From contig JAGNEX010000002.1 of the NCBI GenBank assembly GCA_018003035.1, positions 477-64,476 on the forward strand: a stretch of 64,000 nucleotides of DNA, given 5' to 3'. The translations under genes and the position numbers were made by a program. The stretch is from Acidimicrobiia bacterium (lineage in GTDB: Bacteria; Actinomycetota; Acidimicrobiia; IMCC26256; JAGNEX01). Shown here piece by piece: positions 1 through 64,000 of this stretch. The notes below the pieces were generated by a model that saw nothing but the letters and a program-made list of their open reading frames with translations, did not search any database and was not told where the DNA came from. Numbering within the stretch: the stretch's first letter is position 1; every line of letters begins with the position of its first letter.

Positions 1-371
1 CGGTCGTCGAGGGTGCTGGCGACCATGCATGTGAGTACATGACCGGCGGAATGGCAGTCATCCTCGGACCGGTGGGATACAACCTGGGCGCTGGGATGAC
101 TGGTGGTGAGGCGATGATCTACGACCCGCAGCGGACCCTTGACACCCGCCTCAACGCACAACTGGTTGAGAGTCGGCGCCCGTCCGATGAGGCGGTCGCT
201 CGGTTGCGCTATCTCATTGAGGAGCACGTCCGCCTGACCGGTTCGGTCAAGGCAAGCGCCATGTTGGCCGGCTGGGCAGAGGCTGTTGAGCACTTCCGCT
301 GGGTGGTGCCTGTCGGCCGCGTTGCAGCGATTGAACGGAGCAACGAAGGTTCGGTCACCTCGGCGGCGTGA
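1..371 (+). CDS. gltB: glutamate synthase large subunit, C-terminal fragment (5' end outside window)
   Basis: The ORF is open to the left edge (in frame from nt 3). The tail MTGGMAVILGPVGYNLGAGMTGGEAMIYDP is the GXGXG beta-helix C-terminal domain typical of GltB. Stop at 369-371. Confidence 0.85.
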   Translation, partial: VVEGAGDHACEYMTGGMAVILGPVGYNLGAGMTGGEAMIYDPQRTLDTRLNAQLVESRRPSDEAVARLRYLIEEHVRLTGSVKASAMLAGWAEAVEHFRWVVPVGRVAAIERSNEGSVTSAA

Positions 372-428
372 CGTCACAAAGCCAGGGCGACTTTGTCGTC
401 CGCGGCTTTGGTAATCGTCGAGAGACAT

Positions 429-480
429 GAGAGAGGGGGCCAGCATCTCGTTTGCTGGCCCCCTCTCTTGTGCTCTTATG
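429..480 (+). terminator. intrinsic-terminator-like hairpin after gltB
   Basis: Perfect 15-bp GC-rich stem gagagggggccagca (431-445) / tgctggccccctctc (453-467) with a 7-nt loop, followed by T-rich ttgtgctctta. It lies about 60 nt after the gltB stop. Confidence 0.7.
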
Positions 481-1153
481 AACACGCTTCACTTCGGAAT
501 TTCCGGAGACATCTTCTAATGCTGGTCGTCCCCGACCGCGTGGTCCTCGCCGCCGCTCTCGCTCGGAGACTGCCCCGAGGCGTCCCTGGCGGGAGCGCTT
601 TCGGCGCCGTTCCCCAGACGGTCTACGTCTCGCAGGTCTGTTGGCCGCAGGCTGGCTTTGTGAGTTTGGTCACCTATGGGTGCGAGGCACCACCGAAGTC
701 TCGATCCAACGCTCAACGTTTCTGAGTTCGGTCTTCTCGAGCTTGGGGGCACTCGACACGCATGTTGCGTGCTCGCCAATGCGGTACGGCTACTGCTTGT
801 CCGACGTCCGAAGTGGTCCGTATTTCATAAGTCCGTAGGCGGATCCCGCTCCCTTGATCTGGGATGTTCTGTAAATCTGGTCAACTTCCGCCTCCTTGTG
901 GAATCGGGTTGAATTGGCTTCCCGGAATCGGTCAGCGCACAGAACAACCGAAGGGTTTTACCCCTCTGAGCTGGTGTTTCCCGCTCACGTCTCAACATTG
1001 TGGCCACTGCTCGGACCTATAGCAAGGCGTTAAGCCCGACTTCGCCATGATCTATCAAGCAGAAGATATCAATCGGTTGCAGTGATAGCTGAGGGCGCCC
1101 GCGACGGTGTTGGCGTTCGATGAAAACTTGGTGGTAGCGCCCCCGGAACGGGG

Positions 1154-1561
1154 CTAGGCAGCTTCGGGGTCTGGGGGTCCTGGCTCGCCGTCGGCGATCC
1201 AGGTTGAGATGACTGCCTCACACGCCATGACGAGTCCCGCAACGTTTGGATATCCGGCGTAGGGCGCCAACATGATCAGCGTCTCGCGCAGCTCATCGGG
1301 CGTTAGTTCCCCGTTTCGCAGCGACGCCCGTGCCTGGATCTTCCAAGTGTCGACTTGGCCGTGCGCCGCAATGACTCCCATGATCAACAAGCGTCGGGAA
1401 CGGATGTCGAGCACGTCGCGGTCCCAAACCTCTGCGAACAGAGTGCGCAACATGACGTCATTGAACGGGATCAGGCCCTCGGGCAAGTCCACGACGTCGC
1501 CCGCATAAACCTCGCGAATCTTGGCGCGGCCCCGCTCGTGACTCGATGATGTTGGTTCCAT
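1154..1561 (-). CDS. carboxymuconolactone decarboxylase (CMD/AhpD-like) family protein
   Basis: Only the last 135 aa of the 443-aa track ORF look like protein (MEPTSSSHERG...RSRRLLIMGVIAAHGQVDTWKIQARASLRNGELTPDELRETLIMLAPYAGYPNVAGL), which is the CMD-family pattern. ATG confirmed at 1561-1559. Confidence 0.75.
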   Translation of the reverse strand: MEPTSSSHERGRAKIREVYAGDVVDLPEGLIPFNDVMLRTLFAEVWDRDVLDIRSRRLLIMGVIAAHGQVDTWKIQARASLRNGELTPDELRETLIMLAPYAGYPNVAGLVMACEAVISTWIADGEPGPPDPEAA

Positions 1562-1722
1562 ATCGACAGATGCTCCCTGGCTCGTCGTGCGGCGATACGC
1601 GGCGCGAATTGGCGGTAGCGGCCGGTCGGCCGGCCGAACAAGCAGCGGCGCCGAGGTTAGCGCCGATCTATCGGTATCGGTTTTGGCCGCTGAGCGTCGG
1701 TGGTTTCGGCTCCAACGTGGGG

Positions 1723-2571
1723 TCAGAGCGACCGGAGGAGCGCACGCTGGGTCACGCTCGCTACGAAGGTGCCGTCTTCGCTCCACATGTAGAGGACGCC
1801 GCTTGCTAAGCCGTTCGACACGTCGGTGCACGTCGAGTCGATACCGATCCAGGTGCCGCGGGTCGGCGCACAGATGTCGATGCTGATCTGGAGTGAAACG
1901 CTCCCAATCGGCCGGTCGCCGCTGCCGAGCGCCACGGTCAACGCGGTGCCCAGGGAGTCGCCGGGAATGCACAGGAGTGCCGGATGCCAATGCTCGTTCG
2001 GCGGCGCCGGCGGATCGGTAAATCGAAACCACACCGGCAAACGGGGAACCTCCCCTTCGCTTGGTTGGGCAGGGATCTGCGCGGCAGCGGTCCGCCACTG
2101 GGTGTTGTCGAGGAATGCGAGCGGATACGGCGACTCTTCGCCGGAACGGGGTTGCGGTGCCGGTGGCGGACCCAGCAGTTCTGGGGGTTGGCGCAGAGGT
2201 TTGACGGTGGGACCGTCTATCGCCGGGTCGGTAAACACGGCGGTGACCACCACATTCGGCCCCGCCGATCCAGAACCCGGTGCGATGAGCTTGCCGAGCA
2301 CTTGGGCGCCTCGTCGTCCGCTGCGGAGCACTTCGACGTCGGTAGTCACCGGGCCACAGGGGACAGGTTTGCAGAACGTGGCGGTGGCGCTCGCAAGACT
2401 CAAATCTGGACGATCCAGCACCTGCTGCATGGCCCGGAGAGCCGCCGCCATCACAACACCCCCTTGCGCGAACACCAAGCCCCACGCGTCGGTGATCACA
2501 GACCGCATGCGGGTCGGATCATCGGGGTCTTGCACCGGCTCGGTGTCGGTCAAGATGTTTGCCGGTGCCAT
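1723..2571 (-). CDS. acyl-CoA thioesterase-like (TesB / 4HBT_3-type) family protein
   Basis: The translation from MAPANILTDTEPV (ATG at 2571) has a double hot-dog thioesterase-like layout (DAWGLVFAQGGVVMAAALRAM ... VEVLRSGRRGAQV ... WFRF ... SLQISIDI). The upstream 38 codons of the track ORF are Arg-rich and unlikely to be coding. Confidence 0.55.
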   Translation of the reverse strand: MAPANILTDTEPVQDPDDPTRMRSVITDAWGLVFAQGGVVMAAALRAMQQVLDRPDLSLASATATFCKPVPCGPVTTDVEVLRSGRRGAQVLGKLIAPGSGSAGPNVVVTAVFTDPAIDGPTVKPLRQPPELLGPPPAPQPRSGEESPYPLAFLDNTQWRTAAAQIPAQPSEGEVPRLPVWFRFTDPPAPPNEHWHPALLCIPGDSLGTALTVALGSGDRPIGSVSLQISIDICAPTRGTWIGIDSTCTDVSNGLASGVLYMWSEDGTFVASVTQRALLRSL

Positions 2572-2707
2572 TGCCGTCCTCCCTGAGGTCTGGGTGAAGC
2601 CTGCGCGAGTGTGGGGCGGACAAAATCGTCCACCCCACACTCGGTTACCTGATTGCCGGACCCGTACGACCTCCCCGGGTCGCACGGCGAACGTCTTCGA
2701 TCGCTTG

Positions 2708-4825
2708 TTAGATCATCGCTGGTGCGAACACCAAGGAGACGACCGTCATCACCTTGATCAGGATGTTCATGGACGGTCCAGAGGTGTCCTTGAACGGGTC
2801 GCCGATGGTGTCGCCGACGACGGCTGCCTTGTGGGCGTCTGAACCTTTACCGCCAAGGTGGCCCGCCTCGATGTACTTCTTGGCGTTGTCCCATGCTCCA
2901 CCAGAGTTCGACATGTAGATCGCCAACAAGAAGCCGGTGACGAGCGCCCCAGCGAGGAATCCGCCGAGCGCCTGGACCGAAACGAAGCCGATCCCCAGCG
3001 GAAGGACCACGGCGAGAGCGCCTGGGAGAAGCATCTCGCGAAGGGCTGCGTCGGTCGAGATGTCGACGCACTTGGCGTACTCGCCTTCGACACCAGGGAC
3101 ACCTTCGCGCAGACCGGGAATCTCGCGGAACTGGCGGCGGACTTCCTCGATCATCTTTTGTGCCGCACGTCCGACCGACTCCATGGTCAGCGCAGCGAAG
3201 ACGAACGGGGTGACGCCGCCGATGAACAGGCCGATCGTGACCGGCACATCACTGATGCTGAGGCTGCCGTCAGGGCCGCCTTCAAGGCCAGCGGCAAACG
3301 AGAAGGCCTTGAACAACGCAAGGGCAGTGATGGCTGCGGAGCCGATAGCGAAGCCCTTGGCGACCGCAGCAGTCGTGTTGCCGAGCGAGTCGAGGGCGTC
3401 GGTCACTTCGCGCACCTCGGGCGGCAGTTCTGCCATTTCGGCGATACCGCCCGCGTTGTCAGCAATCGGCCCGTAGGCGTCAACAGCGACCACCACACCC
3501 GTGGTGGCGAGCATGCCGATCGCCGCGAGTGCCACGCCATACAACCCGATGTCCATGACCTCGGCTAGGTCGGGAGCGAACTGCTCGCCCATCCAGTACG
3601 AGATACCGATGGTGAGGGCAACCAACAAAACCGCCGGTGCAGTAGAAAGGTTGCCCTTGGCAATTCCGCTGATCACGACGGTCGCCGGACCTGTTTCGGC
3701 GTTAGCCGCGATGTCCTTGACCGGCGGGTAGTGGTCGCTTGTGAAGTACTCAGAGGTGAAACCGATCGCCCAGCCAGCAACCATCCCCAAGATGACAGAC
3801 CCGCCGATGAACAGCGGCTTTACTTCGCCCACATCGTCACCGGAGAACAACATGAACGCCCCGATGAGCGTGCCCACCGTGGTGAGCCCCATCGCGACGT
3901 ACTGACCGCGGTGAAGCTGAGCCGACAAACTCCCGGTCCCGCCTCGCACCATGAGGGCGCCGATGACCGAGGCCACCATTCCAATGGCGCCAATCAACAG
4001 TGGGAACAAGAAGTACGGCTCGGTCGCTTTTTGTACGAGCCGAGCAGTGTCGTCGACGTCGATGCCGCCGGCGTTGGCGAACAAAAGGGCCACAAGGGTC
4101 ATCGGGGCAAACAGCGAGCCCGCGTAGCTTTCAAAAAGGTCGGCACCCATACCGGCAACGTCGCCCACGTTGTCGCCCACGTTGTCGGCGATCGTGGCGG
4201 GGTTGCGGGGGTCGTCTTCGGGAATTCCTGCTTCGACCTTGCCCACCAAGTCCGCACCGACGTCAGCGGCCTTTGTGTAAATACCCCCGCCGATACGAGC
4301 GAACAGGGCGATCGAGGATCCACCCAACCCATAGGCCGCGATCACCGCAAAGGCGTCATCGACTTCGAGGACCTTGACAAAAATGATGTAGCAGAGCGCA
4401 ACGCCCAGCAGGCCAAGACCTGCGACGGCGAAACCCATCACCGCGCCGCCTCGGAAGGCGAGGGGCAGTGCCTTTTGGGAGCCTTCCCGCGCCGCTTGCG
4501 TCGTGCGGACGTTGGCTGCTGTGGCGATCCGCATACCTACGTACCCGGCCAACGCCGATGATGCAGCACCCATCAGGTAGGCGACGCCGCCGTAAATGTG
4601 GGTGTCGATAAAGATCGACATCACGACGAACATCACGAGGACGAACACCGCGACCCAGGTGTACTCCCGCTTGAGGAAGGCCATGGCGCCGTCACGAATG
4701 TTTGCAGCGATCGACTGCATCTTTTCGTTGCCCGGATCGGCTGCCAACACGATTTGCCTGAAGTAGACCGCCAGGCCCAACCCGAGCAAGGCAGTCGCTA
4801 TTGCGAAATATGGAACTGCGCCCAA
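2708..4825 (-). CDS. hppA: membrane-bound proton/sodium-translocating inorganic pyrophosphatase
   Basis: Diagnostic motifs are present: [55 protein letters not shown] and [12 protein letters not shown]. It has many TM segments. The proposed start is TTG at 4825, preceded by aggagggg, giving the usual N-terminus ([18 protein letters not shown]...). The track ORF extends to 5059, but that stretch would overlap the divergent nuclease gene. Confidence 0.9.
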
Positions 4826-5009
4826 TGCCCCTCCTGAAACAGCGCCTGTCGATGGATTCGGCAGGCGTAGATGGTGTTTGCCGGGGAATGTTTTGCGTTC
4901 TTTGCAGGCCGCCCCGGCGTCTCCGCCGCACGGGAGGGTAGCGCGGAACCCTTGTGACTGCGACCTGGCGTCGTCAAAACGACTCGCAGTTCTGCTATGT
5001 TCCGCCGCC

Positions 5010-5519
5010 ATGACGCCCACCCGGGTGGTCGCGACGGTGATCGTCGCCGCTGCCATCATGGGTTGGGTGGTAGCGGTCGGTCGCGGTGACCCACTTCACG
5101 ACGACAAACCAATCATTGGACGCATCCAGGCGCACGTCGTCGACGTCGCGGATGGCGACACGATCGACATCGAGTTCCGTGGCGACGTGCACACCGTTCG
5201 GCTTCTGGGGATCGACACTCCCGAGACGCACCATCCGACGAAGCCGGTCCAATGTTTCGGGCCCGAAGCCAGCGAATTCACGACTCAGGTGTTGCTGGGG
5301 CAAACGGTCGAACTCGAGTTCGACCAGCAGCGACGCGATGCCTATGGGCGTCTGCTTGCCTGGGTCTGGCTCGACGGCGAACTCTTCAACAAAACCGTCG
5401 TCAGCGTTGGGAATGCTCGACTGCTGCTCATCCCACCAAACCTCGCCCACGGGCGCACCCTGTTGAAGGCCCAGCAGCTCGCAATCTCAACCGGCGTCGG
5501 TCTGTGGGCCGCATGTTGA
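5010..5519 (+). CDS. thermonuclease (staphylococcal nuclease, SNase-like) family protein with N-terminal membrane/signal segment
   Basis: VVDVADGDTIDIEF...VRLLGIDTPETHHP...GPEASEFT...DAYGRLLAWVWL matches the SNase fold signature. The hydrophobic N-terminus MTPTRVVATVIVAAAIMGWVVAV starts at ATG 5010. Confidence 0.8.
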   Translation: MTPTRVVATVIVAAAIMGWVVAVGRGDPLHDDKPIIGRIQAHVVDVADGDTIDIEFRGDVHTVRLLGIDTPETHHPTKPVQCFGPEASEFTTQVLLGQTVELEFDQQRRDAYGRLLAWVWLDGELFNKTVVSVGNARLLLIPPNLAHGRTLLKAQQLAISTGVGLWAAC

Positions 5520-5533
5520 CCCAAAGCGCGGTC

Positions 5534-7534
5534 CTACCCACCGGTCGATTGTCGTGCCGGGGTCCCTCGGCCTTCGCTGATGCAGTCGAGCAGCTCAGAG
5601 CCGAATGCCAACCGTCTGGGGGTGTCATCGGCCAGAACCACGGCAAGTTCCTTCTCGTCGCGAGGCATTTCGTCGGCCAGTCGGCGAAGCGTCCCCGCGG
5701 GAAGGATCGATTCCTCGGGGACTGCCAGGATCCGTGCTTTTGCTGTTCGCCAGCGCCGCAAAGAACGGGCCGTACGGGCGCTGAGCTGTTGGTCGGAAAC
5801 AGGTTTCAGCGGGCGCTGGACCTGGGTGGGAGCTGTGGGGCGTTCAAGGACCGCAAGCGCATCGACAGCGACCGCTATCGGATCGAGGTAGGGGCTTGGT
5901 TCGGACTTGCGAAACCTGGAGCCTCGTTTGCGGCGCTTGGCCCAACTGAGCGACAACTCGCGGCGCGCCCGAGTGAGGGCTACGTAACAGAGGTTCCGTT
6001 CTTCCTGTGCTGCCCGGATGTCCGAATCGCTGCGCAACGGTACGAGGCCGTCCTCCATTCCCGTGATCCAGACCCGATCCCATTCCAGACCTTTGGCGCG
6101 GTGGAAGCTCGTCAATGTGACGGACTCGCCAACCCGAACCATGTCCTGAGACATCGCGACGCGTAAGGAACCCTCCAGGCCGCTGAGGGTGGCTGTCGGA
6201 CCTTCGACGCGGACAAACCATTCGGCATGATCAAAAACCTCCGCGAGTACAGAACGCTCAGCTTTGGATCCAATCAGTTCGCGCGTCTCGCGCAGGTGGT
6301 GCTTCAGCGGGATGCGGGGAGCCGTCTTGACGTTGTCGCTGAGCAATGCGAGCGCGTCGGCAACGGCCGGGTGATCGAGCAGCATGCGAGGTTCATGTAC
6401 CGGTACACGAGCGCGGGCCAGCGCGTTTGACAGGACGTCGCTTTGTGCGTTCGTGCGAAAAAGGACAGCCATGTCGCGTGGACGGGCGCCGACTCGCATG
6501 GCCGCGGCGATCTCTTCAGCAACGCCTTGCGCTTCGGTCTCATCATCGGGGTAGACATGGATCTTGGGGACAGGTCCAGGGGGAGCGTCAAGCGCCGCGA
6601 CCGGGATCGTCCCGGGGGCCTGCCCAAACGCCAAACCTGCGGGGGAGCGGCGCGCCGGGTCGACGATGGCAGCAGCCACCGTTAGAACCTCGCGGGTTGA
6701 CCGATGTGACCGGGCCAGGGTGACCTGGGTTGCTCCCGGAAACCAGGCGTCGAACCTGGTCAGAAACTCGGGTTCTGCACCGTTCCAGCCGAAGATCGCC
6801 TGGCCTGGGTCGCCGACCACGACGAGTTCTTTGCGGTCGCCGACCCATGCCTGAAGGAGGCGCAGTTGGGTGAGGGTGACGTCCTGGAACTCGTCAACAT
6901 AAAAGGATCGGAAGCGCCAGCGCTGCCCGGCGGCGAAGTCGCTGTCTGTGGAGATCGCCTGAGTGAGTCGAATCAGTAGGTCGTCAAAGTCGAGTAGACC
7001 GCGCTTGCGTTTCTCTTGTTCGTACCGCTCGAACCAGCGTGCCACGTGTCCCGGGGCCAGTCCCGGCCGCGGCTCGGCATTCTGTCGGTACTCGGCAGGG
7101 CTGAACGACCGAGCTTTTGCCCAGCCGATCTGCTGGCTCGCGGAGCGCAAGGCCTCTTTGGGCACGAAGTCTGCAAGGAGCCGTTCGCGTCGTTCGAGCA
7201 GCTGGGGAAGTTCCCATTTCCGGTCGTCAGCCCACCGCCGCAGCTCGGCAAGGGCAAGGGCGTGAAATGTTCCGACGGTCGGCCCGTCGCCGAGCCCTGC
7301 TTTTCGGAGCCTTGAACCAAGTTCGCCCGCAGCTTTGCGAGTGAAGGTGACCGCCAATACACGGCTCGCGGCGACGCGACGCTCGCCGACGTCGTGTGCA
7401 ATGCAGTGGGTCAGCACGCGGGTCTTGCCCGAACCGGCGGGCGCGATGATGACCAGAGGGCGCTGTTCGGCGGTTACCGCTCGTCGCTGATCCTCGTCGA
7501 GAGGTCCTAGCGAGTTCTGATCGATCTTGACCAC
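5534..7534 (-). CDS. UvrD/PcrA-family ATP-dependent DNA helicase with HRDC-like C-terminus (UvrD2-like)
   Basis: Walker A IIAPAGSGKTRVL, motifs VDEFQDVT, FRTNAQS and VTLTSFHRAKGLEWDRVWI. The C-terminal ~80 aa (LRRWRTAKARILAVPEESILPAGTLRRLADEMP) resemble an HRDC domain. Confidence 0.85.
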   Translation of the reverse strand: MVKIDQNSLGPLDEDQRRAVTAEQRPLVIIAPAGSGKTRVLTHCIAHDVGERRVAASRVLAVTFTRKAAGELGSRLRKAGLGDGPTVGTFHALALAELRRWADDRKWELPQLLERRERLLADFVPKEALRSASQQIGWAKARSFSPAEYRQNAEPRPGLAPGHVARWFERYEQEKRKRGLLDFDDLLIRLTQAISTDSDFAAGQRWRFRSFYVDEFQDVTLTQLRLLQAWVGDRKELVVVGDPGQAIFGWNGAEPEFLTRFDAWFPGATQVTLARSHRSTREVLTVAAAIVDPARRSPAGLAFGQAPGTIPVAALDAPPGPVPKIHVYPDDETEAQGVAEEIAAAMRVGARPRDMAVLFRTNAQSDVLSNALARARVPVHEPRMLLDHPAVADALALLSDNVKTAPRIPLKHHLRETRELIGSKAERSVLAEVFDHAEWFVRVEGPTATLSGLEGSLRVAMSQDMVRVGESVTLTSFHRAKGLEWDRVWITGMEDGLVPLRSDSDIRAAQEERNLCYVALTRARRELSLSWAKRRKRGSRFRKSEPSPYLDPIAVAVDALAVLERPTAPTQVQRPLKPVSDQQLSARTARSLRRWRTAKARILAVPEESILPAGTLRRLADEMPRDEKELAVVLADDTPRRLAFGSELLDCISEGRGTPARQSTGG

Positions 7535-8012
7535 GTGTCGGACCCTTCAAGGTTCCGGCGAACATCCCTGGACGCTCGGCCGTGCCGTGGAGCCGCCAGC
7601 ACGGGCATGCAGGCCTGTCAGCTGCCCGGTATGTGGCTCGCGAGACCTGGGCCCGAGGCCCGAAATCGGTCGTCGTGCGGCGTCTGATTATGACCCGCAC
7701 CCATGCACATGCCTAGCCGCGCACGGCTGTGTCCTGCGGCGAGCTCGCGCCGAGTTCGCAAAACGATGTGTCTGAGGAGACGTTTTGTTTCGCTGACTGA
7801 CCCTACGGATGTGACTGATGGCGTTCGATAGCGCTTGTGTTGTCGCTGCGCAAGCAATTCCGGTGAAAACTTCGGCTCACCTCAGCTAAGTCAACCTTTG
7901 GTTGAGGGTTACCGGTCATAATGGGACCCGCATGAGCGTGTACCCCAATAAGGTCACTCCCGACATGTTGGCTCCCCCAGCTCAACCGTCGCGAACGGCT
8001 GGAATCCGGAAA

Positions 8013-8369
8013 ATGTCAAGAGCGCGATTTGAGAGCCTGGTTGAACAGGCCCTCGACTCGCTGCCGGCCGAAATCATCGTCCATATGGACAATGTCGTCG
8101 TGCTGATCGAAGACTGGCCCACGGCCGACCAACAAGGGTCGTCGACCGAGCCGTTGTTCGGTCTCTATGAGGGGATCAGCCTTCCTGACCGAGACGACGG
8201 TTACATAGGTGCGACGCCAGATGTGATCACCATTTTTCGTGAGCCGATCATGGAAGCCTGTCTCTCAGAAGCGGAATTGAAGCGAGAGATCAAGGTCACC
8301 GTCATCCACGAAGTCGGACACCACTTCGGTATCGACGATGAGCGACTCGATCAGTTGGGATGGGGATGA
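8013..8369 (+). CDS. zincin-like metallopeptidase family protein (Zincin_1/DUF1025-type)
   Basis: The C-terminal HEVGHHFGIDDERL zinc-binding motif and small size are typical of this family. ATG verified at 8013. Confidence 0.7.
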   Translation: MSRARFESLVEQALDSLPAEIIVHMDNVVVLIEDWPTADQQGSSTEPLFGLYEGISLPDRDDGYIGATPDVITIFREPIMEACLSEAELKREIKVTVIHEVGHHFGIDDERLDQLGWG

Positions 8370-8923
8370 CCAGCGAGCCTCTTGGGTCACATCCGGTAGT
8401 CGTCTGGGCTGGCGGCCCGGACCGGCCAGGGATGATCGCCGTCGTAGCCACCATGTTGTACGACGCCGGAGCCAACCTCGAGCACTGCGCCATGACGCAG
8501 CTGTCGGGACAGTTCACGATGGTGATGTTGGTTCAGTCACCGATCTCTGCGGACGATCTTGGAGACCATCTGCGGGCCCGTCTCGCAGAGACACCGTTCA
8601 CCGACCTGTCGATCACTGTCCGGTCCAGGCTGACCGATACCGAATCGTCAACGGCGGGTGCCCGCTACATGGTGTCGGTCTACGGCAAGGATCGGCCCGG
8701 AATCGTCGCCAAAGTGACCACGCTCCTGGCGGCCAACGGCGTCAACGTCACAGACGCGACCACCTCTGTGCTCGACGCCGGTGAGTCCGTGTACGCACTC
8801 CTCCTCGAAGTGGTAGTACCCGTCGGAGTCGACCCCGACAGCCTTGCTCGGACACTCGACGAAACAGCGGCTGATCTGGGCGTTGACGCTTCGATACGAC
8901 CGATCGACGTGGACGTTTTCTGA
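8360..8923 (+). CDS. tandem ACT-domain protein (GcvR-like)
   Basis: Two repeats of the ACT pattern are present (GPDRPGMIAVVATMLYDAGANL and GKDRPGIVAKVTTLLAANGVNV). It overlaps the preceding gene by 10 nt. Confidence 0.65.
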   Translation: MGMTSEPLGSHPVVVWAGGPDRPGMIAVVATMLYDAGANLEHCAMTQLSGQFTMVMLVQSPISADDLGDHLRARLAETPFTDLSITVRSRLTDTESSTAGARYMVSVYGKDRPGIVAKVTTLLAANGVNVTDATTSVLDAGESVYALLLEVVVPVGVDPDSLARTLDETAADLGVDASIRPIDVDVF

Positions 8924-8929
8924 GCTGTC

Positions 8930-9433
8930 ATGGCCGTCTGTCCAGTCCGATTGCTGCCCGATCCGGTTCTTAAGCAGGCTGCGCAACCATTCGAGTCCAT
9001 CGATGACTACGCGCGCTCGGTCGGGCAAGACCTGCTCGACACCATGAACGACGCTGACCACAGCGTCGGCATCGCCGCCCCTCAGATCGGCCTATCCGTC
9101 CGGGCATTCGCGGTCGATGTGACCGGACACCCCAAAGCCGACTCGTGCCACGGCTCGTTCGTGCTGTTCAACCCGGTACTCATCCTGGCGCGCAACTACG
9201 TCGTCGGGCGCGAAGGGTGCATGAGCGTTCCGGACCTGACCGGCAATGTTGCCCGAGCGACCGAAGTGGTGGTCCAAGGCCACGACATGGACGGACGGCT
9301 CAGAACGATCGAAGCCAATGCCTTTGAGGCGCGGGCGCTTCTCCACGAACTCGATCACGTCGACGGCATGCTCTTTTTGGACCGGGTCGCGTCGCTGTCT
9401 ACCGACGTGTTCCGGCGACGCCGCTACCGGTGA
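8930..9433 (+). CDS. def: peptide deformylase
   Basis: All three deformylase motifs are present: GIAAPQIG, EGCMSVP and HELDHVDG. Confidence 0.95.
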   Translation: MAVCPVRLLPDPVLKQAAQPFESIDDYARSVGQDLLDTMNDADHSVGIAAPQIGLSVRAFAVDVTGHPKADSCHGSFVLFNPVLILARNYVVGREGCMSVPDLTGNVARATEVVVQGHDMDGRLRTIEANAFEARALLHELDHVDGMLFLDRVASLSTDVFRRRRYR

Positions 9434-9472
9434 CACCGGGTTCCGCCCCGAGTGGCGCGAATCCCCCTCCGA

Positions 9473-10072
9473 CTACTGCAAGTAGCGGTCCGGGATGGGC
9501 AACGTTGCATAGCTCTCGAAGTTGATGTCGACGGGGTTGGCACGCTGACGCAGGTTGGTGCAGGTCGCAGCACTCCCCAGCAGGGCGCAGTTCTCGGGGT
9601 AGGCAACCGCGTGGAGCCAAACCTCGGCGCTGAGATCGGCGATCCAGCCCCACACATCGGTTTCGGTTCCGCCCGCAACCGTTCCGTAGCAACTCGCTAG
9701 CCGCGCTGCGACATATGCGGGAGCCACGCGGGCGGTGAAGCGCCCCCATTTAGTAAGCGTCACCGACAGGTACGACCCATTGGCGGTTACCGAACTGAAC
9801 AGACCGGTCGAACACGGCTCGTTAGTGGGCAGGTCGGCGGTTGAAAGTCCACGAGGCAGCGCCAGCTGATGGTGAGGATCCAATGACCCGCCCGCGTTGT
9901 CGCGACCTGAAGCGGCTCCTGCAGCGGTCGGTCCAACGAACAGCGTCGCAAGTACAAGCGCTGCGGCAAGCCAGGCGACGATCGGTGATCGCCGGCCAGG
10001 GTCGATGCGGGCGTCGACCGCTGTCTCCGATCCTTGGTGGAACCGGCTGGTCGGGTGGTCTAAAAGTGCCAT
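9473..10072 (-). CDS. hypothetical exported/membrane-anchored protein (4 Cys)
   Basis: It has an N-terminal hydrophobic segment IVAWLAAALVLATLFVGPTAAGAAS and no recognisable family. It overlaps the menB stop by 13 nt, which suggests co-transcription. Confidence 0.5.
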   Translation of the reverse strand: MALLDHPTSRFHQGSETAVDARIDPGRRSPIVAWLAAALVLATLFVGPTAAGAASGRDNAGGSLDPHHQLALPRGLSTADLPTNEPCSTGLFSSVTANGSYLSVTLTKWGRFTARVAPAYVAARLASCYGTVAGGTETDVWGWIADLSAEVWLHAVAYPENCALLGSAATCTNLRQRANPVDINFESYATLPIPDRYLQ

Positions 10073-10965
10073 GGGAACCCCGAAAAATCTTTGGGTCGCT
10101 TCTGCAAGAACGCGTCGCGACCCTCCTGTGCTTCGTCAGTCATATACGCCAGACGGGTCGCTTCGCCAGCGAAAAGCTGTTGTCCCACCAAACCGTCGTC
10201 GATCAGGTTGAACGCAAACTTCAGCATTCGCTGCGCCGTCGGCGATTTCGCGTTGATTTCGGCCGCCCAATTGAGCGCTTCGCTCTCGAGAGCTTGATGG
10301 GGGACCGCCGCGTTCACCATCCCCATCTCGAAGGCTTCTTGAGCGGTGTAGTCCCGTCCCAAGAAGAAGATCTCTCGAGCGCGTTTCTGGCCAACCTGCC
10401 GGGCTAGATATGCCGAGCCAAAGCCACCATCAAAGCTGGCGACGTCGGCGTCGGTCTGCTTAAAGACGGCATGTTCGGCCGATGCCAGGGTGAGGTCGCA
10501 CACGACGTGGAGCGAATGGCCTCCTCCGACTGCCCACCCGGGAACGACCGCTATGACCACCTTGGGCATGAATCGGATCATCCGTTGGCATTCGAGGATG
10601 TGCAGCCGTCCGGTCCGCGCCGGGTCGATGGACGTGGCGTCGACCCCTTCGGCGTACTTGTACCCGTCGCGCCCGCGAATGCGCTGGTCCCCGCCCGAAC
10701 AGAACGCCCATCCGCCGTCCTTGGGGGACGGTCCGTTGCCCGTCAGCAGGACGCAGCCGACGTCTGGGGTCTGTCGAGCATCGTCGAGCGCCCGGTACAA
10801 CTCGTCGACCGTGCGCGGACGGAACGCGTTGCGGACCTCCGGTCGATTGAACGCGATGCGGACCGTTCCTTGGTCGACGGCCCGGTGATAGGTGATGTCT
10901 TCGAAGTCAAAGCCCGGAACTTCGGTCCATCGGGTGGGGTCAAATAGCTCAGAAATCATGGTCAT
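10060..10965 (-). CDS. menB: 1,4-dihydroxy-2-naphthoyl-CoA synthase
   Basis: Crotonase fold with MenB-specific strings: FEDITYHRAVDQGTVRIAFNRPEVRNAFRP, AFCSGGDQRIRG and FLQKRPKDFSGFPW. The start is taken at MTMISELF (ATG 10965). The track ORF extends to 11031. Confidence 0.9.
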   Translation of the reverse strand: MTMISELFDPTRWTEVPGFDFEDITYHRAVDQGTVRIAFNRPEVRNAFRPRTVDELYRALDDARQTPDVGCVLLTGNGPSPKDGGWAFCSGGDQRIRGRDGYKYAEGVDATSIDPARTGRLHILECQRMIRFMPKVVIAVVPGWAVGGGHSLHVVCDLTLASAEHAVFKQTDADVASFDGGFGSAYLARQVGQKRAREIFFLGRDYTAQEAFEMGMVNAAVPHQALESEALNWAAEINAKSPTAQRMLKFAFNLIDDGLVGQQLFAGEATRLAYMTDEAQEGRDAFLQKRPKDFSGFPWHF

Positions 10966-11114
10966 GGCCCTCTGGAAAGGTCGGTTCGCAACGGGTGAGC
11001 CACCAGCGGCTGCACGCGCTGATGTTGCCACGGAGCCCCGCCCACCCCAGGACCGACCGCTTAGCCCCGAGCAGGTCTAAACGCTCAGATCCATCGGTTG
11101 GTTAGGATGCAACA

Positions 11115-11723
11115 ATGTTCCCAAGGCATTTGCTTAACGATGGCGAAGAAGTGTTCGTAGAGATGAACCCCCATTGGTGGTACTTCTCTCGCCAAGTTCT
11201 TTCGCTCGTACCGCTGATCACCCTGTTCGTGTTCGCGGTGATGTGGGGAAACACCTGGGGTTATTACGTCTGGGCCGCTTTGGCGGTGGCCTGGTTCGTC
11301 TGGGCGCTGCGCCAGTACTTCATGTGGCAGAGCACCACGTTTGTCGTCACCAGCGACCGACTGGTCAGCCGCCACGGGCTGCTCTCCAAGAAGTCGATGG
11401 ACATCCCCCTTGAATCCATCAACTCGATCAACGTGAACCAGACGTTGGGGGAGCGTTTGCTGAGCGCTGGCGACCTCGTCGTCGAGTCCGCGTCAACCGA
11501 CGGTAAACAGCGATTCAGCAACATTTCTGAACCCGAACAGGTCGCCCAAGAAATCAATCGCCAGCGGGAACTGAACCAGCGGCGCGGCAGCACTCCCCTC
11601 CAGGGAGGACATGGCCATTCCATCCCCGCGCAGCTCGAAGCCCTCGTTCGGCTCCACGAAAAAGGGCGGATTTCCGACGACGAGTACAACGAGAAGCGCC
11701 AAAAGCTGCTCGACCAGATGTAG
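11115..11723 (+). CDS. bacterial PH-domain (bPH_2/YdbS-like) membrane protein with C-terminal SHOCT-like motif
   Basis: Two TM helices are followed by TFVVTSDRLVSRHGLLSKKSMDIPLESINSINVNQTLGERLL (bPH_2 pattern). The tail is LEALVRLHEKGRISDDEYNEKRQKLL (SHOCT pattern). Confidence 0.7.
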   Translation: MFPRHLLNDGEEVFVEMNPHWWYFSRQVLSLVPLITLFVFAVMWGNTWGYYVWAALAVAWFVWALRQYFMWQSTTFVVTSDRLVSRHGLLSKKSMDIPLESINSINVNQTLGERLLSAGDLVVESASTDGKQRFSNISEPEQVAQEINRQRELNQRRGSTPLQGGHGHSIPAQLEALVRLHEKGRISDDEYNEKRQKLLDQM

Positions 11724-11813
11724 CGAGAGCTTCGGCGGTACTTGTTCGGGACCTCCGCTGGCTCTCATGCGATCCACCAGGCCTCCGGCCTGACTGCACC
11801 CGCATTGCAGCGT

Positions 11814-13046
11814 TTATGTGCGGGGCTTCATCGGATCAAAGCTTCGGGCGCCGTCGGCCCCCAAGACAGGCCAGACCTGGGCGAGTCGGCCGTGGGCAGC
11901 TTCGTAACCCGCCACCGCGCTCAGCGTGACCATCTGGACCTGTGACAGGCCGCCTTCGATGAGGGCAACAACCGCGCCACCAAAGCCAGCACCCGTAATG
12001 CGGGCGGCCAACGCTCCGCTCGACAGCAGCCGATCGACCAGATCATCGATCTCGGGCGTCGACACGCAGTAGTCGTCCCGCAATGATTCGTGGGATGCCT
12101 GCATCAGGGCCGCCAACCGCATGACGTTGCCACGTTCCAGAGCGTCGGCGGCGCTTGCGACCCTTGCGTTTTCAGACACCACGTGGTGGGCGATGGGATC
12201 GTCGTTGACGTGTTCGGTGGTGGCTTCGCGAAGCGACTCCACCCCGAGCCGTGCCGCGGCCTCTGCGCAACGTTGCTGGCGGTCGGCGTAGCTCGAATCT
12301 TCCAGGTTGCGTGAGACGCCCGAGTCGATCACTGCGAAGCTGAGGCCGGTCGGAATGGGTATCGGCCTGCTCGTTTCGGTCTTGCAGTCAAGCAGCAACG
12401 CGTAGCCATCCATGCCGTAGGTGATGGCGTACGGGTCGAGGATGCCCACCGGAAGGCCTCGCGCCCGCTGTTCGGCTGCCTGCGCGATGTGCACGATCTG
12501 CGATTTCGAAAGCTCTGCGCCGAAAGCCTGCGCCATCGCCAGGGTGATACCAACCGAAAACGCAGCAGACGACGACAAACCTGAGCCGATCGGTACCTCT
12601 GAGGACACGATCAGGTCGACACCGCCGGTCTTGTTCAGCTCGGCGAGTTCGATCATGACGGCCTCGGCGAGCTTCCACCAAGCACCCCGAGACGTCTCGG
12701 CATCGTTACGGGCCTCGCCTTGGCTCGACTGCAACACCACGGCCGGAGGGACCGACCCATCCGGTCCGATCTCATCGATCGTTCGAATGCGTACCCGCTG
12801 ATCGTGCCGCGCTCGGTATGCGACGATGCAGTCGTAGTCAAGGGTGGTTGGCAGGCATAAGCCCTGGTTGTAGTCGGTGTGATCCCCAATCAGGTTCACA
12901 CGACCAGGTGCTCGGACCCAATTGATGAAGGTGTGCGGATCGGCCTCGGTAAGGCCGGGCTGGTCGGGACCGAAGGCGTCGAGACCTTCTTGCATAATCA
13001 AGCTTCGGATCCGGACGGTCGCCTGCGAGTTGGCACCTGTGCGCAT
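11814..13046 (-). CDS. galK: galactokinase
   Basis: Galactokinase signature GRVNLIGDHTDYNQG and GHMP-kinase motif PIGSGLSSSAAF. An alternative start is the ATG at 12995. Confidence 0.9.
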   Translation of the reverse strand: MRTGANSQATVRIRSLIMQEGLDAFGPDQPGLTEADPHTFINWVRAPGRVNLIGDHTDYNQGLCLPTTLDYDCIVAYRARHDQRVRIRTIDEIGPDGSVPPAVVLQSSQGEARNDAETSRGAWWKLAEAVMIELAELNKTGGVDLIVSSEVPIGSGLSSSAAFSVGITLAMAQAFGAELSKSQIVHIAQAAEQRARGLPVGILDPYAITYGMDGYALLLDCKTETSRPIPIPTGLSFAVIDSGVSRNLEDSSYADRQQRCAEAAARLGVESLREATTEHVNDDPIAHHVVSENARVASAADALERGNVMRLAALMQASHESLRDDYCVSTPEIDDLVDRLLSSGALAARITGAGFGGAVVALIEGGLSQVQMVTLSAVAGYEAAHGRLAQVWPVLGADGARSFDPMKPRT

Positions 13047-13050
13047 GTTG

Positions 13051-14190
13051 TTACCCCGTTTCTGTCGCAGCCAGCCTGAGCGCGTGGGCAGCGTCTTCTG
13101 GGCTGATCGGGTTGATCAATAGGTCCGAGCCAAGTTCGCCAGCAGCGACGTACCGAGGCACGCGTTCGCGTCGCCACGTTGGGACGAAGTGCAGGTGCGT
13201 GTGCACGCCCTGATGGATCCACATCATGTACGGCATCGGAGTGTCGAACAGGCTCGCATAGACGCCTGCGATCTGTCCGAGCATCTGGGCTAAGTCGCTG
13301 CGCTCGTCGCGTCCCAATGCGTCGAGATGGACGACGTGGGCTTTACAAGAAAGGCGTAGCTCAAAGGGGTAGCCGGCTGCTTCGGGGACGAACGCAACCC
13401 AGGTTCCGTTGTCCAGGACCACACGCCGGGCTTCCGCTGAGTCGGTGGTTAGCGCTTCCGCACCCAGTTCGACACAAACGGCGCATTGGTCGGCGGAACG
13501 TTCCCGTTCGACTCTCATCGCTGGAGGTTCGTCAGCGAAGGCGAAGATCTGTCCGTGGGGGTGTTCGATGGTCGCACCGACATCAGCGCCTGAGTTTTCG
13601 AAGATCAGCACGTGACCCGTGTCCGCGTTTCGGCGTAACTCGGCGGACCGTTCTGCCCAGAGGTCCACGATCTTGGCGATGTGTTCTGGCGGCAAGGACG
13701 CCATCGTCGCTTCATGGTCAGGGCTGTAGAGGACTACTTCACACGTTCCGGTGGCTGGCACGGTCGGGGTGCCGGGCAGCGAGGTATCGAAGCTGCCCCG
13801 TCGGTCGATCAAGGTAGGCCAGCGGTTGGTGAACGAACGTGTGTCATACGGTGAAGGCGACTCGCGGCCTCCAACGCAGAACGGGCAGTCGCTCGTCGGC
13901 CGGTCGGGGCGCCCCTGACGTTGCCCGGCTATCACGGTTATGCGCCCCGAGAGTCCGTCAACCCGGTAGTGAGAGCGTTCTCCCGCGGGCGCCTGTGGCT
14001 GACGTGCGGCGCGGTGGTTCTCTGGTTGGTCGGTGGCCTCGGGCGTCACCCGGGGATTGTCGCACACAGCCAGCGCCAGGCCGAGGTGTGGCCGTGGCCC
14101 GCCGGGCGGTACCGGTTTCGGAGCCTTCAGCGCAGGACGGCCCGCTGTTTCCAGAGTGTTGCTGCGGGAACAACGAGGACGGACCGCCAC
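13051..14190 (-). CDS. galT: galactose-1-phosphate uridylyltransferase
   Basis: CPFCVGG zinc motif and active-site HPHGQIFAF. It lies 4 nt upstream of galK. The N-terminal ~47 codons are Pro/Arg-rich, so a GTG at 14049 is a plausible true start. Confidence 0.88.
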   Translation of the reverse strand: MAVRPRCSRSNTLETAGRPALKAPKPVPPGGPRPHLGLALAVCDNPRVTPEATDQPENHRAARQPQAPAGERSHYRVDGLSGRITVIAGQRQGRPDRPTSDCPFCVGGRESPSPYDTRSFTNRWPTLIDRRGSFDTSLPGTPTVPATGTCEVVLYSPDHEATMASLPPEHIAKIVDLWAERSAELRRNADTGHVLIFENSGADVGATIEHPHGQIFAFADEPPAMRVERERSADQCAVCVELGAEALTTDSAEARRVVLDNGTWVAFVPEAAGYPFELRLSCKAHVVHLDALGRDERSDLAQMLGQIAGVYASLFDTPMPYMMWIHQGVHTHLHFVPTWRRERVPRYVAAGELGSDLLINPISPEDAAHALRLAATETG

Positions 14191-14214
14191 CGAGATGCCG
14201 GTAGTGTTGTCTGC

Positions 14215-15042
14215 GTGTTCAACGTCCTGCAGTCAGCCAACCTCAACGATCCACTTCTGATCGTCGCGCTTTCCGGGTGGGTGGATGCTGCGCTGGCAGG
14301 GCGAGACACTGCGCGGGTACTCAACCGTCGGCTGACCAACCGAGCCCTGATCGCCGAATGTTCTCTAGCGGACTTGGTGGACCTGTCCAGTACCCGACCT
14401 ACGGTCGAACTAGAAGACGGGGTGGTAAAGCGCACCCGTTGGCCACGCGTCCGCGTGACCGCGGGTTCGATGGGCCGAGACGTCGTCATCATGCGCGGCC
14501 CCGAGCCGGGGCTCCGTTGGCCTTCCTTTTGTGACGCTGTCGTCGAACTGGCCCACTCCCTCGACGTCGCCGAGGCGGTCACCGTTGCCGGTATGCCATC
14601 TGCAGTTACGCATCGGCGCCCGGTGCGGGTTTTCGCGACCGCAACCTCGGCCGAACTCGCTGACCGTTTGGGTCAAGTCAGAGCCGACTATGACGGCCCG
14701 ACGGGAGTTCAGACCATGGTTCAGGCGGCCCTTGGTGCCAGCGGCATTCAGACAGCGGGGCTCTGGGCGCAGGTGCCTCACTACCTGGCATCAACCCGAT
14801 CTCCCAGCGCAGTCCGTGCGCTGCTCGGCAAACTGGTTTCGCAGTACGAGTTGGCCATCGACCTAACCCCATTCGACGAGCGTGCCGAGAACTACCACAA
14901 CCAGGTGGAAGCGGCGGTGGTGCTCCGGCCCGACCTTCGAGAAGCGGTCGAGCAGCTCGAACAGGTGCCCGACGTCGAAAGTCTCCCCTCAGCAGACGAG
15001 CTCGCCAGCGAGATCGAAGAGTTTTTGCGGGGCGATAGCTAG
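14215..15042 (+). CDS. PAC2 (proteasome assembly chaperone 2-like) family protein
   Basis: LLIVALSGWVDAALAG...VVIMRGPEPGLRW...GLWAQVPHYL is the PAC2-family pattern seen in actinobacteria. The proposed start is GTG 14215. The track ORF upstream of that is Arg-rich read-through. Confidence 0.65.
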   Translation: MFNVLQSANLNDPLLIVALSGWVDAALAGRDTARVLNRRLTNRALIAECSLADLVDLSSTRPTVELEDGVVKRTRWPRVRVTAGSMGRDVVIMRGPEPGLRWPSFCDAVVELAHSLDVAEAVTVAGMPSAVTHRRPVRVFATATSAELADRLGQVRADYDGPTGVQTMVQAALGASGIQTAGLWAQVPHYLASTRSPSAVRALLGKLVSQYELAIDLTPFDERAENYHNQVEAAVVLRPDLREAVEQLEQVPDVESLPSADELASEIEEFLRGDS

Positions 15043-16517
15043 ACGAGCTCGTCCCAACGGCCGGGCGCTCCGATGGTGACTTGGGCGCCAATATGCGCGT
15101 CGCCGTCGATTCTTTGGATGATGTCTGCGTCGCGACTCATGGCGACGCTTCGTCGGCCGTCCTGCTCGACAATGGCGACGGCTCCCATCGGTGCGTCGCC
15201 CATGAAGATCACGGTCGAGGAGACGATCTGAGCTGCGCCCGTCAGATCGGCGTCGACCTGCCTGACTTCGGTCGCGGCCCGTGCAGCCTCGGTCACGTCG
15301 ACGATCGCCGGGCCGTCCGGGGCGGCCGTCGATGACCACCAGCCAAAGCCCTGTTTGGTCATCATCCCCGAGATGGCGGTGGTGATCACTTCGTTGACGG
15401 CGCCGATGCGCATGGCGGCAATACCGGCTCCAAGGGACTGCAGGCCGTGATTGTTTAGCGGTCCACCACCAAAGCTCATACCGCCGGTCAGGGTCGGCGC
15501 GGGGTCGAGGGCTACGCCGTATGCCTCAGCCTGCAACTGCACCGCAATTGGGAAGCAGCTGTACAGGTCGATGGCGTCTGCCGCGATGGCTCGCCCGGTG
15601 GACGCGGTGACGGCTTGAGCGATGGCGTCGAGCGCGGGAACCCGACTGACGTCGCCCCGGGCGGACAGGTGAACCATCAAGTTCGATTCGACGATCGCAC
15701 GTGGGTAGACGAATCGGCTTTCGTCGATGCCGGCTTCCCGGGCGGTCGACGCCCGACACAAGATGAACGCCGCTGCTTGGTCGACGTTCCATTGAGAAAC
15801 CAGCCGCTTTGTGTACGGCGTTGCGACCATGCGGTTGCCGTCGATCAGGTCGGTGATCTGTGCCGACGACCATCCCGTGTGGTCCCACGCCTGGGGGAGC
15901 ACCTTCGCCGCCTGGGCATAGCGGGCCCACAACTCACCGAGGTGCGCCGTGTGCTCTGAGTGCGTCCAGCCCTGACGCTTGGCGAAGGCCCGTTCGATCA
16001 GTGCGTACTGGTGAGCGGGGATCGCAAGGCCACGCTCAATCTCCATATTGGAGAGCACCTCAACTGCCGGGCGCCACGTTTCGTCCGGTTCGTCTCCGGG
16101 CTCGTCAGGGTGCACGTGGAAAGGAACGCCAGCGCGTTTGGCCAGGCCAAAGGCGTACTTTGCTTCGCCGGCGGCAATCAACACGGCTTTCTGGTCGCCG
16201 TCGCCTAGTTGACCGATCGCTCGTGCAAATGGCGAGGTCTGCAGGACACCCAGTTCGGCCGCGACGGTTCGGGGAGCAATGCCCAGATTGCGACTAACGA
16301 TCGCCCCGGCATCGGCGTAGGTCCAGATCCCTTTGGGGACGACCACCTCGGTGATGGCGTTCAGAAGCACTTGCGGGTTCCCGGCGCCCGAATCAGCGAG
16401 CGCGCCTCTTGCCGCCTGCGTCATGAGGCCCGCGGCGTCTTGTCCGTCGCCTCCACGAGCGACTCGCTGTGTGCGGGTCGCTGCACCGACCAAAACGACC
16501 GGGTCTGCTGTGGGCAT
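15039..16517 (-). CDS. thiolase-like protein (acetyl-CoA acetyltransferase family, long form)
   Basis: Thiolase-type C-terminal core (IDLYSCFPIAVQLQAEAYG, TGGMSFGGGPLNNHGLQSL) plus an extra C-terminal beta-rich ~90 aa. The exact activity is unknown. Confidence 0.6.
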   Translation of the reverse strand: MPTADPVVLVGAATRTQRVARGGDGQDAAGLMTQAARGALADSGAGNPQVLLNAITEVVVPKGIWTYADAGAIVSRNLGIAPRTVAAELGVLQTSPFARAIGQLGDGDQKAVLIAAGEAKYAFGLAKRAGVPFHVHPDEPGDEPDETWRPAVEVLSNMEIERGLAIPAHQYALIERAFAKRQGWTHSEHTAHLGELWARYAQAAKVLPQAWDHTGWSSAQITDLIDGNRMVATPYTKRLVSQWNVDQAAAFILCRASTAREAGIDESRFVYPRAIVESNLMVHLSARGDVSRVPALDAIAQAVTASTGRAIAADAIDLYSCFPIAVQLQAEAYGVALDPAPTLTGGMSFGGGPLNNHGLQSLGAGIAAMRIGAVNEVITTAISGMMTKQGFGWWSSTAAPDGPAIVDVTEAARAATEVRQVDADLTGAAQIVSSTVIFMGDAPMGAVAIVEQDGRRSVAMSRDADIIQRIDGDAHIGAQVTIGAPGRWDELV

Positions 16518-16631
16518 GTCATATCTCCTGGTGGCTGATGAGCTGGAGCGTTCGAAACCAGCGGATGGCGGAGCTGTCGACCACGGCGGGGGAGCACCGC
16601 GGGATCCGCCAAATGGTCCGACCGCCCCGAG

Positions 16632-17507
16632 CTAGTGGTCGGCGTGTGACACGTGTCCATCCGCGGCGAGTCGAGCAAAGATCTCTCGGGTCGCAGGGGA
16701 GCGGTTCAAGGTGTAGAAGTGCAGGCCCGGCGCGCCCCCTTCAAGCAGGGTCACACACAGCTCCGTGGCGGCGTCGATGCCGATCTGTCGGACCTCATCG
16801 GGGTCGTTGGCGGCGTGAAGGCGGTCAGCTAACGCGCTTGGGAATGCCGCCCCCGACAGTTCTGCGAAGCGGGTGACCTGTGACACGTTGGTGACGGGCA
16901 TGATGCCGGGGACCACCGGCTTGTTGACGCCCAGCTCGGCAAGTTCGTCTCGCAACGTGAAGTAGTCGTCAGCGTCGAAAAAGAACTGGGTGATCCCAAA
17001 GTCCGCGAGGGCGAGTTTCTCAGCTAAATACTTGCGGTCCGATTCGCGGTCGAGGGACCGGGGGTGCACCTCGGGATGGGCGGCGACACCGATCGAAAAA
17101 TCGCCGACCTCACGGACGAGTTCGACCAGGTCGATCGCATGTGCGAGGTCGCTGTGAACCGCGTCGGTACCTGCTGGAGGATCCCCGCCAAGCGCCAAGA
17201 TGTTTTCGACGCCAGCGTCGCGGTAGCGCGCGACGATGTCGACCAGCTCCGCGCGAGTGTGGGCGACACAGGTGAGGTGCGCCATCGGGGTCATCGAGGT
17301 GTCGTCCAAGATCGAAACGACCAGGTCATGGGTGCGGTCGCGGGTCGAGCCACCCGCGCCGTAGGTGACCGAAACAAAGCTTGGTGACAGCGACTGGAGT
17401 TCTCTGATGGTCTCGTACAGCTGGCGCTGAGACTCGTCATCCTTTGGGGGGAAGAACTCGAACGAGAACGTTGGTCCGGCTTCGAGTACGTCCGCGATTC
17501 GCGCCAC
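16632..17507 (-). CDS. metF: methylenetetrahydrofolate reductase
   Basis: FSFEFFPPK, SVTYGAGGSTR and HLTC motifs are present. The start is GTG at 17507. Confidence 0.92.
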   Translation of the reverse strand: MARIADVLEAGPTFSFEFFPPKDDESQRQLYETIRELQSLSPSFVSVTYGAGGSTRDRTHDLVVSILDDTSMTPMAHLTCVAHTRAELVDIVARYRDAGVENILALGGDPPAGTDAVHSDLAHAIDLVELVREVGDFSIGVAAHPEVHPRSLDRESDRKYLAEKLALADFGITQFFFDADDYFTLRDELAELGVNKPVVPGIMPVTNVSQVTRFAELSGAAFPSALADRLHAANDPDEVRQIGIDAATELCVTLLEGGAPGLHFYTLNRSPATREIFARLAADGHVSHADH

Positions 17508-17534
17508 TCAACTCTCCCACAGGGTTAGAAGTCG

Positions 17535-17552
17535 TCGGTTCGCTCGCGAACC
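17535..17552. promoter_or_regulatory. 8+8 inverted repeat in the metF / acyl-CoA synthetase divergent region
   Basis: cggttcgc-tc-gcgaaccg is a perfect inverted repeat 28-45 nt upstream of the metF GTG. It could be an operator or a leader hairpin. Confidence 0.3.
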
Positions 17553-17674
17553 GCACGGAATGCTGGCGTGAGGCTACCGACTTCTTTGCCCGCAATGCTG
17601 TTCGACGAAGGCTGCCAAATCAGGCGTCTAGGATCGACGGGCCAGCGTAAAGACGGACCCAAAGGGAGTACCGC

Positions 17675-19429
17675 ATGCCTGTTCGCGCACCCGAAAGCGA
17701 CGCTTTGGCCATGCTGACGGGACCTGGTGGGCCCATGGAGATCGTGACCGAAGAGGTTCTCGGCGCCCGGGTTGAGGTGTATGCCACTCGAATGAGGTCG
17801 ATGCGTGACCTCCTAGCTCTAGCTGCGGGCCACGGCGACAAGACGTTCCTGGTCTACGGCGACCGTCGGCTCACCTTTCCCGAACATGAACATCGGGCGT
17901 ACCAGATCGCCGATTTCTTGACGCAGCGTGGCCTGACCGTCGGTGACCGGGTAGCGATCCTGTCGGCTAACCACCCAGATTGGGTTGCGTCGTTTTGGGC
18001 ATGCGCGGTTCTTGGATTGGTCGCCGTTCCGCTGAACGCCTGGTGGAAGCGCGACGAGTTGGCGTTTGCCCTGGACGACGCGGGAGTCGCTGCGGTCATC
18101 TGTGACCAGCGCCGTTGGGAGGTGATCGCGCCTCTGGCCAACGCCATCGACTCTTGGCGTACCACCCTGATCATCGATGGAGACGACCTCGACGCCGAGT
18201 TCGAAGATGGTCTTGGCCTTGACTGGGTGAGTTCAGTCGATATTGCAATAGCCGCGATCACGGCGCCCCAAGTACCTGACACAGACACCGATGAGGACGA
18301 CATCGTCGGTATCTTCTACACCTCTGGAACGACCGGTCGACCCAAAGGCGCGACCGTGACTCACCGTCAGGTGCTCGCCAACCTGCAGAACCTGATGGTC
18401 GTGTCACTCTCAAACCGAGACTCCTCGGAGGCACCGCCCGAGTTGGACGCCAAGTTGCAGCCGTCCAGCCTGCTGGTGGTTCCTCTGTTCCACACGACCG
18501 GCTGCCACGCCACGATGGTCACCACGCTTGCTTCGGGCGGCAAGTTGATCTTGCTCGAACCCGGCAAGTTTGATCCTGAACGCTCGCTTGCTGTTATCCA
18601 AGACGAACAGGTCACCTCGATCGGGGGAGTTCCGACCGTCATGTCTCGAATTGTCGAGAGTCCGGTGTTTGACCAGTACGACACCTCGACCGTCAAACGA
18701 ATCTCCTACGGCGGAGCGCCGGCCAGTCCGGCGCTCGTCGAACGGATCAAAGCTGCCTTCCCACAGGTACGTAGCCAGCTGGCAACGGCCTATGGGCTCA
18801 CCGAGACCGCGTCGGTGGCGACGCTCAACACCGGTGACGACTACATCTCGCATCCGACCTCGGTCGGCCGTCCTGTACCTACCGTTCAGGTAAAGGTGGT
18901 CGGCGAAGACGGCTCGGAAGTCCCGACGGGACAGCGCGGCGAGATCTGCATCACGGGCCCGACGGTGATGTTGCGGGGTTACTGGAACAGGCCAGAAGTG
19001 AACGCCGAAGTGCTGGTCGAGGGTTGGTTCAGGACCGGAGACATCGGCGTCATCGACGACGATGGCTGGCTGTACATCGTGGACCGGGCCAAGGACATGA
19101 TCATTCGAGGTGGTGAGAACGTCTACTGCGTGGAGATCGAGAACGCGCTCGCTGAACATCCTGACGTGATCGAAGCGGCGATCGTCGGGGTGCCCGACGA
19201 CGACCTTGGCGAAGAGATCAAAGCGGTGATCCAGGTCGCGAACGACGCCGACATCGACGGCGACGCGCTCCGCGACTGGTGTGCGTCGCGGCTCGCGCCC
19301 TACAAGGTTCCTCGGATCTTTGAGTTCCGAGTCGATCCGCTCCCTCGTAACCCGTCCGGCAAGATCCTCAAGAATGAGCTTCGCGGTACCGGATCGGCCT
19401 TCGATGCCGCTGCTGATTCGGTCCTGTAG
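17675..19429 (+). CDS. AMP-dependent acyl-CoA synthetase/ligase (FadD-like)
   Basis: AMP-binding signature FYTSGTTGRPKGA, plus YGLTE, TGDIG and the C-terminal PRNPSGKILK. The start may instead be an internal Met (MLTGPGG or MEIVTEE). Confidence 0.9.
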   Translation: MPVRAPESDALAMLTGPGGPMEIVTEEVLGARVEVYATRMRSMRDLLALAAGHGDKTFLVYGDRRLTFPEHEHRAYQIADFLTQRGLTVGDRVAILSANHPDWVASFWACAVLGLVAVPLNAWWKRDELAFALDDAGVAAVICDQRRWEVIAPLANAIDSWRTTLIIDGDDLDAEFEDGLGLDWVSSVDIAIAAITAPQVPDTDTDEDDIVGIFYTSGTTGRPKGATVTHRQVLANLQNLMVVSLSNRDSSEAPPELDAKLQPSSLLVVPLFHTTGCHATMVTTLASGGKLILLEPGKFDPERSLAVIQDEQVTSIGGVPTVMSRIVESPVFDQYDTSTVKRISYGGAPASPALVERIKAAFPQVRSQLATAYGLTETASVATLNTGDDYISHPTSVGRPVPTVQVKVVGEDGSEVPTGQRGEICITGPTVMLRGYWNRPEVNAEVLVEGWFRTGDIGVIDDDGWLYIVDRAKDMIIRGGENVYCVEIENALAEHPDVIEAAIVGVPDDDLGEEIKAVIQVANDADIDGDALRDWCASRLAPYKVPRIFEFRVDPLPRNPSGKILKNELRGTGSAFDAAADSVL

Positions 19430-19523
19430 CGCGGCATCCCGGGAGCTACCGTTCTTCGATCCCCGATCGAGTGGGGATTCCGGCCCAACGGTCGGAACGC
19501 CGTCGGTGCTCGGGAGGGGCAAG

Positions 19524-19901
19524 ATGACTCAAACGCTTATCGACATTCATTCGTTCTGGGGCTGGGTCGCGATCGTGCTCAACGGCGTGGCGGGAGTTGT
19601 GGCACTCCTCGCTTGGAAGCGACCCGCTATTCGAGGTGTGTGGGTCTGGACCCTGGTGATCGTCGCCCAGTTGGCGCTCTTGATCCAGGTCATCCTCGGC
19701 GTCGCCGCCGTCAGCGACGATGGCGTGACGGTTGCTCGTTTCCACATGTTCTACGGATTCGTGGCGTTCATCACGATCGGCTTGGCGTACGGCTACCGTT
19801 CCTTGATGCGCGACCGGGATCAACTCGAGTTGTTCTACGGGGTGATGTCCCTGTTTTTGATGGGGGTTGGCCTGCGGGCCTGGCTCCAGGTCGCGGCCTA
19901 G
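19524..19901 (+). CDS. hypothetical integral membrane protein (4 predicted TM helices)
   Basis: ATG 19524 is preceded by gggagggg. The translation MTQTLIDIHSFWGWVAIVLNGVAGVVALLAW... is strongly hydrophobic. The upstream part of the track ORF overlaps the fadD-like gene. Confidence 0.6.
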   Translation: MTQTLIDIHSFWGWVAIVLNGVAGVVALLAWKRPAIRGVWVWTLVIVAQLALLIQVILGVAAVSDDGVTVARFHMFYGFVAFITIGLAYGYRSLMRDRDQLELFYGVMSLFLMGVGLRAWLQVAA

Positions 19902-19919
19902 CCGAAAGGACGTGGGGAT

Positions 19920-21023
19920 ATGGCCCCGTTAGAGACTGTCGCCATCTTGTACGGCGGGCGTTCCGCCGAGCATGACGTGTCTCGTGTGACCGCTTCTGCC
20001 GTTGCCAACGCGCTCGATAAGGGCCGCTATCAGCCGGTCCTCGTCGGTATAGGGGTTGACGGGCGATGGTTGCGGAACGTGGACGCGGAGGCTTCCCTCA
20101 GTGCTGGAACCGAGGCGCCATCCTCAGGCCTGCTGATTGAAGGACGCCACGTCGTCCTTCCTCCGGACCCGACCACCGGCGGACTACTCGATCTAGAAAG
20201 CGGCGAATGGACCCACATCAGCGCGGTCATCCCGATGCTTCACGGTCCCCTCGGCGAAGACGGAACCGTTCAAGGGCTGTGCGAATTAGCGAACCTCGCA
20301 TATGCGGGCTGCAGCGTGGTTGGATCGGCGGTTGGGTCCGACAAGATCATGATGAAGCGGGCCTTCCGCGATGCGGGAATTCCGACGGCGCAGTGGATCG
20401 AAGTTCGTCGGGGTGAGCCCGTCGACGCCGGCGAGGTGATTGCCCAACTCGGCTCGCCGGTCTTTGTCAAGCCGTCCAACATGGGATCGTCGGTAGGAGT
20501 GTCTAAGGCATTCGATGAATCCGAGCTTCTCGAGGCGCTCGATCTCGCGTTTCGGTACGACTCGTGGGCTCTGATCGAAGAGGCGATAGAGGGCCGCGAG
20601 ATCGAGATCGGGGTGATCGGTGACAACGATCTGAGCTTGTCGGTCCCCGGTGAGGTCCGTCCCGGTAGCGACTTTTACACCTACGAAGACAAGTACGAAG
20701 ACGCCGTCGCGGAGCTGCTGATTCCTGCCCCGATCAGCGATGATGAACTGAACGAGATGAAGCGGCTTGCCGAAGCGGCCTACCGCGCGTGTCGCGCCGA
20801 CGGCATGGCGCGTGTCGACTTCTTCTATGACGAAGGAGTCCGGGGGTGGCTCGCCAACGAAGTCAACACCATCCCGGGGTTCACGCCGTTTTCGATGTTC
20901 CCGCGGCTCTTCGCCGCGAGCGGCGTGAGGTACGCGGCGCTGATCGACCGCGTGGTCGCGGACGCCAAGGTGCGTCAACAAAGCCGAGCGACCAACGTCG
21001 GGCAGCAGCGCCCCGGCAAATAG
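19920..21023 (+). CDS. ddl: D-alanine--D-alanine ligase
   Basis: VAILYGGRSAEHDVS, HGPLGEDGTVQGL, FVKPSNMGSSVG and NEVNTIPGFT motifs are present. Confidence 0.95.
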   Translation: MAPLETVAILYGGRSAEHDVSRVTASAVANALDKGRYQPVLVGIGVDGRWLRNVDAEASLSAGTEAPSSGLLIEGRHVVLPPDPTTGGLLDLESGEWTHISAVIPMLHGPLGEDGTVQGLCELANLAYAGCSVVGSAVGSDKIMMKRAFRDAGIPTAQWIEVRRGEPVDAGEVIAQLGSPVFVKPSNMGSSVGVSKAFDESELLEALDLAFRYDSWALIEEAIEGREIEIGVIGDNDLSLSVPGEVRPGSDFYTYEDKYEDAVAELLIPAPISDDELNEMKRLAEAAYRACRADGMARVDFFYDEGVRGWLANEVNTIPGFTPFSMFPRLFAASGVRYAALIDRVVADAKVRQQSRATNVGQQRPGK

Positions 21024-21051
21024 GTCTGGCAGGAGCTTGCGGTGTGCGCCG

Positions 21052-21297
21052 CTACTCGACCGACAAGTTGACGATCGGGCAGGTGAGCGTCCGCGTGATC
21101 CCGTCGATCATCTGAATTTTTCGGACGACCATCTGGCCCATGCGGTCCATCGTCGGTGATTCGACCTGAACGATCACGTCATAGGGGCCGGTGACGTCAT
21201 GCGCTGCGACGACCCCGTCGAGTGCACGAACGGCGCGTGCGACGCTTTCGGCCTTACCGACTTCGGTCAGTACCAAGACGTACGCGTTCACGGTCAC
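21052..21297 (-). CDS. stand-alone Lrp/AsnC ligand-binding (RAM) domain protein
   Basis: This 81-aa product has AYVLVLTEVGKAESVARAVRALDGVVAAHDVTGPYDVIVQVE, matching the AsnC-type effector domain without a helix-turn-helix. Confidence 0.75.
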   Translation of the reverse strand: MTVNAYVLVLTEVGKAESVARAVRALDGVVAAHDVTGPYDVIVQVESPTMDRMGQMVVRKIQMIDGITRTLTCPIVNLSVE

Positions 21298-21500
21298 CTG
21301 AATCCCCTTTATCGGCCCCGACAGGTCGGGTGACCAAGATTATGTACCGCTATTGGCTGACCAAAGCGAAAGTAAAGTCCCTGACCCGAGGAAGCGTACG
21401 CAACTCTCGCCCGTAGGATTGTCGCTTTGCGAGCGCCAAGAATGTTGCGCGCTGGGCACCTGAGTCCGCTGGGGGCCGGGGGTAACGCTCTGGAGGGGTC

Positions 21501-22784
21501 ATGGCACAGGTTGTGGTCATTGGCGCTGGTTATGTCGGTCTAACCACGGCCGCTTGCGTCTCATCGTTAGGACATCACGTTTCGTGCGTCGATATCGATC
21601 AGGGAAAGATCGACCGGCTCAACTCGGGACGGGTGGACATCCTCGAAGAGGGGCTTGAATCGCTCGTCAAGGAGGGCCTCGGCACCGGACGACTGCGCTT
21701 TGTCAATTCTGTCGACGACGTGATCGCCGATGCTGAGTACGTGTTCTTGTGTGTGGCTACTCCGCCCCAAGAGAACGGCTCTGCCGACTTGTCCTACCTC
21801 ACCACTGCGGTTCAAGACATCGCCCCCAAGCTGTCTCGTGGCGCAGTGCTCATCAACAAGTCGACCGTCCCCGTCGGTACCGCTCGCATGGTCCAGCAGT
21901 TGGTGAGCCGAACCGACGTTTCCGTGGTTGCCAATCCCGAGTTCCTGCGTGAAGGTTCGGCGGTTGCCGACTTCATGCGTCCTGACCGGATCGTGATCGG
22001 GACCGACGACCAGGCGGCGGCCATCAAGATGACCAGCCTCTATCTGACGGTTCCCGCCCCGGTTGTGGTTACGGATCCTCAGTCAGCAGAGCTGATCAAA
22101 TACGCGTCGAACTCCTTCTTGGCGGTGAAGCTCAGCTACATCAACTCGATTGCCGACATTTCCGAACACGTCGGAGCAGACATCAAAGACGTGCTCCTCG
22201 GTATGGGCTTTGACCCGCGCATCGGTGAGCAGTACCTGCGACCAGGCCCCGGTTGGGGTGGCTCGTGCCTTCCAAAGGACACCAGGGCTCTGATCCACAC
22301 GGCCGTCGAAGCAGACACCGACATTCCCGTCGTGCGGGCAGCAGTCGAATCCAATGAGCAGCAGATCTCGCGGGTTGCTCGGGTGATCGCTGGCCACCGT
22401 GCCGGCCCATTGCACGGGCTCACGGTCGCTGCGTGGGGCCTTGCGTTCAAAGCCGGAACCAACGACGTCCGTGACTCGCCGGCGCTCAGCGTGTTGGGGC
22501 GCCTTACCGAGCGTGGCGCAACCGTTAAGGCCTACGACCCGGCGTTCACAATGAACGACTTGAACCTTTCGGGTATTGAGGTCGAAGACGATCCCTATGC
22601 TGTGTGCAGTGGGGCCGATGTTCTTGTTGTACTTACTGAGTGGCCTGAGCTGCGTTGGCTGGACTTCGAAAAGGTCATTGAAGCAATGGCGGGAGCCCGA
22701 GTCGTCGACACACGCAATTTGTTGGACCGAAGTCAACTCGTTCGATTGGGTTTTGAATACTGGGGAATTGGTCGAGGGTCATGA
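21501..22784 (+). CDS. ugd: UDP-glucose 6-dehydrogenase (nucleotide-sugar dehydrogenase family)
   Basis: N-terminal Rossmann VVVIGAGYVGLTTA, catalytic GGSCLPKD, and the C-terminal UDP-binding domain. Confidence 0.85.
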   Translation: MAQVVVIGAGYVGLTTAACVSSLGHHVSCVDIDQGKIDRLNSGRVDILEEGLESLVKEGLGTGRLRFVNSVDDVIADAEYVFLCVATPPQENGSADLSYLTTAVQDIAPKLSRGAVLINKSTVPVGTARMVQQLVSRTDVSVVANPEFLREGSAVADFMRPDRIVIGTDDQAAAIKMTSLYLTVPAPVVVTDPQSAELIKYASNSFLAVKLSYINSIADISEHVGADIKDVLLGMGFDPRIGEQYLRPGPGWGGSCLPKDTRALIHTAVEADTDIPVVRAAVESNEQQISRVARVIAGHRAGPLHGLTVAAWGLAFKAGTNDVRDSPALSVLGRLTERGATVKAYDPAFTMNDLNLSGIEVEDDPYAVCSGADVLVVLTEWPELRWLDFEKVIEAMAGARVVDTRNLLDRSQLVRLGFEYWGIGRGS

Positions 22785-22950
22785 TGGGATCAAGAAACAG
22801 TGATGGTTCAAGCAGGATGAGCCGTTTTAGGCTTCTTTGCCTGGATGTGGGCCTGCTGTCGGGCTACAGTAATAATCACTGAGCGAGATCGAGCGCTGCA
22901 CAACACAAGGTTTGGCGGAGTAATCAACCGTAAACCTGCAGCGCATAGTC

Positions 22951-23000
22951 GGTGGCGTCGGTCGGGCTGTGGGGGACTGATCGGCGCCACCTCTTTTTTT
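22951..23000 (+). terminator. rho-independent terminator (3' end of ugd transcript or of an independent sRNA)
   Basis: 13-bp stem ggtggcgtcggtc (22951-22963) / gatcggcgccacc (22979-22991) with two G-U pairs, followed by tcttttttt (22992-23000). It lies 167 nt downstream of the ugd stop. Confidence 0.75.
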
Positions 23001-23340
23001 GTCTGCGAAAACTGGCCTCAGCGGGCGCGGTTGCTGCTCCACCCGGGTGTCTGACTCGGCCCTGTGCGTCGGATTCTGTGAGATTTTTTCGGCTAACAGC
23101 GCGCGCCTAATCCTTGTAATTGCATAAGAGTCACGCCAACAATCTGCAAAAACGAAGTGTGGTTTTCTGTCGATTGGGTGCTTAATAGCTTGTTCTGCGT
23201 GCGTGTCAGCGGATATACGACGGGCGTATGCGGGTCGTAGTGGTTTCAGTTGAACGCACAGGCGTAACACTATGTATCGGCAGTCACGCCACCACGCGCA
23301 GGCATATGTCAACGTCTTTGAATGCCGGAAGAAACAGCAA

Positions 23341-23385
23341 GAACAAAAATGAGGTGGGGGCGAGCGTGCAGCTCGCCCCCACCTC
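23341..23385 (-). terminator. rho-independent terminator of pckA
   Basis: Perfect 15-bp stem gaggtgggggcgagc / gctcgcccccacctc (23351-23385) with a 5-nt loop. On the minus strand it is followed by ATTTTTGTTC. It lies 60 nt after the pckA stop. Confidence 0.85.
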
Positions 23386-23445
23386 ATTTCGTTCACTACG
23401 GTCGCAAAAGGTCGAGTCTTCTCGACCTCTGGGACGTCAGCTGCT

Positions 23446-24984
23446 CTAGAGGACGGCCTTGGTGATGCGGTCGTCCAGCTCAGGGAAGCTCTCAAGAAAC
23501 GCTTGGCGCTCGGTCTTGAGGCGGTTGACCCAGTTCTCGTACTCCTCGACGCGGCCCTGTGCCTCGTACAGCTTGCGAGGCTGGAGGATGTCGACATCGG
23601 CTTCAGGGAATTCGGGAATCGAGACAGCGACTTCGTAGCCAAAGTCGGGGTCGATCTCCCACTCGATGGTTCCTTCGGCGATGCCCTTGACGATTGCCGA
23701 GCTGTGCGGAATCTTCACCTTCTTCGAGCGCTCATCACCATCGCCACCGCCGACGCGGCCGGTGTTGAGGAGGTACACCTCAAGCGGGTGGTTCTCGAGG
23801 AGTTCGAGCATCCGGTTGCCCTGCAGATCGTGCGGCATCGGGAAGAATGGGTTGGTGCCAGGAACGCGGAGGAACTTGCCCTCTTCGTCCTTGCCTCCAG
23901 CCGAGGTCCCGGTGGTCTCGCCGAGCATGAAGTACGCGGCAGCCTGGTCGGCGGGCAGCTTTGCCACACCCGGAATGACGTTCTCGTTCCGGTTGAGGAT
24001 CAGCAAGAAGTTGGCTGATTGCAGCTGGTCAGGATCGAAGTTGGAGACCAAGCTGAACGGGAAGGTCGAGCGGCCGTTCTTCGTGTAGGACTCGTTAAAG
24101 AAATCGATGTTGCCTTCTTCGTCCTGGAAGACGTTCTCGAGGTAGGCGTCCCGAGTGGTGACGGCGCCATAAATCGCCGGCTCAAACTCGGGGTTCAATC
24201 CGTAGGTCTTGGCGAAGCACCCAGCTTCAGAGGTGTACACCTTGCCGCCCGGCATCAAGGCGCAGAAGTCGTCCTGAACGGGCTTTGAGTCGTTCTGCGT
24301 GGTGAACGTGGTAGTCGTCTTGCCCGTGCCGGACAGGCCGACGATGAGGGCAACCTTTTGCTCGTCGTCCACGGGAATGACCTTGCAGCCTGCGTGCAGG
24401 GCGAGGCCACCACGGTCAAACACCATCTTGTTCCACATGCGCAGTCCGCCCTTCTTCGATTCGCCGAAGTAGTCGGAGTTGAACACGCGTGTGACGTTGT
24501 TCTCCAGGTCCACCGCGATCAGGCGCTCGTCGGGATAACCCTCGGCCGGCAGATTCGGGGTGTAAATCACGAAGGTCTCGGGCTCGTCGTGGACGACTTC
24601 GCCACCTTCGTAGAAGAGCTGACGTTGCATCGCAGCGATGTTGGCGTGCGAGGTTTCGATCGCCATACGTGCCTTGGTGCGGAACTCTGGGTCGGAACCG
24701 ATGAACCCATCGATCATCACCATGTCGGCGTTTGCGATGTGCGCGTCTTGAGCGGCGGCCAGGCGGTCATACTCGGCGCGGGTGATCGTGTTGAGACCCC
24801 TTGCCGACGCCGGGTCATCGGTGACGATGAACGTCGATTTGGAAGAGCGGGAGAGCACGTTGGTCGCGATGTTGTAGTTGTCGTACTCGCTCAAACGCGC
24901 TGTAGGCATTGCGGCCACCAGCTCTCGCAACTCCTCTGTAGAGGGGTTGTGCTTCAGGGACTTCGGTGAAATAGTGACCGACAT
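23446..24984 (-). CDS. pckA: phosphoenolpyruvate carboxykinase (ATP)
   Basis: The kinase-1a motif GLSGTGKTT in an ATP-dependent PEPCK context (IVGLSGTGKTTTTF, GCFAKTYGL, YFMLGETTGTSAGG), and a length of 512 aa. Confidence 0.93.
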   Translation of the reverse strand: MSVTISPKSLKHNPSTEELRELVAAMPTARLSEYDNYNIATNVLSRSSKSTFIVTDDPASARGLNTITRAEYDRLAAAQDAHIANADMVMIDGFIGSDPEFRTKARMAIETSHANIAAMQRQLFYEGGEVVHDEPETFVIYTPNLPAEGYPDERLIAVDLENNVTRVFNSDYFGESKKGGLRMWNKMVFDRGGLALHAGCKVIPVDDEQKVALIVGLSGTGKTTTTFTTQNDSKPVQDDFCALMPGGKVYTSEAGCFAKTYGLNPEFEPAIYGAVTTRDAYLENVFQDEEGNIDFFNESYTKNGRSTFPFSLVSNFDPDQLQSANFLLILNRNENVIPGVAKLPADQAAAYFMLGETTGTSAGGKDEEGKFLRVPGTNPFFPMPHDLQGNRMLELLENHPLEVYLLNTGRVGGGDGDERSKKVKIPHSSAIVKGIAEGTIEWEIDPDFGYEVAVSIPEFPEADVDILQPRKLYEAQGRVEEYENWVNRLKTERQAFLESFPELDDRITKAVL

Positions 24985-25345
24985 GGCACGCTCCTTGGCT
25001 GAGGTCCGGTTGGTGCCTCAGGCTGAATCGATCTCAAAAGCAAGTCCGACGATCGTAATGTGAGCAACCAGCCGGGATCGAAGCCACGACATCGACTTTG
25101 TCGAGCGGGCAATTCAGCGTGGCTGGCGTCAAAAAAAATTGCCTCACGTGCCACAACGGCAACGCGGCGTCGCCCGCCCGATCGGTGGTCTCGACCGTCG
25201 CCAACTTCAAGGGTGTTTGGTCGCGAACTCGACGTTCAACGCGGCACGAAATGTACGCGCCACCCGATGGGGGCGGCATACGTCAAGACCTCAAGCCGAG
25301 ATCGCGCGGCGCTGAATCTGGCCCGCGAGTTCGACAGCGGCGTCG

Positions 25346-25570
25346 TCAGTCCTGGCTGGTTCGGGCCATGTCTACTTCGGCGCCGGTCCGCACCTTGGTG
25401 GCCAGACCCGAGGCGTCGAGGTCGAAGACAACACGCTGACCCTGACGCAGCCACATAAAAACGGACCCGACGAGCGCATCGGGTGCGAGAAGAAACTCGG
25501 CGCGGTCTGCATCGCTGACCACGCGACCCTCACGTGTTTGAGGGTCGTAGTACATCACAACGCCTTGCAT
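25346..25570 (-). CDS. small OB-fold / cold-shock-domain-like protein (hypothetical)
   Basis: This 74-aa ORF lies 12 nt downstream of rpmB on the same strand. MQGVVMYYDPQTREGRVVSDADRAEFLLAPDALVGSVFMWLRQGQRVVFDL follows the spacing of a degenerate cold-shock domain, but the RNP motifs are not conserved. Confidence 0.45.
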   Translation of the reverse strand: MQGVVMYYDPQTREGRVVSDADRAEFLLAPDALVGSVFMWLRQGQRVVFDLDASGLATKVRTGAEVDMARTSQD

Positions 25571-25582
25571 CGGTGCAGGCCC

Positions 25583-25771
25583 CTAGCGCTTGGTGACCTT
25601 GCCAGCCTTGATGCAGCTGGTGCAGACGTGCAGGCGGCGCGGGGTGCCCTCGACGACAGCGCGGATGCGCTGAATGTTCGGGTTCCAACGACGCTTTGAA
25701 CGACGGTGGGAGTGGGACACCTTCATCCCGGTGCCTGGTTTTTTGCCACAGATGGTGCATACGGCGGGCAT
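25583..25771 (-). CDS. rpmB: 50S ribosomal protein L28
   Basis: MPAVCTICGKKPGTGMKVSHSHRRSKRRWNPNIQRIR is the canonical L28 sequence. Confidence 0.95.
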   Translation of the reverse strand: MPAVCTICGKKPGTGMKVSHSHRRSKRRWNPNIQRIRAVVEGTPRRLHVCTSCIKAGKVTKR

Positions 25772-26093
25772 TGATAGTCCTCGTGATCGCTTCTATGCCG
25801 CGCACGTTTCGCTGAGTGCGGGCTCATCGATGGCGCGAAACAGTGCTGCTAGGCGCCAAGCCGGGTAAGGCTAACAACTTTGGGTGCGTGCGGGCGAAGC
25901 GGCAACCCGGAGTGCGGGTCTTTCGCCGACACATGGCGACATTAGGGTAGGACGCTCGGGTCGCCGTCTACGGCCCGACAGCAAGACGCTATCTGACCTC
26001 TCCCGCTGACCCTGCTTGATGCGCTGGCGCCGACTCGCCGTTGTCTCGACCGCTGCGCCTGGGGGATCGGTGCTCGACGAACAAGTTTCCATC

Positions 26094-28373
26094 ATGACCC
26101 GACCGCCCGAAGCGCCTTTCAGTGGCAGCGACAATTTACGGCAGGAGCCAACGAAGTCGCGGCCGCAGGTCGAGTCATCGAGCGGCACCCCGCAACGCCC
26201 GCCGGCACAATCAGCTCGGCATGCCCAAGCGTCGCAGCAGGCCCAGACGGTTGAACCGCGTACGCTGCGGAGCATTGCGGATATCCCGCTGACCCGCCTG
26301 CGCGGAGTGGGCCCGGCAATGCTGAACCGCCTCGACCAGGTAGGAATTGCCAACATCCTTGATCTGGTCACCTACTACCCGCGGCGCTGGGTGGATCGCA
26401 GTGAACAGCAGCCGATCGCCGGCACCCAAGAAGGCGACGAAGTCACCGTTGTCGGGGACGTGACGGCCATTCGAGCAACCCGCACCCGGCAGCGCAGAAC
26501 CATGGTTCAGGCCACGGTGTCTGATGGCACCGCAAAGATCGCGGTGACCTTTTTCAATCAAGGTTGGCGTGAGCGACAGCTGTCGGTCGGCACGACGGTT
26601 GCCCTCTACGGAAAAGTGGGGCTTTTTCGTGGACAACGACAATTGACCAACCCCACCGTCGATGTCCTCGGCACCTCAGCAGAACGCCAGACGGGCGTGG
26701 TCGTCCCGCTTTATCCCTCGAGTGAGAAGGCAGACATCGGCAGCGGCCAGTTGTCGCGCCTGATCCGAACGGCGCTCGGGCGGATTGTCGAGTTCGCCGA
26801 CCCGGTGCCGGAGGGTTTCCGCCGTCAGCACGGTTTGTCGGATCGAACTTGGGCGATGAACGCCATTCACGCGCCCGAATCGATCGCCGACGCGATGAAG
26901 GCGCGACGGCGGCTCGCACTGGACGAGTTCTTGCGGATGCAGGTCGCGCTCGTCGCCAGGCGAAGACGCTACGAGGCGGAGACGACCGGCGTGGTGTGCG
27001 ATGGCGACACTGGCCTCGTTCCGCAGATGACCGTCCGAACGGGCTTTGCCCTCACCGCGGATCAGGTCGCTGCGATCGACGCGATCCACTCCGATATGGC
27101 GCGGACCATCCCAATGGCCCGACTCCTCCAAGGGGACGTGGGCTCGGGCAAAACTCTCGTCGCCGTGGCAGCGATGCTTCGGGCGGTCGAGTCCGGTCAT
27201 CAAGCGATTCTGATGGCGCCGACCGAAGTGCTCGCCGAGCAACATGCGACAGGGATCAGGGCACTGGTCGACGGCCTGAACGTTGCAGCTCCCGATACCT
27301 TGCTTGGCGAACGCCCTGTCCGACTTGCGCTCCTCACCAACCAAACACCTGCCTCGGAACGAAAGATGCTCGCCACGGCGCTGACCCGCGGCGAGGTCGA
27401 CCTTGTGATCGGCACCCATGCCCTGCTCTTTGGCGAATGGCACTACAAATCGCTCGCTCTGGTCGTCGTCGACGAACAACACCGATTCGGCGTCGAACAG
27501 CGCGCTGCTCTGACGGCTCGAGCGGTGCCGCCGCATCAGTTGGTGATGACAGCGACCCCCATCCCTCGGACGGCGGCCATGCTGATCTACGGCGATCTGG
27601 ATCGCTCCGAATTACGAGAGATGCCACCCGGGCGCACCCCGATCCACACCCGGCTGGTGGGTAGTGACAGCGCCGGCGACGCGGCGGTTATCGAACAAGT
27701 CCGCTCGGAGGTCGCCGCTGGTCGCCAGGCCTACGTCGTCTTTCCACTTGTGAGCCCGTCGGAGAATGTCGAGGCCCGAGACGCAACGACCGCATTCGAA
27801 GAGTTGCGATACGGCCCGTTCACCGATCTTTCCGTCGGCCTGCTACATGGCCAGATGCCCGCTTCTGCCAAAGCGGACGCCATGGACGCGTTCCGCTCGG
27901 GAGCGACCGACATCCTGATCGCTACAACGGTTATCGAAGTCGGCGTGGACGTTCCGAATGCGACGGTGATGGTCATCTATGACGCCGACCGCTTCGGACT
28001 CTCCCAGTTGCACCAGTTGCGAGGCCGGGTTGGCCGTGGCCGGCACGCCTCAACCTGCCTTCTGGTTGCGTCTCCACAAACAACCGTTGGTGACAAACGC
28101 CTGCAAGCAATGGTCGAGTCTTCCGACGGTTTCGCCTTGGCCGAGATCGATCTAGAGCTACGGGGAGCGGGGGAGGTCTTTGGCGAACGTCAAGCCGGAA
28201 TCAGTGATCTCAAACTCGGGAGAATCCCTCGCGACACGGGGCTCGTCGACTTGGCGCGCCAACTCGCCGAACAGATGGTCGGCGACGATCCATACCTCGA
28301 CAGTTGCCCACAGATGAGAGAAGAGATCACGGATCTACTCGGCGACGACGCTGACTTCCTGTTCAAGCACTAG
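26094..28373 (+). CDS. recG: ATP-dependent DNA helicase RecG
   Basis: Wedge-domain region, Walker A GDVGSGKT, DEQHRFGV, TATPIPRT, and the C-terminal QLRGRVGRG. The start is taken at ATG 26094; the track ORF begins at 26016. Confidence 0.93.
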   Translation: MTRPPEAPFSGSDNLRQEPTKSRPQVESSSGTPQRPPAQSARHAQASQQAQTVEPRTLRSIADIPLTRLRGVGPAMLNRLDQVGIANILDLVTYYPRRWVDRSEQQPIAGTQEGDEVTVVGDVTAIRATRTRQRRTMVQATVSDGTAKIAVTFFNQGWRERQLSVGTTVALYGKVGLFRGQRQLTNPTVDVLGTSAERQTGVVVPLYPSSEKADIGSGQLSRLIRTALGRIVEFADPVPEGFRRQHGLSDRTWAMNAIHAPESIADAMKARRRLALDEFLRMQVALVARRRRYEAETTGVVCDGDTGLVPQMTVRTGFALTADQVAAIDAIHSDMARTIPMARLLQGDVGSGKTLVAVAAMLRAVESGHQAILMAPTEVLAEQHATGIRALVDGLNVAAPDTLLGERPVRLALLTNQTPASERKMLATALTRGEVDLVIGTHALLFGEWHYKSLALVVVDEQHRFGVEQRAALTARAVPPHQLVMTATPIPRTAAMLIYGDLDRSELREMPPGRTPIHTRLVGSDSAGDAAVIEQVRSEVAAGRQAYVVFPLVSPSENVEARDATTAFEELRYGPFTDLSVGLLHGQMPASAKADAMDAFRSGATDILIATTVIEVGVDVPNATVMVIYDADRFGLSQLHQLRGRVGRGRHASTCLLVASPQTTVGDKRLQAMVESSDGFALAEIDLELRGAGEVFGERQAGISDLKLGRIPRDTGLVDLARQLAEQMVGDDPYLDSCPQMREEITDLLGDDADFLFKH

Positions 28374-28461
28374 GCCTAGGGTGCAGCGGTGCGCAGAGCG
28401 CGACCCGGTCGGCGTCTGAACCGCCGAGCGTCCGAGCGTCCGACCTGTACGTGAGTTTGTG

Positions 28462-28953
28462 TCAGACCTGTTCGAGGGCTTCGGTGATGGCGGTGGTCAC
28501 GGCGTCATCTTCGGGGTCGACGGTGGGTTCGAAACGGGCCAGGACGCTGCCGTCGCGGTCGATCAAGAACTTCTCGAAGTTCCAGCGAATGTCCCCTGTA
28601 TGTCCCGAGGCATCCGCGACTTCTACGAGGTCGGCGTAGATCGGGTGACGGTCGGGGCCGTTTACGTCGATCTTCTCGAAAACGGGAAACGTCACCCCGT
28701 AGTTGGTGGAGCAAAACTCGGCGATCTCGTCGGGGCTCCCCGGTTCTTGACCTGCGAACTGGTTGCACGGGAACGCAAGGACCGAAAAGCCGTCATCGCC
28801 GAACCGGTTTTGCAGATTCTGAAGCCCGTCATATTGAGGGGTCAGACCGCATTTCGAAGCCACGTTCACGACCAGGGTCACCTTGCCCGCGTAGCGGCCG
28901 AGGTCGCCGTAGTGTCCGGTGAGGGTCGCGATCTCATGGTCGTAGATGGACAT
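28462..28953 (-). CDS. glutathione peroxidase (Cys-type)
   Basis: Gpx signatures VVNVASKCGLTPQY, LAFPCNQFAGQEPG and WNFEKFL are present. Confidence 0.92.
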   Translation of the reverse strand: MSIYDHEIATLTGHYGDLGRYAGKVTLVVNVASKCGLTPQYDGLQNLQNRFGDDGFSVLAFPCNQFAGQEPGSPDEIAEFCSTNYGVTFPVFEKIDVNGPDRHPIYADLVEVADASGHTGDIRWNFEKFLIDRDGSVLARFEPTVDPEDDAVTTAITEALEQV

Positions 28954-29302
28954 TTGGGTACTCCCTAGGTTCTGTCGGCACCAGGCGCGGGTCGTCCGAA
29001 CAGGTCGCCTCGGCCAGCGGTGAACGCCGCGTCAACGGTGGCGATAGACCGGGACGCCAACCGAAACGCGCGGCACACCGTGGCTGGCAGGGTATTCGTG
29101 CCATGCGACGCGATCAAGTGTCTGGTGGCCCGTTGAGGACCTCGGGCAGTACTCGTTTTGGGTCCTAACCCGTTGAAGGAGTTCACCGGCATCCGTCGGT
29201 TGTCTCAACGAGGCCACCGCTCATCTCCTGACTGGAATAAATGGCGCTGTGCTGGGAAGATTCCCCCGCGGGCGAGGCGAGGTTCCAACACAAGCGTCAT
29301 AC

Positions 29303-30082
29303 ATGAACCGATTGAAAGAAGCCTTAGCGGCGCGTTTCTCGGCAGTCTTGCTGGGTGCGGCCGCGGGGCTCGTGTTACTTCTGGGCCTGGTCGGCTGCTC
29401 GGGCAGCGAACGCGGTGCCGATGCCTCCGCGTCCACCACTTCTGACGAGCCCCAGGTGACCGCACCATCTACGTCGACGACAGTCGAAAGCGTCTCGAGT
29501 TCCTCGACCGGTGAGCACGTCGCGCCGTCAACCTCGATCACTTCCGCTACGGGGCCTACGACAACGGTGCCCAAGGCGTCGAGCACCTCTGCTCCGCCTG
29601 CTCGGCCGCAAGATGGTATCGGCGGCGTGTGGCAAATCTCAGCGGTGAAGGATGGACAGGTAACGGTGGCGCCGGCGGTTATCGAGTTCACCGCCGACGG
29701 CGAGGTCATCGTTGAGTTCGGGTGCAGCGGCGGCGCTGGCAGCTTCATGCTGGTCGGCGACGGAGAGCTCATCGTCGACACATTTGAGCCCGGTGACCCC
29801 TGTTCGGGGGCCGAGGCAATCAGCGACATTGCAGAGGCGCTCCTGAGCGCAGACGCCTTTAGTCAGGATGGCAACCGGGCAACATTGAGTTCGGGTTCGC
29901 AGGCAGCGATGACTCTCGAACGGACCACGGCTGCCGATGCCCCGTCGAGTAGCTCACCTGCCGGTGGTAATTCCTCGGCTCCTGGCGCCAACCCGAACAA
30001 TGTCGGTGCGGACACCAACGTTGGAGCCGGATCGGACGTGGGAGCTGATGTGGAGGCTTTCGGCGCAGGTGGCCAGGGGTGA
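29303..30082 (+). CDS. lipoprotein with Ser/Thr-rich linker and META(HslJ-like)-type domain
   Basis: ATG 29303. The signal peptide has a lipobox: LLLGLVGC-S. A low-complexity S/T linker follows, then WQISAVKDGQ...IEFTADGEVIVEFGCSGGAGSF...PCSG, which resembles a META domain. The tail is Gly/Ala/Asp-rich. Confidence 0.55.
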   Translation: MNRLKEALAARFSAVLLGAAAGLVLLLGLVGCSGSERGADASASTTSDEPQVTAPSTSTTVESVSSSSTGEHVAPSTSITSATGPTTTVPKASSTSAPPARPQDGIGGVWQISAVKDGQVTVAPAVIEFTADGEVIVEFGCSGGAGSFMLVGDGELIVDTFEPGDPCSGAEAISDIAEALLSADAFSQDGNRATLSSGSQAAMTLERTTAADAPSSSSPAGGNSSAPGANPNNVGADTNVGAGSDVGADVEAFGAGGQG

Positions 30083-30250
30083 TGTTGGAGAACGGGAAGC
30101 CGTTAGCCGTGTCCCGATAGTCTCACCGCCCGAGTGTGAGCCCCCATCTGCCGCCGTCAGACTCGTTCAGCTGGCGGCACCCGATTCGAGAAGTCGTTTC
30201 CGCCACGCCATCATCTGGCGGTCTGCCGAACTACTCAGAGGAAGGTTTCG

Positions 30251-30862
30251 ATGACGCGGACCAAATCAGGGGTGCGAGTCATTGCAGGAACCGCCGGTGG
30301 GCGCCGACTCGTCGTGCCGAGCGGTACGACCGTGCGCCCCATGACCGATCGAATGAAAGAGTCGGTCTTTTCTCGGCTCGGCCCGATTCCCCTCCCAGAT
30401 CGCACGGCGCTCGACCTCTTCGCAGGCAGTGGATCTCTGGGCCTAGAAGCACTCTCTCGAGGCGTTGACACCGTTACCTTCGTCGAGCGGGACCAGCGCC
30501 TGGTCGAGGCGATCAAAACCAACCTTGCGGCCTGCGGGTTTGAGGGGCGAGCGACCGTCACGGTGCAGTCGGTGGAGTGTCTTGCCCGAAGTCAAGCGCC
30601 CGGAAGTTTCGACCTTGTGTTCGCAGATCCGCCGTATCCGATGTCGGACGACGCCGTCGCCGCCATCTTGGACGATCTGGTGAAACACGGATGGGTGCAC
30701 GACCACACCCTCCTTATTGCGCATCGTCAAGGCGACAATCCTGCGGTCCTTGGCAAGTCGTGGGAAGCGTCTGGGGTGCACGGGTTCGGCAGTGGCTTTG
30801 TCATCCTGGCTACGGTTGCGGCCAACCACGGCATGGAATCTGCTGAGGTCGTGGATCTGTAG
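30251..30862 (+). CDS. rsmD: 16S rRNA (guanine966-N2)-methyltransferase
   Basis: RVIAGTAGGRRL, RPMTDRMKESVFS, DLFAGSGSLGLEALSRG and the catalytic ADPPY motif are present. Confidence 0.9.
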   Translation: MTRTKSGVRVIAGTAGGRRLVVPSGTTVRPMTDRMKESVFSRLGPIPLPDRTALDLFAGSGSLGLEALSRGVDTVTFVERDQRLVEAIKTNLAACGFEGRATVTVQSVECLARSQAPGSFDLVFADPPYPMSDDAVAAILDDLVKHGWVHDHTLLIAHRQGDNPAVLGKSWEASGVHGFGSGFVILATVAANHGMESAEVVDL

Positions 30863-30887
30863 CACGTCGACGGAAGGCTCAACGAGG

Positions 30888-31388
30888 GTGGCAACTGCGC
30901 TGTGTCCAGGATCGTTTGATCCGGTGACCATGGGTCACCTCGACATCATCAACCGGGCTTCTCAGTACTTTGATCGCCTCATCGTGGCGACGATCAGAAA
31001 CCCGCAGAAGTCAAAAGCCCTTTTTGAGCTCGATGAACGTCAAGAGATGCTCGCTGAAGTCACCGCTCATCTGCCCAATGTCGAGGTCGAGTCGTTCGCT
31101 GGTCTGCTGGTCGACTTCGCTCGCGACCGTGGTGCCGATGCAATCGTCAAGGGGCTCCGAGCCGTCTCCGATTTTGAGTACGAACTCCAGATGGCACAGA
31201 TGAATCAAAAGCTGAGCGGGATCGACACGTTCTTTTTGACGACCGCACCCCGCTATTCGTTTCTGTCTTCGTCCTTGGTTCGAGAAGTTGCACGTTTCGG
31301 AGGTGATGTGCGCTCGATGGTGCCGCCCGAGGTCTATGGTCGTCTGTCACAGCGATACGAAAACCTCCCACCGCTGGCGGATTCGTAG
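30888..31388 (+). CDS. coaD: pantetheine-phosphate adenylyltransferase
   Basis: The GTG start at 30888 gives VATALCPGSFDPVTMGHLDII (T/HxGH motif), plus KGLRAVSDFEYE and SSSLVRE. The track ORF starting at 30717 overlaps rsmD. Confidence 0.92.
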   Translation: MATALCPGSFDPVTMGHLDIINRASQYFDRLIVATIRNPQKSKALFELDERQEMLAEVTAHLPNVEVESFAGLLVDFARDRGADAIVKGLRAVSDFEYELQMAQMNQKLSGIDTFFLTTAPRYSFLSSSLVREVARFGGDVRSMVPPEVYGRLSQRYENLPPLADS

Positions 31389-31547
31389 ATCCCCCTCGCC
31401 CTGCTTCAGGGCTCAAGAGAACGACCGGGAGGGGACAGCACGACCGCTTCCCTGCGAGTCAAACCCTCCACCTGGAACATCAAGAACTCACCACTCAAAG
31501 ATTTGGCCGCGACTAACTCCCGGGGTCTCTGAGGAGGAACCTGTCAT

Positions 31548-32225
31548 ATGTCGACAGCACAGGAATTGGAGCAGTTGCTCACCCGCCTTCGCGCTCTTGT
31601 TGCGGATGCTCGACCGGTCCCGCTGTCTACTTCGGTGATCATCCATCGCGATGAGGCGATGGATTTGATCGACACTGCGATCGAAATGTTGCCCGAAGAC
31701 CTCAAGCGCGCTCGCCGTATCATCAGCGAACGCGACCAGGTCATCGGTGAGGGCGAGCACGAGGCACAGCAACTCATCGAGCAGGCCCGCGCCCGGGTAG
31801 AACAGCTCGTCTCGCGAACGGAGATCGTTCGTGAAGCGCGCCGGGTTGCCGATCAGATGCTTTCCGACGCGGAGCACAGGTCTCGTCAGATGCAGCACGA
31901 AACCGAGGATTACGTCGACCAGAAGCTCGCATCCTTCGAGATCGTTCTCGAACGAACCTTGCGGACGGTCCACAAGGGCCGTTCTCAGCTTCAGCCTCAG
32001 ATCGACGACTCCGGCAGCTTGAACAACCTGGCGCCAGATGGCACGGGCGAGATAGCTGGTACCTACGACGAACTCGCTGAGCTCGGTGACGCTTACGACC
32101 AGCCCTACGAGCCGGCGCCCGGCGGGTACACCGACGACTACGAGTATCCCGAGGACAGCGCGTTGTACGAGCCCGAAGAGCCTGAGGAAACTCCGCGTCG
32201 TCAACGACGACGCCGCCCGCGCTAA
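31548..32225 (+). CDS. DivIVA-domain / SepIVA-like coiled-coil protein
   Basis: Coiled-coil protein located between coaD and yceD, as for mycobacterial SepIVA (Rv2927c). Features recalled as shared with SepIVA: an N-terminal ARPVPLSTSVIIHRDEAMDLID segment and the YVDQKLASFEIVLERTLRTVHKGRSQL segment. It has an acidic C-terminal tail. Confidence 0.5.
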   Translation: MSTAQELEQLLTRLRALVADARPVPLSTSVIIHRDEAMDLIDTAIEMLPEDLKRARRIISERDQVIGEGEHEAQQLIEQARARVEQLVSRTEIVREARRVADQMLSDAEHRSRQMQHETEDYVDQKLASFEIVLERTLRTVHKGRSQLQPQIDDSGSLNNLAPDGTGEIAGTYDELAELGDAYDQPYEPAPGGYTDDYEYPEDSALYEPEEPEETPRRQRRRRPR

Positions 32226-32374
32226 GGCCGAAACTCTCCGCCGGGACCCCTGGTGAGAGTCAAACGTGGCCGGTGCTGTGCTTTCGAACGGCCGTGCCTA
32301 CCGCGTATCCTGTCCATGTACGCCTTGCCGTTGCAGCCCCGCTCCCGTTGCAGCGCACGACTCGGGGAGGTCTG

Positions 32375-32890
32375 ATGGAACGATCCGTTGGCCCGTTTGT
32401 CGTCGACACCCGTCGCGCCCAACGCAATGCCGGCACGCCCGAACCCTTTGAAGTGTCGGGCTTGCTTGCGGTGGAAGGTGAACCCGGCGTAATGCCCGAC
32501 CCCGAGACTCCGGTGGTGTGCGTCGGGACGCTTCAGGCCCTTTCCGACGGCAGCATTGTCGTCAATGCCGACGCCACTGGCGCGTGGATCGGGCAGTGTC
32601 GCAGGTGCTTGCGGTCGCTCTCGGAGCCGCTCAGCGTTCACCTCAGCGAGTTGTTCGAAGCCTCGCCTGAAGAGGGCGAGACCTATCAGCTCGGCGATCA
32701 GACGATCGATCTTGAACAAGCGGTCCGTGACAACTTCATTTTGGAGATGCCCGTACTGACGCTGTGTTCTGAGGAGTGCGAAGGGATCTGCCCCGAGTGT
32801 GGCGCAGACCGGAATGAAGCGCCCTGCGGCTGCACGGTTGAACGCTTGGACCCGCGCTGGGACGCCCTCAAGGACTTTGATTTCAGTTAG
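32375..32890 (+). CDS. YceD (DUF177) family protein
   Basis: ATG 32375 follows ggggagg. It has the C-terminal Cys cluster CSEECEGICPECGADRNEAPCGC and DPRWDAL, and sits immediately upstream of rpmF as in most bacteria. Confidence 0.85.
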   Translation: MERSVGPFVVDTRRAQRNAGTPEPFEVSGLLAVEGEPGVMPDPETPVVCVGTLQALSDGSIVVNADATGAWIGQCRRCLRSLSEPLSVHLSELFEASPEEGETYQLGDQTIDLEQAVRDNFILEMPVLTLCSEECEGICPECGADRNEAPCGCTVERLDPRWDALKDFDFS

Positions 32891-33058
32891 TAAACACCCT
32901 GCGCTTGACGAAAAGGTGGCGTTGCGTCCTCGGCTCAGCAGGTTCTCCTACATGGCCGTGTTGTAACATCCGACGCTTGCTCCGCGGCCGTTTGCCGCCA
33001 ACCCGAGCGATCTGACAGCCCGCGTCGCATGGCCGGGTGAACTACTCGAGGATTAACG

Positions 33059-33238
33059 ATGGCCGTTCCAAAGCGAAAGACGCCTCAATCAAAGTCTCGG
33101 ACTCGCCGGGCAGAGGCTTGGAAGCTTCGCCGCCCGTCCGCGTCGACTTGCCCCCGATGCGGCACGACCAAGCGCCCCCACACCGTTTGTAAGGAATGTG
33201 GCTGGTACGCCGGCCGCGAAGCTGTTCGCGTTGACTGA
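33059..33238 (+). CDS. rpmF: 50S ribosomal protein L32
   Basis: Not in the ORF track because it is 59 aa. My own translation is MAVPKRKTPQSKSRTRRAEAWKLRRPSASTCPRCGTTKRPHTVCKECGWYAGREAVRVD, the canonical L32 with a zinc ribbon. Confidence 0.93.
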   Translation: MAVPKRKTPQSKSRTRRAEAWKLRRPSASTCPRCGTTKRPHTVCKECGWYAGREAVRVD

Positions 33239-34001
33239 TTCGGATACCTCCGAAAGTCCCGTTGCGAGTCGCGACGAACACGAAAGCCAGGGAGTCATCG
33301 GGTCTACGGCGCAGTTGTCTCGCGCCCTGGGATATGACTTTGACGACGCCACCCTGCTCGATATTGCACTGACCCACCGGTCCTTCTGCTCGGAGCATCC
33401 GGGCGTTGAGTCCAATGAGCGCCTGGAATTTCTCGGTGATTCCGTCCTGGGATTGGTGATCACTCGGGACATCTATCTGCGGTTTCCGGATCGTCCTGAA
33501 GGATCCCTCGCCAAGATGCGGGCGTCCATCGTCAACGCAACGTCGCTGGCAGAGTGGGGTAATCGGCTCGGAATTGGCAAGGCGTTGAAGCTCGGTCGAG
33601 GCGAAGACCGATCGGGCGGACGGACCAAGTCCTCCATCATCTCTGACGCCGTCGAAGCTGTAATCGGTGCTATGTATCTAGACGGTGGTTTGGAGCCGGC
33701 CCGTCAGTTTGTACTGGCCGGGCTCGAAGACCAGGTGCGTCAAGCGGGTCGCGGGCCGGGGGCACACGATTACAAAACCCGTCTTCAAGAAATTGCAGCC
33801 CGAGAGTGGGGTGCGGTTCCGCAATATCAAGTAGAAGGTTCTGGGCCAGATCACGAGCGTCAGTACGTCGCCACCGTCGAAGTGGCCGGCATGTTGACCG
33901 GTGAAGGGGTTGGCCCATCCAAAAAACGAGCGCAACAAAGGGCAGCAGCGCAAGCGTGCCGTCACTACCGGGAGCTCGTCGAAGCAGGCGAGCTCGGATA
34001 A
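33198..34001 (+). CDS. rnc: ribonuclease III
   Basis: RNase III signature NERLEFLGDSVLG and a C-terminal dsRBD (DYKTRLQE...GPDHERQY...GVGPSKKRAQQRAA). The ATG at 33198 overlaps rpmF by 41 nt. The TTG at 33231 is an alternative start. Confidence 0.92.
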   Translation: MAGTPAAKLFALTDSDTSESPVASRDEHESQGVIGSTAQLSRALGYDFDDATLLDIALTHRSFCSEHPGVESNERLEFLGDSVLGLVITRDIYLRFPDRPEGSLAKMRASIVNATSLAEWGNRLGIGKALKLGRGEDRSGGRTKSSIISDAVEAVIGAMYLDGGLEPARQFVLAGLEDQVRQAGRGPGAHDYKTRLQEIAAREWGAVPQYQVEGSGPDHERQYVATVEVAGMLTGEGVGPSKKRAQQRAAAQACRHYRELVEAGELG

Positions 34002-34028
34002 TCCGAACGAATTGAAAGAGGCAGCTGA

Positions 34029-34862
34029 ATGCCTGAATTGCCCGAAGTTGAAGTACTGCGCCGGGACCTCGATAAAGAAGCGTCGGGGAAGAAAATCAAG
34101 TCGGTGGAGGTCTTCGACGAGCGGTCGTTGAAGAAGAACCCGAGCGCGAAGGCGTTCATCCAGGCCCTTGAAGGCAAGAAGATTACGTCGGTCAGCCGGA
34201 CAGGTAAGTGGCTCGACCTGACCTTGGATAAGGCGGACCACCTGGTCATCCATTTGGGGATGTCTGGCCAGCTGCTTCGCTCAACGCCAAAGAACGGCGA
34301 TCCCGACCATCTCAAGGTGCGCATTACCTTCACCCAGGGTGGCGCCTTGTTGTTCGTGGATCCCCGAATCTTCGGCGAGATGGCGGTGCTTACTTCCGAG
34401 GAATTCTTGGCGACCGAAGAGATTCAAGACCTTGGACTGGACGCGCTGGACCAGCCCATTTCGTGGGCCGAGTTCGGCCGCATGCTGATGGCCCGCCGCA
34501 CGAAGCTCAAGAGCCTGCTGATGGACCAGAAATTCCTCGCTGGCCTGGGCAATATCTATTCCGACGAGGTGCTGTTTAACGCCGGTCTGATGCACGATCG
34601 AGTCTCGAACAGCCTGTCGGCCCAAGAGGTGCGTCGCCTCTACCGGGGCATCATCGAGGTCTTGCAAGAAGCGGTGAAGTACCGCGGCTCAACCTTGGGT
34701 GACGGCGGTTACGTCGATCTCTTCGGCAAGCCTGGCGACTACCGTCAGTACCACAAGGTCTACGACCGCGAGGGTGAAGCGTGTCGCCGTTGTCGTCGCT
34801 CGATCGTCAAAAACAAGGTTTCGGGCCGGTCCACGTACTATTGCGAGGCCTGTCAGGTTTAG
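34029..34862 (+). CDS. mutM: formamidopyrimidine-DNA glycosylase
   Basis: N-terminal MPELPEVE catalytic motif, H2TH region, and the C-terminal zinc finger CRRCRRSIVKNKVSGRSTYYCEACQ. Confidence 0.93.
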   Translation: MPELPEVEVLRRDLDKEASGKKIKSVEVFDERSLKKNPSAKAFIQALEGKKITSVSRTGKWLDLTLDKADHLVIHLGMSGQLLRSTPKNGDPDHLKVRITFTQGGALLFVDPRIFGEMAVLTSEEFLATEEIQDLGLDALDQPISWAEFGRMLMARRTKLKSLLMDQKFLAGLGNIYSDEVLFNAGLMHDRVSNSLSAQEVRRLYRGIIEVLQEAVKYRGSTLGDGGYVDLFGKPGDYRQYHKVYDREGEACRRCRRSIVKNKVSGRSTYYCEACQV

Positions 34863-34875
34863 AGCCGGAGGCCCG

Positions 34876-37800
34876 TTGTTTCTTAAATCCCTGACGATCC
34901 ACGGCTTCAAATCCTTCGCTACAAAACAGGTACTCGAGCTTGAGCCGGGCATCTCTGTAGTCGTCGGTCCCAACGGATCGGGTAAGTCAAACATCGTCGA
35001 CGCTGTCGCATGGGTTCTGGGCGCGCAAGGCGCCAGGGCTTTGCGCGGCGGCGAAATGAAAGATGTGATTTTCGGGGGGACCCCCAATCGACCGGCGCTT
35101 GGGCGAGCGCAGGTCAGCCTGGTCATCGACAACAGTGATCGGTACTTGCCGATCGACTTTACCGAGGTGACCATCTCGCGGACGCTGTACCGCTCGGGTG
35201 ACTCTGAATACGCCATCAACGGGGCACCGTGCCGCCTGCTTGACATCACAGAACTGCTGTCTGACAGCGGTGTCGGCCGCTCTCGGCACGTCATCGTCAG
35301 TCAGGGACATCTCGACGACGTCTTGCGCTCGAAACCCGAGGACCGTCGCACGATGGTCGAAGACGCGGCGGGGATCCTCAAATACCGCCGTCGTCGAGAG
35401 CGTTCCCAAAAGCGGCTCGAAGATACCGAGAAAGACCTGACTCGACTCCAGGACCTGCTTCGCGAAGTGCGACGTCAGATCAAGCCGCTGGAACGACAGG
35501 CAGCTGCGGCTGAACGCCATGGCTCGCTGATGTCCGTTCTCGACGGTGTCCGGCTCCGACAGGCCGCCGAAGAGGTCGCCGCACTCAGCGAAGATTTGAA
35601 CCGTTCCGAAACGGTCGAGTCCGAGGTCTCGGCCAAGCGAGCCGAATTGAGGAAACTGCTCGAAGGGCTCGAGACGCGCATTGCCGAGCTTGAGGCCACC
35701 ATCACCGATGGGACCGGCGACGAGCTTCGGCACGGTGCTGCCACAGCCGAAACGCTCCTGGAACGAATCAAAGGACGCCAACGGCTCGTGGCTGAAAAGG
35801 TCAAGGGCCTCAAAGCGACGATGGACGCGGCGGCCGATTCAAGCGTTGCCGAAACCCTGGTCGCCGATCGTTCCGCATCGCTCGCTCGGCTCGACGCGCT
35901 CGCTCAGTTGGTGGCAGCGCTGGCTCCAGAACGTGAGGTTCTGAGGGTGGCTCGCGGTGAGCTGGCCGAGTACGACAAACAGCTTGAATCGATGCCAGGC
36001 CGCGGCAATCAAGAACGATTGGCCCGCGAGCTCGCTCAAGTCGATGGCGGTCTTCGATCTCACGCGAATGATGCCGATCGCCTCGAACAAGAGAAACGGC
36101 GTCTCGAGAACCGCATATCGGACCATTCTCAACAACTAGCCGATGCCGATGTTGCCCGACAGCAGCGCACGGCAGCACTGGCCGAGGCGAAGACAGCGCT
36201 CGAACAGACCCACGATCGGCTGACTCGTTCAAAGGCGCGTCTTGAGGCGACCGAAGCCGAGTTCGCGGCGAGTGAGGCTGCACGCGAATCTGCACGATCA
36301 GAACTGTCAAAGGTCAAAGCGACCCTAGACACCCTTCAAGCTCAGTTTGAGATGGCGCGTCAGGCTGCGGGGGTGGAGCGTTTCGCTGATATCTCGGGCG
36401 TTGTCGGAACGCTCGCGGAACTCGTCGAGGTCCGCGGACCCGCCACTCGTGCCGTCGCGTCAGTGCTCGCCGACCTCGTCAAAGCCATCGTGGTTCAGGA
36501 CACCGAAGCCGCGGGCGAAGTGCGTCAGCGCGCCTCGGAACACGGCGACCCCGTGCTCATCATCATTCGATCGCTGTGCAACAACGATCCTCTGGACGGC
36601 GTTCGTCCCGATTCGTTGGCGGCGATGGTCCGCTGTTCAGACAGTGTGCTGCACCACTGGCTGCAAGCGCGTCTGGCTTCGATGCTGCTCGCTGATCCTT
36701 CCGGGATCGATCAAAGCCGACCGGAGGCACTGTCGATCGTTGTCGACGCTGACGGCAATCAGTACGACGGGGCGGTGTGGCGCCTTGGTCAGACCGGGGC
36801 GCCGACCGTTTCTCGGTCCCAACTCGACGAGGCGGAAAAGGCCTTCTCGCAAACCCTCGCACGCTCCGAAGACTGCGACACGGCGGCCAAGATGGCTCGG
36901 GTTGAGCGCGACGAAATGCGGTCGGCACTGCAAAGGGCTGAGAACGACCTCCGGTCCACCCAGCGAGCGTTCGACCAGGCAGAGCGGGCACTAGCGGCGT
37001 TCGATGATGCGCAGGCCGGCCATGAGCGGGTGCTGCTCGAAGCCCAAGAGTCCCTTGCGGAGCTCGAACAGCGAGCCGATTCGCTGAAAACGACCCGGGA
37101 AGGGTTGCTCGCGAAGCGCGAAGAGTTGACCCCCCAGATCAGAGACGCAGACGCTCAGGCGGCCCAGCGACGTGAACTCAGGTCGCGGCGCGACAAGCAC
37201 GCGCACCGCTGTTCTGAGATGGCCCGCTCGCTCGAACTGAGAGAAACCCAGCTCTCCTCAGAGAAAGCCCAGCTCGAGTCGAGGATCAGTGAACTCGACC
37301 GGCGCCTAGAGCGCCACGCAACCGAACGCGCCGAGGCAGAGCGACGGAGGCGACGGCTTGACGATCAAGTAGTCGCGTATCAGGGGCTGACCGAGCGGTT
37401 GTCAGCAGTGTCAGGTCGCGTGGAAGGCATTCGGTCTCGCCTTCGGTCACAACTCGACGATGTCCTGGCCAGCGGCCGCGAAGTCACACGCCAGCTCGGC
37501 GAGCTCCGCAGTCAACGAAACGGCTTGTCCAAGGCGCTGACAGACCTCTCCGTCGGGGAGAACGAACGAGTTGAACGCCGAGCCACGTTGAAGACCCGGC
37601 TCGACACTCTGCTCGAAGCGGTCTTGCGAGAGTACGGACTTGACGAAGAGGCGCTGCACGGCGTGCCATCCCCCGAGCTACCGCCAGCTGTGACTCTCGA
37701 CCAATATCGTCGAGAGCTCGAACGGGAGCTCCGTTCCTTAGGCGTGATCAACCCTCTCGCTGTCGAGGAGTTCGCAGAGCTGCGGGAACGTTCGGAGTTC

Positions 37801-38442
37801 CTGGAAACTCAACTCGACGATGTTAAGAAAGCTCGCCGAGAGCTTCACGGCATCATCCGATCCGTCGACTCCGAGATCGGACAGCGGTTCAGCGACGCAT
37901 TTACCGATGTCGCAAAGCACTTCAGCGATCTGTTCGCCAAGTTGTTCCCGGGTGGAGAAGGACGGTTATCGCTCACCGAACCGGAAGATCCGCTGAACAC
38001 CGGCGTCGAAATCTTTGTCCAGATCGCAGGAAAGAACGTCCGTCGGTTGTCCCTGCTTTCGGGTGGCGAACGTTCGCTCACGTCGATGGCTTTTCTGTTC
38101 GCCATCTTCCGAGCGCGGCCTTCGCCGTTCTACATCCTCGACGAGGTTGAAGCAGCGCTCGATGACGTCAACCTTCACCGGTTCCTCGCGTTGCTCGAAG
38201 AGTTCCGCAAGGAAGCACAGCTCCTGGTCGTCACACACCAAAAGCGCACAATGGATGTAGCTGAATGCCTTCACGGTGTATCCCAGCGTCCGAGCGAGGG
38301 CAGCGTCGTCGTGAGTGAGAAGATCGGCGCTTCCAAAAAGCCTCGGTCGATGGCCACCGAGACCGGAGATATCGACGGCCTGCTGGCCTCCTCAGGGCCA
38401 GAAGCCGATAAGACCACAGCGGAGTTAGGGTCCCATGGATAA
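34876..38442 (+). CDS. smc: chromosome segregation protein SMC
   Basis: The TTG at 34876 follows ggagg and gives LFLKSLTIHGFKSFA...GPNGSGKSNIVDA (Walker A). Long coiled coils, a hinge, and the C-terminal LSGGERSLTSMAFLFAI and FYILDEVEAALD follow. The track ORF starting at 34699 overlaps mutM. Confidence 0.93.
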   Translation: MFLKSLTIHGFKSFATKQVLELEPGISVVVGPNGSGKSNIVDAVAWVLGAQGARALRGGEMKDVIFGGTPNRPALGRAQVSLVIDNSDRYLPIDFTEVTISRTLYRSGDSEYAINGAPCRLLDITELLSDSGVGRSRHVIVSQGHLDDVLRSKPEDRRTMVEDAAGILKYRRRRERSQKRLEDTEKDLTRLQDLLREVRRQIKPLERQAAAAERHGSLMSVLDGVRLRQAAEEVAALSEDLNRSETVESEVSAKRAELRKLLEGLETRIAELEATITDGTGDELRHGAATAETLLERIKGRQRLVAEKVKGLKATMDAAADSSVAETLVADRSASLARLDALAQLVAALAPEREVLRVARGELAEYDKQLESMPGRGNQERLARELAQVDGGLRSHANDADRLEQEKRRLENRISDHSQQLADADVARQQRTAALAEAKTALEQTHDRLTRSKARLEATEAEFAASEAARESARSELSKVKATLDTLQAQFEMARQAAGVERFADISGVVGTLAELVEVRGPATRAVASVLADLVKAIVVQDTEAAGEVRQRASEHGDPVLIIIRSLCNNDPLDGVRPDSLAAMVRCSDSVLHHWLQARLASMLLADPSGIDQSRPEALSIVVDADGNQYDGAVWRLGQTGAPTVSRSQLDEAEKAFSQTLARSEDCDTAAKMARVERDEMRSALQRAENDLRSTQRAFDQAERALAAFDDAQAGHERVLLEAQESLAELEQRADSLKTTREGLLAKREELTPQIRDADAQAAQRRELRSRRDKHAHRCSEMARSLELRETQLSSEKAQLESRISELDRRLERHATERAEAERRRRRLDDQVVAYQGLTERLSAVSGRVEGIRSRLRSQLDDVLASGREVTRQLGELRSQRNGLSKALTDLSVGENERVERRATLKTRLDTLLEAVLREYGLDEEALHGVPSPELPPAVTLDQYRRELERELRSLGVINPLAVEEFAELRERSEFLETQLDDVKKARRELHGIIRSVDSEIGQRFSDAFTDVAKHFSDLFAKLFPGGEGRLSLTEPEDPLNTGVEIFVQIAGKNVRRLSLLSGGERSLTSMAFLFAIFRARPSPFYILDEVEAALDDVNLHRFLALLEEFRKEAQLLVVTHQKRTMDVAECLHGVSQRPSEGSVVVSEKIGASKKPRSMATETGDIDGLLASSGPEADKTTAELGSHG

Positions 38443-39700
38443 CCTCGTACCGATTCTTGTCATCGGACTCTTGGCCGTTCTGGCTGTGGGGCTGATGCTC
38501 GGTTCACGTGTGGGTGCGCGCCGGGATGAAAAGGCGCGACTCGATGCCCAGAAGGCGCAGTCAGCTGCGAAGAAGGCGCCTCCACAAGCTGCGGTTCCGC
38601 CCGGTCAAAAGGTTCAGACAGGCCAGGCGACAGCGGAGGCCGTACCTGCCGACGCCGGCGCAGCTGGGTGGAACGACAACGATGCAGCTGGGCTGTCCGA
38701 AGTGACCGAGATCGTCGATCTGACCATCTCCGAAGAGCCTGCAGAACCGGGCGCGCCGTCGCAGGCGACCGACGAAGGTGAACCGGATCGCAGCGAAGGC
38801 TGGCTCCGTCGGCGACTCTCCAAGGCGCGAGCGCTCCTTGGCGATTATGTCTCTGACCTGCGGAATCGTTCCAAGCTTGACGATGAGGTTTGGGAAGACC
38901 TTGAAGAGGCGCTCATCCGAGCCGACGTGGGGGTGGCAGCGACAACCAGGGTCATTGGGGAACTGCAAGCCCAATCGAAGGCCGAAGGCTGGGACTCACC
39001 AGGTCAAGCCTTGGACGCCCTTCGCTCCCGGCTAGTCGAAGAACTCGGCTCCAAAGACCGCTCACTGCACACACGGGATGGCGAGCTGTCCATCTGGATG
39101 TTCGTGGGAGTCAACGGTGTGGGCAAAACCACCACTATTGGCAAACTCGCGCAACGTGCGGTTCGAGCGGATGAGACCGTAGTCCTGGCAGCGGGTGACA
39201 CCTTCCGCGCTGCTGCCTCAGAACAGTTGGCGACCTGGGGTGAGCGTGTCGGCGCGCACACCGTCCGGTCCCACGAGGGGGCCGATCCGGCTTCGGTCGT
39301 TTTCGACGCGGTCGACTCGGCAAAAGCCCGAGACGCTTCCCTGCTGCTTGTCGACACGGCGGGTCGTCTGCACACCAAGACCAACTTGATGGAAGAGCTC
39401 AAGAAGCTGCGCCGAGTTGTCGACCGTCAACCCGGAGCCCTCCAAGAGGTGCTGCTAGTGATGGACGCAACGACTGGCCAGAACGGCCTCGCTCAGGCGC
39501 GCATCTTCGCGGAAGCAGTCGACGTGACCGGCATCGTCTTGACCAAGCTCGATGGAACAGCCAAGGGTGGAATCGTGTTGGCCATCCAGGAAGAACTCGG
39601 CTTGCCGGTCAAGGTGGTCGGGGTTGGCGAACGAGCAGACGACCTCATCGACTTCGATCCCGAGGCGTTCGTCGACGCTCTGCTCGGAACTGACGACTAG
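38435..39700 (+). CDS. ftsY: signal recognition particle receptor FtsY
   Basis: N-terminal TM segment plus a charged A-domain, then the NG domain with [21 protein letters not shown] and [10 protein letters not shown]. It overlaps the smc stop by 8 nt. Confidence 0.93.
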
Positions 39701-39708
39701 GAACCCAC

Positions 39709-41031
39709 ATGTTTGACGCTCTGTCATCGAGGTTTGATGGCATCTTCGCCCGGCTCAAGAGCCGGGGGAAGCTGACCGAGGCTGATGTCGACGAGGCGAT
39801 GCGCGAAATCCGTCTGGCGCTTCTCGAAGCCGACGTCAACTTTCGTGTGGTCAAGAGCTTTGTTCGGCGCGTGCGCGACCGCGCGATGGGCGAGGACGTT
39901 GCAGCGAGCCTGACGCCCGGCCAGATGGTCGTCAAGATCGTCCACGAAGAGCTCATCGCCACCTTGGGCGGATCGACGGGGACCATCTCGGTTAATCCAA
40001 AGCCACCGACTGTCATCATGATGGCCGGCCTTCAGGGTGCCGGTAAGACGACCGCTGTTGGCAAGCTCGCCCGTCTTTTGAAGAGCCAGGGTCACCAGCC
40101 GCTGCTGGTCGGTGCTGACCTTCAGCGCCCCGCCGCCGTCGAACAGCTGCGCACCTTGGGTCGCCAAGTCGACGTTCCCGTCTTCTCTGAAGCGACCGAT
40201 CCGGTGTCAGTCGCTCGATCGGCACGGGCCAAGGCCGCCGAGCTTGGTCGCAACATCGTCATTGTCGACACGGCCGGCCGGTTGGCAATCGACGCTGAAT
40301 TGATGGAAGAACTCGCCCAGGTCAAGGCGGTCGTTCAACCAGACACCACCCTCCTGGTAATCGACTCGATGATCGGACAAGAGGCGGTTGCGACAGCCGA
40401 GGCCTTCCATGAAACCGTGCCGATCGATGGCGTGATCCTGACCAAGATCGATGGTGACGCCCGAGGTGGAGCGGCCCTGTCGGTCAAAGAGGTCCTCGAC
40501 CGGCCGATCATGTACGTCGGTACCGGCGAGAAGCTGGAAGATTTCGAGACCTTCCACCCAGATCGCATGGCGTCGCGCATCTTGGGCATGGGCGATGTGC
40601 TCACCCTGATCGAGAAAGCCGAGGCTTCCTACGACATCGATGTCGCGACCCGTGCCGAGCAACGCCTCCGGGAAGGCCAGTTCACGCTCGAGGACTTTCT
40701 TGAGCAGATGCAACAGATCAAGAAGATGGGGTCGCTCAACAAGATCGTCGGGCTGCTGCCTGGAGTCCCCAAGGAGATCAAGAACGCTCAGATCGACGAC
40801 CGCGAGTTAGCCCGTGTCGAGGCGATCATCCATTCGATGACGCCCGAAGAACGGCGCAACCCCAACTTGATCAATGGATCTCGGCGGTTGCGGATCGCTC
40901 GCGGGGCTGGCATGCGAACATCCGATGTCAATGCACTGCTCAAACAGTTCAAAATGATGCAGCAGATGATGTCGCAGATGTCTCGTGGCAAACGGCCGAA
41001 GCTTCCGTTCGGTCAGCTGCCCGGGATGTAA
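39709..41031 (+). CDS. ffh: signal recognition particle protein Ffh
   Basis: MFDALSSRF N-terminus, GLQGAGKTT, DTAGRL, TKIDGDARGG, and a Met-rich M-domain. Confidence 0.95.
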   Translation: MFDALSSRFDGIFARLKSRGKLTEADVDEAMREIRLALLEADVNFRVVKSFVRRVRDRAMGEDVAASLTPGQMVVKIVHEELIATLGGSTGTISVNPKPPTVIMMAGLQGAGKTTAVGKLARLLKSQGHQPLLVGADLQRPAAVEQLRTLGRQVDVPVFSEATDPVSVARSARAKAAELGRNIVIVDTAGRLAIDAELMEELAQVKAVVQPDTTLLVIDSMIGQEAVATAEAFHETVPIDGVILTKIDGDARGGAALSVKEVLDRPIMYVGTGEKLEDFETFHPDRMASRILGMGDVLTLIEKAEASYDIDVATRAEQRLREGQFTLEDFLEQMQQIKKMGSLNKIVGLLPGVPKEIKNAQIDDRELARVEAIIHSMTPEERRNPNLINGSRRLRIARGAGMRTSDVNALLKQFKMMQQMMSQMSRGKRPKLPFGQLPGM

Positions 41032-41274
41032 CAGGAGCATCGTCAGGTCGGACTTTGGAGGCCAGGCAAGGTCGCCGTCGTGCGGCCGACGCCTGCGGAA
41101 AGACCGGCGAAAAGAACGTGTGGGGCCCATAGCCGATCAAGCACCTCCGCCGATCGGCTGCCACGGCGACAACTTGAGTACACTGGCCCGCTTGTGCCCA
41201 TGCTCGGGTAACGAGGCTGGTGTCGAAGATCGGCGCAGCCCGAACGGCAAGAAGATACGAAGGGTAGACCCACC

Positions 41275-41544
41275 GTGGCAGTCAAGATTCGCCTAATGCG
41301 TGGCGGTAAGAAGAAGCAGCCGACCTACCGCGTTGTGGTAGCGGACGAGCGCTCTCCTCGCGACGGCCGTTTTGTCGAGATCATCGGCTTTTACAACCCA
41401 CGCCAAGAACCCTCCGTGATCGAGATCGATAACGACCGGGCAGCGCATTGGCTCTCCGTTGGCGCACAGCCGACCGACGCGGCCGCCAAGTTGCTCAAGA
41501 TTTCGGGCGCGATGGGTGCGACAACTTCGGAAGGCGCCAAATGA
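41275..41544 (+). CDS. rpsP: 30S ribosomal protein S16
   Basis: GTG start. (M)[41 protein letters not shown] is canonical S16. Confidence 0.95.
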
Positions 41545-41828
41545 CGGCGTTTGACTCGGACGGCGATTTTGACGGCAACCGCGTCGCGGGCGCCGTTCCC
41601 GAGAACGTTCTGCGGACCGTCGTTATGGGCATCGTCGACGACGCCGAAGCGGTAGAGGTCGACCGCAGCGAAGGTGACAACTCTGTCAGCTTCGTGGTTC
41701 ACGTCGCTCCTGGCGATGTCGGTCGCGTGATCGGGCGTCACGGTCGGACCGCTCAAGCGATCCGACAAGTAGTTCACGCCAGTGCCTTCTCCGAGGGTTT
41801 GTCGGTCGAAGTCGACTTCGCCGACTGA
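41541..41828 (+). CDS. KH-domain RNA-binding protein (UPF0109/YlqC-like)
   Basis: Its ATG overlaps the rpsP stop (ATGA). The [23 protein letters not shown] core is present, in the conserved position between rpsP and rimM. Confidence 0.85.
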
Positions 41829-41843
41829 TCTCGTTGCAATGTC

Positions 41844-42368
41844 GTGGCCGATCAGGACGATCAATCCATGCCTGATCCCGCCGACAGAGTCGAACTACTT
41901 GAGGTCGCTGTAGTCGGTAAGCCTCACGGGCTGCGCGGCGAGGTGTACGTGCGGCCGATTTCTAATGTGGCGGAACGGTTCACCCCCGGGTCGGTCTTTG
42001 AGACGACCCAGGGTGAGCTAGAGATTGCCACGGTCCGGACCCACGGTGACCGGATGATGGTCCGCTTCCTCGGGTCCGAGAACCGCACTGACGCTGAAGC
42101 GCTCCGCGGGACCGTTCTGAAGGCGCTCGCACTTCCAGATCAGGACCCCGACGACCTGTGGATACACCAGTTGATCGGAGCGACGGTTGTCGATGCGGCT
42201 GGCGTAGCCCGGGGCAAGATCCGGTCGGTCATCGAAAATCCAGCGCACGACATTCTTGAGCTCCAGGACCGGACGCTGGTCCCGACCGTGTTCATTACCT
42301 CGGTTGATCCGGCGGCCGGGGTGGTCCACGTCGAGGTGCCAGATGGCATCTTCGAGGAAGAGGCGTGA
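41844..42368 (+). CDS. rimM: ribosome maturation factor RimM
   Basis: GKPHGLRGEVYV motif and a PRC-barrel C-terminal half. GTG start. Confidence 0.9.
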   Translation: MADQDDQSMPDPADRVELLEVAVVGKPHGLRGEVYVRPISNVAERFTPGSVFETTQGELEIATVRTHGDRMMVRFLGSENRTDAEALRGTVLKALALPDQDPDDLWIHQLIGATVVDAAGVARGKIRSVIENPAHDILELQDRTLVPTVFITSVDPAAGVVHVEVPDGIFEEEA

Positions 42369-43126
42369 GCGAAACCGACTCCCGAGACCCGACCGCTGGG
42401 CTCCGTGTCGACGTTTTTTCGGTGTTCCCAGACCTGGTCGATCGCTCTCTGAATGATTCAGTCATGGGTCGCGCACGGCTGTCAGGTTTGCTCGATCTTC
42501 GCTTGCACAATCCCCGTGACTGGGCGACAGACCGTCACAAAAGCGTGGATGACACACCGTTTGGTGGCGGGGCTGGCATGGTCATGAGTCCGCAGCCGCT
42601 GTTCGACGCGGTTGAAGCCGTCGATCCCGCTCGGCCCCTCATACTGCTGTCGGCGAGCGGCACCCGTTTCGATCAAAGCATGGCGACCGAGCTTGCCGCG
42701 GCCGGCGGCTTTTCACTGATCTGCGGGCGGTACGAGGGGATCGACCAGCGCGTCGCAGATCATTTATGTGATTTCGAGGTCTCGATCGGCGATTTTGTGT
42801 TGTCGGGCGGCGAACCGGCGGCCGTGGTCATCATTGACGCGACCACGCGCATGATCGATGGGGTGCTGGGAAACGACTCATCGCTAACTGAAGAGTCCCA
42901 CAGCAAACGGCGCCTCGAATACCCGCAATACACCCGTCCAGCCAGTTTTCGCGGCTGGGACGTCCCGTCGGTCCTGTTGTCTGGACACCATGGGAACGTC
43001 CGTCGGTGGCGACTGGCCCGTGCGCTTCAGCGGACGATGCAGCGACGCCCCGACCTGCTGGATGCCGAACCAGCGACCTCTGAAGAGCTGGCGGCCCTCG
43101 GCGAGTTCGGCGACGCCACGGCCTGA
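42365..43126 (+). CDS. trmD: tRNA (guanine37-N1)-methyltransferase
   Basis: VDVFSVFPDL, DDTPFGGGAGMVM, CGRYEGIDQRV, and a 4-nt overlap with rimM. Confidence 0.95.
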   Translation: MSETDSRDPTAGLRVDVFSVFPDLVDRSLNDSVMGRARLSGLLDLRLHNPRDWATDRHKSVDDTPFGGGAGMVMSPQPLFDAVEAVDPARPLILLSASGTRFDQSMATELAAAGGFSLICGRYEGIDQRVADHLCDFEVSIGDFVLSGGEPAAVVIIDATTRMIDGVLGNDSSLTEESHSKRRLEYPQYTRPASFRGWDVPSVLLSGHHGNVRRWRLARALQRTMQRRPDLLDAEPATSEELAALGEFGDATA

Positions 43127-43556
43127 GCTCGAGCACTTTCCCACGTCCAGCTGTGCACCTTTGAGCTGTTGACGAGTGAACCCGGCTGGTCGAACGATGC
43201 GAAGCGGCTCATCGGTTCCCCGTCGCGGATTCTGCGCCTGGTCTTGCTTTTTCCAGCAATCTGGTCGCCGTTCTCTCCCGGTGCCACAGGGTCGAATGGC
43301 TTCCCGTGCCTAGATGCGGCGCGAGCCCGTCCGCAGCAAAGGTCGCGAAGCGTCTGAAGCGATGGAACTTCCTTCCGAACTGTGTGCGCGTTCTCAGCTT
43401 CCTCCCAGATTCGGTCGGTAGAACTCCTGAGACCACAGATCAAGCCGACGGTGTTCTTGCGTTCCATAACTCCTAGGGGCTCACGGCCTCCGGAGTTCGA
43501 AGTCGTTGACGGCGCGTCGGCCAAGTCTGATCCACCTCTGAGATCCAGGAGCAGTC

Positions 43557-44195
43557 ATGTCCCGTTCAGCAATGTTCGCTTTCGACCTCGTCGCCATTTC
43601 GGTCATGGTTTTCGGGCTCTACTTTCCACGTCACAGAAGGAGAGACCTGGTCGTCGCGTACCTCGGCGTGAACGTCGGGGTTTTGGCGGTGGCCGACGCT
43701 CTCAACAGCACCGGAATCGCGAGCGGTCTTGGCCTGGGGCTTTTCGGCGTCCTGTCGATCATTCGCCTTCGGTCAACAGAACTCGATCAAGAAGAAGTTG
43801 CCTACTACTTCGCTGCGTTGGCGCTGGGGCTGCTCGGTGGTCTGACCGTGGCACCAGATTGGCTGAGTCCTGCGCTGATGTTCACGATCGTTGGGGTGCT
43901 CTTCGTCGGTGATCACCCCAAGCTCTACGGGCGTTACCGCACCCAGGTCATGAACCTCGACCAGGCGTTTACCGATGAATTAGCTCTCAAGGACTACTTG
44001 GAAAGGCTGCTCGGCGCCAATGTCCATCGGTTGAAAGTGCGGCGGGTGAACCTCGTCGATCTGACAACGACGGTTGAGGTCCGCTTCGAGGTCGATGAGA
44101 CGAAGCGAACCCAGCGGGGAACCGCGAACGCGGCCGCCGATTACCTCGTCGGCAGGGGCATCGCTACCGGCGGATTCGATGCGCGGGAGGGCTGA
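43557..44195 (+). CDS. DUF4956 domain-containing membrane protein
   Basis: LVAISVMVFGLYFPRHRRRDLVVAYLGVNVGV...GLGLGLFGVLSIIRLRSTELDQEEVAYYFAALALGLLGG matches my recollection of the DUF4956 family. That family typically sits next to VTC-domain genes. Confidence 0.7.
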   Translation: MSRSAMFAFDLVAISVMVFGLYFPRHRRRDLVVAYLGVNVGVLAVADALNSTGIASGLGLGLFGVLSIIRLRSTELDQEEVAYYFAALALGLLGGLTVAPDWLSPALMFTIVGVLFVGDHPKLYGRYRTQVMNLDQAFTDELALKDYLERLLGANVHRLKVRRVNLVDLTTTVEVRFEVDETKRTQRGTANAAADYLVGRGIATGGFDAREG

Positions 44196-44198
44196 AGA

Positions 44199-46679
44199 AT
44201 GAATCCGTCCCTCATCCACACCATAAATACCCTCCCAGCCGCGAACGTCGCAGAACTCAATGACACAGCTCAGCTCCTCACCCGACGGGATCGGAAGTAC
44301 ATCATCGACGCTCCCACTCTCTCCTCGGTGATTCACCGGGTGCGAGAGGAAGAGGCCCAGCTCAAGTGTCTCCAAACGGAATCTGGTCGCTGGGCGAGGT
44401 ACGAGTCCACCTACTACGACACCGGAACGCTCGACACTTATCGGTTGGCCGCTACGCGTCGCCCTAACCGATTCAAAGCCCGGGTTCGCCGCTATGTCGA
44501 CGGGGGATGGTCGACGATCGAGTTCAAAACAAAGAACCGGCGAGGCCAGACGGTGAAGCAGCGGGCAGAGCTCCCTGCCAGCGAACCGGACGAGCTCGCC
44601 GAGACCAATCTCGTTAGACAGCATGCCGTTCGGATCCCGGCCGCGGCTCCGTTTGCTAGTCGCCTCGTCCCAGGTGTTTCGACGCGGTACCGGCGGGCAA
44701 CCCTCCTCCTCCCGAGCTCTTCGAGCCGCGTCACCATCGACGCCGACTACACGGCGTCCGACCGTTTCGGACGGACCACCGGACTTCCCGGCCACTACAT
44801 CGTCGAAACCAAGACGTCGGGAAGGGCATGCGCATTCGACAGGGCGTTTTGGGCGGAAGGCGTACGTCCCGTCAAGTTCTCGAAGTATGCGACGGGCTTA
44901 GCGAAGCTGCGGCCCGACCTCACTGCCAACCGCTGGAGCTCGGTCATCCGCCGCTACTTCGACTCGCCTGTAACCGCCACGGGCAATGTCGCCCCTCCGT
45001 TTCTGGTGGGCAGTGCAGGGACCCATTCCCGCTTGAGCTCCCACCGCCAAGACGCAAATGCATCAGGTCATGTTCCTCTGAGAACTTGTCAAAACCTAGT
45101 GACCACGAGGTTGGCAGGGGCCGACCTGTCGCTAAACCTTCAAAGGAGAAACGTTATGACGTCTACCTATAACCGCCGCCTGTACCAAAAGGGTGCCGCC
45201 ATCATTCTCGGCTGGCTGTTGGTCACGCTCGCAGCGTGCAGTGCCACCCAAGAAACCAATTCGCAGGACGCGGCCGCTCAACAAACCGAGGCGGCCTCGG
45301 CGACGAGCGACTCCGTTGACGGCACCGCGACACAAGACGACAACCCGGGGGTGACACCCGTGTCCTCGGATTCCGGGCAAACCAGCAACAGTGCGTTCGA
45401 CAGTTCCTTCGTTCATGAGCTCACCCTCGCCTTCGATGAAGCGGCATATCAGGCGATGATCGAGGCGTATACGACCAACGGCGACAAAGAATGGATCGAA
45501 GCGACCGTTACGATCGACGGGACTGCGTACAACGACGTTGGGCTTCGCTTAAAGGGCAACTCGTCGCTACGTGGACTCGCTGACGGAGGGGGTCCCGGTG
45601 GCGACCTGAGCTCGGAAAATCCAGAAACACTTCCGTGGCTCATCAAACTGGACAAGTACGTAGACGACCAAGACCACCTGGGTGTGACCGACTTCGTGGT
45701 CCGCTCGTCGTCGACCGGGACCAGCCTGAACGAGGCGGTTGCGCTCGAGTTGTTGGCTCAGGCCGGGCTGGCCACGCAACAGGCGATGTCCGTTCGCTTC
45801 AGCGTCAACGGGAGCGCGGAAGTGCTTCGGTTGGTAATCGAGAATCCAGACGATGAGTGGATGAGCACGAACTTTGACGCTTCCGGCGCGCTGTACAAAG
45901 CAGAGAGCACAGGCGACTACAGCTATCGGGGGGACAATCCCGAGGAATACGACGAGGTGTTCGACCAGGAAGCGGGCGAAGAGAACGCCGACCTCACCCC
46001 TCTGATCGAGTTTCTCGACTTCATCAACAACGCCGACGACGAAACCTTCGCGGCGGAGCTCGACCAATGGCTCGACGTCGATGAGTTCGCGACCTATCTA
46101 GCCATGGAAGAGATCGTTGAGAACTTCGACGACATCGACGGCCCGGGGAACAACTCATACCTGTACTACGACTCCAATACTGAGCAATTCACCGTCGTAG
46201 CGTGGGACCACAACTTGGCGTTCGGAGTGGGTCCAGGTGGAGCGGGTGGCAATGCCGGACCTCGCGCGCTAGTCGACGCTGAGGGGCAAACCACACCCGA
46301 CGGAGGTGAAGCTCCTGCGCCCGGCGAGGTACCCGATGGCTCGGGCTTCCAGCCGCCCGCCGGCTTTGATCAAAGCACCCGGCCGGAAGGCGCTCCTCAG
46401 CCGCCAGACGGGTTCGTTCCCGGCGCCGCCGGCAACGCGAATCCCGCCGGACGGGGCGGGCCGGGGGGACGCTCAAACGTTCTATCGGAACGCTTCTTAG
46501 CCAGTGAAGAGTTCTTAGCGCTTTACAACGCGAAGTTGGAGGCACTTACAGCCGACCTGATCGACACCGGTACTGTGGGTGAAGTTGCCCAGGCGTGGGC
46601 TGCGGTGATCGAGCGTGATGCGAGTGACCTGGTGTCCTCAGAAACGATCCAGTCCGAGGTGTCACAGATCGTTTCCTGA
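44199..46679 (+). CDS. VTC (polyphosphate-polymerase/CYTH-like tunnel) domain joined in frame to a CotH-kinase-family module
   Basis: Residues 1 to about 262 are VTC-like (RRDRKYII, YESTYYDT, RFKARVRRY, IEFKTKNRRG, YIVETKTSG, FSKYATGLA). From ATG 45156, preceded by aaaggaga, there is a lipoprotein-type signal (ILGWLLVTLAAC-S). A CotH-like region follows (ATVTIDGTAYNDVGLRLKGNSS, LVIENPDDEWM, YLAMEEIVENFDDIDGPGNNSYLYYD, WDHNLAFG). No stop codon separates the two parts, so the product is either a fusion or CotH is made independently from 45156. Confidence 0.75.
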   Translation: MNPSLIHTINTLPAANVAELNDTAQLLTRRDRKYIIDAPTLSSVIHRVREEEAQLKCLQTESGRWARYESTYYDTGTLDTYRLAATRRPNRFKARVRRYVDGGWSTIEFKTKNRRGQTVKQRAELPASEPDELAETNLVRQHAVRIPAAAPFASRLVPGVSTRYRRATLLLPSSSSRVTIDADYTASDRFGRTTGLPGHYIVETKTSGRACAFDRAFWAEGVRPVKFSKYATGLAKLRPDLTANRWSSVIRRYFDSPVTATGNVAPPFLVGSAGTHSRLSSHRQDANASGHVPLRTCQNLVTTRLAGADLSLNLQRRNVMTSTYNRRLYQKGAAIILGWLLVTLAACSATQETNSQDAAAQQTEAASATSDSVDGTATQDDNPGVTPVSSDSGQTSNSAFDSSFVHELTLAFDEAAYQAMIEAYTTNGDKEWIEATVTIDGTAYNDVGLRLKGNSSLRGLADGGGPGGDLSSENPETLPWLIKLDKYVDDQDHLGVTDFVVRSSSTGTSLNEAVALELLAQAGLATQQAMSVRFSVNGSAEVLRLVIENPDDEWMSTNFDASGALYKAESTGDYSYRGDNPEEYDEVFDQEAGEENADLTPLIEFLDFINNADDETFAAELDQWLDVDEFATYLAMEEIVENFDDIDGPGNNSYLYYDSNTEQFTVVAWDHNLAFGVGPGGAGGNAGPRALVDAEGQTTPDGGEAPAPGEVPDGSGFQPPAGFDQSTRPEGAPQPPDGFVPGAAGNANPAGRGGPGGRSNVLSERFLASEEFLALYNAKLEALTADLIDTGTVGEVAQAWAAVIERDASDLVSSETIQSEVSQIVS

Positions 46680-46839
46680 TCACACCCGCCTGAACATGTG
46701 CGAACCCGGAGCCGTGGCATAGACTGCCGAGCTTGTGCCTGGGGCAGGACTCTCAGCACCCCAGAGTGGACACTGCGGCATCGGGTCGCACACGGTTTGC
46801 GTCACCGCTGGACATGGGCGCATCGAGGAGCCAGTCGCC

Positions 46840-47184
46840 ATGAAGACAACAGACATGATCGACAAGGGTCAGCAGCGCGAAGACATTCCTGCCTTCGGCG
46901 CTGGAGACAAGCTCAAGGTGCACGTCAAGATTGTCGAAGGTACCCGTGAGCGTGTGCAGGTGTTCGAAGGGTACGTCATCGCCCGCCAAGGTGGTGGCAC
47001 ACGCGAGACCTTTACTGTCCGCAAGATCAGCTTTGGCGTCGGCGTAGAGCGCATCTTCCCGCTCCACTCTCCGACCATCGAGAAGATTGAGGTCGTCGCT
47101 CGTGGCGATGTACGTCGAGCGAAGCTCACATACCTCCGTGACCGGGTCGGCAAGGCTGCCCGAGTCCGGGAAAAGCGCTACTGA
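46840..47184 (+). CDS. rplS: 50S ribosomal protein L19
   Basis: ATG 46840 follows gaggag. [36 protein letters not shown]...[18 protein letters not shown] is canonical L19. Confidence 0.95.
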
Positions 47185-47204
47185 GTCGTCGCTTCTCGGA
47201 TGGT

Positions 47205-47226
47205 CGCCGGTCCTTTTGGACCGGCG
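47205..47226 (+). promoter_or_regulatory. stem-loop between rplS and lepB
   Basis: 9-bp stem cgccggtcc / ggaccggcg with a TTTT loop, 21 nt after the rplS stop and with no U-tract. The only plausible lepB start codon (TTG 47216) lies in the loop/3' arm. Confidence 0.4.
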
Positions 47227-47863
47227 CGGTTCCAGCGCCGCGCTCGATGTTGGCGACAAGCCTCGAGCGCTTTGGAAAGAGATCGCAGTACTGCTGGTCG
47301 TGGCGGTCCTGCTTGCTCTGTTAGTTCGGGCGCTCCTCTTTGAGGTGTTCTTCATCCCGTCAGAATCGATGGAAGCGACGCTCGCTCCTGGTGAACGCGT
47401 GGCCGTTTCCTCCTTCCCTCTGGGCAGAGACGAGGTGCCCAATCGAGGCGACGTCATCGTCTTCCAGCCCACTGAGGAGCAGCTTGGTGGGCGGACCGTC
47501 CCTGATGACGACGTCGCTGCCTGGCTGAAACCTGTGCACGCGATCTTCCAGGCCGTTCATCTAATACCCCCTTCGACCGAGGACTACATCAAGCGAGTAG
47601 TTGGGCTCCCCGGCGAACGGGTTGAGGGTCGTGACGGTTCGGTCTTCATCGACGGAAAGCGTCTGATCGAGCCCTACCTCGACGAAGGGGTGGTTATCGA
47701 CGATTTCGCTCCTGTGACCGTTCCGGACGGCACGGTATGGGTGATGGGCGACAACAGAACTAACTCCCGTGACAGTCGGTTTATCGGGCCGGTTTCGCTC
47801 GACCAGATCGAAGGTCGCGCCGTGATGCGGGTGTGGCCTTTAAGTCGCTTAAGTCGTCTCTAG
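47216..47863 (+). CDS. lepB: signal peptidase I
   Basis: PSESMEATL (catalytic Ser), GDVIVFQP, YIKRVVGLPGE (catalytic Lys region) and VMGDNRTNSRDSR. The start is uncertain: TTG 47216 is proposed, and the track ORF from 47087 overlaps rplS by 98 nt. Confidence 0.88.
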   Translation: MDRRGSSAALDVGDKPRALWKEIAVLLVVAVLLALLVRALLFEVFFIPSESMEATLAPGERVAVSSFPLGRDEVPNRGDVIVFQPTEEQLGGRTVPDDDVAAWLKPVHAIFQAVHLIPPSTEDYIKRVVGLPGERVEGRDGSVFIDGKRLIEPYLDEGVVIDDFAPVTVPDGTVWVMGDNRTNSRDSRFIGPVSLDQIEGRAVMRVWPLSRLSRL

Positions 47864-47959
47864 CGGTAGCCGTATTCAACGACAAGAAATCGTCATACCC
47901 GCACCGTAGGATTGCTTCATGACGCAACGCCCAAGGGATCACGCCGCGAGGACGACTGG

Positions 47960-48253
47960 ATGAGTCCGGAAGATCTCGAACGGTACGAGAGCGAGGTTGA
48001 ACTTCAGCTCTACCGTGAGTACCGCGACGTCGTTGCTCTGTTCAAGTATGTGGTCGAGACCGAACGTCGGTTTTATCTCGCCAACCATGTCGAGCTCACG
48101 CCCCGAACTTCAGGCGGTCGCTCCTACTTCGAAGTGTCCTTGACGGACGCCTGGGTGTGGGACATGTATCGCCCGGCCCGTTTCGTCACCAAGGTTCGAG
48201 TGGTGACGTTTTCTGACGTCAACATTGAGGAGCTTCCACCCGCCACCGAATAG
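47960..48253 (+). CDS. DUF2469 domain-containing protein (actinobacterial conserved)
   Basis: MSPEDLERYESEVELQLYREYRDVVALFKYVVETERRFYLAN matches the conserved actinobacterial protein found between lepB/rnhB and yraN (the Rv2901c position). Confidence 0.8.
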   Translation: MSPEDLERYESEVELQLYREYRDVVALFKYVVETERRFYLANHVELTPRTSGGRSYFEVSLTDAWVWDMYRPARFVTKVRVVTFSDVNIEELPPATE

Positions 48254-48267
48254 CTGAGGAGCTACAG

Positions 48268-48687
48268 GTGAGTGTGTTGCGAAAGCGTCTAGGTGACGCA
48301 GGTGAGCGCGTGGCCAGGTCCTGGTACGAGCAACGTGGATTCCGGAGCGTCGCCACCAACTGGCGCTGTCCTCAAGGCGAAGTGGATCTTGTCGTGGTCC
48401 GCGCCGGTCTCTTGGTGTTTTGCGAGGTCAAGACACGTCGTTCGACCGGGTTTGGCGACCCGCGTGAGGCCATCACCCCAGCAAAGCTGGCGTCGATGCG
48501 AAAAGTTGCTGGCGCATTTTTGGCGGCCGAACACGAGGGCGACGCGGGACGGTCGGGATCGAAACCCAGCGATGACGACGTGGCGAGTTGGAGCGCTGCG
48601 TGCATCGAACGGATCAGGCTCGACGTCGCATGCGTGTACTGGGGTGAGCCGCCCAGAGTTCAGGTGCTGGCCGGGGTGGGGGAGTGA
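48268..48687 (+). CDS. YraN family (UPF0102) endonuclease-like protein
   Basis: GDAGERVARSWYEQRGFRSVATNWRCPQGEVDLVV...LVFCEVKTR is the YraN pattern. GTG start. Confidence 0.85.
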   Translation: MSVLRKRLGDAGERVARSWYEQRGFRSVATNWRCPQGEVDLVVVRAGLLVFCEVKTRRSTGFGDPREAITPAKLASMRKVAGAFLAAEHEGDAGRSGSKPSDDDVASWSAACIERIRLDVACVYWGEPPRVQVLAGVGE

Positions 48688-49012
48688 GCAGTCCTGTGAG
48701 GCTGTCAACGTGGTCGGTCGAAGTCAGGCTTCGGAGCCGCGCCTGTCCACCTCGATGAAGTGGAAACACGAGACTGGCCGTGCGCGGAGGCCGAAGCTTT
48801 CCGCCTCCTTAGGTCGCGCAGCGGGGTCAACAACGAGCGCTAGCCGAAGAGTCCCCAAATGACCAGTACCGCGGTGATGACGACAGCGGCGCCCACGAAT
48901 ACAAGATCAGAGTCGCGCTTGACGCGCTTCCGGTGCGGGTTGTAGCCCATGACGGGCAGGCTATACCGAAGGGGCTTGGGGTGTCGGGTGCGTACCCGGC
49001 TCCCCAACCCCA

Positions 49013-50197
49013 TCAACGCGGCCAAAGGAACCCACGTTCTTTGAACACGAACCCAGCCTCGACGGCTCTTGCCGCTCGCTCGGCGGCTGTTTGAAAGTCG
49101 ACCGCGAGGCGCTCGGCCAGTTGCTCTACGGTGACCGGTTCGCCGGACAGAGCGCTCATCAGCTCGACGTCGTCCAGGCTGAGTGGTTCGGGCACGTCAT
49201 GTCGCGGGCTGACTCCTGCGCTGGGTACGACCATTCCGAGTTGTGTCAGGACATCGTCGGCTTCCAATAGAGGTATGGCGCCGTCGGCAATCAATCGGTT
49301 GCAACCTTCAGCTGCGGGGTTGCGCCGCGAGCCCGGTATTGCGAACACCGGCCGCCCCGCCGCGAGAGCGTGTTCGACGGTGCTGTGGGTACCCCCAGTT
49401 AACGTGGCTTCGACCACCACGACGACGTCTGCCAACGCGGCGATGAGGCGATTCCGGATGGGGAAGTGGTAGGCCCGAGGCCCGACTCCATACCAGAACT
49501 GGCTGAGCAGAGCGCCGGAGTCGCGAACCTTGCGATGCAGGTCGACGTGTCGCCGGGGATAGACCTGATCCAAACCGGTTCCGACGATGCCAACCGGCAC
49601 CCCGCCGGCCGATATCGCTCCTCGATGAGCTGCGGCGTCGATCCCCAATGCGAGGCCGCTCAGAACGAGCAGGCCGGCCTCGGCCATCGATGCTCCCAAC
49701 TCGGTCGCGTCGATGATTCCGTGCGGTGATGCAGATCTCGTACCGATGATCGCTACCCGCCCCTGACGCCAGTCGACCCGCTGATGTCCCTCGATGACGA
49801 CGGTCGGTGGGAGCCCTTCGACTGGGGACCGCAGGGGGAAGTCCGCGCTGTCGGCAACCCATAGAGCGGATCCGCGGTCGGCGAGGAAGGCGGCGATCTC
49901 GCTGCGAGCTGCGACAAGATCGCTATGGAGCAGCGATGCCCTCTGTTGCCAGCAGCATCCCGTCTGGCAGCGCTCGATCCAGCGCCCTGGAGCGTGGCTA
50001 TGCGCCCTCATTACCAACGCAGCATCGAGCAAACAGGCGCACTGACCGGAACCAGGGTTGGTCGGTTCGCGACTCCACGAGTGCAAGTGAACATCCGGGT
50101 GGTGGGAGCACGGTCCGCATCGAGCGATGTCGAGCCCGAGGCCGGCAAACTGGGGAGATACCTGGGGGCTCACAGCGTTGCTTCCCTGAGATCGCAA
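49013..50197 (-). CDS. dprA: DNA-processing protein DprA
   Basis: Rossmann-like DprA core: VAIIGTRSASPHG, SGLALGIDAAAHRGA, VGTGLDQVYPRRH, FPIRNRLIAAL and VVVVEA. The start is uncertain: 50197 overlaps comM by 28 nt, and an alternative ATG lies at 50011. Confidence 0.88.
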   Translation of the reverse strand: MRSQGSNAVSPQVSPQFAGLGLDIARCGPCSHHPDVHLHSWSREPTNPGSGQCACLLDAALVMRAHSHAPGRWIERCQTGCCWQQRASLLHSDLVAARSEIAAFLADRGSALWVADSADFPLRSPVEGLPPTVVIEGHQRVDWRQGRVAIIGTRSASPHGIIDATELGASMAEAGLLVLSGLALGIDAAAHRGAISAGGVPVGIVGTGLDQVYPRRHVDLHRKVRDSGALLSQFWYGVGPRAYHFPIRNRLIAALADVVVVVEATLTGGTHSTVEHALAAGRPVFAIPGSRRNPAAEGCNRLIADGAIPLLEADDVLTQLGMVVPSAGVSPRHDVPEPLSLDDVELMSALSGEPVTVEQLAERLAVDFQTAAERAARAVEAGFVFKERGFLWPR

Positions 50198-51663
50198 GCC
50201 AACAGTGCGTCTTGCAAAGACGGCTGATCGCGTCCGGCAAGGTCCGCGATGGTCCAGGCGAGGCGGGCGCTGCGGGTCGCGCCTCGCTCACTGACCTTGC
50301 CAACGGATCTTGCGTGGCGAAGAGCCTCTTCCACCGCGCTGGGAAGTGGCATCACCTTGGCTATTTGATGACCCGGAACTTCGCTGTTGCGTCGCCAAGG
50401 GGTGCCAGCGAGGCGACGGGTGGCCCGTTCTGCGGCGTTCGCGACGCTCAGCGCCGCCTTCTCCGATGTCGTAGCTGCAGTCGACGCAGCAGTCGGGGGT
50501 GTCAGCGCGAGGCGCATGTCGAAACGATCGAGCAGGGGTTCGCTCAGTCTCCGCCGGTAGCGGTCGCGTTTGTCTTCGCTGCAGCTACACCGCGGTGGGC
50601 CGAGCCCACAAGGGCACGGGTTTGTACAGGCGACGAGCGCAAACGAGGCCGGGAACACCGCTGCCACTCTGCTTCGAGCGATCCGTACAACTCCCTCTTC
50701 GAGGGGCTGACGAAGAGCATCCAGCGATTGGGGTCGGAACTCGCCCAGCTCGTCAAGAAACAACGTGCCTCTGTGGGCGAGCGTGACCTCGCCGGGGCGG
50801 AGTCGGGCGCTTCCTCCGCCGAGAAGCGCGACGGTGGTCACCGTGTGGTGGGGACGTCGAAAGGGTCGTCGGCGGACAACCCCGCTGAGCGGCGCCAAGC
50901 CCGCTGCTGAGTAGATGCGGGTCAACTCGAGCGCCCCGTCGTCATCGAGCGGGGGCATGATCGATTCGATCCCCTGAGCAATCATCGACTTGCCGATACC
51001 GGGCGGACCGGAGAGGAGCAGGTGGTGACCGCCAGCCGCGGAAAGCATGGCGCAATGAATCGCGAGGTGGTGGCCACGTATGTGGCCTAGATCAACGAGG
51101 TGCTCGTCAACGGTAGCAGGTTGATGTTCGGGAGGCACGTCGTCCCAGGGCCGTTCGCACTTGAGTGCGCGGACAACTGCGTCAAGGTCGGGCGCGGTCA
51201 GAACTTCCACTCCCGGCAGAAGGCCGGCCTCGACGGCGTCTTCGGGTGCGACAATGAGTCGCTTTGCGCCGTCCCGAGCGGCCGCCCAGCCGAGCGCGAG
51301 AACTCCATCGCACGGACGGAGGGTGCCGTCCAGCCCCAGTTCAGCAAAAGCGGCAGTCTCATCGAGTCGGTCGAGGGGTATCACCCCTTCCACCGCGAGG
51401 ATGCCAAGCGCGACAGCGAGGTCGAGGCCAGACCCGGCCTTGGGAACCGACCCCGGCGCCAGGTTGACCGTGATGCGTTTGAGTGGCCAGGGCAGACCGG
51501 ACGAGAGGAGTGCCGCCCGCACCCGGTCGCGGGACTCCCGGACACCAACGTCTGGAAGCCCGACCACGTTGAACGCGGGGAGACCTTGAGAAAGGTGGGT
51601 TTCGACTTCGACGGAATGTCCGTCGATTCCCAAAAGTGTTGCTGAACGAACCGAAGCAAGCAT
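50170..51663 (-). CDS. YifB/ComM family Mg-chelatase-like AAA+ ATPase
   Basis: MLASVRSATLLGIDGHSVEVE N-terminus (ATG 51663), Walker A LLSGPPGIGKSM, LFLDELGEF, and a Cys cluster CTNPCPCG. Confidence 0.9.
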   Translation of the reverse strand: MLASVRSATLLGIDGHSVEVETHLSQGLPAFNVVGLPDVGVRESRDRVRAALLSSGLPWPLKRITVNLAPGSVPKAGSGLDLAVALGILAVEGVIPLDRLDETAAFAELGLDGTLRPCDGVLALGWAAARDGAKRLIVAPEDAVEAGLLPGVEVLTAPDLDAVVRALKCERPWDDVPPEHQPATVDEHLVDLGHIRGHHLAIHCAMLSAAGGHHLLLSGPPGIGKSMIAQGIESIMPPLDDDGALELTRIYSAAGLAPLSGVVRRRPFRRPHHTVTTVALLGGGSARLRPGEVTLAHRGTLFLDELGEFRPQSLDALRQPLEEGVVRIARSRVAAVFPASFALVACTNPCPCGLGPPRCSCSEDKRDRYRRRLSEPLLDRFDMRLALTPPTAASTAATTSEKAALSVANAAERATRRLAGTPWRRNSEVPGHQIAKVMPLPSAVEEALRHARSVGKVSERGATRSARLAWTIADLAGRDQPSLQDALLACDLREATL

Positions 51664-51977
51664 CGAGGAAGCCTTTTTGGCGCAGTGACGGTGAGGAGTC
51701 CTCCTGGTGCAGAGGCGACTCGAAATTGGAGGGCCAGAACACGGCACTTCGATGCACCCCTCACCTTAGGACGAGCCTGTGACAGCCATGCCCGGCAGAC
51801 GTTCGCGTGGCCTCCAGGTATGGAACTCCAATGGGACCGGCGTGGCGCAGAGCCCTACGGAGGCGGCCACGGGGAACCATCCCAGGAGCTCTTTGATGAC
51901 GGCCCCAGCTCCGGCGCTGAGACGCGGTATTCGCACTTCTCGACCCATGTCGCCTGGGGATTGCTCGATAACCTGAC

Positions 51978-52625
51978 GTGGTTATGCAGCTCTTGTGGGT
52001 GCTCGCCCAGGTAAACGAGCAAGTGGTTGACGGTGCGCGTTGGCCGCTGTTCTTGGCTATCGCCCTGGCGCTCGGCTTTTGTTTCGCGACGCTGGTGTTC
52101 CTCGGCAAGGACAACGGCGTCGCGCCGGACGAAGTCGCGCTCGGTTACGAGTATGCCTGGGATCGACTGGATTTCGCGGCGATCTGGGCGATGAGTACCC
52201 CCGATATGCGGCAGGGGCGTGGCAGGGACACCTTCGTGGCGGACAAGAAGCGTGCAATTCCCCCGACACATGTGAAGGGGACCCTGAGCCACGTGAGCCT
52301 TGAAGCGGCCAAGCGGGAACGCCACCGGGTGTTGTACAACACGACGCTTCACCTGGTAGATGGCAGTACCTTCCAGAATGAAATCCTCGTTGTTCGGAAC
52401 CCGGGGTCCTGGCTCGTTGCCGAATACCACACTCAGATGCCCGGTCTCGGAGGCGACGGTGCGTCGGCCGGCGAGATACAGCAAACGGCCTCCGCGCCAC
52501 AGGACCCCAGCGTCCGACCGCCGACCGGAACAAACGTCGCTACGGTTGAGTCTCCCGCTTCGGACGGTGACGGAGCGGAACCAAAGGGCACTCTCGCCGG
52601 GCCAGAACCGCTACAGCAGGCATAG
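51978..52625 (+). CDS. hypothetical membrane-anchored protein
   Basis: It has strong third-position G/C bias in this frame, unlike the overlapping minus-strand ORF. One N-terminal TM helix (WPLFLAIALALGFCFATLVFL) and a Pro/Ala/Ser-rich tail. No family recognised. The start is GTG 51978 or ATG 51984. Confidence 0.55.
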   Translation: MVMQLLWVLAQVNEQVVDGARWPLFLAIALALGFCFATLVFLGKDNGVAPDEVALGYEYAWDRLDFAAIWAMSTPDMRQGRGRDTFVADKKRAIPPTHVKGTLSHVSLEAAKRERHRVLYNTTLHLVDGSTFQNEILVVRNPGSWLVAEYHTQMPGLGGDGASAGEIQQTASAPQDPSVRPPTGTNVATVESPASDGDGAEPKGTLAGPEPLQQA

Positions 52626-52627
52626 TC

Positions 52628-53368
52628 GTGTGCGGGCGCTTTGTCAGTTCGGCAAGCATCGACCAGATCCGAACTCTGTTCGAAGTCGAAAAGGCCAAGA
52701 TCGCTGATGACGACTACGAGCCGCATTACAACGTGGCTCCCACGATGGAAGTTCCAGCAGTTGCCGACGTTGCAGGCCAGCGCACACTTGGGCTGATGTT
52801 CTGGGGCTACGCGCCCGAGCGTTTTCAGCGAGGCAACCCGCGCAACACGATCAATGCTCGTTCCGAAACCGCTGCAACCTCAGGCTATTTCCGGTCGTCG
52901 CTAGCGAAACGTCGATGCCTGATTCCCGCGAACGGTTTCTTTGAATGGCAGAACGTTGGCGCGGTCAAGGTGCCTCACCTCTTCCAACCCGCCGACGGTA
53001 CGCTGTTCGCATTCGGAGCGATTTGGGCACCGCGGTCCAAGTCGTCAGAGGATGCTCCGGCCGCAGGCTTTGCTGTCCTCACCACGGCTCCCAACGAGAT
53101 TGTGGGTGCTATTCACGACCGAATGCCGGTGATCCTCCCCAGGGACCATTGGGACTTTTGGCTTGACCCTGCCATGGATGATCCCCGGATCGCTCAACAG
53201 TTGTGCGTCCCGCTACCGTCAGCGGACATCGTGTCGGTCGAAGTCGGGCGCCGCGTGAACGACGTGCGCAACGACGATCCTGATTGCGTGCTGCCCGTCC
53301 CTGCAAGGTCTCCAGGTGCCCCGCCGGGTGAACCGAGGAACGAGCAGGTGGGCGGTCGGCTTTGGTGA
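52628..53368 (+). CDS. SOS response-associated peptidase (SRAP / YedK-like)
   Basis: N-terminal (M)CGRF catalytic Cys2, HYNVAPT, FFEWQ and the HDRMPVIL motif. The GTG start is 2 nt after the previous stop. Confidence 0.88.
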   Translation: MCGRFVSSASIDQIRTLFEVEKAKIADDDYEPHYNVAPTMEVPAVADVAGQRTLGLMFWGYAPERFQRGNPRNTINARSETAATSGYFRSSLAKRRCLIPANGFFEWQNVGAVKVPHLFQPADGTLFAFGAIWAPRSKSSEDAPAAGFAVLTTAPNEIVGAIHDRMPVILPRDHWDFWLDPAMDDPRIAQQLCVPLPSADIVSVEVGRRVNDVRNDDPDCVLPVPARSPGAPPGEPRNEQVGGRLW

Positions 53369-53449
53369 CCCAAGGGCGCTCAGAGCCGCTGGCCGCTCGG
53401 CTCCCGGCGGTCGACTAACTCGAAGCTCCGAACCGGTACCGTTGACGTA

Positions 53450-54367
53450 ATGACTTGGCACATCGAGGAGTTCATACTCTCGCTGGCGGACAAGAGTCCA
53501 CACACGCGTCGCGCCTACCAGGTCGATGTCCAGGCCCTCACTGCTTGGGCGTTGCGGGGGGAGGCCGACTCTCCCAGCGATCTTGACCATCCGGCCCTTC
53601 GGCGTTTTTTGTCGTTCCAACGAACTCTCGGTCGATCCGAGCGCTCAGTCGCACGCCGCGCGGCCGGAATTCGTGCCTACTTTGCCTGGCTCGCCAAGAC
53701 GGGCAAGATCGACTCAGATCCGGCAGCCAACCTTCGTGCCCCGGCCAACACGCAGCGCCTCCCATCGGTCCCCAAAGAGATCGAGGCCGAATATCTCTTG
53801 GATGAAGCGGCCGAAAGGGTTAGATCAACCTCAATTTCTTCGGATCAAGCGGATCAGGTCCAGCGGGCCAGACTCCTCATGGAGCACGCGATATTGGAGC
53901 TCCTCTACGGGGCGGGGCTGAGAGTCAGCGAACTATGTGGTCTTGACTGGCAGGACTACGACGCGCGGAATCGCACCCTAACGGTGCTGGGTAAAGGCTC
54001 AAAGTACCGCCGATTACCCCTCCATCAAGCCGCGTGCGGATCGCTGGAAAAGTACCTAGATGAAGGGCGCCCACACCTCGACCAATCCACGGGCGGACGA
54101 GCAGTATTTCTGAACCGCACAGCAAAACGGATGAACCCGCGTGACGTACGACGTATCCTTGGCAAGTATCCACTTCCAGATGGCCGGGTTTTGCACCCTC
54201 ACCAGTGGCGCCACGCGTTCGCAACCCACTTGTTGCGCGGGGGCGCGGACGTTCGAGTTGTTCAAGAGTTGCTCGGCCATGCGGACGTGGAAACGACGCA
54301 GTTGTACACGCACCTGACAAAGGACCACGTGCGGTCCGTTTATGAAGCGACCCACCCCAGGGCATGA
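53450..54367 (+). CDS. xerC: site-specific tyrosine recombinase XerC
   Basis: SAM-like N-domain, LLYGAGLRVSELCGL (Arg I), and HQWRHAFATHLLRGGADVRVVQELLGHADVETTQLYTHL (HxxR...Y). It is in the conserved position near dprA, so it is a housekeeping gene rather than a mobile-element integrase. Confidence 0.88.
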   Translation: MTWHIEEFILSLADKSPHTRRAYQVDVQALTAWALRGEADSPSDLDHPALRRFLSFQRTLGRSERSVARRAAGIRAYFAWLAKTGKIDSDPAANLRAPANTQRLPSVPKEIEAEYLLDEAAERVRSTSISSDQADQVQRARLLMEHAILELLYGAGLRVSELCGLDWQDYDARNRTLTVLGKGSKYRRLPLHQAACGSLEKYLDEGRPHLDQSTGGRAVFLNRTAKRMNPRDVRRILGKYPLPDGRVLHPHQWRHAFATHLLRGGADVRVVQELLGHADVETTQLYTHLTKDHVRSVYEATHPRA

Positions 54368-54383
54368 GGTGAGCGCCGCTTAG

Positions 54384-55166
54384 ATGCCCGGGGACAACAT
54401 GCCGGTGGAACAAGACGAACAACTCGATACTTTGTGGTCTCAATATAAGGAGACCGCAGATAGCGACGTTCGCAGCCGGCTAATTCTTCACTATTCGCCA
54501 CTGGTCAAGTTCGTTGCAGGACGTGTCGCCGTTGGTCTTCCGCATAACGTCGACCAGCGCGACCTGGTGAGTTATGGAATGTTCGGCCTTATCGACGCGA
54601 TCGAGAAGTTCGATTTGGGTCGAGGTTTCAAATTCGAGACCTACGCAATAAGTCGAATCAAAGGCGCAATCATCGATGAGCTGCGCTCGATGGACTGGGT
54701 GCCTCGTTCGGTTCGGGCCAAAGCGCGAGAGATCGAACGCGCGTGTTCCAAACTGGAAAACGAGCTGAAGCGTTCGCCGACAGACGCCGAAATCGCTGAA
54801 GAGGTCGGAATGTCCGATCGGCAGTTGCGTGACACCTTGTCGCAGATCAGCTTCGTCGGGCTCGTATCCGTTGAAGAAACGGCGGGGCGGGACGAAAACG
54901 GCGCAACCATCCGCGAAACGATTGCCGACACCGGCGCCGACCCGATGCGGGCGTTCGAAGTCGAAGAGATGCGCTACCTGCTCGCCGACGCGATTAACCG
55001 GCTTTCCGAACGCGAGCGGCTGGTGCTCACCTTCTACTATTACGAAGGCATGACGCTGGCCGAGATCGGCGACATTATCGGGGTGACCGAATCTCGAGTC
55101 TGCCAAATCCACACCAAGGCAATCATGCAGCTTCGGTCCAAGTTCGTCGACGCTGAAGGGCGTTGA
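54384..55166 (+). CDS. RNA polymerase sigma factor, FliA/WhiG (sigma-28) family
   Basis: Region 2 (DLVSYGMFGLIDAIEKFDLGRGFKFETYAISRIKGAIIDELR), region 3, and region 4 HTH (LTFYYYEGMTLAEIGDIIGVTESRVCQIHTKA). The same neighbourhood (M23 peptidase, rpsB) surrounds whiG in Streptomyces. Confidence 0.85.
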   Translation: MPGDNMPVEQDEQLDTLWSQYKETADSDVRSRLILHYSPLVKFVAGRVAVGLPHNVDQRDLVSYGMFGLIDAIEKFDLGRGFKFETYAISRIKGAIIDELRSMDWVPRSVRAKAREIERACSKLENELKRSPTDAEIAEEVGMSDRQLRDTLSQISFVGLVSVEETAGRDENGATIRETIADTGADPMRAFEVEEMRYLLADAINRLSERERLVLTFYYYEGMTLAEIGDIIGVTESRVCQIHTKAIMQLRSKFVDAEGR

Positions 55167-55357
55167 CCACTACTCCCAACGTGGCCGGTTGCCGCCGCCT
55201 TTTGTAAGAACACGCTGCTGGGCGAGCCGAGGCTTTTAGGTTGGCTACGCCCCATGATTCGCCCTTCGTTCGCGGCGCGCTGGTTCTCCTCCAGCCCGAG
55301 CGGATCCGACCCGGATCCCTTCTGAGCTTTCACGTTCTCAACGGAGGAACCGTGCCT

Positions 55358-55987
55358 GTGTGTTATGCCGAGCTCCGGCCATTTTGGTCCATTTCGCCAA
55401 GTCGAAACCGGCTGCTCTCGACGATCAAGACGCTTCTCGTTCTCCTCGTGATCGGTGCTTCTTTCATCCTGCCCGGGAGTGCGTCTGCCCAGGTGAGGGG
55501 CACGTGTGGAGCCTGGTCCGCTGTTTCGGGCACGATCGTCAAGGATTTTGATCCTCCGGTGACCCGGTTCGGCAGGGGCCATCGCGGAATCAAGGTGGAC
55601 GTGGGCGCTGGAGCTCCCATTAGGGCTACGCAGGCCGGCGTGATCCGCTTCGTGGGTTCGGTGGCTGGCACGCCGTGGGTCAGCGTTCAGCTCGGTGATG
55701 GGACGATCTCGACCTTTGGCGGAGCGGTCGGGGTGGGGTTTAATCCCGGTGACAGCGTTTCGCCGGGCGATGTGGTCGCGCAGGCGCAAAGCGCCATCAT
55801 CCACGTCGGTCTTCGCTCCGGCGAGGACTACCTGGACCCGATTGGACTGCTGGGCGGGGTTCCCGGTCGGGTGAGGCTGACGCGCTGGGGTGGAGACCTC
55901 GGTCCACCTCCCGAGCTCTGCCGCGTTCTGGCTCAAACCTCAGACGCCCTCGTGGCAGTCGTCTCACGAGGCTTCCCTGCTCCGTAA
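55358..55987 (+). CDS. M23 family metallopeptidase (secreted)
   Basis: Signal peptide LLVLLVIGASFILPGSASA, then HRGIKVDVGAGAPIRATQAGVIRFVG and HVGLRSGEDYLDP (LytM/M23 motifs). The proposed start is GTG 55358, 9 nt after ggagga. The track ORF begins at TTG 55241. Confidence 0.82.
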   Translation: MCYAELRPFWSISPSRNRLLSTIKTLLVLLVIGASFILPGSASAQVRGTCGAWSAVSGTIVKDFDPPVTRFGRGHRGIKVDVGAGAPIRATQAGVIRFVGSVAGTPWVSVQLGDGTISTFGGAVGVGFNPGDSVSPGDVVAQAQSAIIHVGLRSGEDYLDPIGLLGGVPGRVRLTRWGGDLGPPPELCRVLAQTSDALVAVVSRGFPAP

Positions 55988-56159
55988 GCGGAAGTATCCG
56001 ATGAAAGACGCGAGAGATGTTCCGATAGAGTTGTCGGGCTAATCGCCTGTCAATCCCGATGGGTGCTTATTCATCTCAGACTTGCGATCCCAAGGTCACC
56101 AGGCCGCTTCCGAGCGCTGGTGCGCGCGAGTCGACGTCGAACCGAGGGAAGGACCCACC

Positions 56160-57158
56160 GTGGCCGTTGTCACTATGAAAGAACTGCTCCAGGCAGGTAT
56201 GCATTTCGGGCATCAAACCCGTCGCTGGAACCCGAAGATGAAGCGATACATCCTCGGCGAGCGCAATGGAATTTACTTGCTCGACCTGCGCCAAAGCCTG
56301 AGCGGCATCGAGCAGTCCTACATTTACATCCGCGACATGGTTGCCGATGGCGGCAACATTTTGTTCGTGGGTACCAAGAAGCAAGCCCAGGATGCGGTTT
56401 CCAACGAGGCTCACCGTGTCGGCATGCCGTATGTGAACGAGCGTTGGTTGGGTGGTCTCTTGACCAACTTCACCACCATGAGCGCTCGGACCGCCAAAAT
56501 GCGGGACCTCGAACGTCGCCAACGACTTGGCGAGTTCGAACTGATGCCTAAGAAGGAAGCCCTGCTGCTGACCCGCGAGATGGAGAAGCTTCAGCGTTAC
56601 CTCGGCGGAATCCGCCACATGGAGCGTGTCCCTGACGCGTTGTTTGTCATCGACACCAAGAAGGAATACATCGCCGTCACCGAAGCGAACCGCCTCGGAA
56701 TCCCGGTTGTCGCGATCGTCGACACCAACTGTGACCCCGATGTGATCGACTTCCCGATCCCGGGCAACGACGACGCGATCCGTTCCACGAGCCTGATCGC
56801 ACGGGTCATCGCCGACGCCGTCTCGGAAGGTCGCCGTCTGGCCGCACACCGTGGGAACGCGTCAGCGGTCGCAACCGAAGACGTCGCTACACCGGCAGCC
56901 AATCCGGAAGAGATCAAGCGCAAGGCCCAAGAGCAGATGCGAGCACGCGTCCTGGCCCAGCAGCAACAAAAAGAGCGTGAAGCCCGCCTGCTCGAGGCAA
57001 AGCGCAAGGCCAAGGAAGAGCGGGATGCCGCCGAAGCAACTCAGGAAGATGCCGAGGAATCTTCCGAACCTGCTGAAGCGCCGGTAGCTGAAGCTCCCGC
57101 TGCGGCGGCCGAGGCACCCGCAGAGTCGTCCGGCGACGAAAGTGCGGCCGAGGCCTAA
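56160..57158 (+). CDS. rpsB: 30S ribosomal protein S2 (with ~90-aa charged C-terminal extension)
   Basis: The GTG at 56160 gives (M)[26 protein letters not shown], the canonical S2 start. The C-terminus is a Lys/Glu/Ala-rich low-complexity tail. Confidence 0.95.
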
Positions 57159-57257
57159 AACTCTGGGACTTTCAACAGTCCGTCTCGGGTTACAAGTCAT
57201 TCCACGCGGCCCGATCGATCGGGCCGCGTGTCGAATTCACCAGAAAGCAGAATCACC

Positions 57258-58106
57258 ATGGCGAACATCGCTGCAAAGGACGTCGCCGCGCTCCGCAAGC
57301 TGACGGGCGCAGGCATGATGGATTGCAAGAAGGCACTCGGTGAGACCGAAGGCGACATCGAAGCGGCCAAGACATGGCTGCGGGAAAAGGGACTCGCGGC
57401 TGCTGCAAAGCGTACGGGTCGTGACGCCACACAAGGGTCGGTTGTTGTCGCGCGTAGCGAGGACACAGCCGTCGTCCTCGAACTGGCGTGTGAAACCGAC
57501 TTCGTCGCAAAGGGCGAGGGGTTCTTGGACTTTGCTCAGCAGTTGGCAGATCAGGCGCTCACCGATGGGTCAGATCTCCTCAGCCAGAAGTTCGGGGACA
57601 CTACAGAGACCGTCGACGAGGCGATCAAGTCTCTCGCTGGCTCCCTCGGCGAGAACATCAGCCTCGGCCGTGTCGAGCGGTTCCAGTCCGACAGCGGCCT
57701 GCTCGATGTCTACCTCCACGTTCAATCCGATCGTGGCGTGCTTGGTGTCGTCGTCGAGATCGACGGTGTGGATCGCGGTTCGCAACAAGCCAAGGACACC
57801 GCTCACGATGTGGCCCTTCACATCGCGTCGGCCGCTCCTCGCTACGTGACCGATGACCAGGTCCCCGAGTCGGAGATCGTGGCTGAGCGCGAAGTTGTCG
57901 CGGTCCAGGCGCAAGGTGAAGGAAAGCCTGAGAACGTCACGGCCAAGATCGTCGAAGGACGGATGAAGGCCTTCCTCAAAGAGATCGTGCTCGTCGATCA
58001 GCCGTACATCCGTGATACCTCGGTGACCGTGGGCCAGCTGGTTTCACAGCTCGGCCCGGACGCCAAGGTGACGCGCTTTGCCCGCGTCAAGATCGGCGAA
58101 AACTAG
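57258..58106 (+). CDS. tsf: translation elongation factor Ts
   Basis: [27 protein letters not shown] is the UBA-like EF-Ts N-terminus. ATG verified at 57258. Confidence 0.95.
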
Positions 58107-58116
58107 GCTTGGGAGT

Positions 58117-58863
58117 GTGAACGCTCCCGCCAGGTACCAAAGAGTCGTCCTCAAGCTTTCCGGAGAGGCATTTGCCAATGCCCAAACCGGATACGGCATC
58201 GATGCTGGTGTCGTTCAGCGCATCGCTGAGGAGGTGACTCAAGCCCGGCGGGAGCTCAACACCGACATCGCCATCGTGGTCGGTGGCGGCAACATCTTCC
58301 GGGGCCTCCAAGGATCTGACCGCGGTATGGACCGGGTGACTGCAGACCATATGGGAATGCTCGGCACCGTGATCAACGCCCTTGCTATTCAGGACGCCCT
58401 GGAAGCGGCGGGACAGCCCACAAGGGTGCAGACCGCCCTTGAGGTCCGAGCGGTCGCTGAGCCCTACATTCGCCGGCGTGCCATGCGTCACCTCGAAAAG
58501 GGGCGGGTCGTCGTGTTCGCTGCGGGGACGGGCAACCCGTATTTCACTACCGACTCGACCGCCGCCCTCCGCGCCGCCGAGATCGGTGCCGACGTGATCT
58601 TGAAGGGAACCCATTCAGGAGTCGACGGTGTCTATGACGATGACCCTCGAGCCAATCCTGATGCTTCGCGGTTCGACTCAATCTCGTTTCGCGAGGTGAT
58701 GGAACGCAACCTCGGCGTCATGGATTCGACGGCGGTCGCCCTCGCTATGGATAACGACATCCCCATCGTCGTTTTTGACATGACCACACCGGGAAACATC
58801 AACAGTGCTCTCGCTGGAAGTGACATCGGTACCTTCGTCGGTTCAGACGCCCCGCTCGGGTAG
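58117..58863 (+). CDS. pyrH: UMP kinase
   Basis: The GTG at 58117 follows gggag. [23 protein letters not shown] and [19 protein letters not shown] are present. Confidence 0.93.
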
Positions 58864-58904
58864 TCTTTGCCCCCGGTTAGTCAGGTACACCAGAGGGAGC
58901 TGTC

Positions 58905-59462
58905 GTGACCGACGAGGTCTTGTTAGAAGCCGAAGAGTCCATGGACGCGGCGCTCGTTCACCTTCGCGACGAGTTTTCACGGGTTCGGAGTGGGCGGGCT
59001 TCGCCGGTCTTGGTCGAAAAGATTCCTGTGGAGTACTACGGCTCGACCGTTCCGCTTCAGCAACTTGCTGGAGTGACCGCGCCCGAGGCGCGCGTTCTCC
59101 TGATCAACCCCTACGACAAGGGTGCGCTGACCGGCATTGAGCGGGCAATACAAGCCTCTGACCTTGGAGTTACTCCTTCGAATGACGGGTCGATCATCCG
59201 GCTGAACTTCCCTCCCCTCACCGAAGAGCGCCGCCGGGATTTGGTCAAGGTAGTAAAGAAGAGTGCAGAGCAGGGGCGGGTGTCTGTCCGCAATGCTCGA
59301 CGCACTGCTCGTCAAAACTTGGAGTCCTCTCAAAAGGACGGCGACATTTCTGAGGACGACTTGGTCCGAGCAGAAAAAGAGCTCGACGCTCTGACTGACA
59401 AGTACGTCAAAGAGGTCGACAACATCCTCGAGCGCAAAGAAGCAGAGCTTCTCGAGGTCTGA
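58905..59462 (+). CDS. frr: ribosome recycling factor
   Basis: Full-length RRF pattern (FSRVRSGRASPVLVEKIPVEYYG, LNFPPLTEERRRDLVK, VRNARRTA). GTG start. Confidence 0.95.
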   Translation: MTDEVLLEAEESMDAALVHLRDEFSRVRSGRASPVLVEKIPVEYYGSTVPLQQLAGVTAPEARVLLINPYDKGALTGIERAIQASDLGVTPSNDGSIIRLNFPPLTEERRRDLVKVVKKSAEQGRVSVRNARRTARQNLESSQKDGDISEDDLVRAEKELDALTDKYVKEVDNILERKEAELLEV

Positions 59463-59574
59463 GTCAAGCGCAGATGCGCCTGTTATCTATTCGGTGAAGT
59501 GAGATTCCACCATCGCGCCTTTTGCGAGGTCTAGCCTCCTGCTGGCGGGTCAGTAACAACGTTTGGAGGACCGG

Positions 59575-61203
59575 GTGCCCAATTCGCGTGACGACGACTT
59601 TGGCGCCGTCGACGATGATGGCGAACCTGCGGATTGGGATCTGAGCTTTCGGATCGCTCCGACCCGCGACCCTTACTCGCCCCCGGGGGAGGACGGTGAG
59701 TACCAGCGGTGGGGCACCCAAGAAGATCCTGACCCTCAATTCCGTGACGAAGAATCGACCCGTGCCTTTGATTCGTATCGAGGCGACGACGCCGACGCGT
59801 CTGCTTGGTACGAGGACGACGATGTCGACTCCGATGAGTCGGGCTCTTACTCGGGTGGGTTAGGCCGGCCAGGTGCCGACCAGCGAACCGCAAGCGACCT
59901 CTACGCCAACGATGATTCTGATGGCGATGAGGGCTTACACGACTATCGCTCCGGTCGATTCGATACCGAGCGTGGTGGAACTGCTGAATACGACGAATTG
60001 GGTCGGCGGACAGCAGATACTTGGGGAGAACCGCCGCGTCATGGCGACGGCGACTTTGAAACTCACGGACGATCAGGTAGTCCGTCCGGGTACGACGGCG
60101 CCTTTGACGACGCTGACGACGACTTCCCAGCTGGTCGTTACGCCGTCGGCGATGCCGAAGCGGCTCGCTCGCACGGACGAGCGCATTCGAACTACGACGA
60201 GCATCGCGATGACGGTGGCTCCCAGCGCGATGCCCGCGTCCCTTCCCGGCAAGGATCCGATCGGGGGGAGCGTTCCGGCTGGTCCGAAGCCCCTCGGGAG
60301 CCCAAGCGCCGTCCGGCCGAGGCCGACAAGGGTTCGGCGAAGAAGCGCGGTACCCCAGCACAAGCCAAACCCGCAGCGAAGAAGCCAAGCGGTGGTGGGC
60401 GCGATCTGGGCATGGCCGCCCTGGTGGGTGCGGCACTTCTCGTCCTGGGACTTTTGGCGATGGAGCTCGGCGCCGCAGCCACAACCGTGTTGATCATGGT
60501 CATCGTTGGGCTGGGGAGCGCAGAATTCTTCGCTGTGCTACGTGAACGCGGCTACCGGCCGGCAACCCTGCTTGGGATCGCCGGATCGGTCGGGGTCGTC
60601 TTGGCCGCTTACCACCATGGTCCGAGAGCTGTCGCGATGCTCACCGTCCTCATGGTGTTTTTCAGTTTTGCGTGGTTCCTGTTCAAGGTCGAAGAAGCGC
60701 CGCCGCTCACCAATGTGGCTTTCACCATGCTCGGCTTCCTCATGGTCGGGGTCTTTGGCTCCTACGGGACGATGTTGGTGGTGCTACCAGATGGCATCGG
60801 GCGGCTTGCTGGTGCCGTTGCATGCATCGTTGCGGCTGACGTCGGCGGATATTTCGTCGGTCGAGCAATTGGACGGATCAAGTTGGCGCCCGATGTTTCG
60901 CCTGGCAAAACCCTAGAAGGATTTCTCGGTGGGGTTGCCGCGTCGGTCCTGGTCGCGGTTCTGCTGCTCGGGATGATCGCCCCGTGGGACGCCGACATCA
61001 TGGATCGCCTCTTGTTGGGCCTGGTACTTGGGTGTATCGGACCTTTGGGTGACCTGTCGGCCTCCATGGTGAAGCGAGAGCTGGGCGTCAAAGACTTCGG
61101 TGCACTGCTCCCCGAGCACGGCGGGGTTTTGGATCGTTTCGACGCCATGCTCTTCGCCCTGCCCGTGACCTACTACCTGTCGGTAGTGTTCATCCTCAAC
61201 TAG
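59575..61203 (+). CDS. cdsA: phosphatidate cytidylyltransferase with long acidic disordered N-terminal extension
   Basis: The C-terminal ~270 aa are a typical CdsA (multi-TM, DVGGYFVGRAIGR, SPGKTLEGFLGG, SMVKRELGVKDFGALLPEHGGVLDRFD). The N-terminal ~270 aa are Asp/Glu/Arg/Gly-rich. The start is GTG 59575 (4 nt after ggagga) or TTG 59563. Confidence 0.85.
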   Translation: MPNSRDDDFGAVDDDGEPADWDLSFRIAPTRDPYSPPGEDGEYQRWGTQEDPDPQFRDEESTRAFDSYRGDDADASAWYEDDDVDSDESGSYSGGLGRPGADQRTASDLYANDDSDGDEGLHDYRSGRFDTERGGTAEYDELGRRTADTWGEPPRHGDGDFETHGRSGSPSGYDGAFDDADDDFPAGRYAVGDAEAARSHGRAHSNYDEHRDDGGSQRDARVPSRQGSDRGERSGWSEAPREPKRRPAEADKGSAKKRGTPAQAKPAAKKPSGGGRDLGMAALVGAALLVLGLLAMELGAAATTVLIMVIVGLGSAEFFAVLRERGYRPATLLGIAGSVGVVLAAYHHGPRAVAMLTVLMVFFSFAWFLFKVEEAPPLTNVAFTMLGFLMVGVFGSYGTMLVVLPDGIGRLAGAVACIVAADVGGYFVGRAIGRIKLAPDVSPGKTLEGFLGGVAASVLVAVLLLGMIAPWDADIMDRLLLGLVLGCIGPLGDLSASMVKRELGVKDFGALLPEHGGVLDRFDAMLFALPVTYYLSVVFILN

Positions 61204-61248
61204 GGCGCATTCTGTTCATCTTGTGCTGCGACCTGTCTGGGTTTTTGG

Positions 61249-62397
61249 GTGAAGAACAACACTGACGGCCGCGTCGGCGTCGCTGTACTCGGCAGCACTG
61301 GCTCGGTCGGTACGCAAGCGCTCAACGTGATTGAAGCGCACCAGGAGCGTTTTCGGGTCGTGGCCTTGGCTGCGGGTCGCAATGCGTCCGTCCTTCAGGC
61401 CCAGGCCGACCAGCACGGCGTCCCGTCGACACACGCGCGGCTGTGTGCAGATGCTCCCGAGTCCTTGGCCGAGTTGGCTGCACTACCCGAAGTGGACGTG
61501 GTGATCAACGGGGTCGTCGGTTTCGCTGGGCTTCCGGCAACATTGGCTGCGCTTCGCAGCGGGAAACGCCTGGGTCTGGCCAACAAAGAGAGCCTCATCG
61601 CTGCAGGTCCTGTCGTCAACCAAGCGAGGCTCGACGGGGGCGGTGTCATCGTCCCGGTCGACTCTGAACACAGCGCGATCTTTCAGTCGATGCAGGCGGG
61701 TCACTCACCTGAGCTCCGACGAATTTTGTTGACTGCCAGCGGGGGACCGTTCCGGGGCAAGACCGAGTCAGAACTCGAAGCGGTGACCATTGCCGACGCT
61801 CTCGCTCACCCGACCTGGTCGATGGGTCCCAAGATCACGGTCGACAGTTCGACCCTGATGAATAAGGGGCTCGAAGTCATCGAGGCTTGCGAACTGTTCA
61901 ACGTTTCCGCGGATGCGGTCGAGGTGGTGGTCCATCCGCAGTCCATCGTTCATTCGATGGTTGAGTTCGTCGACGGCACCACGATCGCCCAACTCTCCCG
62001 CCCTGATATGCGTTTGCCGATAGCGTATGCGCTGTCCTATCCCGAGCGTCTTGACGAATCTCGGGGGGAACCGAGTCCGCCTGCCGCGATCGACTGGGCG
62101 AGCATCGGGTCCTTGTCCTTCGAAGCTCCCGACCTCGAGACGTTCGTCTGCCTTCGGCTTGCTTTCGAAGCGGCCCGCCGAGGCGGCATTGCGCCTGCGG
62201 CATTGTCTGCGGCGAACGAAATCTCGGTCGAGGCCTTTCTTGACGGTCGCCTTTCGTGGATCGACATCGGTCGCGTCAACGAAGGCGTGCTCGACGACAT
62301 TTCGTGGCGTCCGGCCGATAGCCTTGAGGCGGTTCTCGAAGCTGACAGCGAAGGGCGGGCGTTAGCTCGCAACCGGGTTTCGCGGCTCGAGCGTTAG
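61249..62397 (+). CDS. dxr: 1-deoxy-D-xylulose-5-phosphate reductoisomerase
   Basis: VAVLGSTGSVGTQAL, LANKESL, PVDSEHSAIFQ and HPTWSMGPKITVDS are present. Confidence 0.95.
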   Translation: MKNNTDGRVGVAVLGSTGSVGTQALNVIEAHQERFRVVALAAGRNASVLQAQADQHGVPSTHARLCADAPESLAELAALPEVDVVINGVVGFAGLPATLAALRSGKRLGLANKESLIAAGPVVNQARLDGGGVIVPVDSEHSAIFQSMQAGHSPELRRILLTASGGPFRGKTESELEAVTIADALAHPTWSMGPKITVDSSTLMNKGLEVIEACELFNVSADAVEVVVHPQSIVHSMVEFVDGTTIAQLSRPDMRLPIAYALSYPERLDESRGEPSPPAAIDWASIGSLSFEAPDLETFVCLRLAFEAARRGGIAPAALSAANEISVEAFLDGRLSWIDIGRVNEGVLDDISWRPADSLEAVLEADSEGRALARNRVSRLER

Positions 62398-62416
62398 ATT
62401 CTCTGAGAGGTTTCTT

Positions 62417-63550
62417 GTGCAGTACCTGCTGGCGGTGACCCTCTTTTTTGGGGTCATGATCTTTCTCCATGAGCTCGGTCACTTCGTGACGGCCCGAGCG
62501 ACCGGCATGAAAGTGAGCGAGTTCTTCGTCGGTTTCGGGCCGCGCCTCTGGTCGTTTCGACGGGGCGAGACCGAGTACGGCATCAAATGGCTCCCGCTTG
62601 GCGGGTACGTCCGCATTGTCGGGATGACGTCACTCGACGAAGTAGATCCTGAAGACGAAGATCGCACATATCGCTCAAAGTCGCTCCCCGCCAAGTTGCT
62701 GGTCGTGTCGGCTGGTTCGCTTGTCCACTTCACGCTGGCCTTCATTGCTGCGTTTGTCTTGTTGGTGGCGGCTGGTCGTGTCACCGGGGTTCTTCCTGTG
62801 CCGTCGGAGATCGTCGATGGTTCCGCCGCAGAAGCTGCCGGCCTTGAGGTAGGCGATGAGATCGTCGCAGTTAACGGGAGCGCCGTTGATCAGTGGGAAG
62901 ACGTGACCGACGTCGTCAAAGCTTCGGTCGACGAACCTGTCGAACTCGAGGTCATGCGTGACGGCAAACCCGTGGCTCTGACTGCGGTCCCCAGCCCGCA
63001 TCCAGATGATCCGTCTATGGGTTTTCTCGGGGTTGCTCCAACACTCGAAAAAGAAAAGCCAGGAGTGATTGCTTCTGTCGGTGAAGCAGCACGCCTTGTG
63101 CCGCGATCGATGGGCGACGCGGTGACCTCGATCACCGACATCTTTTCGCCGAGCGGACTCTGGCGCCAAGCATCGTTAACTGCCGACGCCGTCTCTGGAA
63201 CGGCAGAAGAAGACGATCCCGCCAACGCTCAGCGACCAATTTCGCCTGTTGGTGTGGCTCGGGTGGGTGCTCAGGCTTTGGATTCGGGCTGGGAAGACTT
63301 CCTGGCCTTGTGGTTTGGCTTCAACATTTTCGTCGGCGTGTTCAACCTCGTCCCCCTGTTGCCGTTCGATGGCGGACACATCGCCATTGCGATCTACGAA
63401 TCGATCGCCTCTCGGATTCGGGGGCGCAAGGTTACGGTCGATGTCGTCAAGCTGATGCCCATTACGGTGGGGGTTGTCTCGATGCTGGGGTTGTTGCTGA
63501 TCTCGGCATTCCTGCTCGACGTGTACAACCCGATCCAGGATCCTTTCTAG
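62417..63550 (+). CDS. RIP (site-2) zinc metalloprotease, M50 family (RseP/Rip1-like)
   Basis: HELGHFVTAR HExxH motif in TM1, a PDZ domain (GLEVGDEIVAVNG), and a second metal-ligand region FNLVPLLPFDGGH. It is in the conserved dxr-rip-ispG position. Confidence 0.92.
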   Translation: MQYLLAVTLFFGVMIFLHELGHFVTARATGMKVSEFFVGFGPRLWSFRRGETEYGIKWLPLGGYVRIVGMTSLDEVDPEDEDRTYRSKSLPAKLLVVSAGSLVHFTLAFIAAFVLLVAAGRVTGVLPVPSEIVDGSAAEAAGLEVGDEIVAVNGSAVDQWEDVTDVVKASVDEPVELEVMRDGKPVALTAVPSPHPDDPSMGFLGVAPTLEKEKPGVIASVGEAARLVPRSMGDAVTSITDIFSPSGLWRQASLTADAVSGTAEEDDPANAQRPISPVGVARVGAQALDSGWEDFLALWFGFNIFVGVFNLVPLLPFDGGHIAIAIYESIASRIRGRKVTVDVVKLMPITVGVVSMLGLLLISAFLLDVYNPIQDPF

Positions 63551-64000
63551 ATGTCAACACCGCCATCGTTTGCTCGACGCGAAACTCGCCAGGTCAAGGT
63601 CGGCTCGGTCCTCGTCGGCGGCGCCGCACCCGTATCGGTGCAGTCGATGACCACAACCAAGACCGCAGATGTCGATGCAACGTTGGCGCAGATCTACGCC
63701 CTGGCCGGCGCCGGCGTCGACATTGTGCGGTGCACCTGCAACGACGTCGACGCCGCTCGCGGATTGGCCCAAATTGTCCCCAGATCGCCGGTGCCCATCG
63801 TCGCCGACATCCACTTTCAATACCGCTTGGCGCTCGCCGCATTGGAGGCCGGCGTCGATGCCCTTCGACTGAACCCGGGCAACATCCGCAAACCCGAACA
63901 CATTCGGGCGGTGGCCTCGGCAGCCAAAGAGCGCGGTGTGCCGATCCGAATCGGTGTCAACGGGGGATCGTTAGATCCCGACATCGCGGATCGTTTTGGG
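63551..64000 (+). CDS. ispG: 4-hydroxy-3-methylbut-2-en-1-yl diphosphate synthase, N-terminal fragment (3' end outside window)
   Basis: My own translation from ATG 63551 is MSTPPSFARRETRQVKVGSVLVGGAAPVSVQSMTTTKTADVDATLAQI...VADIHFQYRLALAALEAGVDALRLNPGNI, the canonical IspG/GcpE TIM-barrel start. The ORF is open to the window edge. Confidence 0.92.
   Translation, partial: MSTPPSFARRETRQVKVGSVLVGGAAPVSVQSMTTTKTADVDATLAQIYALAGAGVDIVRCTCNDVDAARGLAQIVPRSPVPIVADIHFQYRLALAALEAGVDALRLNPGNIRKPEHIRAVASAAKERGVPIRIGVNGGSLDPDIADRFG

Follow-up and report, generated by a model that had tools for sequence, protein, structure and literature searches.

The segment that separates trmD from rplS in the 64,000-nucleotide stretch of DNA analyzed here (hereafter, the window) is a self-contained operon of two genes, complete with an upstream control region of its own, and encodes a DUF4956 family membrane protein and a fusion of a VTC tunnel domain with a CotH kinase domain. 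The reading that we favor, with a probability of roughly 0.4 for the mechanistic model as a whole, is that this cassette is responsible for membrane-coupled synthesis and export of polyphosphate that would feed a surface kinase.

Insertion of the cassette at the 3' end of trmD

The cassette is flanked upstream by trmD (42365-43126, plus strand; Pfam tRNA_m1G_MT, 5.7e-58) and downstream by rplS, the gene for L19 (46840-47184, plus strand; Pfam Ribosomal_L19, 8e-48), the start of which is also placed at 46840 by gene callers and which is followed by lepB (47138-47863; Pfam Peptidase_S26, 8e-44). The coordinates in the original prediction (trmD stop at 43126, rplS start at 46840, DUF4956 gene at 43557-44195) all hold in Pfam searches and gene calls. 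The adjacency of trmD and rplS, which it took as the norm, stands as a rule but not as an absolute: the spacing was tabulated over 80 trmD loci, 58 of which hold both genes, and the gap is 252 bp or less in 50 of these but 727-4332 bp in the other 8. No rplS is present within 8 kb in at least 13 full-length trmD loci of the 80.

It is virtually certain that the cassette is a lineage-specific insertion at the very 3' end of trmD, as had been suggested. The nearest relative (loci L180 and L179; TrmD 75% identical) has the same synteny, SMC-ftsY-ffh-rpsP-KH-rimM-trmD-rplS-lepB-DUF2469-yraN, with a trmD-rplS gap of 177 nt and no cassette, and gaps of 45-252 bp are found at this junction in about 24 further Acidimicrobiia loci. 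In blastn searches and local alignments, homology with L180 ends at window position 43111 and restarts at 46690, so that both breakpoints can be mapped and the inserted segment spans 43112-46689 (plus strand; about 3578 bp). The insert replaces about 102 nt of ancestral sequence, namely the trmD tail and the 36 intergenic nt that came next: the last four trmD codons and the stop (43112-43126) are non-homologous to L180, TrmD of the window is shorter by 17 aa than its L180 counterpart, and the similarity downstream of the insert starts 36 nt past the L180 trmD stop. The native 150-nt rplS leader (46690-46839, plus strand), about 80% identical to the L180 intergenic region, is retained intact and shows no Rfam match or excess structure. 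The cassette may, as suggested, be co-transcribed with rplS: no terminator-like site was found between the two, but rplS has kept this leader. The cassette is present in every conspecific contig that covers the junction (more than 14 contigs from independent samples) and is now fixed in the host species, whereas none of the 80 DUF4956 loci from metagenomes adjoins trmD or rplS. The host is a single uncultured Acidimicrobiia species, an actinobacterium from wastewater.

It is highly improbable that the arrangement is the original one, later lost from other lineages, given the nearest relative, the two dozen or so other loci without the cassette and the mapped breakpoints, or that it reflects a recent transfer by a mobile element. 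No flanking repeats were detected around the insert, neither the insert nor its immediate flanks encode an integrase or transposase, comparison with plasmid records yielded only two weak matches, both to chromosome-sized "plasmid" records, and the cassette shows no compositional anomaly: GC content (0.608), GC3 and tetranucleotide usage (distance at the 41st percentile) are all ordinary. Nevertheless, the junction accepts other DNA as well, as in locus L020 which holds an unrelated 4.3-kb insert, and the presence of the cassette in several different contexts among relatives implies mobility over evolutionary time.

Two genes and a VTC-CotH fusion

All three predicted families were recovered by Pfam (DUF4956, 1.7e-54; VTC, 1.4e-19; CotH, 2e-34), but the three modules are encoded by two genes rather than three because VTC and CotH share a single, uninterrupted open reading frame of 826 aa (44199-46679, plus strand). 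The first gene (plus strand; 212 aa) is preceded, at 6 nt from its start, by the SD motif AGGAG. In the AF2 model, its product consists of five TM helices and a cytoplasmic beta-alpha-beta-beta domain, with pLDDT of 78 overall, above 94 in the C-terminal domain and 65-80 in the membrane part. The homologs are 60-78% identical, with P24-R25-H26, R72 and D119-H120-P121 invariant; the invariant basic residues sit where TM1 and TM3 reach the cytoplasm.

The second gene starts 3 nt past the DUF4956 stop, with the SD motif GGGAGG 8 nt upstream, and encodes, in this order, the VTC domain (44199-44960, plus strand; aa 1-254), a linker (44961-45155, plus strand; aa 255-319), an internal lipoprotein-type signal/TM anchor MTSTYNRRLYQKGAAIILGWLLVTLAAC (45156-45239, plus strand) which is the only hydrophobic peak in the frame, a low-complexity tether and the CotH domain (45399-46679, plus strand). 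The lipobox Cys347 (codon 45237-45239) is invariant in fused and unfused CotH homologs, and the fusion is predicted to be cleaved at this site. The proposed topology, in which the tunnel domain is cytoplasmic, DUF4956 is polytopic in the membrane and CotH lies outside as a lipoprotein-type domain, is very probably correct, in agreement with the hydrophobicity profile, the lipobox and the DUF4956 model.

In the linker, codon periodicity is weakened, GC3 drops to 0.43-0.53 at aa 271-300, and a perfect SD motif, AAGGAG (45143-45148), lies 7 nt ahead of an in-frame ATG (45156) that opens a complete lipoprotein signal; given this strong internal start and the non-coding-like linker, a separate CotH may be made as well, or may even be the main product. 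The same features, and the fact that the majority of the homologs are unfused, would fit an assembly error or a decaying gene that has lost its stop, in which case only the separate proteins would matter. This possibility is nevertheless extremely slight. The frame is intact in every conspecific assembly containing the whole gene. The same 826-aa frame recurs in assemblies made independently from many samples, none of which has a variant that breaks it, and its sole apparent split (L095) is due to a stretch of N. Furthermore, the VTC-TM/lipobox-CotH architecture is common to seven protein clusters and occurs in three other genomic contexts; the six other, diverged clusters retain the fusion with short, high-GC3, coding-like linkers that contain no SD motif or internal start, and a parallel fusion of VTC with Cthe_2159 exists. 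The fusion, which the original prediction missed, is the most informative feature of the locus.

The CotH domain (Pfam CotH at aa 467-807) aligns with Bacillus cereus CotH (5JD9; E = 1.5e-9), with the NFD and WD motifs conserved. As in the Bacillus spore-coat kinases, the catalytic Asp644 (46128-46130) and the metal-binding Asp669 (46203-46205) are kept; mutants of the equivalent residues of B. subtilis CotH, D228 and D251, are inactive (PMC7821199). Unlike these kinases, the cassette CotH, from a non-Bacillus actinobacterium, carries a lipoprotein signal and a Ser/Thr/Asp-rich tether, which place it outside the cytoplasmic membrane; it also contains a variable Gly/Pro-rich insert (about 46227-46493), is fused or linked to VTC, and has no CotB/CotG-like substrates encoded near the cassette.

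The upstream control region

The 430-nt spacer between trmD and the DUF4956 gene (43127-43556, plus strand) is the upstream region of the cassette, comprising a putative operator/promoter and the 5' UTR. As originally noted, it contains no credible open reading frame: GC1/2/3 is flat at 0.56-0.65 in all frames compared to about 0.7/0.45/0.72 in real genes, and a 1-nt indel occurs between strains. However, the GC content of the spacer (0.602) hardly differs from that of the window (mean 0.618 +/- 0.013), and neither is the spacer empty. It showed no Rfam match, is no more structured as RNA than expected (z = +1.5) and resembled none of the other DNA compared, but holds the direct repeat TCTCAGC-ttcc-TCCCAGA (43392-43409, plus strand; 7+4+7 nt), with TAGAAC on its 3' side (43419-43424), and such repeats are conserved upstream of DUF4956-VTC operons: an 11-nt period is found in 42 of the 78 unique loci (other spacings, 2-17) compared to 4 of the 59 coding controls.

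Judging from the sequence, this element looks like an OmpR/PhoB-type operator and is a candidate for such a site. It shares with the operators of this family, such as the Escherichia coli pho box and the Mycobacterium tuberculosis PhoP box, the presence of two to three 7-nt units with an 11-nt period in an upstream position, and its unit is close to that of the PhoP box, TCACAGC-N4-TCACAGC (PMC4832192). The window copy of this putative operator is degenerate, and it lies 165 nt upstream of the start codon rather than 60-85 nt. Genes for OmpR/PhoB-family regulators are present in 6 cassette loci, at least 4 of them directly beside the operon, compared to 2 of the 65 control loci; none was found within the 64-kb window.

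Predicted function of the cassette

The cassette can be envisaged as a minimal bacterial version of the VTC machine of eukaryotes. The tunnel domain, located at the inner face of the membrane, would polymerize phosphate from a nucleoside triphosphate; a DUF4956 oligomer would accept the chain on its cytoplasmic side, where the conserved basic residues lie, and conduct it across the membrane; and the lipid-anchored CotH, next to the exit, would use or handle the exported phosphoanhydride and phosphorylate a surface protein or glycan, a place that in other lineages would be filled by the Cthe_2159 carbohydrate-binding beta-helix protein. The likely switch for expression is an OmpR/PhoB-family response regulator, which would bind to the spacer's 7+4-nt direct repeat. 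The original suggestion, that a phosphoanhydride donor is exported and used for phosphorylation outside the cell, fits all the observations made here; the export of the product, the substrate and donor of CotH and the identity of the regulator are predictions. To our knowledge, the CotH kinases characterized to date use ATP, inside the mother cell, and the use of polyphosphate as the donor by this CotH appears improbable.

The VTC domain (Pfam VTC at aa 29-237) can be confidently modeled with a Vtc4-like tunnel fold (AF2 pLDDT 94.6, pTM 0.90). The best 13 Foldseek matches are the Vtc4/Vtc2/Vtc3 tunnel domains (E down to 6e-13, TM about 0.6 for the yeast complex Vtc4/Vtc3/Vtc1; PDB 3G3Q, 7YTJ and 8I6V), with the hydrolase YgiF ranking lower, and the profile matches 3G3Q with E = 2e-8. 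Among 66 homologs, K33, R95, R97, K110, Y164, R166, E203, S228 and K229 are invariant, and all of these except E203 align with the triphosphate-binding residues of Vtc4 (K200, R264, R266, K281, Y359, R361 and S457/K458, respectively); mutation of these Vtc4 residues lowers polyphosphate, and K458 separates active Vtc4 from inactive Vtc2/3 (10.1101/2023.01.27.525886). As in yeast, the enzyme is membrane-tethered and has a small polytopic membrane protein as its genetic partner. Unlike the yeast complex, the cassette has no SPX sensor domain, no DUF202-type 3-TM channel domain and no Vtc1 homolog, its tunnel domain is fused to an extracytoplasmic kinase, and the membrane in question is the cytoplasmic one, so that the product would leave the cell. 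The DUF4956 partner is unrelated by sequence to the yeast channel: neither the Vtc1/Vtc4 channel domain nor any protein of solved structure was matched in sequence searches, and the best Foldseek hit has E = 0.019. A role of DUF4956 as the conduit for the chain is best treated as a tentative proposal.

It is about as likely as not that the tunnel domain is an active Vtc4-like polymerase. Of the four positions of the acidic patch, three carry basic residues, like those of Vtc4 (R29, K110 and K205), and the Lys458 equivalent, which is dispensable in hydrolases (PMC4641920), is invariant. However, Asp31 (at least 90% conserved) replaces Vtc4 Thr198 at the acidic-patch position of the metal-binding Glu of hydrolytic CYTH/TTM enzymes, so that the domain may instead have hydrolase or other TTM chemistry; closely similar tunnels belong to TTM enzymes that are hydrolases, and the presence of Vtc4-like residues did not suffice to predict polymerase activity for AtTTM3 (PMC4641920). 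On these grounds, the cassette could be involved in cytoplasmic phosphate or nucleotide homeostasis, with VTC acting as a tri-/polyphosphatase or another TTM enzyme, DUF4956 as an MgtC-like regulator with an ACT-like sensor, nothing exported, and a functionally separate CotH that would be an ATP-dependent surface kinase or a non-catalytic adhesin. The DUF4956 architecture, about five TM helices and a small alpha/beta domain with weak ACT-domain matches in Foldseek, resembles MgtC, as suggested for SIR_1592 (PMC12345266), but the comparison of its profile with E. coli YhiD of the MgtC family yields an hhalign probability of only 0.2%. Considering also the rank of Vtc4 above hydrolases among the structural neighbors and the recurrent fusion of VTC to extracytoplasmic partners via a TM segment, which would be unexpected for unrelated parts, the homeostatic role seems improbable.

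The genomic neighborhoods bear on a different alternative. VTC is immediately downstream of DUF4956 in 50 of the 53 loci, often with a 4-nt overlap, and the two thus form the conserved core pair; the third partner is either CotH or Cthe_2159, the latter of a carbohydrate-binding beta-helix family (adjacent in 4 of the 19 well-flanked loci and in Actinospongicola, and fused to VTC in P0243). Neither is present in 6 of the 19 well-flanked loci, so the external partner is not obligatory. The claim that the trio has no experimentally defined function was nearly right, except that it has been noted as an accessory cluster of pel loci, contiguous with pel operons in Streptococcus, Clostridium and Bifidobacterium (10.1101/768473), and that in S. 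intermedius deletion of the DUF4956 and cotH genes results in less Pel and less aggregation (PMC12345266). This cotH/"polyphosphate polymerase"/DUF4956(/DUF4832) cluster (SIR_1592-1594) contains the same three families and is the only such system with genetic data. In contrast, the window cassette, in which VTC and CotH form one polypeptide, has no pel locus or DUF4832 gene and lies inside a ribosomal/translation gene string, which contradicts the notion that the trio occurs only at pel loci.

These associations, along with the beta-helix/Pel9A-like genes about 6 kb from the cassette in L097, could point to an envelope-glycan module in which an exopolysaccharide or cell-wall polymer is phosphorylated by CotH acting as a glycan kinase, with DUF4956 and VTC only supplying or regulating the donor. 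Some secretory-pathway kinases related to Fam20 do act as glycan kinases, but we know of no CotH for which phosphorylation of a sugar has been shown. Furthermore, no polysaccharide-synthesis genes were found beside the cassette in the window or in the fused-type loci, and the Pel phenotype of S. intermedius could be indirect. Such a module appears unlikely, although less so than the homeostatic role; it overlaps with polyphosphate synthesis and export, differing in the target and in the essential output.

Under the preferred reading of polyphosphate synthesis and export, the cassette can be set beside the extracellular, PPK-independent polyphosphate reported in the Bacillus cereus group, the pathway for which is unknown (PMC13484657). 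The cassette is a good candidate for a bacterial route of polyphosphate synthesis and export.

Gene content of the trmD-rplS interval

The interval between trmD (42365-43126) and rplS, which starts at 46840 and is followed by lepB, comprises a 430-nt spacer (43127-43556) and two genes. The first of these (43557-44195) encodes a DUF4956 protein that matches the Pfam family PF16316 over the full length of the profile (positions 1-169 of 169, 1.7e-54); the second (44199-46679), starting 3 bases later, encompasses in a single 826-codon frame a VTC domain (aa 29-237, Pfam, 1.4e-19) and a CotH domain (PF08757, aa 467-807, 2e-34). Good Shine-Dalgarno sequences precede both genes (AGGAG and GGGAGG, respectively). 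The ORF listing and the Pfam search agree with the original prediction on the coordinates of the interval and the identities of the three domains, but not on their division into three separate modules: VTC and CotH reside in one uninterrupted frame, so that the interval holds two genes, one of which is a VTC-CotH fusion. These genes and the spacer are hereinafter referred to as the cassette; the basis of all claims on it is computational. Pfam detects only VTC and CotH in the fusion ORF and only DUF4956 in its neighbor, and NCBIfam includes no model for either protein. The fusion ORF is separated by 160 nt from rplS, the start of which is the ATG at 46840, with GAGGAG as the upstream Shine-Dalgarno sequence, identical in the gene callers and conserved in L180, the nearest relative of the window species. 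The GTG at 46735, the start of a mechanical ORF, was rejected; the extension it would add (46735-46839) is leader, not coding sequence.

The 430-nt spacer is non-coding, as indicated by flat codon-position GC in all six frames and a 1-nt indel that distinguishes strains, in accord with the earlier view that it contains no credible ORF. A minus-strand ORF predicted by some gene finders (43027-43524) has no Pfam match, shows the same flat codon-position GC, carries the strain indel near its start and was rejected. The spacer had been described as visibly less GC-rich, which it is not to any notable extent (0.602 vs 0.618 +/- 0.013). The cassette as a whole is of ordinary composition (GC 0.608, GC3 0.71-0.72), its tetranucleotide distance ranks at the 41st percentile among windows of the same size, and neither composition nor k-mer usage gives a signal of foreign origin. 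The most deviant tetranucleotide composition in the window is found at 34000-38000, in the SMC gene region (34678-38442), with an L1 distance of 0.20-0.23 vs a mean of 0.158. Rfam yields no match in the whole window at the gathering threshold or in 42900-47000 at E up to 1, and RNA folding shows no excess of stability over shuffled sequence in either spacer (z = +1.5 and +0.9); a riboswitch or leader RNA in the 430-nt spacer is not supported. Neither the two spacers nor the fusion linker show similarity among the other DNA compared. A scan for sigma-70 promoters and terminators from trmD to rplS detected no sites, the sigma-70 consensus being uninformative for actinobacterial promoters; in the same scan there is no terminator-like hairpin between the cassette and rplS-lepB, and rplS retains its ancestral leader.

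A lineage-specific insertion

Among 80 genome loci retrieved with the TrmD of the window, 58 hold both trmD and rplS. The gap between the two genes is at most 252 bp in 50 of these, including about 24 Acidimicrobiia relatives, all of which lack the cassette, and exceeds 700 bp in the other 8. The adjacency of the two genes that the original prediction took as the norm is thus usual but not inviolable. An Acidimicrobiales MAG (L020, 8729-13061) carries at this junction an unrelated 4.3-kb insert that encodes an M24 peptidase, a radical-SAM-like protein, a DedA/VTT protein and a CDP-alcohol phosphatidyltransferase, and inserts of 0.7-2.7 kb are present in L074, L032, L064 and other loci.

The closest non-conspecific relative in the protein collection (L179 and L180, TrmD 75% identical) has the identical gene string (SMC, ftsY, ffh, rpsP, KH, rimM, trmD, rplS, lepB, DUF2469, yraN), with only 177 nt between trmD and rplS. 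Nucleotide homology between the window and L180 stops at 43111 and restarts at 46690, 10 nt past the stop of the fusion ORF, which delimits an insert of about 3578 bp (approximately 43112-46689). The insert took the place of about 102 nt, namely the last 17 codons of trmD, which are not conserved, plus 36 nt from the start of the intergenic region; the TrmD of the window ends four codons past the last residue aligned to the relative. The insertion anticipated from the sequence is therefore corroborated by cassette-free synteny in L180 and by both mapped breakpoints: the cassette is a genuine, lineage-specific insertion. Furthermore, many independent samples, including wastewater metagenomes and an NCBI 'Acidimicrobiia bacterium' MAG, yield contigs with 99.3% or higher identity to the window, all of which contain the cassette with an intact 826-aa ORF wherever this region is covered, and the arrangement is fixed in the window species. 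Wastewater samples of PRJEB10139 are among those in which the species occurs. One same-species Logan contig (L083) begins exactly at the last base of trmD (43126 in the window), 14 nt past the left breakpoint at 43112; this could be fortuitous, or could mark a branch of the assembly graph where strains differ at the junction.

The ancestral rplS leader persists in the 150 nt that precede the gene (46690-46839), which are about 80% identical to L180 3229-3369. The leader is conserved with the nearest relative only, not in more distant Acidimicrobiia, and matches no Rfam family; this element may be an L19 leader or promoter specific to the lineage. Unlike mobile elements and genomic islands, the insert has no integrase or transposase gene within or adjoining it, no flanking direct or inverted repeats beyond chance-level matches and no atypical composition. 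A search of the plasmid collection gave only two weak matches, both to chromosome-sized records, and thus no evidence of plasmid carriage.

The cassette family and its partners

In a gene-neighborhood census of 80 metagenomic DUF4956 loci, VTC is encoded directly downstream of DUF4956 on the same strand in 50 of the 53 loci with enough sequence, and none of the 80 adjoins trmD or rplS. The third partner is more variable: among 19 well-flanked loci, CotH is present in 9, a Cthe_2159 beta-helix protein in 4, and neither in 6. In Actinospongicola halichondriae, the Cthe_2159 gene is divergent from DUF4956-VTC, whereas P0243, a representative homologous protein (817 aa), is a VTC-Cthe_2159 fusion. 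VTC fused to or encoded beside Cthe_2159 (PF14262, a carbohydrate-binding beta-helix) rather than CotH is also found in L096 (6173-7780), L105, L108, L109, L114, L142, L173, L174 and L176. Therefore DUF4956-VTC is the core of the system, with interchangeable extracytoplasmic partners. The VTC family as a whole is large (3069 clusters at 50% identity) and consists mostly of stand-alone proteins of about 250-290 aa. The trmD-rplS position, although real and unusual, is probably incidental to the function of the cassette.

The order VTC, linker, TM segment/lipobox and CotH is common to seven protein clusters, all with DUF4956 encoded upstream, usually with a 4-nt overlap, and these occur in three other genomic contexts. 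An artefactual fusion was accordingly rejected; the split version in L095 is accounted for by a run of N in a contig of 0.66x coverage. The fusion ORF contains a single hydrophobic segment, and Cys347, the cysteine of the lipobox, is invariant among homologs whether or not they are fused. Because CotH follows a lipoprotein signal with this invariant cysteine, it is predicted to be extracytoplasmic, and the fusion serves as a 'Rosetta stone' for both the functional link and the topology, with the polymerase-like domain inside and the kinase outside. The cytochrome b/c1 precursor encoded by fbcH in Bradyrhizobium is an example of a polyprotein processed at an internal signal peptide. The fully canonical internal lipoprotein signal of the VTC-CotH fusion suggests that this precursor may be cut at the lipobox, yielding a membrane-held polymerase and a lipidated kinase.

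The linker in the window differs from that of the fused relatives, which is short, with high GC3 and no internal start. It is longer, and about 55 codons (44990-45155) lose codon-position GC periodicity, with GC3 of 0.43-0.53; at 45143-45158 there is a perfect AAGGAG-N7-ATG, followed by a complete lipoprotein signal peptide (MTSTYNRRLYQKGAAIILGWLLVTLAAC). Neither the internal Shine-Dalgarno/ATG nor the loss of periodicity is seen in the fused relatives. Given the internal start and the complete signal, the kinase may also be translated alone, and these features suggest either dual expression (fusion and free kinase) or a recently expanded linker. The CotH domain contains a Gly/Pro-rich low-complexity insert (46227-46493, aa 677-765) just after the WD(H)N motif, which varies widely in length among homologs and includes a 48-nt imperfect internal repeat (46350-46419).

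An operator-like repeat upstream of DUF4956

The regions upstream of DUF4956 in unrelated contexts contain tandem units such as TCACAGC, TCATAGC and TCCCAGC, with an 11-nt period. The unique upstream regions (n = 78) were scored for any exact k-mer recurring at a given spacing. Exact 5-mers recur at spacing 11 in 42 regions and at spacing 22 in 24, compared with 2-17 at other spacings and, at spacing 11, 4/59 coding controls; for exact 6-mers, the respective numbers are 27, 12, 0-7 and 4/59. The window repeat, TCTCAGC-ttcc-TCCCAGA (43392-43409), followed by TAGAAC (to 43424), lies 165 nt upstream of the start codon vs 60-85 nt elsewhere. The repeat, with a unit of approximately yTCAyAG, is found in L081, L100, L110-L112, L145, L157-L159, L164, L168, L172-L176 and others, and is sometimes reversed in orientation where CotH is divergent.

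Both the unit and the 7+4 geometry resemble the PhoP box of M. tuberculosis, TCACAGC-N4-TCACAGC (PMC4832192), and the upstream regions share with OmpR/PhoB operators the presence of at least two 7-nt units at an 11-nt period, conserved across loci. A Streptomyces-type PHO box (GTTCACC) was rejected: the spacer contains only scattered one-mismatch matches, and the recurrent unit is TCAyAG-like. Genes for OmpR/PhoB-family regulators are present within six cassette loci (L099, L101, L111, L112, L114 and L163) vs 2/65 controls, and in at least four of these (L099, L101, L112 and L114) the regulator is directly beside the operon; there is no such gene in the 64-kb window. Considering the conserved repeat, the 430-nt spacer is best read as the putative operator/promoter and 5' UTR of the cassette itself.

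Predicted activities of the components

When used alone as a phmmer query, the VTC domain matches nothing in PDB, but a profile of 66 sequences matches the catalytic domain of yeast Vtc4 (3G3Q, E = 2e-8). The AlphaFold (AF2) model is confident (pLDDT 94.6, pTM 0.90), and its best 13 structural matches in PDB are the tunnels of Vtc4, Vtc2 and Vtc3 (E = 6e-13 to 1.5e-10), with the hydrolase YgiF and the CYTH enzymes ranking below; the modeled domain is thus likely to adopt the eight-stranded triphosphate-tunnel fold, closest to Vtc4. In the profile alignment, K33, R95, R97, K110, Y164, R166, S228 and K229 of the fusion protein correspond to K200, R264, R266, K281, Y359, R361, S457 and K458 of Vtc4, whereas E203-x-K205 is matched to E426-x-K428 by motif spacing only. 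The residues equivalent to the substrate and metal ligands of Vtc4 are invariant in the 66 homologs; mutation of these residues lowers polyphosphate in yeast, and K458 sets active Vtc4 apart from inactive Vtc2/3 (10.1101/2023.01.27.525886). The SPX domain and the DUF202-type 3-TM channel domain or Vtc1 partner of Vtc4 are absent from the cassette by Pfam and hydrophobicity. As judged from the protein sequences, the cassette is a bacterial, SPX-less, Vtc1-less VTC system fused to a predicted extracytoplasmic CotH kinase.

The CotH domain aligns with B. cereus CotH (5JD9, E = 1.5e-9). The catalytic Asp644 (NFD) and the metal-binding Asp669 (WD) correspond to D224 and D247 in B. cereus and to D228 and D251 in B. 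subtilis, where mutants of either residue are inactive. The window domain shares the family profile and these aspartates with the Bacillus proteins; however, Bacillus CotH is a mother-cell kinase that acts on the spore-coat proteins CotB and CotG, whereas the window CotH is, judging by its signal, probably extracytoplasmic. No CotB/CotG-like genes are seen near the cassette.

In the DUF4956 model (pLDDT 78) there are five TM helices and a C-terminal beta-alpha-beta-beta domain, modeled with very high confidence, which, by the positive-inside rule, is predicted to be cytoplasmic. Basic residues that are invariant or nearly so are concentrated where TM1 (P24-R25-H26-R27-R28) and TM3 (R70, R72) end on the cytoplasmic side. 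Foldseek finds no significant PDB match, and there is no sequence relative in PDB. The protein resembles MgtC/SapB in overall architecture only: no Pfam MgtC match is obtained even at E = 10, and hhalign of the DUF4956 profile against E. coli YhiD (itself Pfam MgtC, 5e-39) gives a probability of 0.2%, in a comparison of low sensitivity (Neff 2, single template).

Functional implications

The three families have been noted as accessory genes of Gram-positive pel operons (10.1101/768473) and occur in NELoc-2 of C. perfringens (PMC2879425); other mentions are limited to transcriptome tables. The trio had been considered to lack a defined function. This holds insofar as the literature search found no paper characterizing a bacterial VTC-domain protein or DUF4956, but S. 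intermedius shows reduced Pel and aggregation when the genes for DUF4956 and CotH are deleted (PMC12345266). The authors of that study state that they encountered the trio at pel loci only (PMC12345266), whereas, on the evidence of the window and the census, it is widespread at loci that lack pel. The window shares with the pel accessory cluster the clustering of the three families but not the contiguity with pelDEA(DA)FG and the DUF4832 gene; the neighbors of the cassette are SMC, ftsY, ffh, rpsP, KH, rimM and trmD on one side, and rplS, lepB, DUF2469, yraN, dprA and comM on the other, and the rest of the window consists of housekeeping genes. A further membrane enzyme that handles phosphoanhydrides, an H+-translocating pyrophosphatase (2708-5095, minus strand; H_PPase, E = 1.9e-256), is encoded about 38 kb from the cassette.

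Most economically, the cassette can be read as encoding a putative bacterial analog of the VTC machine. A Vtc4-like polymerase would be held at the inner face of the membrane and DUF4956 would be the conduit that delivers the product to the outer face, where a lipid-anchored CotH kinase, or elsewhere the carbohydrate-binding Cthe_2159 protein, would act on a surface protein or glycan, with the whole system under a two-component regulator. Two main alternatives have to be considered. A role in glycan modification, which overlaps with the VTC-machine model, would fit the lowered Pel in S. intermedius and the carbohydrate-binding partner, and is to be set beside the many loci without pel. The other alternative is a purely cytoplasmic role as a TTM hydrolase or regulator. 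Hydrolytic tunnel enzymes are marked by an 'acidic patch' (PMC4641920); of its four positions, three are basic as in Vtc4, but Asp31 is acidic and conserved, which is a real caveat for the polymerase reading. The ranking of YgiF and the CYTH enzymes below the Vtc tunnels and the predicted extracytoplasmic kinase in the same polypeptide point instead to the VTC-machine model.

In its most specific form, to which, taken jointly, we assign a probability of roughly 0.15, the VTC-machine model would make the cassette a minimal polyphosphate synthase-translocon, with a VTC polymerase, a DUF4956 channel unrelated to Vtc1 and a CotH kinase that uses the extruded polyphosphate as donor, so that polyphosphate would power extracellular phosphorylation, for which no ATP is available. 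The fusion would then be a self-splitting precursor: processing at the internal lipobox would release the lipid-anchored kinase and leave the polymerase held in the membrane by the former signal peptide, and the splitting would guarantee 1:1 co-localization.

Nearly all bacterial polyphosphate is ascribed to PPK1 and PPK2, and to our knowledge no bacterial route of polyphosphate export has been described. According to a 2026 preprint, extracellular polyphosphate is formed in the B. cereus group independently of PPK1 and PPK2, by a pathway not identified there (PMC13484657). If the translocon model is true, DUF4956-VTC would join PPK1 and PPK2 as a third means of making polyphosphate in bacteria, and would be a candidate source of PPK-independent extracellular polyphosphate in Gram-positive bacteria. 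The trmD-rplS site offers a clean, datable case in which a putatively regulated accessory operon has become fixed within a string of core translation genes, and the insertion puts this envelope operon directly upstream of rplS-lepB. With a natural fusion that defines the predicted topology, DUF4956 as an obligate membrane partner and candidate conduit, and a conserved putative operator of the response-regulator type, this locus opens bacterial polyphosphate export, and the question of what energizes extracytoplasmic kinases, to direct tests in tractable carriers.

Follow-up and report, generated by a model that had tools for sequence, protein, structure and literature searches.

Genes of the CotH, polyphosphate-polymerase (VTC) and DUF4956 families form an accessory set that adjoins Gram-positive pel operons (Whitfield et al., bioRxiv 10.1101/768473), and the same gene set occurs in NELoc-2 of Clostridium perfringens (PMC2879425). 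The trio occurs widely, with Actinobacteria and Firmicutes among the groups that carry it, and has been noted beside biofilm polysaccharide operons. The locus described here lies in a window of 64,000 nucleotides, by which we mean the whole stretch of DNA that was analysed. It holds the same three families, contiguous and on one strand, but differs from the pel-linked set in that VTC and CotH share a single ORF and in that the host is an Acidimicrobiia bacterium. Its immediate neighbours, to which the screen of the surroundings was confined, are trmD (42365-43126) and rplS (46840-47184) rather than pel genes, and both gene names derive partly from Pfam labels.

An earlier note on this DNA had offered three explanations for the missing stop codon between VTC and CotH: (a) a genuine fusion with VTC inside the cell, a transmembrane helix and CotH outside, (b) two products from one frame, or (c) a recently lost stop codon or an assembly error. 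The first was put forward as a new architecture, which is right in one sense only. Literature searches on CotH with polyphosphate, on DUF4956 and on internal lipoboxes returned nothing on a VTC–CotH fusion, and no paper describing one was found; the proteins themselves, however, are already deposited (MBP7928552.1, MCO5318941.1 and others) as 'CotH kinase family protein'. The three-gene linkage, too, had already been published.

The fused reading frame and its domains

All features of the module are on the + strand. The first gene of the operon (43557..44195) encodes a DUF4956 membrane protein of 212 aa (Pfam PF16316, E 1.7e-54) with several hydrophobic segments in the hydropathy plot; it starts at AGGAG-N5-ATG and stops at TGA 44193-44195, 3 nt ahead of the VTC ATG. 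The VTC–CotH ORF has a start signal of its own at 44186..44201 (GGAGG 44186-44190, 8 nt, ATG 44199-44201). The claim that a single frame runs from 44199 to 46679 without a stop was borne out: the ORF call gives 826 uninterrupted aa (44199..46679), identical to MBP7928552.1 (P0124), and the sole stop is TGA 46677-46679. This one frame contains two Pfam domains, VTC at aa 29-237 and CotH at aa 467-807, in the order VTC, linker, signal peptide/TM segment and CotH. No NCBIfam model matched either protein.

The window stems from a metagenome-assembled genome, and a related fused gene is disrupted in one MAG (L010, compared with L014), so a sequencing or assembly artefact, with a stop missing or an indel in the linker, had to be considered. 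Against this, ten variants of the 826-aa protein, ≥99% identical and ≤8 aa apart, were recovered on >25 contigs from NCBI MAGs, JGI, ENA and Logan, representing independent runs, assemblies and assemblers. They show point differences only, at constant length and with no indels in the linker. An artefact is therefore extremely improbable. The error half of option (c) is refuted by these contigs, and the other half, loss of a stop codon, is supported as the evolutionary origin of the gene. The fused allele is fixed in every sampled variant of the lineage, from many samples. Two 507-aa database entries were rejected as separate cotH genes: the contig of P0132 begins 39 nt before the ATG, and the 1685-nt contig of P0131 barely exceeds the 1524-nt gene, which is almost certainly truncated.

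The VTC or triphosphate-tunnel domain (44283..44963; Pfam aa 29-237, folded to ~aa 255) is predicted to be cytoplasmic. It matches PF09359 over nearly the full length of the profile (71.1 bits, cut-off 23), and the pLDDT of its AlphaFold model is mostly 72-93 per 10-residue block over aa 1-240 but drops at 21-30 and 81-90. A sequence comparison of the VTC part with PDB chains gave only chance matches to antibodies. With Foldseek, the best PDB match was 3G3R (E 3.8e-10), the tunnel of the polyphosphate polymerase Vtc4 from yeast; the top matches 3G3R, 9UMG and 8I6V (Vtc4; E 4e-10 to 1e-9) ranked ahead of other TTMs. The predicted model thus has a closed beta-barrel tunnel fold like that of the Vtc4 catalytic domain. 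R87, R88, R91, K93, R95, R97, E108, K110, E203 and K205 are invariant in five fused homologues and are candidates for the charged residues, R/K alternating with E on the strands, that line such tunnels. We know of no bacterial VTC member with demonstrated polyphosphate synthesis or export.

The part predicted to be extracytoplasmic (45240..46676) begins with a low-complexity tether (aa 348 to ~405), and the CotH kinase domain follows (Pfam aa 467-807). This domain matches PF08757 with 120 bits (cut-off 23.8), and by sequence the CotH part matches PDB entry 5JD9 (E 1.8e-9). K452, N642, D644, W669-D670 and N672 are intact, and the motif residues are invariant in 120/120 homologues. In the alignment, D644 (NFD) and D670 (WD) fall on the NFD and WDYD motifs of Bacillus cereus CotH. 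The catalytic aspartates of Bacillus subtilis CotH are D228 and D251 (PMC7821199), and D644 and D670 are probably their equivalents, an assignment that draws on PMC7821199 and on a spacing of 23 residues found in the B. cereus chain. The spacing in the window protein is 26 instead of 23 because of a 3-residue insert. Both the VTC and the CotH moiety look intact.

The linker and the internal start signal

The VTC domain had been thought to end near 44985. Conserved sequence stops earlier, at W246 (~44936), and the confidently predicted fold ends at ~aa 255 (~44963), but the description of what follows as non-protein-like was correct. This linker (44964..45155; aa 256-319, ~64 aa) is predicted to be disordered (AlphaFold pLDDT ~26) and has non-coding-like codon usage. 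The drop in GC content that had been noticed here is present, with 0.52-0.58 at ~44980-45180 compared with 0.60-0.68 on both sides. The codon score of the linker is -0.40 bits/codon, a value as low as which occurred in 0/1535 in-frame control windows; in-frame gene windows score 0.33 ± 0.15 and out-of-frame sequence -0.51 ± 0.23. The linker looks recently non-coding or unconstrained, and it is probably made up of the former C-terminal tail of VTC and the former intergenic spacer. Comparison with all fetched related loci by blastn and tblastx gave chance-level matches only and did not locate the stop that was presumably lost. Five substitutions separate the lineage strains in the linker (three synonymous, two non-synonymous), too few for dN/dS; since the lineage is known only from strains ≥99% identical, selection on the linker is not measurable. 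Its frame-0 translation contains the tryptic peptides QDANASGHVPLR, TCQNLVTTR and LAGADLSLNLQR.

Frame 0 of the linker has no stops and frame +2 is also open, whereas frame +1 contains seven stops. From composition alone, the probability of an open frame across the 48-codon linker core is ~0.15, so the open frame is unremarkable by itself. The stops in frame +1, which include a tandem TAG-TGA, would allow for recoding, in which a +1 shift within the linker leads to termination at TGA 45079 or TAG/TGA 45097-45102 and releases a separate VTC. A stop-rich alternative frame is normal, however, and the linker shows neither an evident slippery site nor an evident stimulatory structure. Shuffled sequences fold as stably as the RNA of 44990-45200 (z = -0.75), and we therefore see no sign of a regulatory RNA, terminator or recoding signal in the linker. 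An Rfam search of 42500-47500 gave no match at E ≤ 0.1. A promoter and terminator scan found no promoter-like site and two terminator-like matches, both on the minus strand; shuffled sequences gave more of them. Recoding can be given hardly any weight.

The linker is followed by a putative retained translation-initiation region of cotH (45143..45158; AAGGAG-N7-ATG, Met320). The AAAGGAGAAACGTTATG reported upstream of the internal ATG is indeed present, with the AAGGAG core at 45143-45148, a spacing of 7 nt and the ATG at 45156-45158. With both strands of the 64-kb window taken together, the pattern (AGGAG or GGAGG)N5-9ATG has 14 copies. Nine copies precede ≥100 codons, and eight of these nine have ≤98 open codons upstream and so resemble gene starts; three of the eight coincide with called genes (DUF4956, VTC and rplS). 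ATG 45156 belongs to the sole copy deep within an ORF, 320 codons in. The start signal at 45156 is beyond chance. Among six other contigs, 45135-45160 is free of polymorphism, and a substitution is present at 45134, one base upstream.

Also as claimed, the lipoprotein signal MTSTYNRRLYQKGAAIILGWLLVTLAAC begins at ATG 45156 and leads into a lipobox, L-A-A-C, with the codon of Cys347 at 45237-45239. This signal peptide (45156..45239; n-region MTSTYNRRLYQKG, h-region AAIILGWLLVTLAA, lipobox L-A-A-C) would at the same time be the single transmembrane segment of the fusion. It has a positive n-region (NRRLYQK), the h-region and, in L-A-A-C347, the lipobox pattern [LVI][ASTVI][GAS]C. A product started at ATG 45156 has 507 aa and carries the lipobox Cys at residue 28, preceded by 27 residues; in the 826-aa product the same Cys is residue 347, far beyond the usual N-terminal limit of ~35 residues. 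The literature searched holds no precedent for lipobox processing ~347 residues from the N-terminus. Cys347 is invariant in alignment A1, and a regular expression found a lipobox-like motif in 111/118 homologues, two of the seven misses being lipoboxes by eye. A Kyte-Doolittle scan with a 19-residue window shows one peak >1.6 in the 826 aa, at the signal peptide, where the AlphaFold model predicts a helix (329-344). The flanks of this segment are positive on the N side and acidic on the C side. A single hydrophobic segment with such flanks fits an N-in/C-out orientation.

The 826-aa protein could be the only product that matters, the internal SD and ATG being a silent relic within a translated ORF. 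Sequence offers no proof of initiation at 45156, and the fusions of another clade, described below, function without an internal start. However, the SD is near-perfect and optimally spaced, the motif is elsewhere in the window mostly found at ORF starts, and it has stayed invariant among strains despite the substitution at 45134. Strong in-frame SD+ATG sites within bacterial ORFs are, moreover, normally used, as in infB, cheA and clpB. We consider an obligate single fusion unlikely.

Relatives with separate and with fused genes

In a scan of GTDB genomes, the DUF4956 gene was located directly upstream of VTC in 21/21 loci. A stop codon does separate VTC from CotH elsewhere, a point that the earlier note had suggested checking: the related loci L013, L038 and L039 carry it, with the same gene order of DUF4956, VTC and CotH, and between VTC and CotH there is either an overlap or a spacing of 16 or 22 nt. 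Their stand-alone cotH genes begin with SD+ATG and encode 22-24 residues up to the lipobox Cys. Stand-alone VTC proteins have variable tails, extending ~3 to 75 aa past a conserved NRW..HF motif. The ancestral state, by sequence comparison a separate-gene operon for DUF4956, VTC and a CotH lipoprotein, is seen in these loci.

VTC is joined in frame to CotH in a second set of loci, a Microthrixaceae-type clade (L002-L009, L014-L016). Like the window protein, these fusions of 698-790 aa consist of VTC, a disordered basic linker, a hydrophobic segment with a lipobox Cys and CotH, their linkers being of different lengths, and they too have a DUF4956 gene upstream, with an overlap of 4 nt. Examples of fused proteins are MCO5318941.1 (777 aa), P0003-P0005 and L014 (790 aa). 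They differ from the window protein in having shorter or compositionally ordinary linkers and another genomic context. In addition, they lack an internal ATG as well as a convincing SD, and in L004 not a single candidate start is present. As proteins without a usable internal start, they support the inside-TM-outside fusion of option (a) as an architecture.

Neighbour-joining trees of short alignments were used to relate the two kinds of fusion. With VTC+DUF4956, 194/200 bootstraps recovered the Microthrixaceae-type clade as monophyletic, but only 12/200 did so for the whole set of fused genes, and the window grouped with separate-gene loci. One ancestral fusion common to the window and the Microthrixaceae is disfavoured by this tree, by the CotH tree and by the unrelated linkers. 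These comparisons suggest that the two fusions are likely, but not certainly, independent events, and that the Microthrixaceae-type fusion is most likely the older one. In a further protein, P0283, VTC is fused to a different lipoprotein, Cthe_2159, via the same kind of lipobox segment.

These relatives also bear on the view that the stop was lost by a neutral or slightly harmful accident. VTC would then carry a useless extension, CotH would be made only from the internal start, and the fusion would be misfolded, degraded or irrelevant. The non-coding-like codon usage of the linker, the chance of an open read-through, which is not small (frame +2 is open too), and the restriction of the lineage to near-identical strains are all compatible with such an event. 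Yet the allele is present in every variant, another clade has long kept such a fusion through frame-preserving linker indels, and a fusion has also arisen with a different lipoprotein. Long-kept and repeated fusions argue that the read-through product is at least tolerated and topologically sensible, and we regard an accident as rather unlikely.

A fusion of adjacent genes is a classic 'Rosetta stone' sign that their products act jointly, and the VTC–CotH fusion is evidence that the two enzymes cooperate across the membrane. A VTC-type enzyme has been joined to an extracytoplasmic lipoprotein, via the signal peptide of the latter, at least three separate times, if the likely but not certain independence of the events is accepted. 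This repetition speaks for a site of VTC action at the membrane, just across from the partner outside.

Proposed products and comparison with known systems

With moderate confidence, we propose that operon genes two and three have genuinely fused in frame, that this fusion is young and confined to the lineage, and that it yields the full-length protein and, in addition, probably a CotH lipoprotein of its own. Option (b), in which one frame gives two products, is the best reading for this window, because the internal SD+ATG looks exactly like the stand-alone cotH starts of the relatives. We infer that the VTC stop codon was lost; ribosomes starting at ATG 44199 would therefore read through the old tail, the spacer and the intact cotH RBS and ATG into the CotH precursor. 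The former signal peptide would serve as a membrane anchor of type II, with the N-terminus in and the C-terminus out. VTC would remain cytoplasmic and CotH outside, so the topology would stay correct and the fusion could be tolerated. The first product would be a membrane-spanning VTC–CotH protein of 826 aa, the second a CotH prelipoprotein of 507 aa from ATG 45156. As the lipobox is conserved, Lgt and LspA may also lipidate and cut the 826-aa protein at Cys347; VTC would then stay tethered to the membrane, and CotH would be lipidated as usual. The window allele may thus represent a snapshot taken soon after fusion, with the old start signal in place and the linker still non-coding-like.

On function we can only speculate. 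By analogy with the eukaryotic VTC complex, and with DUF4956 as membrane partner, the module might supply the extracytoplasmic CotH kinase with a phosphate polymer or phosphoryl donor made at the membrane, and the fusion would tether and co-localize both enzymes. This gives a testable model, in which a phosphate donor is made inside the cell and used outside. A bolder version, which as a whole we hold to be quite doubtful, is that the DUF4956–VTC–CotH module works as a machine for trans-membrane phosphorylation: VTC would polymerize phosphate at the cytoplasmic face, DUF4956 would pass the polymer or phosphoryl donor across, lipid-anchored CotH would use it outside, where ATP is scarce, and the recurrent VTC–signal-peptide fusions would be processed by Lgt/LspA at the lipobox. 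If true, one polypeptide would give rise both to a cytoplasmic enzyme anchored by its tail and to a lipoprotein kinase, the two being kept close together at a fixed 1:1 ratio. The finding overturns nothing, and we infer function throughout.

The two-product reading has parallels in infB, cheA and clpB, bacterial genes that give two isoforms by in-frame internal initiation. Like these, the window gene has a strong SD+ATG within a longer ORF and in the same frame. Unlike them, its internal site would be the original start of a gene that used to be separate, and its products would differ in topology, one being a membrane-spanning fusion and the other a secreted lipoprotein.

With the Bacillus CotH spore-coat kinase (5JD9), the window CotH has the fold-family signature and both Asp motifs in common. 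It is, however, a putative lipoprotein of a non-sporulating actinobacterium, and it carries a long Pro/Gly-rich insert (aa ~680-760) unlike the Bacillus protein. The closest structural match of the window VTC is the catalytic fold of the eukaryotic VTC complex (3G3R, 7YTJ, 8I6V). In that complex a membrane segment anchors the tunnel enzyme at the cytoplasmic face, and the predicted topology of the window fusion is the same. The window protein has neither an SPX domain nor the three-helix VTC/DUF202 membrane domain (Pfam finds VTC and CotH only). Whereas the tunnel domain of Vtc4 is fused to a membrane channel, the membrane segment of the window protein appears to be a borrowed lipoprotein signal peptide, and its candidate membrane partner, unlike that of the eukaryotic complex, is the separate DUF4956 protein.

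A single open frame with an internal start signal

The VTC–CotH gene runs on the forward strand from ATG 44199 to the TGA at 46677-46679 as a single open frame encoding 826 aa; the Pfam matches in this product are VTC (aa 29-237) and CotH (aa 467-807). The gene for a DUF4956 membrane protein (Pfam; 43557-44195) lies directly upstream on the same strand, its stop 3 nt before the VTC ATG. Inside the frame, the SD core AAGGAG (45143-45148) and ATG 45156 are separated by 7 nt; the ATG opens a predicted signal peptide of textbook lipoprotein type (n-region MTSTYNRRLYQKG, h-region AAIILGWLLVTLAA, lipobox L-A-A-C, with the codon of the lipobox Cys347 at 45237-45239). The protein has exactly one hydrophobic segment, flanked by positive charge on its N-terminal and by acidic residues on its C-terminal side. 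The earlier note had described the frame, domains, internal start and lipobox correctly, all of them visible in the sequence and by Pfam; its VTC end, 44985, shifts slightly upstream, the conserved sequence stopping at about 44936-44963.

The signal-peptide n-region contains Y-N-R-R-L-Y (45171-45188, aa 325-330) and that of the separate CotH of a relative, L039, contains Y-R-R-L-I-V; both resemble a putative twin-arginine (Tat) motif, and if true, export of a folded kinase through the Tat pathway would be of note. The genes rpsP–rimM–trmD–rplS usually form a contiguous cluster, which the DUF4956–VTC–CotH operon breaks here by its position between trmD (42365-43126) and rplS (46840-47184). No convincing gene lies in the 430 nt between trmD and the DUF4956 gene (43127-43556). 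Just past the ORF stop and upstream of rplS, 46701-46719 is locally hypervariable: strain L032 has 7 differences from the window in these 19 nt and only 18 in the whole 2.5-kb ORF.

The feature is real. P0124 (MBP7928552.1), encoded on a 340-kb contig of an 'Acidimicrobiia bacterium' MAG, has exactly the sequence of the window protein, and its 90% cluster includes ten distinct variants of 826 aa, each differing from the database protein P0001 by no more than 8 aa, found on more than 25 contigs in NCBI, JGI, ENA and Logan assemblies from different runs. Comparison with six other contigs at the DNA level gave point substitutions only, with no indel in the linker, and no strain differs across the internal start signal (45135-45160). 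An assembly error, raised in the earlier note as one source of the uninterrupted frame, is thus excluded; loss of a VTC stop codon, raised alongside it, is the likely origin, since relatives have separate VTC and cotH genes. Both 507-aa entries of the cluster are located on short contigs. One, P0132 (L033), was considered as a separate cotH and rejected, its contig beginning 39 nt 5' of the internal ATG (contig-end truncation); the contig of the other, P0131, is 1685 nt long, barely longer than its 1524-nt gene.

Linker and start signal

The linker (aa 256-319, 44964-45155) coincides with a fall in GC to 0.52-0.58 across about 44980-45180. Scored with a codon table built from 18 long window genes, its core (48 codons, 45012-45155) reaches -0.40 bits per codon, below all 1535 in-frame 48-codon windows from the same genes (mean 0.33, sd 0.15) and matching out-of-frame sequence (-0.51 ± 0.23). 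This is the lowest-scoring stretch of the entire ORF, and the score is positive directly after ATG 45156. In the AlphaFold model the VTC part is confident (10-residue blocks across aa 1-240 mostly at pLDDT 72-93), aa 257-328 lack secondary structure at a pLDDT of about 26, and a helix follows at 329-344. No similarity to the linker was detectable among the related loci compared. Its open frame is not itself evidence of selection, because composition alone gives 48 stop-free codons with P ~0.15 and frame +2 is open too (frame +1 has seven stops).

Counted over the two strands of the whole window, there are 14 copies of the pattern (AGGAG|GGAGG)N5-9ATG, nine of them before at least 100 codons. 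Upstream of eight of these nine sites the frame is open for no more than 98 codons, so that they look like gene starts; the eight include those of DUF4956, VTC and rplS, for which annotation was checked and which match called genes. The ninth is 45156, 320 codons into an ORF. From it to the lipobox Cys are 27 residues, compared with 22-24 in three stand-alone cotH genes (L013, L038, L039). We take this internal start signal to be real.

Separate and fused relatives

Scanning GTDB species genomes with a VTC alignment returned 21 loci, all with DUF4956 immediately upstream of VTC. Stand-alone VTC proteins end 3-75 residues past a conserved NRW..HF motif, in mutually unrelated tails. Three loci have a separate cotH gene after VTC, with its own SD and ATG: at the junction L013 (Ilumatobacteraceae) has TGA, 20 nt containing GAGAGGA, and ATG; L038 has a 16-nt gap; and L039 has an ATGA overlap preceded by GGAGG. 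In L022, L027 and L028 cotH is upstream and divergently transcribed, and elsewhere it is not adjacent to VTC. The closest stand-alone CotH in the CotH tree, P0008 (L037 259-3530), is encoded directly 3' of a gene for a PhoD-type phosphatase, on a 4.3-kb contig that carries neither a VTC nor a DUF4956 gene.

Other fusions (698-790 aa; P0002-P0005, L014-L016 and MCO5318941.1 among them) form a Microthrixaceae-type group with VTC, a basic linker, a hydrophobic segment with G-C-[SG], and CotH. Their linkers, of about 14 to 70 residues, stay in frame despite the length differences. No ATG precedes the membrane segment in any of them, L004 lacks ATG, GTG and TTG alike, and only L002 has an SD-like core, a weak one. 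These proteins are best read as obligate fusions kept through divergence. A related Microthrixaceae MAG carries an intact fused gene of 790 aa (L014 5001-7373) whose counterpart in MAG GCA_041394445.1 (L010 6001-8376) is disrupted into 495 aa plus fragments, through either pseudogenisation or a local misassembly.

Neighbour-joining on VTC+DUF4956 recovers the Microthrixaceae-type clade in 194/200 bootstraps, and all fused genes with the window as one clade in only 12/200; the window clusters with the unfused L039, L011 and L012. Unfused sequences likewise separate the two in the CotH tree. Among the best 150 matches of an exhaustive search of 1.84 billion representatives, the only VTC–CotH proteins were the window's cluster plus P0005 and P0066, two Microthrixaceae-type representatives of which P0066 is truncated. 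The search also turned up P0283 (817 aa), which joins VTC (aa 31-231) to Cthe_2159, a carbohydrate-binding beta-helix that is extracytoplasmic and differs from CotH; the junction is a short linker plus a hydrophobic segment with a lipobox (…AALGGCG…). Together with the window and the Microthrixaceae-type clade, P0283 indicates at least three fusion events between VTC and a downstream lipoprotein.

Proposed history, products and comparison with known systems

Both enzyme halves look intact and are predicted to be functional. The VTC part best matches the polyphosphate-polymerase tunnel domains of yeast Vtc4 (3G3R, E 3.8e-10), with other tunnel enzymes ranking lower, and the fused homologues all share its charged strand residues. 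The CotH part is similar to B. cereus CotH (5JD9); its NFD and WD aspartates, invariant in 120/120 homologues, correspond by alignment and spacing to D228 and D251, the catalytic residues of B. subtilis CotH (PMC7821199). A Pro/Gly-rich insert in this domain (46210-46470, aa ~672-757; GC up to 0.75) varies in length among homologues and is modelled with very low confidence. Among the relatives, other CotH proteins carry a lamin-tail domain (P0146, 687 aa) or glycosyltransferase family 2 and GtrA membrane domains (P0207, 775 aa), the latter hinting that these CotH proteins act on glycans or lipid-linked sugars.

In the simplest history, an operon with separate VTC and cotH genes would have lost the VTC stop, and translation would then have run in frame through the old VTC tail and the spacer into cotH. 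Such a fusion would be mutationally easy because the spacers are short, and topologically harmless because a lipoprotein signal peptide behind a cytoplasmic domain becomes an N-in/C-out anchor. In the window lineage it looks young, given the non-coding-like linker and the intact start signal. A single membrane-spanning product, one reading in the earlier note, agrees with the absence of an in-frame stop, the lone hydrophobic segment with its N-in/C-out flanks and the obligate fusions kept elsewhere, but in the window the retained internal start points to a second product as well. That start is intact, invariant and like those of stand-alone cotH genes. Given the apparent youth of the fusion, we would expect two products, the other reading proposed there: the fusion that spans the membrane, and a CotH prelipoprotein initiated in the normal way. 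Each of these two readings would then be right in part. Retention of the lipobox Cys in all fused lineages hints that lipidation still acts on the fusion, possibly with LspA cleavage too, after which the old signal peptide would still anchor VTC at the membrane.

Fused proteins are already deposited as 'CotH kinase family protein'; we found no paper on a VTC–CotH fusion, polyphosphate use by CotH or internal-lipobox processing. A polyphosphate polymerase gene, cotH and DUF4956 have been reported as an accessory set beside Gram-positive pel operons (10.1101/768473), and in C. perfringens NELoc-2 genes for VTC and CotH are near each other, with genes between them annotated 'tubulin/FtsZ, GTPase' (PMC2879425). 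The feature is a young fusion with a retained internal start within a known gene module, not a new kind of system, and its value would be as comparative evidence for VTC and CotH acting together across the membrane. In eukaryotes, the VTC complex passes polyphosphate from its tunnel domain into a membrane channel. By this likeness, a use for tethering VTC at the membrane can be speculated upon; the invariable membrane partner of bacterial VTC here is DUF4956.
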